A stretch of 64,000 bases of DNA, taken from positions 50,036,001 through 50,100,000 of the forward strand of contig NC_058382.1 of NCBI RefSeq assembly GCF_018350175.1, in the 5' to 3' direction. Under the pieces are notes generated by a model that was not told the origin of the DNA, searched no databases, and saw nothing but the letters and a program-made list of their open reading frames with translations. Position numbers and translations under genes: made by a program. The number at the start of each line of letters is the position of its first letter. The stretch's first letter is position 1. The DNA comes from Felis catus (taxonomy: Eukaryota). Shown here one piece after another: positions 1 to 64,000 of this stretch.

Positions 1-293
1 CTCTTCTCTTCTCTTCTCCTCTCCTCTCCTCTCCTCTCCTCTCCTCTCCTCTCCTCTCCTCTCCTCTCCTCTCCTCTCCTCTCCTCTCCTCTCCTCTCTT
101 TTCTCTTCCCTTCCTTCCTTCCTTCCTTCCTTCCTTCCTTCCTTCCTTCCTTCCTTCCTTCCTTCCTTCCTTCCTCCTCCCTCCCTCCCTCCCTCCCTCC
201 TTCCTTCTGCCCCCCCTTCCCTCTCTCCCTCACTCCCTCCTTTCCTTCCTTCCTTCCTTCCTTCCTTCCTTCCTTCCTTCCTTCCTTCCTTCC
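1..293 (+). repeat. Compound polypyrimidine microsatellite (CTCCT)n/(CCTT)n/(CCCT)n
   Basis: Read directly; only two purines in ~290 bp; runs off window start. Confidence 0.95.
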
Positions 294-980
294 ACTGGGG
301 AAAAATAATAAGGACCTAAACTGCTCCTTATTACACTTGGTTGATACAGTTTTTAAGTCTCTCTGAATCCATAGATTCCACCCTTTTCTTTTTTTTTTTT
401 TTGTTTTGTTTTAATTAATTTACTCATTGGTGCTATACCTTCTTCTGGATCATCTTCATGCTCTGCCTCAGTTTTCACTGGAGGTCAACTGGAGAACATA
501 AATATCTTCTCTCATTTCATTAGATTAATGGCATGCCCATTTCAGGTTCTATTTCAATAGAATACTAAACACTGAAATACCTGGACCCCTGTGCTCTGAA
601 GTGATAAGGTGAGATGCTGTGATGGAATGAGTAATGAGATTGAAAATAGGAAAGAAAAAACTGAATGAAGTTGACTACATGGCCTTGGAGAAAACAGTCG
701 ACTTTTCTCTATTATCAAAATTATCAAATACCAAATGTTGCTAATATTAACATCAGAATACCATTAACAAACCTCTTGACAGATCTTGGCCTTGTCTCCA
801 GAGAGCTTTATCTCAGAGATCACAAAAACAGTCTAATTTAACTATTAATAGATATTAAAAATAATGCACTAATTGCATAAAATAAATTCAAATACAAAAT
901 ATAAATGGTTGTATTATAATTAGTGGGCAGGAATGTTCACTGATCAGCTATTGACACTCTAATTAAAAACCTTAATATAT

Positions 981-1102
981 GGGTCCCTGGGTGGCTCAGT
1001 TGGTTGAGCATCCAATTGTTGGTTTTGCAGGTCATGATCTCACGGTTCATGAGTTTGAGCCCTGCTTTGGGCTCCACGCTAACAGTACGCAGCCTGCTTG
1101 GG

Positions 1103-1151
<49 letters not shown>

Positions 1152-1191
1152 CTCTCCCCCTCTCAAAATAAATAACTAAACTTAAAAAAAA
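981..1191 (+). mobile_element. CanSINE (SINEC, tRNA-derived)
   Basis: tRNA-like head (GTGGCTCAGTTGGTT ... GAGTTTGAGCCC), (CT)n tract, AATAAA, A tail. Confidence 0.92.
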
Positions 1192-1265
1192 CCTTGTTTG
1201 GTTGGTTCAAAAATATAACCAGAGCTTACAATCATTGTTATGTGCATCAGTATGTCTACGCACAT

Positions 1266-1468
1266 TTTTAAAAATTGTTTATTTTTGAGAGAGAGACAGA
1301 GCGTGAGCAGAGTAGGGGCAGAGAGAGAGGGAGACACAGAATCCAAAGCAGGCTACAGGCTCTGAGCTGTCAGCACAGAGCTCGACGCAGGGCTCAAACT
1401 CATGAGCCGTGAGATCATGACCTGAGCCGAAGTCGGACGCTCAACCGACTGAGCCACCCAGACACCCC
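1266..1468 (-). mobile_element. CanSINE (felid SINEC_Fc-type)
   Basis: Full body on minus strand; imperfect TSD ATGT(C/T)TA(C/T)GCACATTTT. Confidence 0.93.
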
Positions 1469-3056
1469 ATGTTTATGCACATTTTATGAACAAATCACAA
1501 ATACTGTATGTTTTGAGAATTTTTAGTGATCCTTTTAGATTGCTCATGTCTGGTAACAGACACTAGCATGTTGATTGGTTATGCTGTTTGTCTCTCAAAT
1601 ACTTAAAAAAACTGCACACACACAAATCAGTTTTCACTGTACATAACAAGCTGTTGTAACACACTGTTAATACATATTTTTCTCAAGCTCTAAGAGCTGT
1701 CTTATACTCTCACCCAACGTGAGCCAGCCCATATTTTTCTGTTTTATTTCTGTGACCATGAGTAGTGCAACGCTCTTGGCTTATGAGTGCCCTACTACTC
1801 TATACAGATGATGTGGTTTTCAACTGATGTTAAGAGCTGTTTACTACGCAGTGACCTTCTTTCTACAATTTATTTTGTGTTCTCATGAACATTTTTTACC
1901 TATAAAGGCAGGAAGGTAAGTTCCTTGAGGAAACTTGCCTCAAAGGAACAAAGGATGTCTTCGTGCAAATGCAGTAGAATGTGACAACCAAAACAGAAAT
2001 TAGGGACCACTGGCAATCTTCGTGGAGGTCATAATAAACATCACTGCAACCTAAAGGGATTAGGTCACAATTTGGACAGGCACCTGGAGAAATTTGTGGC
2101 AAGAGGTGTGCTGTGATTCCAGGAAACTCGGGTCAGTCTTGGCTAATGGTCCACCCCAGGAATGTGTCTCCACGGGAGGAAGTAAGTATCATTGTGGGGC
2201 TGGGACAGGAGCTGGGCCAGGCGACAGCTTGGCATAGCCCGATGCCCATTCTGGCCTTTCCCATTTAATCTCTATAAAGAAGGAAACATGGCCCTCCAGG
2301 AGGCCTGTAATGAGTGTGTTTACAGACGAGAATTGAGTGACAACAGTCTCCCCTCCCCAAGAAGAAGCGCTGAGAGAGATGATTTTACAGTATTTCCTCT
2401 CATCAAAGTAACACAGGCTTGTCTCTCGCTTCCTGACACAGAAAATTGCATTTTGTCACCCATTTGTCAGTTCTTAGAGATTTTAAGATAATTAAAGAAC
2501 ATTACAGCAGGTGACAGCTGTTGCTGAATGCCGCGTTGCTGGTTCTTCTGCTTGTTGGATGCCCATGAATCTCGGATGATGATAGCTTGGTGCTCCAGGT
2601 TTAATTAGCTGGTTGTTTTGAATCTGTCTGGGCTCTCAGGTGTGGGGTGAGCAGCAGGCTTGCAGCTTGTTGAAGCTGAGCTGTGCTCATCACTGACTGG
2701 AGGACCTGGGTCTGACCAACTCCTAGAAAGGCCCGGTGGAGGTGCCTTGACCTTTATCAGACAAGGACACCGAGGGGACATGGATGCCGTTTCTAGGTGA
2801 GGCTATGGAGATCATCAAATGCTGTTTGGTTTCCCATAGTTCTTGCACCAGACCATGCTTTTGACTTTGAAACTTATTTTCTGAGTAAATTTCTTTCAAA
2901 GCCATCTCTTTTTATTATACAACATGGCAATCATATCCCATTTGGTTTTATATCTAAGTTAGTTTACCAAAAATTCCCTGACATGCAGGAAAGAGATCTA
3001 AATGGTCTCAACTCGGGCTTTCAGTAGTATAGAATATTTTGTTTCTTCTCCTGTAG

Positions 3057-3140
3057 GACTTGAATGCTATCACGCTACATCAGAGAAACGACGAACCCTG
3101 CGGGAAGCCCCATGCTTCCTTTCTCTTTCATTCTCCCCAG
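3057..3140 (+). other. Weak candidate exon (84 bp), gene unknown
   Basis: Polypyrimidine acceptor TTTCTTCTCCTGTAG, donor CAG|GTGGGA, length a multiple of 3, two open frames, CpG-enriched; peptide not recognised. Confidence 0.2.
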
Positions 3141-3295
3141 GTGGGAGTGAGGGTCTCTATGTTTTAACAATTTGTTCTTAAAAAACAAATATTAAAAAAT
3201 CCACATGAGTTTGACTCTCTAAGTTGTATTTGTTTTCAAACTAATCTTAAAACATAAAAGGGGCATCTCAGGAATAATTAAATAAAATCATACTT

Positions 3296-3503
3296 GGGGC
3301 GCCTGGGTGGCTCAGTCACTTGAGCATCCAACTCTTGATTTCGGCTCAGGTCATGATCTCAGGGTCATGGGATTGAGTCCTGAGCCAGACTCTGCACTGA
3401 GTGTGGAGTCTGCTTAAGACTCCCTCTCTCTCTCCCTCCGCTTCTCTCCCCTGCTCATGTGTGTTCTCTCTCAAATAAATAAATAAATAAATAAATAAAT
3501 AAA
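3296..3503 (+). mobile_element. CanSINE
   Basis: GGGGCGCCTGGGTGGCTCAG head, CT tract, (TAAA)n tail. Confidence 0.93.
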
Positions 3504-3514
3504 TATTCTTAAAA

Positions 3515-3705
3515 ATTTTTTTTATTTATTATTTTGAGACAGAGAAGGGGAGGGGAAAGGGCAGAGAGAGAAGTGGGAGAGAGAATCTGAAGTGGGCTCT
3601 GTGCTGACAGCAGAGAGCCTGATGTGGGGCTTGAACTCACTAGCTGTGAGATCATGACCTGTGTCGAAGCTGGATGCTTAACTGGCTGAGCCACCTAGGT
3701 GGCCC
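3515..3705 (-). mobile_element. CanSINE, tail-to-tail with previous copy
   Basis: Reverse-complement SINE body ending ...GAGCCACCTAGGTGGCCC. Confidence 0.9.
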
Positions 3706-3878
3706 AAATAAACATCATTCTTAACCATGTAAAAGGTTCATAGAAATGCATCAGTTTCTGTTTTAGAACCAGAATGAAAGCCTTTTACTTATAGTCCTGT
3801 AGACCAAACACATTCTTCTAGACCTTTTTGTACACGATGTTATGCTCTTCTTTTTTTGAAAAAAATTTTATTAAAAAA

Positions 3879-3975
3879 GTTTTTAAAAAATGTTTATTTA
3901 TCTTTGAGAGACAGAGTGAGACAGAGCATGAGCAGGGGAGGGCCAGAGAGAGAGGGAGACACAGAATCAGAAGCA
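3879..3975 (-). mobile_element. 5'-truncated CanSINE (tail and CT region only)
   Basis: TTTATTTA..GAGAGACAGAG..GAGACACAGAATC; head missing. Confidence 0.85.
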
Positions 3976-4069
3976 TATGCCCTTAATTTCTTTCTCCTTT
4001 TTTGTGCACAGGTCAAACTCCTGCTCATTTTTCAGGTTGTGGCACAGAGGTCACTTTTTCTTTGAAGAC

Positions 4070-4278
4070 TTTTTTCAACGTCTATTTATTTTTGGGACAG
4101 AGAGAGACAGAGCATGAATGGGGGAGGGGCAGAGAGAGAGGGAGACACAGAATCGGAAACAGGCTCCAGGCTCTGAGCCATCAGCCCAGAGCCCGACGCG
4201 GGGCTCGAACTCACGGACCGCGAGATCGTGACCTGGCTGAAGTCGGACGCTCAACCGACTGTGCCACCCAGGCGCCCC
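4070..4278 (-). mobile_element. Young felid CanSINE
   Basis: CpG-rich, diagnostic GTGACCTGGCTGAAG; perfect TSD TGAAGACTTTTTT (4063-4075/4279-4291). Confidence 0.96.
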
Positions 4279-4489
4279 TGAAGACTTTTTTGAATCCACC
4301 TAGCACAGCTTGGCCCCTCTTCCTTCGGTTCTGCTTCCTCTGCTCTTAGCATGCACGTGAATTGAGTATTGAAACAGTATCTGCAGTTTACTGTCTACAT
4401 TAACATGACTTTATTATTCCATTGCCTTTGACATAACTTCAATCTTTCATGAGACTCCTTCCCAGGAAGATACAGCTTTTAAAAAACGT

Positions 4490-4835
4490 TTTCATTCCAA
4501 GGTCTTCCAGATAGTTCTGTCAGCTCATTAATAGAAACCATCTGTGGACAGTTTACATCAGACTCTGAAATCCCTCACCTCAACACTCTTGCATTGCTGT
4601 GCCCACTAATTCTAAGCCATTACATCGTGATTCCTACTCAGTAGTAATCAAGCCTCCACACTGAAAGACCTGCCTTAAATCGGACTTCAAAATCTCAGAA
4701 AATATCCTGACTTTGTCCTTCCCTCTCCAGGACATTACTAAGACTCTGCTGACCCAGTGTTCTCTGTCACCATGGTAAGTAATTAACTATGCTTTGTTTT
4801 ATCAGTAGATGCTTTGGTGATAATTTGGGGAACCT
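4490..4835 (+). mobile_element. Probable old ERV1-class solo LTR fragment
   Basis: Visual resemblance to MER31/MER67-type LTR 3' region (..CTGCCTTAAATC..CTTTGTTTTATCA..GGTGATAATTTGGGGA). Confidence 0.35.
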
Positions 4836-5346
4836 GCACTTGAGACCATCCTTGCCCAAGTTACTATGTCTGGTACTTGATTGTGGTTCTCTCTTTTCAG
4901 TACTCTGTACTCCCCTGCCTGTACTGGAGTCGTATGTTTAACAAAGAGCATGGGAAAGAAAGAAGCACCTTTTGGCAAAATGGACTTTGTGAAATGGAGA
5001 GGGAGTTGATATCTTGATGCATAAAAAACATCTTGCTTGACTAGACTCAAACTTGACTGGTGCTTTTCTAAGTCTTCCCTGCCCGAGTTTTAATGACCCC
5101 CATGTTCTAGCTTTGGTTCATCCATCTAACTGTATTTCCTGCACATTCTTCACTCCAAAGAGCCATTCTTCCCCTTGGTCCATGCTTTTATGTACCCATA
5201 GGTATTCATGTGTTCTGTTTCCTGTGCTAGGAATACTTTCCCCCTTACATTATGCTAATAAACCTTACCTCACATTTAAGGCTGAATTAGTTCCAAATTC
5301 TCTATGAACGCTTTACCATCTTCTTCACTACATTCTTTTCTCTCTT

Positions 5347-5581
5347 TTCTTTTTTTTTTTTTTTAAATTTTTTTTCAACGTTTTTTATTTATTTTTGGGA
5401 CAGAGAGAGACAGAGCATGAACGGGGGAGGGGCAGAGAGAGAGGGAGACACAGAATCGGAAACAGGCTCCAGGCTCTGAGCCATCAGCCCAGAGCCCGAC
5501 GCGGGGCTCGAACCCACGGACCGCGAGATCGTGACCTGGCTGAAGTCGGATGCTTAACCGACTGCACCACCCAGGCGCCCC
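5347..5581 (-). mobile_element. Young felid CanSINE
   Basis: Diagnostic CCTGGCTGAAG, long T run, near-identical TSD CTCTCTTTT(T)CTTT. Confidence 0.96.
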
Positions 5582-5714
5582 CTCTCTTTTCTTTTAATCT
5601 TTATTAATACTTGTGTAGTTAGCACTTACTATTGTTTTGTGCTATTTTCCCATGATTGATATTTATTGAAGTTATTTTTGAAATCTTTAATTTAGGCACA
5701 AGACACTATCTTCA

Positions 5715-5803
5715 TCCATTCACTTATTTACCTAATGTTTTAGAAACCTGCTTTTGGTAATGTACTGTGATAGATCCTGGGGGTGCAGCAATGATTAAAA
5801 CAG
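5715..5803 (-). mobile_element. L2 3'-end fragment
   Basis: CATTCACTTATTT..GTACTGTG..CTGGGG..CAGCAATGA..AAAACAG resembles L2 terminus. Confidence 0.5.
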
Positions 5804-6580
5804 TAACCTAATGCATTTGGGGGGAATCCCCAAGTTCCTTAACACAAGGCCAACTAAAATATCAATGTATGACTAATTCTTTCAGCTGATAGCCCTCCAG
5901 GCCTCTTCATATTAGTCAAAGCATATATAGACCCATAGAGAAGTGGATCAATATGTTGTACCAGTTTTGTTGCATATTTTATCAACCTTGCTAAAAAGAA
6001 ACTTACAATAGACAAACCTAACATCATTTCTGAACTATTACTATGATTGCTGACAAATATTGATTATTCAGAGTAATAAACAGTGACAAAAAGATGAAAT
6101 TAAATTAACCTAAATTATACAAACTGTTATAGGATTTTGAATGTTGGCTGGTGAAGGGGACAGAGAGAACCAATAAAGGGCAGGGGATATTTAGTTGGAC
6201 AAACTGAAGGCTGAGTTGCCTTCAACAAGGTGGCTAAGTCTCCAAAACATTATCCACGAGGGCAGTGCCCAAGAGAACAGTATTCTAGCTAGCTATGGCA
6301 TTCCTACAGGGCTGTTTTATTGGGATCTCCAGGTGGTGGACATACTTGTAATAAGTGGGCGGTTCTAGCAGATTTCCCAAGGGTATGTCTTCTTTGAAAC
6401 AGTGATTTTACAGGCTCCACTTCTCACCCCTGGGAGAAAGGGGCAGGCAAAGGGGAGCTGTCTGGTGTATTGTTGAAATCTAACCACATGAGGGCAAGAG
6501 TGAGGAGGACTCTAGACCTTTCAGGGAGGACAGATTATCAGTCTGGAAAAGAAGGGAGAACTGTATTCTCTCTCTCTTTC

Positions 6581-6769
6581 TTAAAGTTTATTTATTTATT
6601 TTGAGGCGGGGAAGGGCAGAGAGAGGAGAGAGAGAGAGATTGAATCCCAAGTAGGATCCACTTTCAGCACAGAGCCTGAAGCAGGGCTCGATCCCACAAA
6701 CTGTTAGGTCATGATCTGAGCTGAAATTGAGAGTTGGACACTTAACCCACTGAGCCACCCAGGCACCCC
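6581..6769 (-). mobile_element. CanSINE
   Basis: Minus-strand SINE body; imperfect TSD AGA(A/G)CTGTAT. Confidence 0.9.
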
Positions 6770-8237
6770 AGAGCTGTATCCTTTAGAAGAAATTGATTTG
6801 GAGGGAATGGAAGAAGTTCTTAGTAAGCATGCCATATCCAAGGCTGTCTTGTATTAGGGTAGCAAGACTATTGGTAACCTCACAGGCATGGTGCTGGCGT
6901 GTTTATTTCCATACATACAGTCAGGCTTGGCAGAATTGGCTCTATCTCTGAGTAGGGCAGAGGTAGATCCACATGTCAAAAGTTTTTCATACAGGGGCAG
7001 TACGGAAGGAAGGGAGGGGGTGAACCTGGGGTCAGCTGGCACAGACATTTGGAACAACTGTGTAGTCCCTTTCTAATTTTTCTACTTCAACGCTACTAGA
7101 ATAGCTTACATTATTTTGTCTTTTTCTCATTTGGGAGGTAGAGAAATTAATTAGCTGTGAAATGACTCAAGGCAGAAACAAAGATCAAATATGAAGGAAA
7201 AGCAAGATGAATAAATACAAATGAATTGGATAGCCAATTCCTGAATATTCAAGGCAAGAAAATCACAGGAATTATTTCTGAAAATGAAATGCCATACTGA
7301 TGAAAGATCAGGTGGTTTCATGAGAATTTGGAGCAGTCGTCATGTGGGTCCCCCACCTCCCCTGCAACTTACAAATAGAGTATTTAATTTAAGGCAACGT
7401 AATACATAGTGAAGATCAATATACAATCATTGAAGCAGAAATTATTGGAGGAAAACAGTGCAAATTGAAGTATTCAGAAGAAAATGAGTATTACAATTTG
7501 CCTATCATTGTATATGAACCTATTAAAACATAATTTGCAACTTTCATCTGCTAGAATATTATTCCCTCACAAACAGGTATTGGCATCAATTCAGACACAT
7601 TAACTATGTTCCGAGTAGTGTTAATTTATTTTTTCTCATATCCCCAATTACCATAGTATATTCATTTTGATTTAAAAACCCAGAGCACAGCTTAATTTTA
7701 ACAAATAATTTAATTTAAAAGAATTATTTATTGAATTTTTCTAAATTGCATTTTTTCCACTGAGTACAGCTATATAAAGTTGAATTATTAAACTTTGCTT
7801 CTTATTATTCCTGGCTTTTTCCCCCTTAGGACTTTTTCACTCTTCTATCTGAAAGAAACAATCCTTCATTCATTTCCTTATTATACATGTTTTACCTGTA
7901 ACTGAGCAGAACACAGGTATCCAAGAAGCAGATTTATTTAGAGGACAGATACTAATCCAGTTACTGAGAAATTAAACTGATGAATCCGTTCCTAATCCTG
8001 ATAAACTCTGTGCTTTAACACATGTTGGCCATGTCTATAATTTTCTTCTTGGGGTCATTTATATTGTCAATACCTGCACTACCTGTTTTTTCTTACCAGA
8101 GATAGACTCTAATGAGGTGAAATATAAGGCATTCCTTGAAGGACTGCGCTCTGGGTACAGAGAGAAGATTGCCCATTGCAAGCCCTTCTTTCTATTTCTG
8201 GAAGATGGCTGTGAGATCTCAAAAATAGTAAGAACTC

Positions 8238-8444
8238 AGGTTGGTTAAGCCACTGACTCTTGATTTCAGCTCAGGACGTGATCTCATGGTTCTTGGGATT
8301 GATCCGTGCATTGGGCTCTGCGCTAATTGCCTAGGGCCTGCTTGGAATTCTCTCTCTCTCTCCTTCTGCCCTTCCCTGCTCACCTGCGCTCTTTCTCTCT
8401 CAAAAACAAACAAACAAACATCAAAACAAACAAACATTAAAAAA
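8238..8444 (+). mobile_element. CanSINE, slightly 5'-truncated, (CAAA)n tail
   Basis: SINE body; imperfect TSD ATAGTAAGA(A/G)CTC. Confidence 0.88.
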
Positions 8445-8982
8445 GATAGTAAGAGCTCTTTGTGACTTGATTTCTCCAGTCTTATAGGCGGTACAATATA
8501 TTTCAGAATTCATTTTGCACTAGTAGAAATTTGAAGACGATATGCAAGAGTTAATTGATAATTTCTGTAGAAACTGTTCCTAGTTTTGATGAAGATTTTT
8601 TTTTAAATTTTAATTACAGTTTAGTTAACATACAGTGTTATATTAGTTTCAGGTATGATACAGTGATTCAACACTACCATATGTCACCCTGTGCTCATCA
8701 CAAGTGCACTCCTTAATCCCCATCACCCATATAGCCCATCCCCTGCCCACCTCCCATCCAGCAACCTTCAGTTTGTTCTCCATAATTAAGAGTCTGTTTC
8801 TTGGTTTGTCTCTCTCTCTCTTTTTTCTTTGCTCAATTGTTTTGTTTCTTAAATTCCACATGAGTGAAATCATAAAGTATTTGTCTTTCTCTGACTTAGC
8901 TTAGTATTATACTCTCTAGCTCCATCCATGTTGTTGCAAATGGCAAGATTTCATTCTTTTTTTATGTCTGAATAATATTCTG

Positions 8983-9062
8983 ATATATATATATATATAC
9001 ACATACATATATATATATATTCTGATATGTATATATATATATACATACATATATATATATAT
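8983..9062. repeat. (TA)n-rich compound microsatellite within L1 3' region
   Basis: Read directly. Confidence 0.9.
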
Positions 9063-9878
9063 GCCACATCTTCTTTATCCATTCATCAGTTGATGGACAC
9101 TTGAAATGCTTCCATATCTTGGCTATTGTAAATAATGCAGCTATAAACATAAGGGTGCATGTATCCTTTCTAATTAGTGTTCTTTTCTTTTATTTTTTTG
9201 GGGGGTAAATACTCAGTAGTGCAACTGCTGGATCATTAGATAGTTCTATTTTTAGCTTTATGAGGAACCTCCATACTGTTTTCCACAGTGGCTGCACCAG
9301 TTTGCATTCCCACTAACAGTGCTAGAGGGTTCCTTTTCCTCGACATCCTCACCAACACCTGTTGTGTATTGTGTTGTTGATGTCAGTCATTCTGACAGGT
9401 GTTAGGTGATAGCTGATTGTTATTTTGATTTGCATTTTCCTTGATGATGAGTGATATTGAGCATTTTTTCATGTGTCTGTTAGGCATCTGTATATCTCTG
9501 GAGAAACGTCTGTTCATGTCTTCTGCCCATTTTTTAATTGGATTATTTGTTTTTTGGTTGTTGAGTTTTATAAGTTCTTTGTATATTTTGGATACCAATC
9601 CTTTATCGGATAAGCCTTTTGCTAATATTTTCTTCCATTTCATAGGTTGCCTTTTAGTTTTGTTGATTGCTTTGCTGTGATGAAGATTTTTATTTTGATG
9701 TAGTCCCAATATCTTATTTTTGCTTTTGTTTCCCTTGCCTCAGGAGACCCACCTAGAAAAAAGTTGCTACAGCTGATGTCAAAGAAGTTACTGCTTGTGT
9801 TCTGTTAGGATTTTTATGGTTTCAGGTCTCACATTTTGGTTTTTCATCCATTTTGAATTTGTTTTTGTGTATGGTGTA

Positions 9879-9912
9879 AGAAAGAAAGAAAGAAGGAAAG
9901 AAGGAAAGAAGG

Positions 9913-9991
<79 letters not shown>

Positions 9992-10021
9992 GAAAGAAAG
10001 AAAGGAAGAAAGAAAAAGAAA
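9879..10021 (+). repeat. (GAAA)n microsatellite within L1 ORF2
   Basis: Read directly. Confidence 0.95.
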
Positions 10022-11713
10022 GTGTATGGTGTATGCATTCTTCTGCATATTGCTGTCCAGTTTTCCTAACACCATTTGTTGAAGAGACTGTATCTTTTTC
10101 CCATTGGATATTCTTTCCTGCTTTGTTGAAGATTAATTGACCACATAGTTGTGGGTTTATTTCTGGACTTTCTGTTCCATAGATCTAGGTGTCCATTTTT
10201 GTGCCAGTACTGTACTGTTTTGATTACTACAGCTTTGCAATATAACTTGAGGTGTGGAATTGTGATGCCTCCCACTTTGCATTTCTTTTTCAAGATTCCT
10301 TTGGCTATCAGGGGTCTTTTGCTGTTCCATACATATTTTAGGATTGTTTCTTCTAGCTTGGTGAAAAATGCTGTTGGTATTTTGACAGGGATTGCATTAA
10401 ATGTGTAGATTGCTGTGGATAGTGTAGACATTTTAACAATATTTGTTCTTCCAATCCATGAGCATGGAATATCTTTCCATTTATTTGTGTCTTCTTCAAT
10501 TTCTTTTATCAGTTTTTTATAGTTTTCAGAATACAGATGTTTCACTTCTTTGGTTAGGTTTATCCTTAGGTATCTTATTTTGGGGGTAATTGCAAATGAG
10601 ATTGTTTTGTTAATTTCTCTTTCTGTTGCTTCATTATTGGTGTATAGAAATGCAACACATTTTTGCACATTGATTTGTATCCTGCGACTTTACTGAATTT
10701 GTTTATCAGTTTCTGGCAGTTTTTTTGGTGGAGTCTTTAGGGTTTTCTGTGTATAGTGTCATGACATCTGCAAATAGTGGAGGTTTTACTTCTTCCTTAC
10801 AGACTTGGATGCCTCTTATGTCTTTTTGTTGTCTGATTGCTGTGGTTCAGATTTGCAGTACAATGTTGAATACAAGTGGTGAGAGTGGGCATTCTTGTCT
10901 TGTTCTTGACTTTAGGGGGAAAGCTCTCAAATTTTCCCCTTTGAGTATGATGTTCACTGTGGGTTTTTCATCGATGGCCTTTATTATTGTGCGGTATGTT
11001 CTCTTTAAACCTACTTTGTTGAGGGCTTTTATCATGAATGGATGTTGTACTTTGTCAAATGCTTTCCTGCATCTTTTGAGATGATAGTATGACTTTTATC
11101 CCTTCTCTTATTGATGTGATGTATCATGTTGATTGATTTGCGAATAGCAAAGCACACCTGCATCCTGGGAATAAATCCCACTTGATCATGGTGAGTGTTT
11201 TTAAAAATATATTGTTGGATTCTGTTTGCTTGTATTTTGTTGAGGATTTTTGCATCTATGTTCATCAGAGATACAGGCCTATAATTCTCTTTTTTTGTGG
11301 TGTCTTTATCTGATCTTGGTATCAGGGTGATATTTGTTTCATAGAATGAATTTCAATATTTTCCTTCTATTTTTTTGGAAGAGTTTGAGTAGAATAGGTA
11401 TTAACTTTTCTTTAAATGTTTGGTAGAATTCACCTGTGAAGCCATCTGGTCCTGGAGTTTTGGCTGTTGGGAATTTTTTGATTACTGATTCAATCTCCTT
11501 GCTGGTAATTGGTCTGTTCAAATTTTCTGTTTCCTCCTGCTTCAGTTTTGGTAGGTCATATGTTTCTAGGAATTTACCATTTATTCTGGGTTGTCTAATT
11601 TGTTGGCATATAGTTTGTCATAATATTCTCTTACAGTTCTTTGTATTCCTGTGTGTTCATTGTTATTTCTCCTCTCTGATTTGTGATTTGCTTTATTTGA
11701 ATCCTCTCTCTCC

Positions 11714-11715
<2 letters not shown>

Positions 11716-11764
<49 letters not shown>
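11716..11764 (+). repeat. (CTTT)n microsatellite within L1 ORF2
   Basis: Read directly. Confidence 0.95.
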
Positions 11765-12633
11765 ATGAGTCTGGCTAGAGGTTTATCAATTTTGCTTATT
11801 TTTTCAAACAACCAGCTCCTGGTTTCATTGATCTGTTCTGTTGGTTTTTAGTCTCTATATCATTTATTTCTGCTTTAATCTTTATTATTTTCTTATTTCT
11901 GATGGTTTTGAGTTTTGTTTGTTATTCTTTTTCTAGCTCCTTTTTGTGTTAAGTTAGGTTATTTGAGATTTTCTTGCTTCTTGAGGTATGCCTGTGTTGC
12001 TATAAACTTCCCTCTTAGAACTGCTTTTGCTGCATCTCAAAGGTTTTGGAACATTGCATTTTCATTTTCATTTGTTTCCATGTAATATGTATTTATTCTT
12101 TTATTTCCTGGTTGACCCATTCATTGTTTAGTAGCATATTGTGTGACCTCCATGTATTTCTGGTCTTTCCAGAGTTTTTCTTGTGGTTGACTGCTAGTTT
12201 TTAGCTTTGTGGTAAGGAAAGATGCATGGTATGGCTTAGATCTTCTTGAATTTGTTGAGGCTTGTTTTGTGGGCTAAGATGTGATCTATTCTGGAGAATG
12301 TTCCATGTGCACTTGAAAAGAATTCTGCTGTTTTAGGATGAAATGTTCTGAATATATCTGTTAACATTTCTGGTTCAGTGTGTCATTCAAAGCCATTGTT
12401 GTCTTGTTGATTTTGTGTTTGGATGATCGATCTGTCCTTTGACTTAAGTGGTTGTTAAAGATCCCTATTATTATTTATTATCATTGATTAGTTCCTTTAT
12501 ATTTGTTATTAACTGTTGTATTATTTGGATGCTTTCATGTTGGGTGTACATATATTTATAATTGTTATATCTTCTTGGATTGTCCCCATTATTATCACAT
12601 ATTATCCTTTTTGTCTCTAGTTATAGTCTTTGC

Positions 12634-12634
12634 T

Positions 12635-12673
<39 letters not shown>

Positions 12674-12681
12674 TTTTCTTT
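12634..12681 (+). repeat. (TTTA)n tract flanked by TSD-like direct repeat
   Basis: TTATAGTCTTTGCTTT (12621-12636) and TTACAGTCTTTGTTTT (12682-12697). Confidence 0.85.
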
Positions 12682-15585
12682 TTACAGTCTTTGTTTTAAA
12701 GTCTGTTTTGTCCTGTATAAGTATTACTAAGCTGGCTTTCTTTTGACATCCATTAGCATGATAAATTTTCTCCATTCCTTCACTTTCAATCTGCAGGTAT
12801 CTTTAGGTCTAAAATGAATCTCTTATGGGCAGCATATAGATGGATCTTGTTTTTATTATTTTTTCTAATCTATTCTGCGCCCTGTATCTTTTCATTGGAG
12901 CATTTAGTCCATTTACATTCACAGTCATTATTGATAGATATGTGTTTATTGCCATTTTGTTACTTGTTTTGTGGTTGTTTTTGTAGTTTTTCTCTGATCC
13001 TTTCTTTTCTTTCATGGTTTTCTGGGTTTTTTTTTAGTGATATACTTGGGTTCCTTACTTTTTATTTTTTGCATATCTATTATTTTTTTCTATTTGCATA
13101 TTTGCCTATTTCTATTTGCATATCTATTATATCTATTATGTTTTTCTATTTGTGGCTACCATTTGGCTTATATATAGCATCTTCTGTATATAGCAGTCTA
13201 TATTAAACTCATGGTTGCTGAATTTTGAAGTCATTCTTTGCTCCTCTGCCCTCCACATTTCATATATTTGGTATCATCTTTTACATCCTTTAATTTTGTG
13301 CTTCTCTTGACTCATTTTTACAGATATACTTATTATTTGTTTCTTTTTACTTTTGTGTTTCATATTTTTCTTACTCTACTTACGGTTTTTGTTTTCCACT
13401 CACAGAGTCCCTCTTTACATTTCTTGTGGGACTGGTTTAGTGGTCGTGAATGCTTTTAACTTTTGTTTTGTCTGGGACATGCTTTATCTCTCCTTCTGTT
13501 CTGAATGATAACCTTGCTGGATAGAGTATTCTTCGCTGCAGATGGTTCCCTTTCAGCACTTTGGATACATGATGACACTCTCTTTTGGCTTGCAAAATTT
13601 CTGCTGAAAAATCAGCTGATAGCCTTATGTGGTTTCCCCTTGCATGTAACTATCTCCTCTAACAACCTTTAAAATTCTTCATCACTATTTACTATTTTAA
13701 TTACTATGTGTCTCAGTGTAGACCTCCTTGGGTTGAATTTGTTGGGAGATCTCTGTACCTCCTGAATCTACATATTTGTTTCTGTCCCCAGATTTGGAAA
13801 CTTTTTAGCTATTATTTCTTCAAACACATTTTTCGCCCTCTCCAACTCTTCTCTTTTCCTCTAATGTGAATGTTATTACACTTGATGGAGTCACTGAGTT
13901 CTCTAAGTCTGTTCTCATTCTGCAGTATCGGTCTCTCACCTGTGCAGCTTGATTAAACAATCATGACTCTACCCATGACTCTATCCTCCATCCTCTATCC
14001 TCTATCAACCATGACTCTATCCTCCAGGTCACTGATATGTTCCTCTGCTTCCTGTAACCTACTTATTCCACCTCGTGTGTTTGTAATTTCATTTACTGAG
14101 TTCTTCATTTGTGCTGTATTATTTTTGACCTCTCTGTTAAGGGTCTCACTGATGTTCTCTACCCTTTTCTGAAGTCTGGTGAGTGTCTTTATGACCATTA
14201 CTTTAAATTCTGTATCAGGTGTATTACTTATTTTCCTTTTACTTAGATCTCCTGCTGTGATTTTTGTCCTGTTCTTTCATCTGGGACATATTTCCCCATC
14301 TCCTCATTTTGTGCACCTCTCTGTGTCCGTTTCTGTGTGTCAGGAAACTCAGCTATGTCTTCTGCTCTTAAAGGTGGTGGCCTCGTGGAATCCTGTAGTG
14401 CTCTGCAGTGCAGTGTCCCCTATTCACCAGAACCTGGCACTACAGGGGAGTCTCCTATGTGTGTTGCTTGTGTCCTGCTGTTTAGTCAGAGCCACTTTTC
14501 CTTGCAGTCCAGACATCTGTACTAATTCTTTGTTGTGGCCTGTGCTTGCTTACTGTAGCGGTAGTGAGACCCATGCTCTGAGGGGTCATGATAGCAGAAG
14601 GGCTCGGGGGCGGGGCAGCGGCGTTGGCAAAATTTGCACTGAGCCACTGGTCCCAGACGGGATCCCCCTCAGCCCGCTAGCTGCCCCGGGCTCGGCACGT
14701 GGTGGTAGTGGTGGCAGCCGGGGTCATGTGGCATCTGTGCACACGACAGTTGGGCAGGGTACACGCATGGGGTTAACAAAATTTTGCATTGAGCCCAGGG
14801 CTGAGGCCAGCAGGCTTCGAGTGGGTGAGTTCTCAGGACAACTCGTGGGCAGCACGCCCTGCTAGCAGGTTAGGTAGCAAACGTCTGTGCCACGCGGCCT
14901 CCCATAGCATTATGCTGGGGGTTGGGGGAAGAAGATGGTAACTGCCAGCTTCTTTGTTCCCAGAGAAGTCCCCCACACGCTCTGAAATCAGTACAAGCTG
15001 ATCTCTCTCCCGTTGTGCAAACTGTGGCTTCTATGTTGCCCGCTTTCAGGCTGTTTTCTCTTTAAAGGCAGGACTCTGCTATCATTAGCTGTGTTCACCC
15101 TCCGGGCTTGCCCGGTGCTGAGTCAGCTGACTTTTAAAGGTCCAGGCTCTGAGTCTCCCTGGTTATACAAACTCACAGAATTCAGCCCTCTTTGGTTTTC
15201 AAGGCCAGATGTTATGGGGATTCATTTTCCCTGTGTGGCTCCCTGGTGCTTTCCCCCTCTCTGCGACCCAGCTCCTTCTCTCTTGCAGGCAGCTCCCAGC
15301 CACTCTTTCTATTTTTCCTAACCTCTACCATGTGGCTTCTTCTCTACATTTAGTAGTGGCATTCGTTCTGCCAGTCTTTGGGTGGCTCTCATTTACTCAG
15401 ATGTGAGTGAAACCTGATTGCAGACGTGGGATGAGGTGAGCTTAGGGTCCTCCTACTCTGCCATCTTGAACCCCCTCTTTGATGAAGATATTCTATTACA
15501 AAATTTTATCTTGTTCTCGGGTAATATAACTGCAATCTTAGAGTCGGCTGGAATACTAAGCTTATTTTTAGAACATAAAAAACCA

Positions 15586-15790
15586 GGGGCGCCTGGGTGG
15601 CTCAGTCAGGTGAGCGTCTGACTTCGGCTCAGGTCATGATCTCACCTTGAGTTTGAGCCCCATGTTGGGCTCTGTGCTGGAGCACAGCTCAGAGCCTGGA
15701 GCCTACTTTAGATTCTGTGTCTCCCTCTCTCTCTGCCCTTCCCCCCTCTCTCAAAAATAAATGAACATTGAAAAAAAATTTTTAAAAAGA
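15586..15790 (+). mobile_element. CanSINE
   Basis: Full head/body/tail; TSD TAAAAAACCA. Confidence 0.93.
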
Positions 15791-16056
15791 CTAAAAAACC
15801 ACATACCTATATTTACTATGACTTAAAAAAGAAATTTGTTCAACTGAATAATTTTCTGTAGAAATCATGGAAAAGAGCTTTTTAAAATGACTACTCAAAT
15901 AATTATTACCTGTTTTGAGCTTGTATAACCATAATGCTACTAGAGTATAAAGTGAAAAAAATTACGACAAAAGCAATAATCATTTATGTTTGCAGTAATC
16001 AAGCTAACAAAAATTTCACCGATGGAACAGATTGGTTTAGAAAGTAGCTGGTTTAA

Positions 16057-16178
16057 GGGCACCTGGATGGCTCAGTTGTTTAAGTGTCAGATGCTTGATA
16101 TTGGTTCAGGTCATGATCTGAGGGTCCTTGGATCAAGCCCTGTATCAGGCTCCTCTCTGAGCATGGAGCCTGCTTAAG

Positions 16179-16228
<50 letters not shown>

Positions 16229-16317
16229 CCCCTCTCCTTCTGTCTCTTTCCCCTGCTTGTGCATGCTCTTTCTCTGTCTAAAATTTTTTTAAAAAATTAA
16301 AAAAAAATTAAAAAAAG
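16057..16317 (+). mobile_element. CanSINE with long (CT)n
   Basis: Diverged head, long (CT)n, A tail; imperfect TSD AGAAA(G/C)TAGCTG. Confidence 0.9.
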
Positions 16318-16625
16318 AAACTAGCTGATTTAATATCAATCTTATTATTACTATTATTATAAAACGAGAGGATGCATTAAATACTAAATATGGCACATAC
16401 TGGGTGGAGGAAAATACTCCAAATGAGGCAAAATGACTCTTCTAATACCCTTGGGTCGTAATCTTAGGCAGGTGTAGTCTAGCTCAATGGAAGTGCATCC
16501 TAGCTTTTAGCTATCCGAGAACAATGTGGGCTCCCTTTTTGAGTTGGGTAACTCTGGTGTTTGGGAGTGTAAAACGACCATGGATGACTGCTAGGTTTGT
16601 TTTAGAATGGATTCATCCTTGTGGA

Positions 16626-16685
16626 ATGGAATGGGTTAGGTACCCATTCCATCTCCGGGTGAGATTGTTCACCCGGAGAACCTAA
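16626..16685. other. Nested inverted repeats (two adjacent 11-bp hairpins plus 6-bp loop-tail pairing)
   Basis: ATGGAATGGGT/ACCCATTCCAT; TCTCCGGGTGA/TCACCCGGAGA; TTAGGT/ACCTAA. Confidence 0.9.
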
Positions 16686-17162
16686 TATGTTTTCATCAAC
16701 GCCTGGGTGGTTATGCTGCTGATTTGTACAACACGAGCAAATAAAACTCAAGACACGTTCTATCTTGGTCTATTGCCAGTCTCTGTGTACTGTGAGCATG
16801 GCTGCTTTGTTACCATGAGTGTAACTTAGGGAGGGAACGGCTTAGAAGCTCTGCCTGTGGTATGGAGAGGCAAGATGTTAGAGCCAGGGCATTGACGGTG
16901 GCACAAGAATAGTCGTAAAACTCCTGATCACTCTTTCCTAGTCCTGATTAAACTGAATGTTGATGGGGTGATTAAGGTCCCTTCTCAACTTTTAGGACAT
17001 CTGCTGCCACCAAATGTTAGTGCCTCATAAGCATTATGTAGTAATAAAAGATGGGAAGCTTAAACTCTTCTTGTTGAATATCTGTGAAGAGCAAGTAAAT
17101 TTTATCTTTAAGTTTTGCGTGTCCTACCTCTAATACATCATTAAATGCTGTCTTGAAAAGAG

Positions 17163-17200
17163 TTTTTTTTTTAAGGTTTATTTATTTATTTATTTTGAGT

Positions 17201-17237
<37 letters not shown>

Positions 17238-17395
17238 AGAGTGGAGAAGGGACGGTGGGGGGGGCGGACAGAGGATCTCACCTGGGCTCTGCACTCACAG
17301 CAGCGAGCCCGATGTAGGGCTCAAACTCATGAACCATGAGATTGTGACCTGAGCTGAAGTTGGATGCTCAGTTGGCCGAGCCACCCAAGCGCCCC
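17163..17395 (-). mobile_element. CanSINE
   Basis: Minus-strand body with (GA)n, ends CAAGCGCCCC. Confidence 0.9.
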
Positions 17396-17549
17396 TTCAA
17401 AGCCCTTATTAGAAAACAATAGAGAGTCATTTGTCAATAGGTCAAGGTCAGTAAGTTTAGAAAGTTCTATCCTTTTTACCTCCTAAAGCCACTGATGGCA
17501 TTGTAGACCAATATGGTGGAGGGAGAGAGGATTTTGAAGCAAGATGGAT

Positions 17550-17665
17550 GTTGTTCAGACTCTGTCACTTGCTAAATGTGGGACCTTGCTGGAGTTAGTC
17601 TTTCCATGTGTCAGTGTCCTCACCTATAAAAGAAAGACACTAGAACATAGTTTATAGCGTTGTTA
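17550..17665 (+). mobile_element. MIR core fragment
   Basis: CTCTGTCACTTGCTAAATGTGGGACCTTG..CAGTGTCCTCACCTATAAAA matches MIR core pattern. Confidence 0.65.
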
Positions 17666-17770
17666 TACTTGACATACAGGCATTAGGAAGTAAGTGGTGT
17701 AGAATGTGGGATTTGTTGGAGGGATTTCGCTTCAGACAACTGAGAGATCTCATTAAAGGGTTTATGTACA

Positions 17771-17984
17771 GGGGCGCCTAGGTGGCTCAGTCGGTTGAGC
17801 GTCCGACTTCAGCTCAGGTCCTGATCTCGCGGTCTGTGAGTTCGAGCCCCGCGTGGGGCTCTGTGCTGACAGTTCAGAGCCTGGAGCCTGCTTTGGATTC
17901 TGTGTCTCCCTCTCTCTCTGCCCCTCCCCACTCATGCTCTGTCTCTCTCTCTCTGTCAAAAATAAATAAAAATTAAAAAAAAAA
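17771..17984 (+). mobile_element. CanSINE (felid)
   Basis: Full element; perfect TSD GTTTATGTACA. Confidence 0.95.
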
Positions 17985-18004
17985 GTTTATGTACAGTTTT
18001 TGTC

Positions 18005-18532
18005 TCTGTGTTGGGCACTGCAGCTTGGAGCCGGCAGGATTGGCAGTTAGGAAGAGGGACGGACTGGGAGCAGGGGAGAGTAAGCACAAACTGGGATGGC
18101 AAGGCCAGGCTGGAGCCTGCAAACAGGAAATGGAGCCCATAAGGGTCTCTCATGGCTTCTAAGTCTCCAACTTCAATGAGGTGGGTGACCCGGGGGACCA
18201 GTGGCAGCCATCCTCCCAGAGCAAAAGAGGCCCCCAGCCCCCAGTGGGAGAAAAGGAGAGAGGGCATCTGGAGGCATCTGGAGGGATTGTGGCCTGGTCG
18301 TGGCCTCACTCCAGGACCAGTCAGCAGATTAGTGGCCCTGCGTGGGCTGCAGCAGTCCTTGCAAGGGTGTGTGCGCCCTGCACCAGGCTTCGGGGGTGAA
18401 AGCCACGTGGTGGTTGTCTCCCTCCCATTTTCCAATTCTCATGTAAAATGTCTCTTGTGGTCTGTGTGAATCTGGAAGCATGCAGGAAAAGGGATTCTAG
18501 CATTCACACTTTCCATGAGCTAAACTGACATA
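18005..18532. mobile_element. Probable ancient ERVL/MaLR-type LTR remnant
   Basis: GC-rich block ending TCTCTTGTGG..GGAAAAGGGATTCT..GCTAAACTGACA, reminiscent of old MLT-type LTR ends. Confidence 0.35.
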
Positions 18533-18576
18533 GAACAAAGCCAGCCCGGTATCTACTGTTATTAAAAATTCCTTCC

Positions 18577-18772
18577 GGGGGTCTCTGGGTGGCTCAGTCG
18601 GTTAAGCATCTGGCTCTTGATTTCCTCTCAGGTCGTGATCTCACGGTCCTGAGATCGAGCCCTGTGTAGGGCTCAGTGCTGTACGTGGAGCCTGCTTGGG
18701 ATTCATTCTCTCCCCCCACCCCCCCCCACTTGCTCATGTGTGCTCTCTCTCTCTCAAATAAACTTAACAAAA
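18577..18772 (+). mobile_element. CanSINE
   Basis: Head/body/tail; imperfect TSD ATTAAAAATT..TTCC. Confidence 0.9.
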
Positions 18773-18910
18773 ATTAAAAATTATTTCCAGAAGTTCTGTT
18801 AATTGCCCAGCCTATTCTGATGCTTTGTATGCAGTTACCGTTTCAGTTGCTCTTGGGACTCGGAGCTCAACAGTGAAATTTTCTTCTTTTCAATAAGTTT
18901 ATCTCTGTAT

Positions 18911-19100
18911 CAGTGTTCTCAGCCAAGGTGATTTTCCTCCCAGGGGGCATTTGGGGCTGTCACAATGGGAGGGAGTGCTACTGGCATCTAGTGGGTATGG
19001 GTCAGGGGTGCTAAGTGTCCTATAATGCACTGAACAGGTCTCCCACAACAAAGAATTACTCAGCTCAAAATGTCAGTAGTGCTGAGATTGAGAAACCCTG
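18911..19100 (+). mobile_element. MER20 (hAT-Charlie non-autonomous DNA transposon)
   Basis: TIRs CAGTGTTCTCA / TGAGAAACCCTG; internal TGCTACTGGCATCTAGTGGGT and CACAACAAAGAATTA motifs. Confidence 0.85.
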
Positions 19101-19537
19101 GTGAACAGTTACCTTCTCACCTATCCCAATGGTTTTGGAGGAAGAAGTATTTCTTTCCTAAAGTCAGTTCCTTCACCTTTGCTTTTTGTTCTCATCGCCT
19201 CTAACCTTTCAAGAACCCCATTCAGCCTCCTCTCTATCCGTTTTACTGCACAGATTTAACCTATTAAAACAATCACATTTGCTCCCCCTTAGATCTTGCA
19301 AATTACCACGCACTTACTACCTCTTTCTTTAATTAGCAAACTCTAATTGAATGAGTCATGTTGGTTACTCATTTCCTCCATACCTCTAGCCGTCTGGCGC
19401 CTCTCAGCACAAGTTTTCTGTTTCAACTTAGTAATGAGCTTAATCTGGCCAAATTTGTGGATTTTTTAAAACAAAATTAATTCACTTTCCAGTCAATTTC
19501 TTTTCACTTTCTGTATATACTTGTCTTTAAATTCTCA

Positions 19538-19750
19538 GGGGCGCCTGAGTGGCTTAGTCGGTTAAGCGTCCGACTTCAGCTCAGGTCACGATCTCGCGGT
19601 CCGTGAGTTTGAGCCCCGCGTCGGGCTCTGGGCTGATGGCTCAGAGCCTGGAGCCTGCTTCCGGTTCTGTGTCTCCCTCTCTCTCTGCCCCTCCCCTGTT
19701 CATGCTCTGTCTCTCTCTGTCTCAAAAATAAAATAAACGTTAAAAATAAA
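19538..19750 (+). mobile_element. Young felid CanSINE
   Basis: CpG-rich; TSD TTTAAATTCTC. Confidence 0.95.
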
Positions 19751-19809
19751 TTTAAATTCTCTCCTAACCCACCCTCCACAGTCATCATGTCAAACTTTTG
19801 AACCCCTGG

Positions 19810-20445
19810 TTATATAACAAAACTTCTCTAGACAGTGTCTCCAAGGACTTGCATGTTGCTAAATCCCATGGACGCTTCTTAGCCCTTTTCTTACTCATCT
19901 GCTCGGCCAGGATTAGACACTTTTGATCACTCCTTCATTGAAACAGTTTCTTTACTTGGCTTAGCACAATCCTCTAGTTTTTCTCCTACCAACTCCTCCT
20001 CTTCTTGTAGACCTTTTAATTTTGAGGGCTCTTGTGACTCTGTTTTTGAACCTTTTCTATTTTGTATTTACGGTCCGGTTCTGATGATTTCCTCCAGTCA
20101 TATCCACTAGATGGTATTTCTATACTGATAACCCTAAATTTATAGCTGTCATTGGCTCTAGATGCTCATCTCTGGACTCCCATATTCAATTCAATTATCT
20201 TTCCAAATCTCTGCTCATGTTTTAAACAAATGGAAATATCAATCTATTACACTAAGAACTGAGCTCCTGGTACTTTCCTATAAACTTATCTCAGGAAATG
20301 TCAACTCCATCCTTCCAGTTATCCAAACCCAAAGTTTAGAAATAATCCCCAACTCTTCTCTCTCACAAAATATGTACAACCAGTCAGAAAATATGGTCAG
20401 TTCTGTCTCCAACATATACCCAGAATCCAACCACTTTTCAGGACC
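19810..20445 (+). mobile_element. L2 ORF2/3' fragment
   Basis: GTTGCTAAATCC..GACACTTTTGATCACTCCTTC..CTTGGCTT and AACTCCATCCTTCCAGTT..CAGAATCCAACCACTT, typical of L2. Confidence 0.7.
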
Positions 20446-20479
20446 TGTAGTGCTGGACCACTGCACATAATTTCTAGAC

Positions 20480-21209
20480 CAATGTGCTGTTCTTGTCACC
20501 TATGTTTCTCCAGTCCCCCAACTGTTGCACCTCTCTGCTCATGCTCAATCTCTTGAGCACTGGCAAAATGGTCTCCAGCCACACCTTGGCCTTCCCTCTC
20601 GAGCATGCTTTCATACCAATGAATCTCCTGATTTTAGCAACTTTTGCAATCCAGACAGTCTGGGAATTTCCCAAATTGTCAAATCCTGGTTCCTTTTTGC
20701 TTAATGATTCTTTCCTCGATTTACCTCTTTCCTCTAGCATTTTAGCATAAGCAGCAAAAAGAAACCAAGCTGCATTTTCGGTGCTTGGCTTGACTCACAA
20801 GTTCTTTTTCCCGTGCAACGTTAGGTTGCAGTTCAGTGAGGCAAGCTCTCTGCCACTCTGTTACAAGGATTGCCTTTCCATTTTCCAGCAGCACGTTTCT
20901 CATTTTCTTCTGAGCCCCTGAGCAGCACCTTGAGTGGTCATATTTCTTACAATGTTTTGTTTACGGCAATATATGTATTCTCTAAGATGATCCAGTCTTC
21001 CTCTATCGCGCTTCTCATTTCTTTCTGAGTGGTCACCAGCATTGCCTTTAATGTTTGTGTTTCAACCAACAGTCCATTTAGAGCAATCTAGGCTTTATTT
21101 ATCATGTGCCTCAAACTTCTTTCGGCCATTGTCTATTACCATTTCCAAAGCCTCTTCCACAGTTTTAGGTATTTGTTATAGCAGCACCCAACTTCCTGGT
21201 GCCAGAATC
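20480..21209 (-). mobile_element. MaLR internal sequence (MLT1-int)
   Basis: Junction TTTAGGTATTTGTTATAGCAGCACCC..CTTCCTGGTGCCA adjoining MLT1 LTR. Confidence 0.7.
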
Positions 21210-21525
21210 TGTATTAGTTTTCTGTGGCTGATATAACAAATTACCAAAAACGTGGTGGCTTAAAACTGCAGCACTTTTTCCGCTTGTAGTTCAGAGGTCA
21301 GAAGTCAGAAGTCAGTATCATTGGGTCAAAATCAAGGTGTCAGCAGGGCTGTGTCCACTTTGTGGCCCTAGGGGAGAATAATTTCCTTGTCTCTTCCGGC
21401 TTTAGGTGGACACCAGTATTCCTTGGCTTGTGGCATCACCCTAATCCTCAAACCTCTCTCTGCTCTATCTCTATATTGCCTTCTCCTCTCTGTGTGTAAA
21501 ATCTCTGTTTGCTTCCCTTTCCCAA
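21210..21525 (-). mobile_element. MLT1C/D-like LTR
   Basis: TGTATTAGTTTTCTGTGGCTG..AACAAATTACCA..GGTGGCTTAAAAC..AATCAAGGTGTCAGCAGGGC..TTCCTTGGCTTGTGGC. Confidence 0.8.
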
Positions 21526-21529
21526 TTTA

Positions 21530-21695
21530 TGAACACAGGTAATCTATGACACCCCCCAACCCAGTTCTAAAAAACTTTCCTGCCCATTTTTTTTCAGTGG
21601 AATTGAGTTCAGATTCGTCTTTCTTCCCTATTGCAACAGCCTTGAATAAAGTCTTCCCTGCCTGTTTAACTTTGTCCGGTGCAGTGATTTTGACA
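21530..21695 (+). mobile_element. ERV1 LTR 3' fragment (MER34-like)
   Basis: CCCTATTGCAACAGCCTTGAATAAAGTCTTCC..TTTAACTTTGTCC..TTTGACA terminus. Confidence 0.6.
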
Positions 21696-21777
21696 GTGGT
21701 TTCATACACTAACCATCACCCTTTAACCATCTCTATCATGACTGCAATATGAATGTAAACGTGATATTACTTTTAGT

Positions 21778-21966
21778 GGGGCCTGCGTGGTTCAGCTGGT
21801 TGAGAATCTGTCTCTTGGTTTTGGCTCAGGTCATGATCCCAGGATCGTGGGATTGAGTCCCATGTTGGGCTCTGAGCTGAGCTTGGATCCTGCTTAAGAT
21901 TCTCTCTGTCTCCCCCTGCCTCTCTCCCCCAACTCATGCTCTCTCTCTCTAAAATAAAAAAAAAAA
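21778..21966 (+). mobile_element. CanSINE
   Basis: Diverged body; TSD GTGATATTACTTTTAG. Confidence 0.92.
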
Positions 21967-23781
21967 ATTTTTAAGTGATATTACTTTTAGAAAAAATAAT
22001 TAAATAACTCTTTGTTTTCATTGACCCTAAATTATGACCTCCTTATGCTTAGAAAAGCATGAGAATACGACTCTCAATCTCTTCTTGCTGGATATGTCCT
22101 CTTTCCTCGTCTCATTTTCATAAAGCTCCTGATCTGTTGATCAGCATATTGATAATCATATCCCAGTTTTGCTTATTTTCCTCGCTTGAGGCTGTTAAAT
22201 GATAATTTTCAAAAAAGAGATAAAACTATATCTCCCGTGCTGATATAAAGTGAATAATTATTAAGGATATTATTTAACTGGTGAATCAGAGAGGGAATCA
22301 AGTAGGCATTTAACAGATTCAAAAGAAAATCCTTGCTTGTCCACACCTGACAAGGGAGGTCAGTTGACTCTCTATGGACAGGGAAGGCTTGCATTTCTAT
22401 AGATAAGAATTATTTTTCATTGCTATCAGCTATCTAGAATTTACAGAGATGGGGAATAGCTGCCGTAAGATCATAAATAGGTAACAGGGAGACATGTGCT
22501 AGATAGACAATGCATTGTTTCCCTTTGAAGCACTAATTTTTCCCTAAAGAGCCTTGATTCAATTTTTACTATTGACACAGAGTTGCAGGCTTAAAGTGCT
22601 AGAGAACTAGGGAAATTTCTTGAGGTTTGGATAACTGTTTTATTCATAATAAGAAAGGTTAGAGTATTTTCAAGAGAAGCAATCAGTGAGCCTGAGAAAG
22701 GATTTAGTGAAAGGACTGTTACATTAAAGGAGAATAAAGTTCAGAATCTCAGTATGGAAGGAGTTTTCGTGCTACTGACACGTAAGGATGGAGAAAATGT
22801 CAATTTGACCAGAGCTCATAAGATTTCTTATATTTGAAATGGAATTGGCCTGATGGATAACCCCTGAGCCCTTTGCACCTTTTGAGGTATGATTCTGCCT
22901 ACAGCCACCTAGGACCAAGATAACTGAGCCAGACAGCCCTGCGACGAATCCGCAAGAGCTTAGGCAGGAGCTGTGTTCAGAAGGGAAATTCAGTGGTCTG
23001 GTGGTCCATCATGACCCCACAAGTCCTCAATACCACGCGTCCATCAAGTGATTGTTGCCTTCAGTTTGGTTTGCCATGTCACATGGCATGAAGTTTTGCT
23101 AAATGTCCTCAGAATTTAGGGACGATGGGAACAATGTGCAAATTAACCATGGGTAATGTTCCTGCCCATACACAATTGCGGGTATTTAAAAACTTTAGAT
23201 GCGAATGAAACCCCATATTCCTTGTAAATAGTGTCAGTCTGCCTCCAAATAACATGTTGCCAAGATGGAATAATTTGCCGTAAGTGTCTGCACCAGCAAC
23301 AGTGGCTGGCACATATATAGATGCTATTCAGTAAGTGTGCGTGGTATTGACTGGAAGAGCATCCGAGAAGAGTTTCCATTTTTCTATGAAAAGGAAAACA
23401 TTTGGTGCTCATTTATTAGAAAAGAAGTTGTTGACTTCGAACAGGGTGGTGGTGCGGCATCGTGTTGCTGACAAACATACTAACTATGCCCTCATTTTCC
23501 TTAGTGTTCCTATATGTTAATGATATTTACATCCTCTCCTTATCACCAGGGAACCAAACACAGAATCCAGGAGCACATTGGCAGGAGAAATGTAAATAAA
23601 CATGCACGTTACGTGAAAAAAACCGAACCCTGGAGAAACCTTTTTGCCCATTAGAAGTGTAGGGTTACCTAGAAGCTCATAGTCTCCAAATGTGTTTGTA
23701 ATTACATGTATAACGTGTCTTGTTTGCTAAGTAATAGGCCTACTGAACTGCACAACCTGGAAATAAAATATACTGACCCCT

Positions 23782-24500
23782 TAGATTACAGAAACTCTTT
23801 ATTTAATGACTTCCCTGATGAGCCATGAACGTATCCAGGGCAGAGATTTGAAAGCTGACACTCCGTAGCACTTTCGAAACTTCCTTCCGTTCCTCTTCCT
23901 TCTTTGGGATGTTAGTAGTTTGCAAAAAGCTGAATAGGAGACAACACAATATGAACTACTACAAAAAACCCCTAACACCATACGAAATACTGAAAGAGAA
24001 TATTTTAAACATGCAAATGATTACTTATCTGAATTTTAACCAAAGTAGGTAAACAAGTCTTTCAGAAAATAGGAACTTGATGGGTACAGTTTGAAAGCCA
24101 GATTGGGAGATTATATATCACATTGCGCACATGGTCTTCTCTGGGTGATCTTTGGTTTTATTCTAAATAATTTATTGTAATTTACTTTAAAAAACTTACT
24201 TAAAATGACCTTTTATTTTTTATTTATTTTTTTAATTTTTTTTAACGTTTATTTATTTTTGAGACAGAGAGAGAGCATGAACAGGGGAGGGTCAGAGAGA
24301 AGGAGACACAGAATCTGAAACAGGCTCCAGGTTCTGAGCTGTCAGCACAGAGCCCAACGCGGGGCTCGAACTCACCGACTGCGAGATCATGACCTGAGCC
24401 GAAGTCGGCCGCTTAACCGACTGAGCCACCCAGGCGCCCCTATGACCTTTTATTTTTGTTAAATGAACGTTTACTATTTCTGTAATGAGGAACAAAAGTT
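23782..24500 (+). repeat. Donor copy of local duplication (interrupted by SINE)
   Basis: Near-identical to 28541-29018 once the SINE and one TSD are removed. Confidence 0.95.
24221..24440 (-). mobile_element. CanSINE (felid) inside duplication donor
   Basis: Perfect 16-bp TSD ATGACCTTTTATTTTT (24205-24220/24442-24457). Confidence 0.96.
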
Positions 24501-24689
24501 ACAAAAAGCCTTTGAAATCTGTGCTGTTCTATCACTTGCCATCTTGTTTTTACGATATAGTTATGTCTTGTATATATTCCATATATTTTGCATATGGCAT
24601 ATATGACTTTTTATAATTTTTGCTCTCCTGAATGATTTAAAAATATATTTGTACCCTTTTTTTCATTTAGTATATTTCTTTATTCTTAA

Positions 24690-24909
24690 TTTTTTTATTA
24701 AGAAATTTGTTTAATGTTTATTTTTGAGACAGAGAGAGACAGAGCATGAATGGGGAAGGGTCAGAGAGAGGGAGACACAGAATCTGAAGCAGGCTACAGG
24801 CTCCCAGCTGTCAGCACAGAGCCGGTTGCAGGGCTCGAACTCACAGACTGTGAGATCATGACCTGAGCCAAAGTCGGATGCTTAACCGACTCAGCCACCC
24901 AGGTGCCCC
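24690..24909 (-). mobile_element. CanSINE
   Basis: Full body; sits in tail of next SINE. Confidence 0.92.
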
Positions 24910-25113
24910 TATTTTTAATTTTTTTTAGTGTTTATTTTTGAGAGAGAGAGAGAGAGAGAGAGGCAGAAAGAGGGGTAGACACAAAATTTGAAGCAGGCTC
25001 CAGGCTCTGAGCGTCAGCACAGAGTCGGAGGCGGGTCTTGAACTCATAAACCGCCGAGATCATGACCTGAGCCGAAGTCAGAAGCTTAATTGACCGAGCC
25101 ACCCAGGCACCCC
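24910..25113 (-). mobile_element. CanSINE
   Basis: Full body; outer TSD TCATTTAGTATATTT brackets this and previous copy. Confidence 0.92.
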
Positions 25114-25165
25114 TCATTTAGTATATTTATGTTTTGCAATGTGATGAAAACAAAACCCCAACATA

Positions 25166-25406
25166 TTTTATTTTTATTTTTTATTTATTTTTATTATTTT
25201 TTTAAATGTTTATTTATTTTTGACAGAGAGAGAGAGACAGAGCATGAGCGGGGGAGGGGCAGAGAGTGAGGGAGACACAGAATCCCAAGCAGGCTCCAGG
25301 CTCTGAGTTGTCAGCACGGAGCCCCACTCGGGGCTGGAACTCACAGACTGCGAGATCATGACCTGAGCCGAAATCGGAGGCTCAACCACTGAGCCATCCA
25401 GGCACC
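25166..25406 (-). mobile_element. CanSINE
   Basis: Full body with TTTTA tail. Confidence 0.92.
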
Positions 25407-25409
25407 GGT

Positions 25410-25625
25410 ATTTATTTTTATTTTTTGAGAGAGAGAGTGTGTGCGCGCATGTGCGTGCACGTGCAACTGGGGAAGGGCCAGAGGAAGAGGGAGAGAGAGA
25501 ATCCTAAGCAGGCCCCACACGCAGCATGGAGCCCCACATGGAGCTTGATCCCACTACTGTGAGATTATGACCTGCGCCGAAATCAAGGGTCGGATGCTTA
25601 ACCCACTGAGTGACCCAGGCGCCCC
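25410..25625 (-). mobile_element. CanSINE
   Basis: Full body; outer TSD CCAACATATT brackets this and previous copy. Confidence 0.9.
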
Positions 25626-25716
25626 CTACCAACATATTATTTTGGAAGTATAGTTTAATCCTAAATAAATCATACATATACATGGAATATATGTGTATAT
25701 AAAAATAGAAAAGGTA

Positions 25717-25940
25717 GGGGCGCCTGGGTGGCGCAGTCGGTTAAGCGTCCGACTTCAGCCAGGTCACGATCTCGCGGTCCGTGAGTTCGAGCCCCGCGTC
25801 GGGCTCTGGGCTGATGGCTCAGAGCCTGGAGCCTATTTCCAATTCTGTGTCTCCCTCTTTCTCTGCCCCTCCCCCGTTCATGCTCTGTCTCTCTCTGTCC
25901 CAAAAATAAATAAACGTTGAAAAAAAAAATTAAAAAAAAA
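25717..25940 (+). mobile_element. Young felid CanSINE
   Basis: GGCGCAGTCGG..TTCAGCCAGGTCACGATC diagnostic; perfect TSD AAAATAGAAAAGGTA. Confidence 0.96.
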
Positions 25941-28369
25941 ATAGAAAAGGTATATTTAATTGGAATATATATGTGTATATAGATAGACATGTATGTATGT
26001 CTATAACATCACATGCATATGTGTTTATTGAATCACTCTTCTCTTAGGCATTCAGTTTGATTTAAATATATTTTATTAGGCATAAATATTGTACAGACAG
26101 AATGAAGAGACTTTGTTATAGTTCTTGAATCTACAGAGTTTCTTTTCACTTATTCAAATATGTAATACTTTTCAGATAATTATCTGAAGCTTTCGTTTCA
26201 TGAAGCAAGCATTCGACTTTAATTTATTCTTAATCAAAAATCCTTGAAAATTTTCTGAACAAATAATCTATTGACCTCTTGTCATCTCAAAAGAAACCAG
26301 TCTTATTTCCCCCACATATTTTATTACTTTCGATTTTTGTTAATCATACTCTAGACCATTTGGAACTTATCATTTATCTGTTTTTTAAAATTACGTTCAT
26401 CACATTCTTTTTCTCAACTTTTTAACAAAATTGATACAGACCTCAGATAGGTGCCTCTCTGGTTTCTGTTTGAAAGCACAAGAGGCTGATGGCAGCGGGT
26501 GGAGGTTTGTCTGTTTATTACCAGACCTTTAGGAGAGCATATTATGAAAGGTAGAAGATACTGCAATCAGAGCTCTAGTTACTAAGCCAAATTTCATTTT
26601 GTCAGACAGAAAGCCCCTGCACACAGCAAGAAATGTATCTGATGAATCAGCAGCTGAGCTGAAATGAGACTTATATGGATCAACTATTTGAGGCAGCTCT
26701 TTATTAGCCTTTCCTGTTAAGGAATGATAAGATGGGACATCTAGCTGTTGAGAAGTCTTTAGACCACTTTAGAATCTCCATTCCCCTATTCAATAACTCA
26801 TCCTAAATATAGGCTTGCCTTCTATGTAGTTGAGACAAGAATGAAAGAGAGTGCTACAGCTTTGACTTCCAATAGGTTGTCCCAAAAATTTTAGTAGAAA
26901 GTCTTCAGCTCCCTGAAAGTCTGTAAGGAATAACGTTTAAATTTATAGGGAACTTTTCCTACCCCATATAGAACATTGGGTTTAATGAGCCATTAGTCTT
27001 GTTTTCTTGTTTTGGAAATAAAGGAATATCCCTCCCCATTTTCAAGTCTTCTGTAGGAACTGCTTTCCTATTTTTCCACATCTTATAAACATCTAGGCTT
27101 GAAATTCACGTAGGAGTGTTACTTCTCCAGATATTTAGAGTCTCACTGCTTTTTTAAAATTTAACTCTGGAGGTTTCTGCTTCCTTCCTGAAGGTAGTAC
27201 TCTTGTCTGGCAGACTTTGTGTTGGTAACTGTCATGACAGACACCTTTAAAGATTTACTTGACATATTTGACGGAAATCAGATCAGCCTTTTGGTAGAGT
27301 GAAGAGATGAGTCTCTCTCTTCAGGAGAGAGAATTATAGCCATTTTGATCAAGAGCTGGGTGTTCAACTTCAGCCATGTATCTGCTTGGATCAGAAGAGC
27401 AAAAAGCATGTGATTATTAGAAGATGGGAGAGCAAAGGTCCAGAATTGTAGATAAACTTTTTCAGTTATTAGTAAGCTATTTTTTTTTTACTGACAATTA
27501 GAATGATGTAAGCATAAAGAAGTAAATCCCCAGAGAAGAAACACGTCTCTTTTCAAGACCACCTCTGTGTCCAGCTGAGTCACAGTTAACTCTGTGGTAT
27601 CCAAGATTCAGGAGTGAATTCTTTTTCTCTTAGAGGTAGTAATATTGATAGTGTATTTAAATTTTTAATGTGATTATGGGTTACAGGATTTGGGGAACAC
27701 AGATAGTCTTCCAGATCAGGGAGAAGGTTTTGCAATACCTCCAGGGTATAAATACACCACCAAACTTAATTGAGGAACTTGGAAGTGTAGAAGAAGACTA
27801 TCTAGGTAAACCTGAGGTCAGGGATAGGATAGAAGAACTGCCGTTGTCTGCCAAGGAAATTTGGTGAGGTCGTCTTAAATCTTTGTCAAGAAGATGTTCT
27901 TGTGGGTGAAGCCAGAGAAAAAAACCTATTCACAAAAAGGCCATAGCCACTCAGTACTATTTAGCTCTCCTTGTCTAGTGGAATATTTTATTGTTATTTA
28001 TTTATTTTTAACATAGGTTATTAGTTTCAGGTGTAAAATATAGTAATTCAGCACTTCCATACATCATCCAGTGCTCATCACAACAAGTGCATTCCTTAAT
28101 CCCCATCACCTATTTAATCCATCCCCCCCCCCCCCACCATAACCATCAGTTTGTTCTCTACAGTTAAGAGTCTGTTTCTTGGCTTGCCTATCTCTGTCTC
28201 CCCGCCCCACCCTATTTGCTCATTTTTTTTTGTTTCTTAAGTTTCACATATGAGTGAAATATGGTATTTGTTTTTCTCTGACTTATTTGCTTAGCATTAT
28301 ACTCTCTAGCTCCAACCATGTCATTGCAAATGATGAGATTTCATTCTTTTTTATGGCTGAGTAATATTC

Positions 28370-28371
<2 letters not shown>

Positions 28372-28418
<47 letters not shown>
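28372..28418. repeat. (TG)n(CG)n microsatellite
   Basis: Read directly. Confidence 0.95.
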
Positions 28419-28419
<1 letters not shown>

Positions 28420-28540
28420 ACCACATCTTCTTTAACCATTCATCAGTCGATGGACACTTGGGCTTTTCCCATAATTTGGCTATTGTAGATAATGCTGCTA
28501 TAAACATAGCATTATATGTTTATATATATATAAACATATA

Positions 28541-29018
28541 TAGATTACAGAAACTCTTTAATGACTTCCCTGATGAACCATGAGCGTATCCAGGGCAGAG
28601 ATTTGAAAGCTGACACTCCGTAGCACTTTCGAAACTTCCTTCCGTTCCTCTTCCTTCTTTGGGATGTTAGTAGTTTGCAAAAAGCTGAATAGGAGACAAC
28701 ACAATATGAACTACTACAAAAAACCCCTAACACCATACGAAATACTGAAAGAGAATATTTTAAACATGCAAATGATTACTTATCTGAATTTTAACCAAAG
28801 TAGGTAAACAAGTCTTTCAGAAAATAGGAACTTGATGGGTACATTTTGAAAGCCAGATTGGGAGATTATATATCACATTGCGCACATGGTCTTCTCTGGG
28901 TGATCTTTGGTTTTATTCTAAATAATTTATTGTAATTTACTTTAAAAAACTTACTTAAAATGACCTTTTATTTTTGTTAAATGAACGTTTATTATTTCTG
29001 TAATGAGGAACAAAAGTT
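28541..29018 (+). repeat. 478-bp templated copy of 23782-24500 inserted in L1
   Basis: 4 substitutions and one 4-bp indel vs donor; lacks donor SINE; palindromic junctions. Confidence 0.95.
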
Positions 29019-30346
29019 CTCATTACAGAGATTATATATATATATATATCCCTTTCAATTAGTACTTTTGTATTCTTTGGGTAAATGCCTAGTACAGAGA
29101 TTGCTGGATTGCACACCAGTTCTATGTTTAATTTTTTGAGAAACCTCTATTCTGTATCCACAGTGGCTATATCAGTTTGCATTCCCACCAACAGTGCAAG
29201 GGGATTCTGCTCTCTCTACATCCTCGCCAATGCTTGTTTCTTGTGTTGTTGATTTTAGCCATTCTGACAGGTGTGGGGTGATATCTCATTGTAATTTTGA
29301 TTTGCATTTCCATGATGATGAGTCATGTGGAGCATCTTTTCATGTGTCTGTTGGCCATTTGGATGTCTTTGGAGAAATGTCTATCCTTGACTCCTCCCCA
29401 TCTTTGAATTGGATTATTCATTTTTTGGGGATTGAATTGTATAAGGTCTTTATATATTTTGGATACTAACACTTTATTGGATATGTCATTTGCAAACATG
29501 TTCTCCCATTTTCTAAGTTGCCTTTTAGTTTTGTTGATTGTTTCCCTTGATGTGCAGAAGATCTTAATTTTGCTATAGTCCCAATAGTTTATTTTTGCTT
29601 TTGTTTCCCTTGCCTCAGAAGACATATCTAGAAAAAAGTTGCTATGGCCAATGTTGAAGAAGTTACTGCCTGTGTTCTCTTCTAATTTTCATTGTTTCAG
29701 GTCTCACATTTCAGTCTTTCATTCATTTTGAATTTTTATTTTTGTGTATGGTGTAAGAAAGTGGTCCAGTTTCATGTTTTTGCATGTTGCTGTTCAGTTT
29801 TCCCAGCATCATTTGTTGAAGAGACCATCTTTTTCCCACTGGATATTCTTTCCTGCTTTGGTGAAGATTAATTGACCACATAGTTGTGGGTTTATTTCTG
29901 GACTTTCTGTACGGTTCCATTGATCCATGTGTCTGTTTTTGTGCCAGTACCATACTGTTTTGATTACTACAGCTTTGTAGTATAACTTGAAGCCTAGAAT
30001 TGTGATGCTTCCAGCTTTGTTTTGCTTTGGCTATTTGGAATCTTTTATGGTTGCACACACATTTTAGGATTGTTTGTTCTAACTCTGTGAAAAATGCTCT
30101 TGGTATTTTGATAGGTATTGCATTAAATCCATAGATTACTTTGGGTAGCATCCAAGACATTTTAACAATATTTGTTCTTTCAAGCCAAGAGCATGGAATG
30201 TCTTTCTATTTCTTTGTGTCACCTTCAGTTTCTTTCATCGGTGTTTTATAGTTTTCATGTTGCTGTATTTGGTTAGGTTTTTTACCTCTTTGGTTAGGTT
30301 TATTCCTAGACATCTTATTATTTTTTTGTCCAGTTATAAATGGGAT

Positions 30347-30578
30347 TTTTTTAATTAAAAAATTTTAAATGGTTATTTATCTTTGAGAGAGAGAGGGAAA
30401 GATGCAGAGTACAAGGGAGGGAGGGGCAGAGAGAGGGAGGGAGACACAGAATCTGAAGCAGGCTCCAGGCTTTGAGTTGTCAGCACAGAGCCTGGCATGG
30501 GTCTCGAACCCACAAACTGCAAGATTATGACCCGAGCTGAAGTTGGACACTTAACTGACTGAGCCCCTCAGGCGCCCC
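30347..30578 (-). mobile_element. CanSINE nested in L1
   Basis: Full body; TSD AAATGGGAT. Confidence 0.92.
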
Positions 30579-31417
30579 CAAAATGGGATGGTTTTCTTAA
30601 TTTGTCTTTTGCTGCTTCATTATTGATGTATAAAAATGCAACAGATTCTGTACATTGATTTTGTATCCTGTGACATTACTGAATTTATCAGTTCTAGCCG
30701 TTTTTTGGTGGAGTCTTTAGGATTTTCTATACATAGTATCATGTCATCTGCAAATAGTGCAAGTTTTACTTTTTCTTACAGACTTGAATGCCTTTTATTT
30801 CTTTCTGGTGTTTCATTGCTATGGCTGAGACTTTCAATACTATATTGAATAAAAGTGATTAGGGTGGACATCTTTGTCTTGTTCCTGATTGTAGGGGGAA
30901 AACTCTCATTTCTTTTTCTCACTGAAGATGGTGTTCACTGTGGGTTTTTCATATATGGTCTTTATTAGGTTGAAATATGTTCCCTCTAAAGCTACTTTGT
31001 TAAGGGTTTTTATCATGAGTAGATATGGTACTTTGTCAAATGCTTCTTCTGCCTTTTTTGAAATGATTATATAATTGATTCTTATCCTTTCTTTATTGAT
31101 GTTATGTATCACGTTGATTGATTTGTGAGTATTGAACCATTCTTGCAAACCAGGAATAAATCCCCCTTGATCGTGTTGAATGATTCTTCTAATGTATTGT
31201 TGAATTTGGTTTACTAGTATTTCGTTGAAGATTTTGCAATAATGTTCATCAGGGATATTGGCATATAGCTCTTTTTTTTGTGGTGTCTTTATCTGGTTTT
31301 GGTATTAAGGTAATGCTCACCTCATAGTATGAATTTGGAAGTTTTCCTTCCTTTTCTATTTTTTTTGGAATAGTTTGAGAAGAATAGTTATTAACTCTTC
31401 TTTAAATGTTTGGTAGA

Positions 31418-31544
31418 GGGGTGCCTGGGTGGCCCAATTGGTTAAACATCCAACCCTTGGTTTCAGCTTAGGCCATGATCTCACGGTTCACGGAATCAAG
31501 CCCCATGTTGAGCTCTGTGCTGACAGCATGGAGCCTGCTTAGGG

Positions 31545-31575
<31 letters not shown>

Positions 31576-31660
31576 ACTCTCTCTGCCCTTCCCTGCTCAT
31601 GCTCACATGTGTGCTTTCTCTCCTGAAAATAAATAAATAAACAAACACAAATAAATAAAT
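31418..31660 (+). mobile_element. CanSINE nested in L1, without TSD
   Basis: Full body; replaces ~45 bp of L1 present in the other L1 copy. Confidence 0.92.
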
Positions 31661-31904
31661 ATTTTTTGATTATTATTTTTTGATTATTAATTTAATTTCT
31701 ATGATGGTTATTGGTCTGTTCAAATTTTCTATTTCTTCCCATTTCAGTTTTGGTAGTTTATATATTTCTAGGAATTTACCATTTCTTCTGGGTTGTCTAA
31801 TTGTTGGCATATGGTTTTTCATAATATCTTTTATAATTGTTTATTTTTCAGTTGTGTTGATTGTTATTTCTTCTCTCTCATTTGTGATTTTATTTGAGTC
31901 CTTT

Positions 31905-31905
31905 T

Positions 31906-31961
<56 letters not shown>

Positions 31962-31962
31962 T
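31905..31962 (+). repeat. (CTTT)n microsatellite within L1 ORF2
   Basis: Read directly. Confidence 0.95.
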
Positions 31963-33700
31963 GAGAAGTCTGGCTAGAAGTTTATCAATTTTATTGATTC
32001 TTTCAAAGAATCAGCTCCTGGTTTCATTGATCTCTCCTATTGTTTTTTAGTATCTATATCATTTATTTCTGCTCTAATCTTTATTATTTTCTTTCTTCTG
32101 CTGGTTTTGAGTTTTGTTTGTGCTCCTTTTCCTAGCTTCCTTGGGTATAAGCTTAGATTGTTTATTTGAGATTTTTCTTGCTTCTTGAGGTAAGCCTGTA
32201 TTGCTATAAATATCCCTCTTAAAACTGCTTTTTCTGCATCCTAAAGATTTTGGATTGTTGTGTTTTTATTTTCACTTGTTTCCATGTAATTTTTATTTCT
32301 TCTTTTATTTCCTGGTTGACCCATTCATTGTTTAGCAGGATGTTGTGTAACCTCCATGTATTTGTGGTCTCTCAAGATTTTTTTCTCATGCTTGACTTCT
32401 AGTTTCGCAGTGTTGTGGTCAGAAAAGATGTATGATATGACTTTGACCTTCTTGAATTTGTTGAGGCTTGTTTTGTGGGCTAATATGTGAACTGTTTTAG
32501 AGAATGTTTCACGTGCACTTGAAAAGAATATGTATTTTGCTGTTTTAGAATGGGGTTCTGTGTATCTGTTAAATCCATCTGTTCTAGTGTTTCATTCAAA
32601 ACCATTGTTTTCTTGTTGATTTTCTGTTTAGGTAATCTGTGTGTTGATGTAATGGGGTGTTAAAGTCCTCTACTATTATCATATTGCTATCAATTAGTTC
32701 CTTTATGTTTGTTATTAACTGTTTTATGTATTTAGGTGATACCATGTTGGGTGCATAAATATTTACAATTGTTATATCTTCTTGTTGGATTGTCCCCTTT
32801 ATTATTCTATAGTGTCCTTCTTTGTCTCTTATTACAGTCTTTTTTTGAAGATGATTTCTTCCAGCATAAGTATTGCTAGTCTGGGTTTCTTTTGACATCC
32901 ATTTGCATGATGGATGTTTCTCCATCCCCTCCCTTTCAATCTGCAAGTGTCTTTAGGTCTGAAACGAGTCTCTTGTAGGCAGCATATAGGTGGGTCTTGT
33001 TTTTTAAATCTACTCTGTCACGCTATGTCTTTTGATTGGCACATTCAAGGTAATTACTGATAGATATATACTTATTGTCATTTTATAATTTGTGATTTTT
33101 TCTGGAGATTTCTTCTGATCCTTTCTTGTCTTTATCTCTTTCATGGTTTGCTGATTTTCTTTAGTGATATATTTGGATTTCTTTCCCTTTATTCTTTGCA
33201 TATTTATTAGTGGTTTTTGATATATGGTTACTATTAGGTTTGTATATAACTTCTGCATATAGTATTCAATATTAAGTTGAGGATGGTTTACGTTTTAGTG
33301 AAATATTTGAATGTATCATGTTGAATTTTCTCTTATCCATTATGAAGCATTATAATAAAATACCTGTGGAGGAGCACTGAGTCCAATCATTGTCAATAAG
33401 ATCTAATAATCTTTTGTGCAACAGCAAGCCAATTATCACTGCGCTTGATGTTCTATCAGTTGGAGTTTTAAAAAATGACCTGGAGTTTATTTTAATTGAA
33501 GAAGTATATGCAAATCTATTTCTTTCATTCTTTCTCACTATGGAAAACAAAATCTAGAAGCATACTGTACAAAATCCAGAATTTCTGAAATTCTCGTTAC
33601 CAAGTAGTTTGCAGGTATCCAAGAAAGAAGGGCTATATTTTCATGTCCTCATGGAGTTTCATGAAGAAAATAAGTAGTTGATTTAATTTTGTGGTATTCA

Positions 33701-33866
33701 TTTTTTAAAAAATATTTATTTTTGAGAGAGAGAGAGGGAGACAGGATCTAAAGCAGGCTCTGTGCTGAGAGTGCATAGCCTGATGGGAGGCTTGAAGTCA
33801 TGAACTGTGAGTTCATGACCTGAGCTGAAGTCAGATGCTTAACTGACTGGGTCTTCTAGGTGCCCC
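33701..33866 (-). mobile_element. CanSINE (diverged, short)
   Basis: TSD TGTGGTATTCA. Confidence 0.88.
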
Positions 33867-34166
33867 TGTGGTATTCAACTTTTACTTTTAAATGGTGTTT
33901 TCAAATTTAATATTAAAAAAAATTGTTACCTTTAATATGGTATCCTCAAATGTCAGTGCTATTGGGCAGAACATAGACTTAGCATAGGGAACATGTTTGT
34001 TAATCAATTACTATTTTGAAATATCATAAAATGAATAGCGTTAGGTTTATCTACAGGAGTCAAAAAGTTAATATTAAAAAAATAAATGAATTGCTATGGA
34101 AACGTGCTTGTCACACATAATATGTTTTCAGTTGGAAGGTTTTTCTTATGTTAGAAATTGATAAAC

Positions 34167-34346
34167 TAGTTCTGTCCAATAGAACTTTCTATAATGATGG
34201 CAATATTCTATAATACAGTGGCTACTGAACACTAGAAGTGAGAATAGGAGGACTGAGGGAGTGAATTTATTATTATTTTTTTACCTTTAATTAATATAAA
34301 TTTAGATTTAGGTAGATACATATGGCTGCCATATTAGAGAACACAG
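34167..34346 (+). mobile_element. MER3-like hAT DNA transposon fossil
   Basis: CTGTCCAATAGAACTTTCTATAATGATGG..GTGGCTACTGAACAC..GACTGAGG..ATATTAGAGAACACAG. Confidence 0.7.
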
Positions 34347-34977
34347 GTATACCCTGGAAATTCAGACACTTGAAGGTTGTGATCATGTTCAGAGGAGTAT
34401 TTACAAATTATCACTATAAATGCCAGAGTGCGTTAGTGCGCAAATAAGGCTAAGTGATGACATTCTTTTTTTTTTTTTAGACACCTTCTTAGCATAGAAT
34501 CTGTATGATATTTCATAATTATTAAATCTCAGACTTTCAACCAAGCAACATTGCCGGAGATTTGAAACAATAAATCAACACTACACAAACATTTAAACCC
34601 TAGACAATCACAGAAATGTCATCAACACCTCTCTCAGTGTCCATTTCCAGTTCTGGCTTATGTTAATGTCAGGATCTTTATCTGGTACTTGGAGCCCTCA
34701 GTGTCTGACTGAAAGTCTACCACCTGGTGGGTGTAATTTGATACATACTGAACAGCTAAAAGTATGTTAGTTGCATGCACATTGCCTAGTCTGTGGTTCT
34801 TGAAGGCAAGCAGTTCAATATCTATCCCTAGCATCCTGCACAGTAAGTGGTACAGAGCAGGCAGCAGTAGATGCTTATAAACTGAGTGGTAGACTTTGCA
34901 TCTGTTTTATTCTCTAATTATTATCAAGAAAAGCTAAATGGAAATTATATGTATAATATGAATATATAAACATAACC

Positions 34978-34998
34978 ACACACACACACACACACACA
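34978..34998. repeat. (CA)n microsatellite
   Basis: Read directly. Confidence 0.85.
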
Positions 34999-35224
34999 AA
35001 TACTTTCATTTTTTATGTGACCCAGAAGAGTTCAGTGTGTAGCTCTCCCCTCTGTTGACTTCCTGTTTTGGACTTCTGCATGTTAAATGCTAAATATATT
35101 ACTAAGGGCTATGAATCTCATACACTTGGAAGAGAAGTAGATTTTCTGGAAGGAATACATAAAGTATAAAGAAATTCATGTATTTTAAAATGTTATGTGA
35201 CTTGCAAGTTGCCTTTATTTAGAA

Positions 35225-35298
35225 GCAAAAGCAAAAGCAAAAAAAAAAAAAGAAAAGAAAAAGAAAAAAAGAAAAAAAGAAAAAAAAGAAGGAAAAGC
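35225..35298 (+). repeat. A-rich low-complexity tract
   Basis: GCAAAA/GAAAAAAA repeats. Confidence 0.85.
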
Positions 35299-35964
35299 AA
35301 CCTTGTCCTTCATTAAATTGATCATGTCTGCAGCAACAGAAAAGACAACATCTGGTTCAATCATCTTTTTTGTAGTACTTGGAATACCCTTTAGGAGAAA
35401 AGACTTTTTATTTTCCTTTCCTAACCTTTCTTTTCTTACTGTATCTTTGAGGTGGTGTCACGGAATGGCAGAAATTTTGGAAAGAGGTTGCTGGCTTTAG
35501 CTTTACAGAGATAGGAAGCAAGGGCAGCAAAATGCACTGTAGTGTGCAAAGGGAGCGTTGTATCAGGACTCTAGTTATCCAGGGGAATGACGTTGTGTGA
35601 CAAGCAAAAGCCCCTTTGGTCCTCTTGAGAATCTTGGGGGAACATTCTCGGTTAGAATCTCTGAAATAACATGACAAGCTTCTTGCGGAAGGAAGGGAGA
35701 GCAGTAGCTGTCGAGATGCTGCTCATGCTTTCTTGGGGGTTGCACTGATTTCTACCAAATTGACCTTTGGCCACTTTTCTTTCATACTAAGTAATTAATT
35801 GAAGAATTTGGGGGATATGTTTCTTATGGGTGCTGAATGCAATCCAGAGTGGTTTGTATTAAAGAGAATGTCAATGTTTGGACATTTATTAGGAATCTAA
35901 GACACTCTCTCCTTGTGTTTTAGGTGTTCTGGTGGTTGTAGAAAGCACAGGTACTTCTTGGGTC

Positions 35965-36237
35965 ATTGGGTCTGGGAGAAGCCAGCTGTTCTGCCATGAG
36001 GACTTTCATACAGCCTGCCAGAGACATCCATGAAGTGAGGACATATGACTTCCTGCAAACAACCAGTACCAACTTGACATTGCATTAGTGAGTCACCTTG
36101 GAGTTCATTCTCCAGCCGCATTTAAGCTTTCATATTATTGTAGTCCTGGCCAATATGCCAAGTGCAATGTCATGAGAGACACTGAGTTAGAAGTACCCTT
36201 TCAATTTGTCCTGAATTCCTTACCCACTGAAATGGTA
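35965..36237 (+). mobile_element. MLT1E/F-like LTR fragment
   Basis: AACAACCAGTACCAACTTG..GTGAGTCACCTTGGA..CATGAGAGACACTGAG..CCTGAATTCCTTACCCAC. Confidence 0.6.
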
Positions 36238-36809
36238 GATTTTCCACTTCTTGCCATGTTGAAGTAACTGGTGCTGGGCTTGTCTTGCTATAAAAAATGT
36301 AAAAATTTTTAAAAACTGGAAAAACGTACGAAACAATGGTTTTTCAGAAATTGGGCAATAGGCGGTGAAGGACTATGATCCAGGGAAAGGGAAAGAAATG
36401 ACGTGAGCCCTACAATTGCTCTGGCTACAGTTACATGGAGATCTTTTGTGTTCTTTGGCACCAGAAAGGATAACCCAGGCAGAGTATAACATTCCCATTG
36501 AGTTGAGAAGATAGAGATTAGAGTCTGGGGAAGATGAAGTGGGTGGAATTTGCAGGGCAGGGTACTCAAGAAGAGGGAGTCATGCAGAAAACGGTTCCAA
36601 AGGTCAGAATAGGGGTCCTCTTGCATCTGTTGCTGAACACTGGGCTTCACATATGTGGGATGTGAAAGCGCCACAGGGCAGCACAAAGAACAGCTCGGGA
36701 GCTGGAAGCCCAGCAACTTCTAGAACTCACCTATGGCTGGGGTACAGTTTCCACTAAACCTTACTGCTTGGTCGACAGAGACAGGCTTTAGTAATAAGGC
36801 CCAACTGAT

Positions 36810-37021
36810 GGGCCACCTGGGTGGCTCATTCGGTGAAGTGTCTGACTCTTGGTTTGAGCTTAGGTCATGATCTCACAGTTCGTGAGTTTGACAAGCTCTG
36901 CATCGGGCTCTGTGCTGACAGCTCGAGCCTGCTTGGGAGTCTCTCTGTCTCTCTGCCCTTCCCCGCTCGCTCTCTCTCTCTCTCTCTCAAAATAAGTAAG
37001 TAACCTTAAAAATAAAAAAAA
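36810..37021 (+). mobile_element. CanSINE
   Basis: Diverged head, CT tract, A tail; partial TSD AATAAGGCC. Confidence 0.88.
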
Positions 37022-37591
37022 TAAGGCCATAGGATACTAATTCTAATACTTATTCTAATAATTCTAATAATAATATTTTAAATCTAGGCCTAATAAAGCT
37101 TAAAAATAAGCCAGCCTGGAGGTTACTTAACTCCCTGCCAAAACAAATTTCAGTATTGTCTACAGGAGGGCAAAACCTGGTAACAACGTAATACTTAAAA
37201 TCTACCATAAAATTGTAAGACATGCAGAAGCAAATATATGTAAATGAAATAAGATATATAAGTCATTCATTATAAAATATATATCTATAATTTTATTTAT
37301 GTATGTATCTCTACATATGTACATACATAATATATATACAATTATAGTTAACCAAGAAAAAAATCAGGCAAGAGACATGTACTTAGAAATAGCAAAGGTG
37401 AGAGAATTAGCTTAAGGACTTTACAATGGTTATTTTAAATCATTATGTTTAAAATAATCACTATGTTTAAAATCTTCACTTTAAACATAATTAAGACAGG
37501 AATGGAAGATATAAAAGTAAACTATGGTGAACATAAAAGTACAATATACAAAATGAAGATTTTATGGGATAGGGCTAAGAACAGCCATTGT

Positions 37592-37800
37592 GGGGTGCCT
37601 GGGTAGTTCAGTTAGTTAAGCATCCGACTTTGGTTCAGGCCATGATCTCATGGTTCATGGGTTCAAGCCCCGCATTGGGCTCTGTGCTGACAGCTCAGAG
37701 CCTGGAGCCTGCTTTGGATTCTGTGTCTCCCTGTCTCTCTGTCCCTTCCCTGCTCTCATTCTGTCTCTCTGTCTCTCAAAAATAAATAAACTTTAAAAAG
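37592..37800 (+). mobile_element. CanSINE
   Basis: Full head/body/tail. Confidence 0.92.
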
Positions 37801-38650
37801 AAAGCAACTTAAAAGCAACTGGAGATAAAAGATACATTACCTATTGGGCAATAAAGATAAGAATAATTTTAGGCATCTCCTCAATAACTGTGCAAATCGG
37901 AGGACAGTGAAATCCCATCTTCGAAGTCCTAAAAGAAAAGGAAAAAGCCCTATAACTTAGAATGTTAAATCCACCAAAAAGATCGTTCAAAAGTGAAGGC
38001 AAAATAAAGGCTTTTTCAGACAAATAAATATGTATAGGATTTGTCACCAGCAGACCTGCGCTACAAGAAATGTTAAAGGAAGTTCTTCAAGTGTAATAGT
38101 GACAGCACATGGAAAATTGGATCCACACAAAGAAACTAAAGGTGCCAAAAAATGAGCAACATGGATGCACAAAATCGTGATGATTGCTTACTGAAGGTGA
38201 TGTAAACAGAAGTTAAAACAATTCTGATTCTGCTTTTATTAAGGCAGCATTTTAACATACATTTAGTTTAATTGAAAAAGCACAAAGTGCTCGTGAAAAC
38301 AAGATAAAATTCTAGAGAAAGAGTAAGCCCACGCTTGCTGAATTCAAACAGAAGGACAGAGGCGATGGGGAGAGGGTCACCATGGAGAACGGGCACGCTT
38401 TCTGCCCGTTCAGTCTGCTTAAGGTCTACGGAGAGCGTTGGCTGAAAAATGGCAAAGCTGAGGAAGCTCCAGAAGTAAATTGGATATCTGAGTTCTTACA
38501 AGTTCCTGCAAGTTCTTACAAGATAATACTCCCCTAAAATGTGACACTTTTAGCAGAGTTCAGTCTGTGGTATACTTATGTGTGCTTTGACTTTTTTTCA
38601 TACTCCTTTGGTTCTGTGTCTCTTTATTCATTCATTTATTTAAAAATGTA

Positions 38651-38885
38651 GGGGCGCTTGGGTGGCGCAGTCGGTTAAGCGTCCGACTTCAGCCAGGTCA
38701 CGATCTCACGGTCCGTGAGTTCAAGCCCCGCGTCAGGCTCTGGGCTGATGGCTCAGAGCCTGGAGCCTGTTTCCGATTCTGTGTCTCCCTCTCTCTCTGC
38801 CCCTCCCCCGTTCATGCTCTGTCTCTCTCTGTCCCAAAAATAAATAAACTTTGAAAAAAAAATTAAAAAAAAATAAATAAAAAAA
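38651..38885 (+). mobile_element. Young felid CanSINE
   Basis: Diagnostic TTCAGCCAGGTCACG; TSD TAAAAATGTA. Confidence 0.95.
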
Positions 38886-38899
38886 TAAAAATGTAAAAC

Positions 38900-39320
38900 A
38901 CTGAGATATAATTGACACATAACATGTCATACGATGTGTTGTTTTGATACATTTATAAGTTGCAATATATCACCTCACATAATTATCATTTCTTTTTTTG
39001 TGGTGAGAATAATTAAAGACCTGGTCTCTTAGCCAGTTTGAAGTTTATAATGGAGTATTGTTGACCATAATCTCTAGGCTGTGCGTTAGGTCTCCAGGAC
39101 TTACTGATCTATTATTTGCATGTCTGTACCCTAAACATCTTCCCCAGTTTCCTCACCCCACATACTCTGCTAGCTGTCATTCTAGTCTCTGATTTTACGA
39201 GTTCTGCTTTTTTTAGATTCCACAGGTGAGATCATACAGCATTCGTTTTTCTCTCTCTGACTTATCTCACTTAGCCTCATGCCCTCACTTTCTACCTCTG
39301 TTGTCGCAAATGTCAGGAAA
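38900..39320 (-). mobile_element. L1 3'UTR fragment (L1MA9-like)
   Basis: GAGATATAATTGACA..TGTGGTGAGAA..TTTAGATTCCACA..GTGAGATCATACAG..TGACTTATCTCACTTAGC. Confidence 0.8.
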
Positions 39321-39743
39321 TCTTGCCCCTGTCAACAGTGTCCCCCCAGCTCCGTCTGTGATGGGCCTTCACATTGTGTCCTGCTGTTGTTTGTGACCAT
39401 CTCCCCTGCCTCGGTTGGACAGGGTCTGCCCAGGTCATCAAGTGTCCTTCAGAGTAATTTAATTAATTGTTTTAATTAATAACATTCAAAAGCCTTTTCA
39501 GAGTTGCTCGGCAACATGTTGCTCTCTCAGCTGTCCCCTGAGCTGGGGAAGGGAGGTGACAAGGACAGGAAGGAGGTAGCCCGTGTTAAAGGTCCTTTCC
39601 CACCTGATCAGCTTGTGAAGATCAACTAGTTTTTGAGGAAAGACGAATATGACTTAGGAATCCTGACTTAAGTATCTTTCTAGGAAGAGAAAATCCATGT
39701 TGATAGGAAGCCTGTTCTTGTAACTACTAAGTTGAAAAATTTG

Positions 39744-39943
39744 TTTTTAAGTTTTACTTTTTTTGAGAGAAACAGACTGTGTGATTGGGGGAGGGGCAGG
39801 GAGAGAGGGAGAGAGAGAATCCCAAGCAGGCTCCACGCTGTCAGCACAGAGCCTGAGGTGGTACTCGATCCCATGAACCATGAGATCATGACCTGAGCCG
39901 AAATCCAGTCGGAGGCTCAACCTTCAAAGCCCTGCAGGCTCCC
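39744..39943 (-). mobile_element. CanSINE (diverged head)
   Basis: Minus-strand body GAATCCCAAGCAGGCTCC..GAGATCATGACCTGAG. Confidence 0.88.
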
Positions 39944-40631
39944 TTCCCTGGTGATTTGTACAGACCACACAGATATTTAATAAGCGTCAATCATTCTGGC
40001 CACTTTCCCACAAACTGTGTGGAGAATATAAATCAGGCACGTCTGCCGGGCACCACTCTTGGTCTGGGGTGAGCTTCAGAATGAGGTTGTTATTGGAGGC
40101 GGAGAGGAAGGAATGGAAAAGAGGTGCAAATGGAAACGGTAGTGTCTCAAGTAGGCTAATCGAAGGTGCGTACTTCGCACGTGTGCAGTCAAGTGTTAAA
40201 TTTTCAGATTTCCCTGGACAGTGTGAACATGAAAGAGAATCTCTTCACGTGGTAGCGGTGATGCTGTGATGTCTCATTTTGTGAGGTGAGGACCCCCTTG
40301 GGCCGACAGGCTCCTGGTTTCAGGCTGTCCTCCGCTCGCAGCAACCTCAGCTCCCAGCGCCGAGCTTTCTGTGGATCAGAGAGAGGCAGCGTCAGACCTC
40401 TGGGTAGAGCCAAGTGAGGTCGGGTCGTTTCTCCTTCCCGAGGGCCGGGCTCCTGCCTCCAGTCACAGAAGTCACAGATGTCACCTCTGATCTCTTTGCT
40501 TCCGTTCACCACACACCCTGCCTTTTGTTTTACAATGTACCTTCATTAAGGAAGCCTTCCCATGTGCCCGCCCCTCTAGGCAAAACTAATGACAATACAT
40601 CGGCGCTACCATATGGACATGCCGATAGCTG

Positions 40632-40659
40632 GTGTGTGTGTGTGTGTGTGTGTGTGTGT
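40632..40659. repeat. (TG)n microsatellite
   Basis: Read directly. Confidence 0.95.
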
Positions 40660-43581
40660 TGCTCTCCTGTAGGCTCTTGTGGGCACACTCTAAAATGCCA
40701 CTTGCTTCCCCTATAGCTGCTCATGATAATTGGCAAAGTGTGAGGCACAACCGATATACAATACCATTAATTAAACAAACTGCCATCAGAAGATGAGGAG
40801 CTGTTCAAAGCAAGTCAGAATACTTAAGAAAAAAAAAATCACATGAGAGAGATCATCTCTGTTAATACAGATTCCAGAAAAGGCGCTCTTGGCCTAGTTT
40901 GGGCCACCTCAGATACCCATACCTCCCTTTGTAACACGTGACATCCACCATTTATTTTTAAAAGCACGAGTGAAGTTTTACAGGCAAAATTTTCAGATGT
41001 TGTCGAAATACTTTCTTCAGGGTTTCTCGCTTCTATAATAGTCACCATGGTAATAACGATCACACGTAGAGAGTTTTACTCAATCTGCATACACTTGAAG
41101 TTAACTTGATGAATGGTTTAAAAAAACTGTTTACTAGAGTCTTTGCTCATCTCTAATACGCGTCACCAAATGCTGACCCTTTCCCTGTTAGTTCAGGGCA
41201 CATTTTAGTTCGCTTGGCCCCGCAGTTGTCTTTCCCCTCCAAATAATCTTTTCTCATCATGCCTGTGTTCAGAGGCGGAAAGCGTGGCTTGCTCGTGGAT
41301 TCAGGTGGAAGATGTATCCCACGTCGTGTAGCTCTGCCCCTCGCCCTTGCAACCGCACTTGGCTGAGGGATTTTGCTTTCGTATTACATTCTAGCCACAG
41401 CCATGTAGAATAAATTTATTGGTGGAGAAATTTTACTTAACCTTCAGGGGAGTTATTTAAAGTGATCGCAGCCTTGGCTAAGTGGGATCACTGAGATTAG
41501 TTGATTCGCTGTGACGCTGTTCACAATTTTTTGTCATAACCATCCGTGACGTGGTTTGGCTTTGAGAGCAATATTTAGAGTCCAAGGTCTCTCCTGAGAC
41601 GTAGGGCTAACAGGGTCGAGCGTTAGAGGAGTCGTTTCGTGGCAAGTATCTTTATCTTTAGGAAAGAAGATTTGCATACCTGTGCCTCTCAGTCCTCCCC
41701 GGCAAAGGTTTTCCTAGACAGCATCTCTGTTCATCTTTTTTTTCTTTAAAGAGCAAGATGGACGAGTCACATAGTCTCAGTTCCTTAAAACTGAGGAAAA
41801 CAGAAAGCACAAGGAAGGGGAATATTCTCTCAGAGGTAGAAAGAATCCCCTTGGAGGATGAGGGTGCTGTTCCGGCTCGTTGTGCACTGGGACACGTGTT
41901 CGATCATCTCCTCGGCTTTCCCCCCAAATTCTCCTCAACACTTAACCACCAACCATTTATCAGCTGGTGGTGGGACTGTAACTCTAGTTGAGTTCGATAC
42001 TCCTGCAAGCTAGGCGAAGCATTGCAGAACTAAATAGATGGTCATTTTTTTTTTTTAATGGAGTTAATAGAATTCTCTGACTTCCATTAGTAGATTTCAT
42101 GCTCAACCTTTAGCCAATGGGTTTTCCTTAATGTTAGCTCAAATCCTTCCTGCTGGGATAGAAAACACGTCTTGCTGGTCTTACATGAGAGGTGTGCCGG
42201 CCAGCAAATACATCTGTGATTATATAAATATGAATTATTTGTATTTAGGCTGACAGGTCCTTTTTTCAGCCCTCCATTCCTACTTTCAGAGATTCCTGTT
42301 AATCTTCCTTATAAATAACATATTGCACTTAACACTGAGGCTTTCTTCAAGTTATCCACATAACACACCAGTTGTTGGGCTGTGAATTAGAGGAGAGTCT
42401 GAGTGATGAACTCATTCTTAGCTTGAGTTCTCAAAGCTCCCCAGGTTTTTCCCTTATATGTGTCTAAAGCCATTTCTCCTTCTCTTATGTTATATTTGTA
42501 CAGATTTTTTCTTCCTAAAGGGATTACATCCACATCTATTTCTATTAAACACCACTCTGCTTATCTTTCCTTTTCTCCAAATTGTCAAGGGCGCTTCTTT
42601 CTTCTTAATTCTGTGTCCTAGCCTCATCTCTATGGAGATTTATCTAAGACCTGCACTGAGGAAATATCTTATTAAAATGTAAATAGATTCTCAACATTCC
42701 AGACACATTCAAATCATCCAAATGTGGCTATTTATTTGTTGGGTTCATGTTTCTATTTCTAAGAAAAAATGTGTTTAAAAATCAAAGACAGCAACTTTAA
42801 TTAAACAAGGTTATTGCATGGTGGGAGGGGCAAGACATTTGGAAGTTTATGTATAATTGTTCTTATGGGACAGTTATCTATAAAGTAGAATCAAAAATTC
42901 ACTTTATGTTCCTTTCCTTACATCTTAAGAAAAAGAGGCTTTCCTGTTTGTTTGAGAGTGAAAATGTTTTAAGATTTTCAGACCAGGCTGACTGAGCCCT
43001 TTGTCCTTTCTGATTGCCTCAAACAACTCTGAATCCTCTTTGACACATGCAGGATGGAAGTGTGTCCCCTCTCCCCACCCACTCTATTCTTGTGATGCAG
43101 TGTCTTTATTAATAGGGAAAAAACTCTGGAAATGGGAAATTGAGTCATGGCTCAGATTACTTCAGAAATATGGCTAGTGCGCCTCCAGTATTTGGTTAAT
43201 GTGACAATCGTCAAGATGGTCAGGATAAACTAAATCACGTGATAAGACTCAGAACTCTGTGGGGTTTAATTAATTGATAGCTACAAAAATAATTTGGGGA
43301 CAAAAAGGCCATACAATGCAAAAGTATTAGTATAGTGATGACCATATATTATAAATGTTTTCATAGTCATCTTTCCTTCTTGTCAATGTTCTTATCCCTC
43401 TTATCTACTAAGCTCATGTCAGACTTTGCTTGAATCTCCAGTTGTCCAGAATGGGGTGTCCTTTGCTTTTGGAAACTGTGAAGCAGTTGGGCAGAGACTG
43501 TAGAAAGGGTCAGCTAGAACCGAGGGTGAGGATAAGGAGGGTGGCAAGCTGTCATTCAAGATAAGATGCTGGCAGTCTTAC

Positions 43582-43691
43582 CGATTTGAACCATATTAGA
43601 GTGGGAGATAAAAATTTGAAATAATTCACATATATATGTGTCTGTGCACAAGTCACATTCACACACAACCAGTGAACAAAGCAAAGTATTC
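43582..43691 (-). other. Weak candidate exon (110 bp), possibly non-coding
   Basis: Minus-strand acceptor TTTCTATTCCTTGTTTTCTTCAG and donor TCG|GTAAGA; no recognisable peptide. Confidence 0.2.
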
Positions 43692-45829
43692 CTGAAGAAA
43701 ACAAGGAATAGAAATAGAACATTCTGGAGGTCAACAGAGACACACAAATTGTTCGCTCGTTGACTCACTCATGCCTTCTTTTCTTTCAATATTTATGTAA
43801 CCCCTACTCAATGGTCTGCACTAAAGAAGACAATACGGGAATAAAACGATGGAATATCTTTATGAAACTAGAATTAATCTGGGCAACATTTCGAAATGTA
43901 TACGATTAAATAGTAATTAAAAAGCCAATGGTTTAATGTCTTTCACATGCTGTAGCATGTTTGGAATTAACACTACTGGGTCCCTGGAAAAGGCCCACTT
44001 ATTGCTGAAACAGTTTTGCTTTGGGAATTAGCTTGCCTATAATACAAATAAGGCAAACACGTGGAGAAAGACAATGGGTGATGGTTCCTCCCAGGACATC
44101 TAGTAAAATACCCAGAATTGATTCTCCCGGGATCAATCACTAGAGACCTGGTGTCAGGCAAGGCATAACTAGTAACTTGCATGTTAACTTCCTCCTAGTG
44201 GCCTGAGAAATGCAACAAACTAGTTTGTGTTTCATATGTAAAATAAATGATTGAGGATAGTGAAAGGGAAATACAGCACTAAATGGACTGCGCTGGCTCG
44301 CGGGAAATGAACTTCTCCATCCCTGTTTACCAGCTGCATTGGTTTGCTTCTGCGACTTGCGGCAGCTCTATGTGGATTGTTTAAAAGGTTAGCTGCCATG
44401 ACCCTGATATGACAAAAGGATACACGAGGATGTGGATGTCAGCAGTGCATGAGTGCACATAACAGGAAAATGTTTGAGCTTTAAAGGTGGAAACGCCAAG
44501 ACCGTGTATTTGAGTAAAATGCTTCCACCAGTTCAATGGAGAGAGAGTTTGATGGGTCGTTTTCCCAGACTAATGAAAGGAAGGATGTTTTCTTTATGTG
44601 GATGGGATGGTTACAAATGAATATAATGGTTCCCCCAAATGAGCATCATTTTGAACATCATGTATTCCATTCACACCAGGGGCACTGATTTATAATTACC
44701 CTAATGGAGCCCAGAATTGGGACAAATGGATATTCACGCTGCATTTTCTTCTTAGGCACTGAGTATATTGGGCACATACCACCACAACTACAGGGTGCAA
44801 GTGAGGTTTGTTTACTTCAACTTGCTTGCAATGGATGTGCATTTCTAGGTCACTGATTCCAGCACAGCAGTGTTCATGGCAAACAGTGTATAAAGAGGGA
44901 TTTATATGCAGCATGGCTGACATAACTGGATGGACTCTGTCTTGGTCTGCTTGGGTGGCTAACTCTAAATGAGGCCCGGGCATCTGCAGGTAGTGTCCTA
45001 GCTGATGAAAAATGCACTTGAGTTTGGGCTTACTGATATCCAAGTACATGAAACTAAAACATATACTGAGCTGGGAACATGGAACAGAATCTATTATGAG
45101 TAGCAAGAGAAGGGGTGACTAAAATGTCTCCGTTAGTCCCGAATTCTGTTTCCTGTTTTATTGTGAGGGAGTCCATTGGCAAAGGAGATGAGATTTCAGA
45201 TTGAGACCTTCCAAGTAATGTTAAGTACCTGTCTATCAGAGCGTATCATCCGGGATGCTGGTAGCTGTTGTACTAGGTTCTGGGAGCATGTACTCACTTA
45301 TCTTTCTAAGTTGGTTACATTCAGCCATGATGGTATTCAGGCTGTTGACACATGATTTGTAAGAGGATTTAGTTTTCCTTAAACTGCAATATGAATTCTG
45401 AAATAGAAATCTAATCTTAAAACTAGTACAGGGGAATTTGCAAAAACATCTTAAAACACGAGCGCAGGGAATCTTAAAATAGTAGGAAGAATAATTTTCC
45501 TGGTGTCAGGAGAACACACGGTAGAAAGAGCAGGGTCATTAGTAGCTGATTTGTTCAGCCAAATGCAGGCCCTGTGACATATTTAAGGTGACGCAAAGAG
45601 TGATATTTGCTTAAGGGTGCAAATGTCTATCTTTGTATCGAATTCTGAAGCCAGTGCTGGAATATAAAAGTAGATATCTTATTCTTTAGTCTAGGAAGGA
45701 AAATTAGGTATTTTTAGATATTATTGATTCCAGCCTCCATATTGAGTTTATAAAAAAAGCAAAGACCAAAGGGATTGCTGCCTGTTGTTGCAGGGTCACG
45801 CAGGGCAAGTCGACAGCATTGCAACTGGA

Positions 45830-46320
45830 GGGATGGGATTCCCATTTATTAAAATGAGAAGCTTGTTGGAAAATCAGGTTTGGAAGATTTGAGGTTTGTT
45901 GGGGAGGGATATGCATTCCAGTTTGGACACAGAAAGTCTTAGATGGGTATCTGCAATCCTAGCAGACATGTCAAGTAGACAGCTGGAATTTGGGGCAGAG
46001 GTTAGGAGTTGTCAGTATACGCGTGGTCCTGGAAAGTCATGAGAGCTCCAAGGAGTGAGTGTACATATAAATATAGAAGACGTCCTTGGACAAAGCCTAG
46101 TGGCCCTACGGTGTTCAGAGGTCGGGGGGATGGGGAAGCACCATAAAGGAAATTTAAACGAGTGATCAGTGAGCAAGAAGAAAACACAGAAAGTGGGATG
46201 ACACTGGAGCCAAATGAAGGAAGTATTTTGAGGGAATGATCCCCCATGGGAGATGTGGCTGCTCCATCAATGTGGGACAAAATGCATTTAGTTAGACAGG
46301 ACTGAGGAGAAACCCTGTAA
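45830..46320 (-). mobile_element. L2 fragment
   Basis: CAGTTTGGACA..GACATGTCAAGTAGACAGCTGGA..GGAGCCAAATGAAGGAAGTATTTTGAGG, typical of antisense L2. Confidence 0.7.
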
Positions 46321-46369
46321 TCTTTAACCTGCTGGGGATATGAGGTGCTGTTGTCTCTTCTGACTTTGC

Positions 46370-46940
46370 AAATCCCAGAATTTTCAGACTCTCTCTGTTC
46401 CATTTCATTCCTGCTTACAAATGGAAATTCTTTTCTCAGCTAATCTCTCTTGAAACACTGTGGTAAATGCATCCAATAGTAACCAACTCATGCTATTAAC
46501 ATTCTGTTTTCCGATTTCTTCCCATAGAACTGCCATCTGATAAGGCACATGGTATAGAACTACCTATGATTGTTTACCAAATACTGTACTATTTCATAAC
46601 ACAGCTTGCCATTTTTCCAGCTTGTAATATAATTTTCCTTACTGCTCCTTCTCTAAGCTAGTGCTACAGTAAGATTTTATATTTTAGGGTTTTTAGCAGG
46701 GACCCCTCGAGAACCAGTCAAATGCTAGGCAATCCTCAAATTCCAATGGCCTAAAAGAGCAAGAATTTATTTTTCCCTCGTATAAAGCCTGCTGCATGTT
46801 TGGGCATTCACTCCAGGGTGACTGTTGTCCATGTCACGGCTCAGCTTGGCATCTTCACAGACCCCCAGGGCAGTGAGGGCTGTATTGGAAAGATGAAAAC
46901 CAGCAGGTAAGTTCTCCCACTTAGAAAGTTACACACAGCG
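46370..46940 (-). mobile_element. Probable old MaLR internal + MLT1J/K-like LTR remnant
   Basis: CAATCCTCAAATTCCAATGGCCTAAAA..TTTATTTT and adjoining MLT-int-like sequence. Confidence 0.4.
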
Positions 46941-47531
46941 CCCCCAAAGCAAAACCAGATGGCCGGTTCTGGTTTTTAAGGCTTAAAAAAGAGGACTAAG
47001 GTATAGTTGTAAAGTTTATCTCAGTACGTAAATCAGTGTAAAGCCATAGGATTTATTTTTTATCTTCTTGCATAATATCAAAATGATTTTTCTGTAGAGA
47101 CTGTTTTACTTCGTTTCTGGGCCTGAGACTCCAAAGACAGACTAGCTAGTGTGATAGGAACAGGCAAGATTTCCAGGAAAATGTCAATAATCCTCTTAGA
47201 GGGAAGAATGGACCAGGTTTTTATGTTTTGAACTCTGTCCTAAAGTAATTCATGCTAGTTGGTAGCAGGAGCTAATAGTAAAACCACATAAGTCTCACCT
47301 AAACCCCTGGTCTGTAACTGATGCATTGTTTTTTTTCCAAGTCTCACCTTTATTGTTCTACTTTGCTATTCACAACCTTGCACTGAAACAGCCCCTTGTT
47401 TTAGCTGACAAATACCTCACCTCTTTTATCTTCTCAATATTGCTTTCTTCCTTGCTGTCCTTACTCCAACGAAGACTAACTTTGGTTTTTATAAGGACTT
47501 GAGGCAGACACCTTAAAGCAACCATATTACT

Positions 47532-47748
47532 CTTTTTTAAAAGTTTATTTATTTTGAGAGAGATAAAGGGAGAGAGAGACAGAGTGAAAGGTGGAGGAGG
47601 GGTAGAGAGAGAGAGAGGGGGACAGAGGGTCTGAAGCAGGCTCCATGCTGACAGCAGAGAGCTGGACGTGGGGCTTGAACTCAGAACCATGAGATCATGA
47701 CCTGAGCTGAAGTCTGACACTAAACTGCCTGAGCCACCCAGGCGCCCC
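47532..47748 (-). mobile_element. CanSINE
   Basis: Full body; imperfect TSD CA(T/C)AT(T/C)ACTCTT. Confidence 0.92.
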
Positions 47749-48342
47749 CACATCACTCTTGATGTGAACATATTTAAACATAGTTGATCTAGCATTGCCT
47801 GAGAATGAGTTATTTTGCCATTAGTGAGATAGTTAAATCCAGGTGTTGGTCAAGTGAACTCGCCCTAATCTGCCAGGAAAAGTGTGACCAACCCCGTTAA
47901 AAATCTCTGTATTCCATTTGATTTTATTCCTACTTGAATATTTGTAGTAGATGCAGAAATATGAAGTGAAAGTGACTTTGTCTTGGACAGGTCTACCGTT
48001 CTACAAAACTAACAAATTTCTCTTATGTTCTCATGTTACTTGTGGATAGCGATATGTAGGTCACAAATTGTTTCAGGTTTGCGCTCATTTGGGTGTCATA
48101 CAGTAAATAGGGAATGTGTACGTTATTCCTACTCTACCGACAAGTAAATATAGACTTAAAAAAAAAAATCCAGACTCGCTAACCTTCACACAGTTAGCTA
48201 TTGACAAAGCTAGAATTAAAACCTGTGTTATCTGTTTTTCCTTTTGTGCTATTTCCACAAGCAATTTCCTACATAATTCAAAGTGAAGAGTATTATTTTT
48301 TTATCATGACCTGAAATTTATTTTATCTCATTAAATAAATAG

Positions 48343-48510
48343 TTGTACTGAGCACAGCACTTGAGGCTGTTCAAGTGGTGCCCTCGGTTACCTCTGTGTC
48401 TGGAGCTGTTCGAGGTTCCTTTTGTGTACCTGCCCGTGGGGCATCTGACAGCGATTCATTTATGGATTCTTCAAATATACTCCCAACATTAAAGAGGAGG
48501 GATTCTTTTC
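48343..48510 (+). CDS. Candidate internal coding exon (168 bp, phase 1-1), gene unidentified
   Basis: TAG| acceptor, strong donor C|GTAAGT, stop-free frame VLSTALEAVQVVPSVTSVSGAVRGSFCVPARGASDSDSFMDSSNILPTLKRRDSF, GC/CpG higher than AT-rich flanks; protein not recognised. Confidence 0.3.
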
Positions 48511-49846
48511 GTAAGTAACTCTTTATGAATTGGTAAATTTTTAATTGTTCTCAATTGGTGGCAAATACGTTAGTTAGCACCTTTAATAGAGTTCTAGCTG
48601 TTTCGGGATCTTACCAGGTAGCAAATTGACTTGTTATAGAGTTCAGGCCCACACTTCTCTCTTACCCTTTCTTTTTGCTGATCATACATGGAGCTTTGGA
48701 ATGAACAGTTGGAAGGTGCTGGACAAAAACACTTCACTTATCCATGCTAGAAGGATTGAACCATTAATACTGGGGGAGGGGGAGCATTTATTGAATCATA
48801 ATAAAGGTAGGAGCCAGATGTCTAAGAGGGACAATCCTTGAAATCTGGGTTAATTTTATTTTTTTAACATTTCTACCTGGTAATGCCATGCTCTTTAACA
48901 ATTTGCTTTACCTCTCTGTGCGTATTCTTCTTTATTAGATACGTGGAGGGAATTACTACACAATATTTAATAATGCATAAATAATATGTTCAACTTTATT
49001 TTCATTTCTGTGGAATAGATATCATAATCTTAAGATAATTCTATGATTAATATCTTCTCTAAGACAATATTAAAAAGAATCTTTTAGGTGATCCCATGAG
49101 TGGCCATTCTCTATGGCGTAAGAACAAAATCAAACACTGCTGGTATAAATTCTCTGGAATAGGGAATATGCTGAAATAATAAAATTTTCTGAAAAACCAT
49201 CAATCAGGATTCAAGGCTAAATATACCACTTATTAGAAAATTGGATTCCCAAGTTTAAATAAAACCAAGGCTTAATTTTAAACTTACTTAAATAATATGT
49301 ACAAAATATATTAGAGCAGAATTAAAAGAGGTTGACATGACTTTCACTTCCAGGAGTGATATAATAGGGCACAGCAGGCAAGTATGCCTATTGCAAAAAA
49401 AAAAAAAAAATCCTCATAAAAAATATTGTGAAGATATCAGAGAGCTGTGGAGGCGCAGGGATTACATGAACCACAATTTATGGGAGGAGAGAACATATCA
49501 GAGGTGAGGTAGTGATCTCTGCCTTTTTTCCTCTTCAATTTGTTAGAGAGGCATTTCCTGATTCTGGGTGTGAGCTAGGAGCTTGTACAAGCAGAAATGG
49601 TATTTTGGGGGAAAAGAGCAACGAGCAAAGCTTTTCTTGGTCATGTAGGGCCAATGTAACAATACCAATAGCAGGGATTTTTTTTTTCGTGGCGATTTTG
49701 AGCTGGTTTTGATGGGTAATGGAAGCTAGGGCCCTTGGTCAAAATATTTGCAGACGTAGAGTGAAATGTCCTGCACTCTTGAGGTGCGTAGGGAATAAAA
49801 ATCCAATTTGAAAGAAAACATAAAGCTGGTCTTTCCAACCATATTC

Positions 49847-50097
49847 TTTTTTTTAATTTTTTTTTAATTTTTATTTAAAAAAATTTTTTTTTCAACGTTT
49901 ATTTATTTTTTTGGGACAGAGAGAGACAGAGCATGAACGGGGGAGGGGCAGAGAGAGAGGGAGACATAGAATCGGAAACAGGCTCCAGGCTCTGAGCCAT
50001 CAGCTCAGAGCCTGACGCAGGGCTCGAACTCACGGACCGAGAGATCGTGACCTGGCTGAAGTCGGACGCTTGACCGACTGCGCCACCCAGGCGCCCC
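49847..50097 (-). mobile_element. Young felid CanSINE
   Basis: Diagnostic CCTGGCTGAAG..CTGCGCCACC; long T-rich tail. Confidence 0.95.
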
Positions 50098-50099
50098 TC

Positions 50100-50302
50100 T
50101 TTTTTTTAATTTTTAAAAAGTTTATTTATTTTGAGAGAGAGAGACTGAGCACGAGCAGGGGAGGGGCAGAGAGGCGGGGGAAGAGAATCCCAAGCAGGCT
50201 CCGCACTAATGTGCGGGACTTGAACTCAGGAATCGCGAGATCCTGACCTAAGCCAAAATCAAGAGTTGGCTGCTTAACTGACTGAGCCACCCAGGCAGCC
50301 CC
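50100..50302 (-). mobile_element. CanSINE (older; hosts previous copy in its tail)
   Basis: Minus-strand body ending CCAGGCAGCCCC. Confidence 0.9.
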
Positions 50303-51630
50303 CAGCAATATTTTTTAGGGCAGGTTTTGAAATCTTAGAGGTGGCAGGTTAGAGGGCTAGGTAGAAAACTCTGAAGGCAGAGATAGTTCTCTTACAGAGC
50401 TTTTCAGGCCTAAGGAAACAGAGACCCACCTTGTTCTCAGTAGATACTTACCAATCTACTGAGCATTCTGATTTGTAGACAAAGGACTTCTTTCATCATA
50501 AGGTAATCCTACTCAAAGGATTCCTTAAAATATTTAGTTACATGTACGTAGATAGAGCACTGGCACATACTTTATTTCATTTGACCTTATAATTGTGGGG
50601 TAATTTTGATTTTGTACATAAGAAACCTGGGGTTCACTGCGAGCTGTGCTAGAACCCAGGTGTTCTGATGGCTCATCCAGTGTCCATGTACTATATTAAT
50701 ATAGGCGACGACTTAAACGGGCTACTCAAGAACTCTTCAGCTCTACTGTAAACCTCATTGTACAAATGGGCCATGTTTGAGTCAGTGGTATTTACAAAGC
50801 TTGGTCTTTCACTGGCAGTTGAAAGCAACTGCTCAGAGTCCCTGGAGTCGATATCCTTCTCCCCTGGCACTTGGGTTACATCAGCTCGTAGTGAGGTTGA
50901 GAAGATATAAAGCATGGGGGCATGAATCTGGGTTTCAGGATACACGTTAGAGCCAGGGTTTCTCAGTGAATCATTTGTATTTCTGTCACCTCAGGAGCTC
51001 CAGAGGGCAGCTGGGCTAATTCACATACTGTAATTCACCAAGCTATTCTAAGCTTTTATTTTCTAATAAACTGTGGAGAGTTCTTAATTGGTAATTAGAA
51101 AATGATTATACCTTGTCTGTAAAAACCACACTTCTTTGACTATATTGATGTGATTGTGCAATTACATTTCAAATTAGCTTGAACAATGTTCAACACAGGA
51201 ATTCTAATTTGGGTCTGATCCACCGAAACTTGGGCGTGGCCAGGTGTAGGGGCATCCTCGAGAGTGTGCACACAGTTCCTGGTTTTTAAGTGGGTTCTCA
51301 ACTCGCTCGAGTGACGTAGGGGGGAGCAGCAGCGAGGGTTTCATTTCATCATCCTGTCTTAATTTTGTACATAATTCCTTTTTAATTATGACTTAAGCCA
51401 AGATATTTGATTTTTACAGAAACCAAGTGGCTTTTGTATTTCGATATTATTGTTATTTCTTACTTAATAAGAACATACTGTGGTTAATCAAATACCTATA
51501 ACGTACATTTACAACGATCAGAGAGTTTAATCATCATCCTAATAATCATCATAATACATGGGTTATTCCAAAATGTTGCAATCCAAACAAACACAGCTCG
51601 GGATTGTTGATGAACAGTGGCGGATCTGAT

Positions 51631-51747
51631 AGGGTTCAAACAGTGATAGTTTTGAGAATCAAAGGGGCTAACAACCCAGACGGGGACACTGGGACTGTAA
51701 GTTTAAGCTTGTAGTGCCCGGGTTAAACCCGCATATGTGGTTACCCT
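51631..51747. mobile_element. MER94-like hAT-Blackjack fossil
   Basis: AGGGT..TTTTGAGAATCAAAGGGG..GTGCCCGGGTTAAACC..ATGTGGTTACCCT. Confidence 0.5.
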
Positions 51748-52204
51748 AATTACGGATTAGTCTATGTATGTGTGATATTTGACTGTCATGCTACACACAC
51801 CTACTTGTACCTAAATGGAAAAAACGGCATCCACGCATTTTTGTATATGCATTCGCTGGATACTAAAATGCCTACTCTGTGCCAGGCACGCTAACTAGGA
51901 GTTGGATACACGGAGGCTAATAAAATTCAGCTCTAGGCCTTGTAGAGACATTCCCTTGCCAGCATGGTAAACCCTGAAGTCCATTACGAACCACTGAGGT
52001 GGAGACGTGTCACAGGCTGTGTTTCTCCAGCTAACTTGACTCTTTGACCCTGACGTTTAAAACTGGCATAAGCCTCCAAAACTGGTGTTTGAATTAGTTT
52101 ATTTTCATTTTTAACATTGTATGGGGCATGTCAGGAAACGCTTTTCGTTTTTAAAGGGACAAGAGTCCTTTATCTGGACCGAATGTGTACACATTTATGT
52201 AAAG

Positions 52205-52409
52205 CCGCACCGTCTTCTATTGTAGCCATAGGTGGCTATTTAAATGTAAGTTAGTTAAAATTTAAAAAAAAATAGTGGGAGTTCAGTTCCTCAGATGCAG
52301 AAGCCACATTTCAAATGCTCGGTAGCTGTATGTGGCTAACGAAAACCGTACTGAACAACACAGTGAAGGACTTTTCCATCATCTTAGAAATTTCCATTGG
52401 ATAACACTG
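52205..52409 (-). mobile_element. MER3-like hAT DNA transposon fossil
   Basis: TTCAGTTCCTCAG..AGCCACATTTCAAATGCTC..TTTCCATCATC..CATTGGATAACACTG. Confidence 0.75.
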
Positions 52410-52762
52410 ACATCAACATATGACGCACCTCTAAATGCACAGAGTAGTTTCCATTCCCCTTCGATATCAGAATGCTTAGACCATCACACATTCTGCCAAA
52501 ATGTGAAATGCACTCATTTACTCATTTATTCACTCAGCACATATTTATTAGGTACCTAATCTGTGCCACGCACAGGAATGAATAGGATAGAGGACATGTA
52601 CTATTCTTATTTGATTCTAACAATTTAAGGTTATGGGTATTGAAAAATATCTTCCTTTTACAACATTGAGCCTTCTAATTGGGAGGCAAATTAATTTGTG
52701 TTGAGCTTCCTAACATGGCAAAATCTGAAAGTAACAAACGTGGTATAGGATATGGGTGAGCA

Positions 52763-52982
52763 GGGATGCCTGAGTGGCTCAGTCGGTTGAGCGTCCGACT
52801 TCAGCTCAGGTCATGATCTCACGGTTCGTGAGTTCGAGCCCCGTGTCGGGCTCTGTGCTGACAGCTCAGAGCCTGGAGCCTGCTTCAGATTCTGTTTAAC
52901 CCCCCTCTCTCTTCACCCCACCCCTGCTTGTGCTCTCTCTCTGTCTTTCAGAAATGAATAAACATAAAAAGTTAAAAAAAAA
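52763..52982 (+). mobile_element. CanSINE (felid)
   Basis: Full element; TSD ATA(T/C)GGGTGAG. Confidence 0.93.
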
Positions 52983-54219
52983 TACGGGTGAGGAAAGTAA
53001 AATATGAGAGTAGACTGGTCAGTGATCTCAGACCACTTGTGTCATTGCTTATTGCAGATTTTCTTATTTCATTTTCTGAAAAACCATAAGTAACATCAAA
53101 CAAAGCTCAAGGAGATGGTTGGAGCTTATAAGAAAGTATACCTGAGACTAACTTTCAAATAGTTAAGTTGTCAGATTCAGAGAATTTACAGGAAGAGTAT
53201 CTGAACAACACAACAATTAGGAGATTATAAGCAATACGAAATAACATTTGCAAAGACATAGCGAATTATGGTTTATGTGACTTTCAAAGTTAACGATAAA
53301 GAAATATAACTGTATACAATTACCCTTTCAGACTCTTATTTCAACTTTTATATTCAATGTACTGAAAAGGCAGAACAAAACTTGACTGTATTTGAAGAGA
53401 TAGTTGGTTTGATCACGCAGGGTGAAGAGATTATGGTCCTAAAATAGCCTGCAGTATTGAGGATTTACCTAGGATTTAAGGGCATTAGTTTGTAAAGCTA
53501 GGGTTAAACAGTAGAATGAGTTACTTAGGGAAGGTTAACCTACTTCCTGTTTCTCAAGGGCATTTCGCTGAGAATTAAGAGTGGAATTGGACTGAGGGTT
53601 GTTTGTAAGATGGCATAGGAAGGGAACAGGGTTTGGTATGCCAGCCGTTTCTCCCCACCTTCCACGTGAGATCAATATATCTTTGATTTAAAAACCATTG
53701 CCATCTCTTGTCAAAGCCAAGTTATCCACATTATTGATTTCCCATGTGTTGTCAGGTTGGCTTCCTGAGACCCTGTCTTCTGTGAGCAGGCTTACTGTTT
53801 CTCCCTCTCCGCTGAGGTTAGCAGGGACTCCCATGTCATTCAGTGCAATGAGACTTCTTTAGTCTATACTCCCTCTAACTCCAGGGAACCTCTGTAATGA
53901 TTTCCTCATCCTTCATGCGATCTGTCCAGCTAGCATCCATGACACCACACCGGTTCAACCATATCCCATCTTGTTCTAGCTTCATGGCCGTCATTCTGAC
54001 TGGAGCCACCGACAACTTTGGGTTACTGCTTCCTCTCTGTTTCCTCCAGTTATCACTCTTGTTATACATTATAAATTTATAATGTAAATTAGACCATTGA
54101 CATTCCCCACTTAAAACCTTGCCATTGCATGTAGGACGAGATCGAAATCCCATACGCTGACTTATGACCCCTGGATCATCTGGCCTGTCTCTAACTCTCC
54201 AGCCTCGCTCACGAGTTGT

Positions 54220-54820
54220 CATTCATTCATTTATTCTTTTACTTATTAATTCTCTCACTCACTTAGCAATCACGTGTTGAGCACAGTCTTGGGATCTGAG
54301 CGAATAACACAGGATGAAATTATCGCTTTCTTGGAGTTTATATTCCAGCAGTACCCATGGGTGATCTGGTGGTGGGATACAAATAATACACAGGATGAAA
54401 AAACAAAATTAGAATGCATTAAGTGATGATAAGGGTGAAAGCAAAATAAGCAGGGAAGTATGCATGCATGCAAGGTTGAAAATACAGAGAAGGCAGTGAA
54501 GGAAGTTTTCACTGAGAAGCTGAGCAAAGACATGATAGAAGAGGGGAAAACAAAAACAGCTGTGCAGGTGTCGGGGTGAAGAAAACCCAGGGTTTGGGAA
54601 GAACAAAGGCAACACCCCAGGCGCACCTAGAATGTTCTGGAAACATCAGGGAGGTCAGTGTGAGTACCTCAGATTACACAAATGAAGTGGTCATACTGAG
54701 AAATGAGACAGAGGGAGAGGACCGGATCATGTGGAACCTTGTACACCATTGTAAGGACTTTGGTTTCAAAGAGGCCATTAGAGATCAGAGACCATTAGAG
54801 ACTTTTGAGCAGGGAAGTGC
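54220..54820 (-). mobile_element. L2 3' fragment
   Basis: CATTCATTCATTTATTC terminus; GGAGTTTATATTCCAG; GACCGGATCATGTGGAACCTTGTA..GTAAGGACTTTGG..TTTTGAGCAGGGAAGTG. Confidence 0.75.
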
Positions 54821-55999
54821 TTTCTTTCTTAATGCATTACTTCTTTACAATTACTGGGCACCCTTTCCAGGTACTGTGCCAGGTTCCAGGCTTTGTGCTT
54901 GACTTTCTACTAAACTGAGATATTTCCACATGAAATCGTGTATAATATTGAGTTCTTCATGTAAATTAAAGCCTTTTGAAATTTAAGCAGCCTTTGATTT
55001 CTAGTAGGAGAATAAATAGTCTTTTATTCTTGTGATAATTGTTCACACTGCCAACATCCCATGGGAAGGAAAAATTATGTAAATGGGAGCCCAACTAATA
55101 AAGGACATTTTGATTTGTCCAAGCGACTATACAGCGAAAATGCGAATTATCATAGGTCGTGAATCATGTTAACTGATTAATGTTACAAACCTCCAGTTAT
55201 TGTTAAGCATTTGTTGAAAACGGGAGGGACTGGAGATTAAAAAGGACCTCTATTATATCTGGTATCTTTGCATTTGGGTACCTCAGAGAGTTGAGGTTTT
55301 TAAAGCAACATTTGGCAGTCTAAAAACTGGAAAAGCTAAGGAAACAAATTTCACGTGATCAGAGGTGATTCTCAATACCATCTTCCCTTCAGCTGGATTC
55401 TCAGTTTTACTATATTTCTGAAGTTTGGCACAAGACCTGTCACTCTCTGAACTCCTCTTATATAAACTTTAATCTCTACCACTTTTATAATTATTTTTAT
55501 TCGATTAAGTCTACTCTAAATGGAAACCATTTCTAAATATTTTGTGAGAATAACATCTACTTCTTTTCTCTTCAAGTATTACTCTAGTCATATATTCTAG
55601 GAATTCCTGTGCACAAGTAATGGTTGCTCTAGGAAATGGGGAAGAGAGGAAGAGAAGTTACCAAAGCAAGCATGCAAAGTCCTCACTAAGAGCTGAAGGA
55701 CTTAGGTCTTCAGGCTGTATATGGGCAGCAAGTTGCCCCAAAAAGAGGAGTAGGAAAAAAACCCCTTACTTTCAAGCATTTGGTTGATTAAATAGAAGCC
55801 CACACAAACGTTTCTAGGGAGGAGAAAAAAAAGGTCACCTCAAAGAGGGAAGGGAATTACAGTGGTATAAAAATCTCACCCACAAAAACAAGACGTACAA
55901 AACAGCCGAGTCGTTCTGTTATGTTTCTGAAAAAATCATTTTCAACCTTCAATCCCAGAATCAAATAGGCAAAATGCCTCATAGAATATAGACAATATT

Positions 56000-56195
56000 G
56001 GGGCGCCTGGGTGGCCCCGTCTGTTATGCGTCCGACTCTTGATTTCAGCTCAGGTCATGATCTCACAGTTTTTGAGTTCGAGCCCCACATCGGGCTCTGT
56101 GCTGACAGTGTGGAGCCCGGTTGGGATTCTCTCTCTCCTTCTCTCTCTCTGCTCCTCCCCCACCTGTCTCAAAAATAAATAAAAACTTCAAAAAA
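56000..56195 (+). mobile_element. CanSINE
   Basis: Full element; TSD ATATAGACAATATT. Confidence 0.94.
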
Positions 56196-56369
56196 TATAT
56201 AGACAATATTAAGACATGTAATTACTTAGAAAAATGAATGTATCGTGTGCTTAGTCTCAGGAATTCACTCAAGACTGTGATCCAACAAAAATAAAGGGAT
56301 AACATGTGGTGCAAATGTTAGATGAAACAGCTTGCCTTCTATCTTGTATTTTCTAGTATTAAAAAAAAA

Positions 56370-56580
56370 TTTTTTAAGCATTTATTTATTTTTGAGAGAC
56401 AGAAAGAAACAGAGCACATGCCAGGGAGAGGCAGAGGGAGAGGGAGACACAGAACCCAAAGCAGGCTCCAGACTCTGGGCTGTCAGCCCAGAGCCCGACA
56501 TGGGGCTTGAATTCATGGACCGTGAGATCATGACCTGAGCTGAAGTCCGGTGGTTAACCGACTGAGCTACCCAGGCGCCC
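56370..56580 (-). mobile_element. CanSINE
   Basis: Full element; TSD TGTATTTTCTAGT. Confidence 0.94.
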
Positions 56581-57060
56581 TGTATTTTCTAGTGTTTTAA
56601 GGTCTGTATTTTATTTTGCATTCTTTCATGTCAATTCTTTAATACATATTTTAAAAATTACTATGGTTAAGAATAGTATCTTGACTTCCTCACCGTGTAC
56701 TACAGATAAGTGAGACATATGGGTAAATGGGGAAATTTACCCAAGCTCAAAAGATATGTCAACCATTCCCCAGTCGTGACCACTGAAGACATATCAATCA
56801 TTAGAGAAAGTGTAACTCATTCCACTGATGGTGGAGGGACTCCTCTAGGAACTTTTCACATAAAATGTCTCTCCAAAGGGAAAGTGAGACCAACTTCATT
56901 CAAAACAAATGAGAGGAGAAAATAGAAATTAAGAATCAACACACTTCAGTGGATAAAACTTCCCAGTAAAGCAGAATAAAGTGGTATGTAACACTCCAAA
57001 ATAACATACAGAGAATTTAAAAGGAAAATCCCTAAAATCAGATATTGACGAACTAGGAAC

Positions 57061-57274
57061 AGGTGCTCCTGGGTGGCTCAGTCAGTTAAGCGTCTGACTT
57101 CGGTTCAGGTCATGATCTTGCAGTTGGTGGGTTCGAGGCTGGGTCGGGTTCTTTGCTGTCAGCTTAGAGCCTGAAGCCTGCTTTGGATTCTGTGTGTGTC
57201 TCTCTCTGTCCCTCCCCTGCTTATGCTCTGTCTCTCGCTCTCTCAAAAATAAATAAACATTAAAAAGAAAAAAA
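57061..57274 (+). mobile_element. CanSINE
   Basis: Head/body/tail. Confidence 0.9.
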
Positions 57275-57504
57275 CTAAGAACAAAAATGGACAAAACCCA
57301 GGAAGAAATGTCACCAAAATTGGCTGAATTCAGGAAAGAAATGGAAGTAAGAGATTGGACTATGGTGCCAAGAGGGAATAGATTTGAATGAAAATTTAAG
57401 AAAAGGCCTTAAAGAAAGTCAGAAAAACAAACAAGATAATTAAAATTAGATAACGGAAGAAGTAACCTGTCAGAGAAAAGACTAGTTGAAATGAAAGATA
57501 TTTC

Positions 57505-57731
57505 CTTTTTTTTTTTACTGTTTCTTTTTGAGACAGAAAGAGAGAGAGTGGGAGGGAGGGAGGGAGGGAGAGAACAATTGGTGGAGGGGCAGAGAGAGAG
57601 GGGGACAGAGGATCCAAAGTGGGATCTGTGCTGACAGCAGTTAGCCCCATGTGGGGCTTGAACTTATGAACTGTGAGATCATGACCTGAGCCAAAGTTGG
57701 ACACTTAACTGACGGAGCCACCCAGGTGCCC
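57505..57731 (-). mobile_element. CanSINE
   Basis: TSD TGAAAGATATTTC. Confidence 0.92.
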
Positions 57732-58141
57732 TGAAAGATATTTCTTAACTATTTTTTCTGTTATCTATGATAGATATCTTCCTACCAACTTATCTGTATT
57801 ATCAACACATTATATACATGATATTTTTTGAACTGTTTGGGAGTAGGATGCTTGCACCAGGACCTTTGCCTCTTAATACTTCTGTATTAATATCATTAAC
57901 ACTGTTACATAATTATATATTATTATATCACATTATAATATGACAAGGATATTTATTCACATAACAACAGTAGAGATATTAAATTCAGGGAATTTAACAT
58001 CAAAGAATACTATTGCTTATTCTTTATGTCATATTCCAAGTGTATCAATTGCTCCAATAACATCCTCCTTAACTGTGATTTTACAGTAAAGGATCTAGTT
58101 CAGGACCCGCACTGCATCTTGTTCTCATGTCTCTAGACTCC

Positions 58142-58381
58142 TTTTTTTTTTTTTTTTAATTTTTAAACATTTGTAATGATTTTATTTATTTTTGAGAGAG
58201 AGAAAGAGACAGAGCACCATGAGAGGAGAGGCACAGAGAGAGGGAGACCCAGAATCTGATGCAGGCTACAGGCTCTGAGCTGTCAGCACATAGCCTGACA
58301 CAGGGCTTGAACCCATGAACTGCAAGACTATGACCTGAGCTGAAGTCAGATCCTTAACCAACTGAGCCACCCAGGCGCTCC
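58142..58381 (-). mobile_element. CanSINE
   Basis: TSD CTCTAGACTCCTT. Confidence 0.93.
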
Positions 58382-58445
58382 TCTAGACTCCTTGAATCAA
58401 GGAATTCCTTAGCCTTCCTTGGTCTTCTATGAAAAGACACAGGCC

Positions 58446-58447
<2 letters not shown>

Positions 58448-58502
<55 letters not shown>
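58448..58502. repeat. Perfect (TA)n microsatellite (~27 units)
   Basis: Read directly. Confidence 0.95.
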
Positions 58503-58503
<1 letters not shown>

Positions 58504-58507
<4 letters not shown>

Positions 58508-58547
58508 TAAATTTAATTTATTAAAATTTTTTTAATGTTTATTTTTT

Positions 58548-58583
<36 letters not shown>

Positions 58584-58759
58584 TGAATGAGTGGGGGAGG
58601 GGCAGAGAGAGAGGGAGACACAGAATCCGAAGCAGGCTCCAGGCTCCAGGCTCCGAGCTGTCAGCACAGAGCCCGACGCGGGTCTTGAACTCAAGAACTG
58701 AGAGGTCATGACCTGAGCTGAAGTCGGATGCTCAACTGACTGAGCCACCCAGGCAACCC
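58504..58759 (-). mobile_element. CanSINE nested in L1 tail
   Basis: Full body with extra AGGCTCC unit. Confidence 0.92.
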
Positions 58760-58762
58760 TAG

Positions 58763-59109
58763 TTTATTATTTTTTTAAATTTACATCCATGTTAGTTAGC
58801 ATATAGTGCAACAATGATTTCAGGAGTAGATTCCCTAGTGTACCCATTTAGCCCATCCCCCCTTCCACAACCCCTGCAGTAACCCTCTCATTGTTCTCCA
58901 TATTTAAGAGTTTCTTGTGTTTGGTCCTCCTCCCTGTTTTTATATTATTTTTGCTTCCCTTCCCTTGTGCTCATCTGTTCTGTGTCTTAAAGTCCTCAAA
59001 TGAGTGAAGTCATATGATATTTGTCTTTCTCTGACTAATTTTGCTTAGCACAATACCCTCTAGTTCCATCCACATAGTTGCAAATGGCAAGATTTCATTC
59101 TTTTTGATT
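58763..59109 (-). mobile_element. Short 5'-truncated carnivore/felid L1 3'UTR
   Basis: TTAGTTAGCATATAGTGCAACAATGATTTCAGGAGTAGA..GCAAATGGCAAGATTTCATTC; TSD GA(C/T)ACAGGCCA (58436/59110). Confidence 0.88.
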
Positions 59110-60440
59110 GATACAGGCCAATATTTTATAGAATGTTCCTTGATTTGGATTTTTCTGATGTTTCCTCATTAATGAATCACGGTTACGCGTTTTGGTTACA
59201 TGCAGTGATGTGTCCTTCTCAAGCCATTATCATTATGTCTGGGAGCACATATGACTCTGTTGATGTTTGCCTTTTTTTTTTTTTTTGGTGAATTTTGATT
59301 ACTTAGTTTAGTTGTTGTCTATATTCACCATTATGAGCTTAATTTTATTTTGTAATTTGCTAAAAGATATGGGAAAATACTCAAGGGCTGTGTAAATATC
59401 CTTCTCTTCTTCAAACCTTTTCCCCGATTTAAATTTAGCATCTGTTCGTGATACTTGCTTGGAAATGTTCCAGTCTTGTCTGATCGCTACCCCACAATGT
59501 CCCCAGGGAATCCTATTTCCTTTGAGAGGGGAATGGCATTTAGAAACCCAGGCCTGGGATCTAGTTCTCCTGGGGTGTTGTTGTCTATGAGCCCCTTAGG
59601 AGAAACTAGTGAAATCATATTTTTCTCTTACTTCTAATTCCAGTCTAATCATTGAAGATTATTCTTTGACTTCCCTCATTCGTTGTTTGTTTCTCACTTA
59701 TTCTGTAGGGAGAAACATGACTCACAAATGTATATATTTACTCATTTGTTTCGTTTGAGAGTACACACAGATTAGTTTTCATTTATTAATAGTGTCAAAG
59801 GGTTTTTCAGTGTGGTTATGCCAATTAACACTCCCACCAGCAGTGCGTGATATTTCTGATTGTTTACATTCTTGCTAACACTTTAGGAATGTCAGTATTT
59901 TTTGTATTGTTTATTTTTAGCCATTCTAGTCTATGTACATTGGTGTATTGTTGTGGTTGTAATTTTCATTTGTATGTTCTTGATGAACTGATGAGGTTTT
60001 ATCCTCTTTGTTGGTTTATTTGCCATTTTGATATCTTTTTTGGGGGGGGCTTAAAATGTATGTTCATTTTTTCTATAGTATTGTCTTTTTTGTGTAGTCT
60101 ATATACACACGCTCACATATATAGATGAGAGTAATTTGTGGCATTTATTTTTGGGACTGTTTTCTCTGATTCTCTTTGTTGTCCCAAGCTCATTAGTATT
60201 TTCTCCTTTGTTTTATTATAAAAGTTTTATTATTTTGCCTTTACTATTTACACCTTCAAAATTTCTAGAATGCTTTTGTGTATTGTATGAGGAAGGGTCA
60301 AGACTCTTGAATGATTTTTTTCCACAGTGAAGTTTTACTGGAAGGACGATTCTTTTTTATACCTCACTGGAGTGTCCCCTTTGTAAAAATGCACATGCAC
60401 ATATTTATGTAGCTATGCTTTTGAACTCCATTCTGTTTAA

Positions 60441-60654
60441 ATTTTTTTTTTCAACGTTTATTTATTTTTGGGACAGAGAGAGACAGAGCATGAATGGGGG
60501 AGGGGCAGAGAGAGAGGGAGACACAGAATCGGAAACAGGCTCCAGGATCTGAGCCATCAGCCCAGAGCCCGACGAGGGGCTCGAACCCACGGACTGCTAG
60601 ATCGTGACCTGGCTGAAGTCGGACGCTTAACCGACTGCGCCACCCAGGCGCCCC
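60441..60654 (-). mobile_element. Young felid CanSINE
   Basis: Perfect 18-bp TSD GAACTCCATTCTGTTTAA (60423-60440/60655-60672). Confidence 0.96.
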
Positions 60655-61220
60655 GAACTCCATTCTGTTTAACCAGAATATTTTTCTGTCCTGTGTTTTG
60701 CCACATTTCTGTCCCTGTGTTATGTCACATTAAGACTTTATAGTAAGTCTTAATACCTAGCGATGTGAATTCTTTAAATTCATTTATTTTCAAAATTGTG
60801 TAGGTATTTGTGGGCTTTTAAATTTACATATACATTTTAGTATCAGTTTTTCAATTTCCACAATATAAAAACACAGCCGGGGTTTTCATTTTGATTGTAT
60901 TGAATGCATATATCTCTTTAGAAGGAGTTACCTCTACAGTATTGTGTCTTGCAATTCATAGACATATGTCCTCTGTTTGTTTAGATCTTTTACATTTTCC
61001 CTCAATATTGTCTTCAGTTTTCTGTGACGAAGTATTGTACATATTCTGTTAGAGTCAACCCTGAATATTCTTTATGCTTTTATAAGGATCATTTATTTTA
61101 TTATTTTTATTTTTATTATTTTCTTATTTTTTTGAATAAAAAAACTCATTTTCTACTTCTTTCTGGCAGATAATGATGAAACTTTCATCCTGACTTTATC
61201 GAACAATTTTGCTAGATTCA

Positions 61221-61224
61221 TTTT

Positions 61225-61256
<32 letters not shown>

Positions 61257-61276
61257 TTAATGTTTATTATTTTAGA

Positions 61277-61312
<36 letters not shown>

Positions 61313-61479
61313 CAGAGTGCAAGCAGGGGAGGGACAGAAAGAGCGAGACACAGAATCCGAAGCAGGCCCCAGTCTCTGAGCCGTCAGCATAGAGCGGATG
61401 TAGGTCTCGAATTTATGAACTGCGAGATCATGACCTGAGCTGAAGTCGGATGCTTAAACCTGAGCCACCCAGGTGCCCC
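61221..61479 (-). mobile_element. CanSINE with (TTTA)n tail
   Basis: TSD TGCTAGAT(T/C)CATTTT. Confidence 0.93.
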
Positions 61480-62334
61480 TGCTAGATCCATTTTAGTAGT
61501 TTTTCTGTGGAATATTTTTGGATGTGTCACATGAATAACTGTGTTGTCTGTTACCAATCACAGGTATATTTACTTTTGCAATCTGTATGCTTTGGGCGTT
61601 CTTTTACTTACATGGGTGCATAGCCAAAGACCTAACGTGTAATGTTGCATAGAAGTGATGATAGAGTGTACTTTGTTATGTTCCTGGCCTTGGGAGGTAA
61701 AGCTTCCATATGTTACCATTAAGTGTGATGTTTGCTGTAGGTATTTTGGTAGACCCTCAATATTAAACTAAAGTCAGATTCTTCTATGTCTACTTTGCTA
61801 ATATTTTTATAATGAATTTTCTCAAGTGCTTTTCTGGTACCTTGTTAGAAGATCTTTTATTCTTATTTTTTTCATTCCTTTTCTTTTTCTAGAATGGTGA
61901 GTAGTTTGGTTTTTCTTTCTTCTTTTTGCTGTTTGGTTTTTCTAATGTGGGAGCAATGGTGCATTTCTGGAATAAATTCAAATGGATTATGATGTATTAT
62001 CTTTTTTATGTATTTATGAATTATATTGAAATCAACTTTACAACTATGTTCACAAATAGATATTAATCTGTAATTTACTTTTCTTGCAATGTCCTTTTTA
62101 GGTTTTAATATGAAACTTTGGTTGGCCTCATTAAATAAATTAGGGCATGTTCCCTCTTTACTTTGGATTTTTGAAAATCCTTTTGCCCTGGGTATCGTAG
62201 GAATTATCAAGTACCTAAAGGGAAAGGGGCCCAGAATGCCGAGTTCACTTTTCTGGGCCTTTTGTCTTTCCAGCAACTTGGCTCTTTGAGTCATGGCTGC
62301 CTTAGTAACTCTCTAATACCATTGACCTGATGTT

Positions 62335-62630
62335 TTTTCTTTTCTTTTCTTTTCTTTTCTTTTCTTTTCTTTTCTTTTCTTTTCTTTTCTTTTCTTTTCT
62401 TTTCTTTTTTTTTAATGTTTATTTATTTTTGAGAGGGAGAGAGAAAGAGAGAGAGAGACAGAGTGAGAGTGGGGGAGGGGCAGAGAGAGAGTGAGACACA
62501 GAGTCTGAAGCAGGATCCAGGCTCCGAGCTGTCAGCACAGAGCCTGATGCTGGGCTCAAAGCCACCAACAGCAAGATCCTGGCCTGAGCCAAAGTTGGAT
62601 GGCCAATTATCTGAGCCACCCAGGTGCTCC
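62335..62630 (-). mobile_element. CanSINE with (TTTTC)n tail
   Basis: TSD TGACCTGATGTTTT. Confidence 0.93.
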
Positions 62631-63222
62631 TGACCTGATGTTTTCTGTATTTCATTCATCTTTTAAAGATTTTCTTGCTGAGGGGTTCATTTTGCTACAA
62701 GCTGGTCCATCACAGTTGGAAGTGAAAGCCCCTTCCTCATTTTTAACCCCATCTCTTCTCTTGGTATTTTTCACAGAGGGCATATAGATCAAGGATTTTT
62801 TGGCTCGTGTGTTACAAGTATTCATTAGAGACTGTTCGACTGCTGTCTGTGCTTACCTTCTCATGGTTGAGTGCTTTAGGGATGAAGAAGAATATTTACT
62901 GAGACAAATGCTTCCGTCAGCCTGACAATGCTCTTTTCAAACTGGGTGCCTCTCCAAGCAAGTGCTACATGGTTCATTACCCATATGTTGCCCTACCCTC
63001 ATCTTTTAAGATTTGCTTTAGATGACGCTAGTCTGTAGAGGTTTCTGTTTTCTGGCACATGCAAGCTTTAGTTGTTTTAGAAGTTGTAGAATAGTTAAGG
63101 AACATGTTCTTGGTTTCACTAATAAAGAATGCTTGTTTTAATTTTGGTAGAATCGCTTATAAACATGTCCCGGAGGGATTTCTTTGAGTGGAGTCTGGAA
63201 AGATGTTAAATCAGGCAGCAAG

Positions 63223-63251
63223 GCACACACATACACACACACACACACACA
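63223..63251. repeat. (CA)n microsatellite
   Basis: Read directly. Confidence 0.9.
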
Positions 63252-63304
63252 TCAAATAATTTTAAAAGGGGAAATCAAATTTTTAACAAATAATATTTTG
63301 CAGG

Positions 63305-64000
63305 GAGTGACATGAGCAAGATGGCAGGATAGGAGGCCCCTGTCCGTGTACCTGCCCAACAACAATAATTTGGCAGCCATATTGGACAAAAGTGCCTCTG
63401 TGGGAGCTTTGGGCTCCTGGTAGGAGACTGCGAAATGCCAGCAGTGCCCAAGACCAAAGAGGGTTGTTTCGAGAAGGCAGGCCCATGCTCAGGATTTTGA
63501 ATCACCAACTGGGGTCCCAGCTACGGCCCCAGAAACTGCCCCTTCTCTCTGGACATATGGCTATATTTCTCTTTGCTCTTGATCCTGCCACTGGCGACAC
63601 CTGCCTAGGGCCCCTGCAGGAGTCATAGTGGCCCATGCCTCAGGTGTAGACAATGATACAGAATTGAGGGCCCCGAAATAAGCCCACATATACATAGCCC
63701 GCTCATATTTGACGAGGGAGCTGAGAATACTCAATGGAGAAAGGACAGTGTCTTCAATAAATGGTGTTGGGGAAATTGGATATGCGTATGCAAAAGAATG
63801 AAACTGGACCCCCCTCCTCCATCTTACGTCACTCACAAAAATGAACTCAAAATGGATTAAGGACTCAAATGGCAGACATGAAAGCATAAAACCTCTGGAT
63901 GAAAACATAGGGAAAAAGCCCCTTGACACTGGTCTTGGCAATGTTTTTTTTGGATATGACATCAAAAGTACAAGCAACAAAAGCAAAAATCAACAAGTGG
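63305..64000 (+). mobile_element. L1: 5'UTR-like start joined directly to late ORF2 (continues past window)
   Basis: CAAGATGGCAGGATAGGAGG start motif; from ~63646 ORF2 peptide [51 protein letters not shown]. Confidence 0.8.

Follow-up and report, generated by a model that had tools for sequence, protein, structure and literature searches.

How did a 478-bp stretch of DNA, present at near-identity 4.76 kb upstream on the same chromosome, come to lie inside an L1 element of Felis catus? Repair of a broken chromosome, copying by way of an RNA, mobility of the segment itself and an error of assembly are weighed here against the copy, its donor and the junctions with L1. The window is the whole 64,000-nucleotide stretch analysed (assembly GCF_018350175.1, contig NC_058382.1, positions 50,036,001 to 50,100,000, forward strand), to which all unprefixed coordinates refer.

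The copied segment and its donor

Full alignment within the 64-kb window identifies the following two segments:

23782-24500, plus strand: donor segment, intact, single copy, 4.76 kb upstream of the copy
28541-29018, plus strand: templated insertion in a SINE-free state, with a left-join microhomology of at most 2 bp (TA)

The insertion is a 478-bp same-orientation copy of the donor, from which it differs by four substitutions (donor/copy positions 23822/28577, 23829/28584, 24089/28844 and 24474/28992) and one 4-bp indel (TTTA at donor 23798-23801), a divergence of about 1%. The initial annotation of this DNA had given the same coordinates and differences, and the self-comparison that it proposed recovers the pair as the sole high-identity non-repeat match of the window (23782-24220 versus 28541-28975, 98.4%); the alignment reaches 24500 and 29018 after the donor SINE is set aside. 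The span assigned to the donor was right, but a SINE that lies within it and is missing from the copy had been overlooked, so the donor measures 719 bp rather than 478, with 237 bp of SINE and one TSD copy (24221-24457) in addition. The donor had also been described as unique DNA, and in the whole genome (G000, 2.43 Gb) the 478-bp query matches only the copy and the donor (both of two candidates); as this is a near-identity search, two places is a lower bound.

Three of the five differences cluster in the first 45 bp, two of them being reciprocal inside a 7-bp repeat. This clustering was considered as a mark of error-prone synthesis and set aside, since its polarity needs an outgroup and two of the changes are reciprocal. 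An outgroup sought among metagenome contigs gave no matches.

The host L1 and the target site

The host is a dead, decayed minus-strand L1, and its two parts flank the insertion:

28019-28509, minus strand: left flank (3' part, decayed), collinear with the second L1 of the window
29047-33209, minus strand: right flank, decayed ORF2, recognised by ORF2p matches and collinearity

On the left, 28019-28369 corresponds to 8641-8980 and 28421-28508 to 9064-9151; the right flank is collinear with 9242-13082 at 77-82% identity, and both flanks taken together are 77-86% identical to this other L1. Two host frames match LINE-1 ORF2p in the PDB (E=2e-19 and 6e-35), and the distance from these matches suggests that the insertion site lies near the end of ORF2.

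The L1 ends carry no TSD, since no 6-mer is common to 28480-28512 and 29040-29075, and no poly(A) or poly(T) tract is present at the insertion; the missing TSD and poly(A) had been annotated previously. Host bases have been deleted. The genome holds 544 matches to the motif pair on either side of the site, and the spacer between the motifs is 13 nt in 29 of the 30 fetched L1 copies and, counted by eye among the matches listed (of 544), in 89 of 100. With two of these bases remaining here on the left and 2-5 on the right, 6-9 bp of L1 were lost; in view of the missing outgroup match, this figure and the empty allele itself derive from other L1 copies rather than from a true empty allele. The loss had been annotated as GGGTGC, which is only a lower bound.

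The second L1 (8641-13082), also decayed and on the minus strand, is about 80% identical to the host, has a duplicated TA-rich block and contains a 22-bp palindrome at 9026-9047. Small local duplications occur at the equivalent L1 spot in two of 100 copies among the matches listed (L045, G000:C1:57132134-57132183, and G000:C10:35914708-35914740), and the spacer length is altered, by eye, in 11 of the 100. This self-complementary spot may be mildly fragile.

The junctions

Between the left L1 end and the copy, the filler consists of overlapping inverted copies of adjacent sequence:

28506-28509: left L1 top-strand 3' end, self-priming, pairs with 28498-28501 across a 4-nt loop (stem checked)
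28508-28515, plus strand: snap-back 1, inverted copy of 28489-28496, a 4-bp-primed hairpin minus one TGC tandem unit
28515-28524, plus strand: snap-back 2, inverted copy of L1 28499-28508, 6-nt loop
28513-28540, no strand assigned: snap-back 3, perfect 28-bp palindrome in which 28527-28540 is the reverse complement of 28513-28526

Hairpin extension with one TGC unit omitted yields 28510-28515, and an extra TA (28525-28526) separates 28515-28524 from 28527-28540. An exact local template was found for 29 of the 31 left filler bases (28510-28540), the remainder being TA-run extension. Chance was assessed at the two junctions by five tests of 3000 dinucleotide shuffles each, all of them picked post hoc, with p values uncorrected for that. 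The 8-bp left fold-back is by itself borderline (p=0.054), and the 10-bp template of 28515-28524 is beyond chance (p=0.009). Among the palindromes of the window, only the pure TA run at 58448-58502 exceeds this one of 28 bp in length. That run, of 55 bases, adjoins a SINE; other perfect palindromes outside simple repeats occur at 54065-54086 (22 bp) and 26171-26188 (18 bp).

At the right junction, the copy departs from the donor immediately past 24500, where the donor reads ACA and the copy CTC:

29019-29029, plus strand: snap-back 4, inverted copy of 28997-29007
29028-29046, plus strand: direct re-copy and expanded TA run, 29028-29039 being identical to 28862-28873 (donor 24107-24118)

Snap-back 4 is primed by the end of the copy, as 29016-29018 pairs with 29009-29011 across a 4-nt loop, with one G of a GG skipped. 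None of the 3000 shuffles reaches the 11-bp right fold-back, placing it beyond chance. The 12-bp re-copy of the insert interior (p=0.0007) partly accounts for 29030-29048, which the initial annotation had left unexplained. The bases 29044-29050 are identical to 28868-28874, providing a ready microhomology with the right L1 end, and the expanded TA run lies in between. On this side, exact local templates account for 21 of the 28 filler bases (29019-29046), and the remainder is TA-run extension. The fold-backs recorded initially at 28508-28515 and 29019-29029, the latter as reverse complement of 28997-29007 and absent from the donor, and the palindrome at 28513-28540 all recur here at the same coordinates, though the first of them is borderline when taken alone.

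A further match, of 29024-29033 to the L1 flank at 29093-29102 (p=0.003), overlaps bases claimed by the 12-bp re-copy, so that the two compete; it may be an extra abortive priming step or chance. In this flank the host departs from the majority of 30 family copies at four of the five central positions, and 29093-29102 may either have been the template for 29024-29033 or itself have been rewritten during the event.

Proposed repair mechanism

Both main joins sit at top-strand 3' ends that can prime themselves with a 4-nt loop, and each hairpin skips one repeat unit. Ends of this kind are uncommon among 63,800 window positions (0.7% for a 4-bp stem and 2.1% for a 3-bp stem; 2.3% and 7.4%, respectively, if loops of 3-6 nt are allowed), and their presence at both joins favours extension of top-strand 3' ends. 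The reading that best fits the locus is a germline break patched in repeated template switches, with hairpin priming of the Pol theta type; with two DNA routes for the long copy taken together, its probability is put at about 0.7. The target deletion, the missing TSD and tail, the single-copy donor and the templated fillers fit the patch proposed initially, in which several snap-back syntheses combine with one long-range switch of template.

The process would have begun in the germline with a break, probably double-stranded, inside the already dead L1, and error-prone synthesis primed by microhomology would have closed it. With the top strand read rightwards, the 3' end of the broken L1 would have folded on itself three times (snap-backs 1-3); the new end would then have paired, via no more than 2 bp (TA), with the donor 4.76 kb away, whose bottom strand served as template. 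This template could have been a sister chromatid or homologue copied directly, or a free single-stranded piece that was captured. After 478 nt, the 3' end would have folded back again and re-primed within the segment for 12 nt, before annealing to the right L1 end via TA-rich microhomology with the loss of 6-9 L1 bases. These steps were fitted post hoc to the sequence, and short AT-rich matches are prone to over-reading. Synthesis from right to left on a resected top strand was considered and found less parsimonious, as it needs the 5' arm of the right hairpin ahead of its template.

Two terminal pairs suffice for purified Pol theta to extend a stem-loop, with slippage, and Pol eta and Pol lambda likewise extend stem-loops (PMC11292364); snap-back and trans SD-MMEJ priming have been described (PMC5728401), as has template switching with TMEJ signatures at human meiotic breaks (PMC7615360). 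Yeast, which is without Pol theta, forms fold-backs by Pol delta (PMC11724301). A Pol-theta-type enzyme is a candidate here, since sequence does not reveal the polymerase. Since the inverted Pol theta insertions quoted for mammalian cells are 3-30 bp long (PMC11292364), the 478 nt would require another polymerase or fragment capture. In addition, a direct-orientation copy made from the left needs the bottom strand of the donor, and resection of the left end would remove that strand in cis. A sister or homologue, a released single-stranded piece or a minus-strand RNA could each have supplied it, and sequence data alone would not separate the three.

A possible RNA template

If an RNA was the source, the event would be a class 2 templated sequence insertion, independent of endonuclease: a minus-strand transcript of the donor would have been reverse-transcribed from the broken L1 top-strand end, and end joining would have added the hairpins. 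We regard this as unlikely. Such an RNA is exactly the strand that left-to-right synthesis requires, and a poly(A)-signal hexamer, canonical in the donor (23803-23798) and variant in the copy (28562-28557), lies 16 nt before the minus-strand 3' end of the segment; however, the left junction is without poly(T), and 7-10% of 63,420 random 478-bp segments have a comparable hexamer close to an end. An acceptor-like site is also found 25 nt past the minus-strand 3' end (first base 23756), but its score ranks about 120th among 4,767 AG sites. Class 2 insertions, for which an RNA origin has been proposed, lack both TSD and tail and show a microdeletion, whereas their published donors are described as distant (PMC5110952); the 4.8-kb spacing suits DNA templating. 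Nor was a gene detected in the window by Pfam, which matched none of 18 long ORFs (of 26 listed) and none of 88 candidate exons (of 97), or by Rfam, with no matches in the window; these are weak tests.

An end of the segment defined by a lariat or branch point was also considered and rejected, the only sign of it being an acceptor-like motif of common strength.

A canonical L1-mediated insertion (class 1 TSIP, transduction or retrocopy) is contradicted by the missing TSD, the deleted target and the missing poly(A). The initial verdict that the event was not a retrotransposition therefore stands for L1 target-primed insertion, which the missing TSD and tail rule out, but not for an endonuclease-independent RNA-templated patch, which retains the low probability just given.

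An inverted repeat bracketing the segment

One feature falls outside what the repair model accounts for, namely, a perfect 10-bp inverted repeat close to both ends of the segment, in donor and copy alike:

28544-28553, plus strand: left arm, also at donor 23785-23794
28995-29004, plus strand: right arm, also at donor 24477-24486

The repeat begins 3 nt inside the left end and stops 14 nt inside the right end. An equivalent repeat lies within 25 nt of both ends in 95 of 63,522 window segments and within 40 nt in 241 of 63,522, while shuffles give 0.18% and 0.4%, respectively, for an overall chance of 0.15-0.4%. As the repeat was found post hoc among several features, it is a lead rather than a result. 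In a DNA fold of the isolated strand, the arms have a pair probability of 0.51-0.61. A conceivable but doubtful reading is that the structure of the donor strand itself fixed the segment ends, with a flap of single-stranded DNA or a transcript folding as a panhandle via the repeat. The panhandle would have been trimmed to 3 nt past the stem on one side and to a mini-hairpin on the other, and captured whole at a nearby break. If this were true across many insertions, it would allow the segments that give rise to templated insertions to be predicted, and fragment capture to be told apart from direct template switching.

The donor SINE and the age of the event

The copy preserves the state of the donor without its SINE:

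24221-24441, minus strand: young SINE, in the donor only, with identical 16-bp TSDs at 24205-24220 and 24442-24457
28960-28975, plus strand: single empty SINE target site in the copy, from the alignment

The element, which we take to belong to the carnivore tRNA-derived SINEs, has its nearest relatives in L005 (2/205 differences) and L006 (4/207), each with its own flanks and TSD; the remaining 27 fetched copies are 93-96% identical to it. L004, L005 and L006 form a small, very young cluster with common diagnostic changes, in which L005 is central, and are candidates for presence/absence polymorphisms. Its identity of 86-88% to the other SINEs of the window raised the idea that it far predates the copy, which was rejected, as relatives at 98-99% exist. 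ARAGORN gave five matches in the window, all of them SINE heads and none inside the donor SINE.

At the mutation rate from cat pedigrees (0.86e-8 per generation, a generation being 3.8 years; 10.1101/2021.04.06.438608), the four substitutions among 478 sites correspond to a copy age of 1.85 My (Poisson limits 0.5-4.7), which a slower long-term rate would raise and copying errors would lower. The SINE lineage is dated at 1.5-2.9 My, varying with the assumed CpG rate (limits 0.4-7.4). The clock cannot order two events of such ages, and the simplest order is that the SINE landed in the donor after the copying. On either the DNA or the RNA route, it could instead have been there already and have been skipped by slippage between the 16-bp TSDs, or a SINE-free homologue could have served as template. 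The overlapping ages would allow this, and the event changed templates several times at homologies shorter than 16 bp; against it, the SINE cluster is very young (2-4 differences in 205-207 nt, three copies) and the TSDs are identical, so that a later SINE insertion requires no additional step. We consider this alternative improbable.

Possible assembly error or mobility of the segment

A chimeric read, or the donor of the other haplotype misplaced inside L1, would also produce a second copy. In 20 public runs from nine studies under two organism labels, among which the source sample may be included, 0.76-0.86 of 74 sampled words are present. These shares are higher than the 0.645 predicted for a genome lacking the copy (P=2e-5 for 0.86) but not above the 0.82 predicted for other donors having the alleles of the copy (P=0.22); being ambiguous between the presence of the copy and copy-like donor alleles, they were not counted as proof. 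The window itself speaks against an artefact: it contains no N, L1 is collinear on either side of the insertion, and the fillers are drawn from both flanks and from the insert. Moreover, a copy in the pre-SINE state with about 1% divergence is not expected from the present-day donor. An assembly error is thus very improbable.

A small mobile element bounded by inverted termini is largely refuted as the identity of the segment, with a probability close to nil: the inverted repeat close to both ends is the one feature in its favour, but it stops 3 nt short of one end and 14 nt short of the other without extending further, the copy has no TSD, and the segment occupies two places in 2.43 Gb (a lower bound). 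The many copies, strictly terminal inverted repeats and TSD of a DNA transposon or MITE were looked for and not found; a multi-copy mobile element with termini or TSDs of its own is what the initial annotation had named as grounds for abandoning the repair reading.

Significance

The event is real, belongs to a known class of repair accidents and has no evident function. By itself it is of little consequence, as it lies in a dead L1 with no gene found nearby; its value is that of a fossil in which germline break repair can be read at each base, the SINE serving as an internal time marker, and it is a possible presence/absence marker between related species. It also raises a genome-wide question: do the ends of local templated insertions show an enrichment of terminal inverted repeats or poly(A) sites? 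The answer would bear on DNA switching versus fragment or RNA capture. Among the papers listed for felids, none contains 'templated insertion', which is not proof of absence.

Comparison with known systems

By its organisation, the locus is a local templated insertion with deletion, a class defined by an intact donor and a template, 10 bp or longer, no more than 10 kb away: the template here is 478 bp long and lies at 4.76 kb, the donor is intact, at least two duplicated pieces are joined at microhomology, and 6-9 host bases are lost, as judged from other L1 copies. Abyzov et al. reportedly placed template sites 2-6 kb from breakpoints in 2015. In the survey of 2,504 human genomes by Sudmant in 2015, 871 of 1,651 complex deletion sites had a template within 10 kb, 191 of the 1,651 were insertions with two or more duplications, and only 17 complex-site insertions were judged RNA-derived (PMC4617611). 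The cat event resembles its 'Ins with MultiDup and Del' class in combining a deletion with at least two duplicated pieces, a local template and microhomology in what is probably a single event, as well as its inserted duplicated stretches that are shorter than 1 kb and lie no more than 5 kb from the other copy. However, those stretches are inverted and the cat copy is direct, the cat deletion is 6-9 bp against a mean of 3.1 kb, and the event is non-human and about 1% diverged (PMC4617611).

The junctions are like products of Pol theta and SD-MMEJ in their inverted 8-14-bp inserts, 1-4-bp priming, 4-6-nt loops, slippage and short final microhomology (PMC11292364, PMC5728401). Stem-loop-primed short inverted inserts are present, but only the fillers fit the expected length of tens of bases; four successive snap-backs and a 478-nt direct copy from 4.76 kb contrast with the 3-30 bp quoted (PMC11292364), and the locus is therefore not classed as a plain TMEJ product. 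Captured fragments in yeast likewise combine two overlapping pieces of one locus, inverted relative to each other, with local fold-backs at the break, and released single-stranded pieces are seen in flap mutants; unlike the cat event, in which the inverted piece is only 11 bp, they are reported from yeast, mostly from rad27 and RPA mutants, and involve Pol delta and NHEJ (PMC11724301). Class 2 templated sequence insertion polymorphisms (Onozawa and Aplan) share the intact donor, the missing TSD and poly(A), the microdeletion and the filler, and are of similar size (73-414 bp experimentally), but they are described as RNA-derived from distant donors, whereas the cat donor is local and the filler templated (PMC5110952). 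Finally, the 'bridge' of templated insertion and the local n-jumps of cancer genomes (Li 2020) also return a copied segment to the host chromosome and leave a gap; those are somatic tumour events, while the cat event is old and inherited (PMC7025897).
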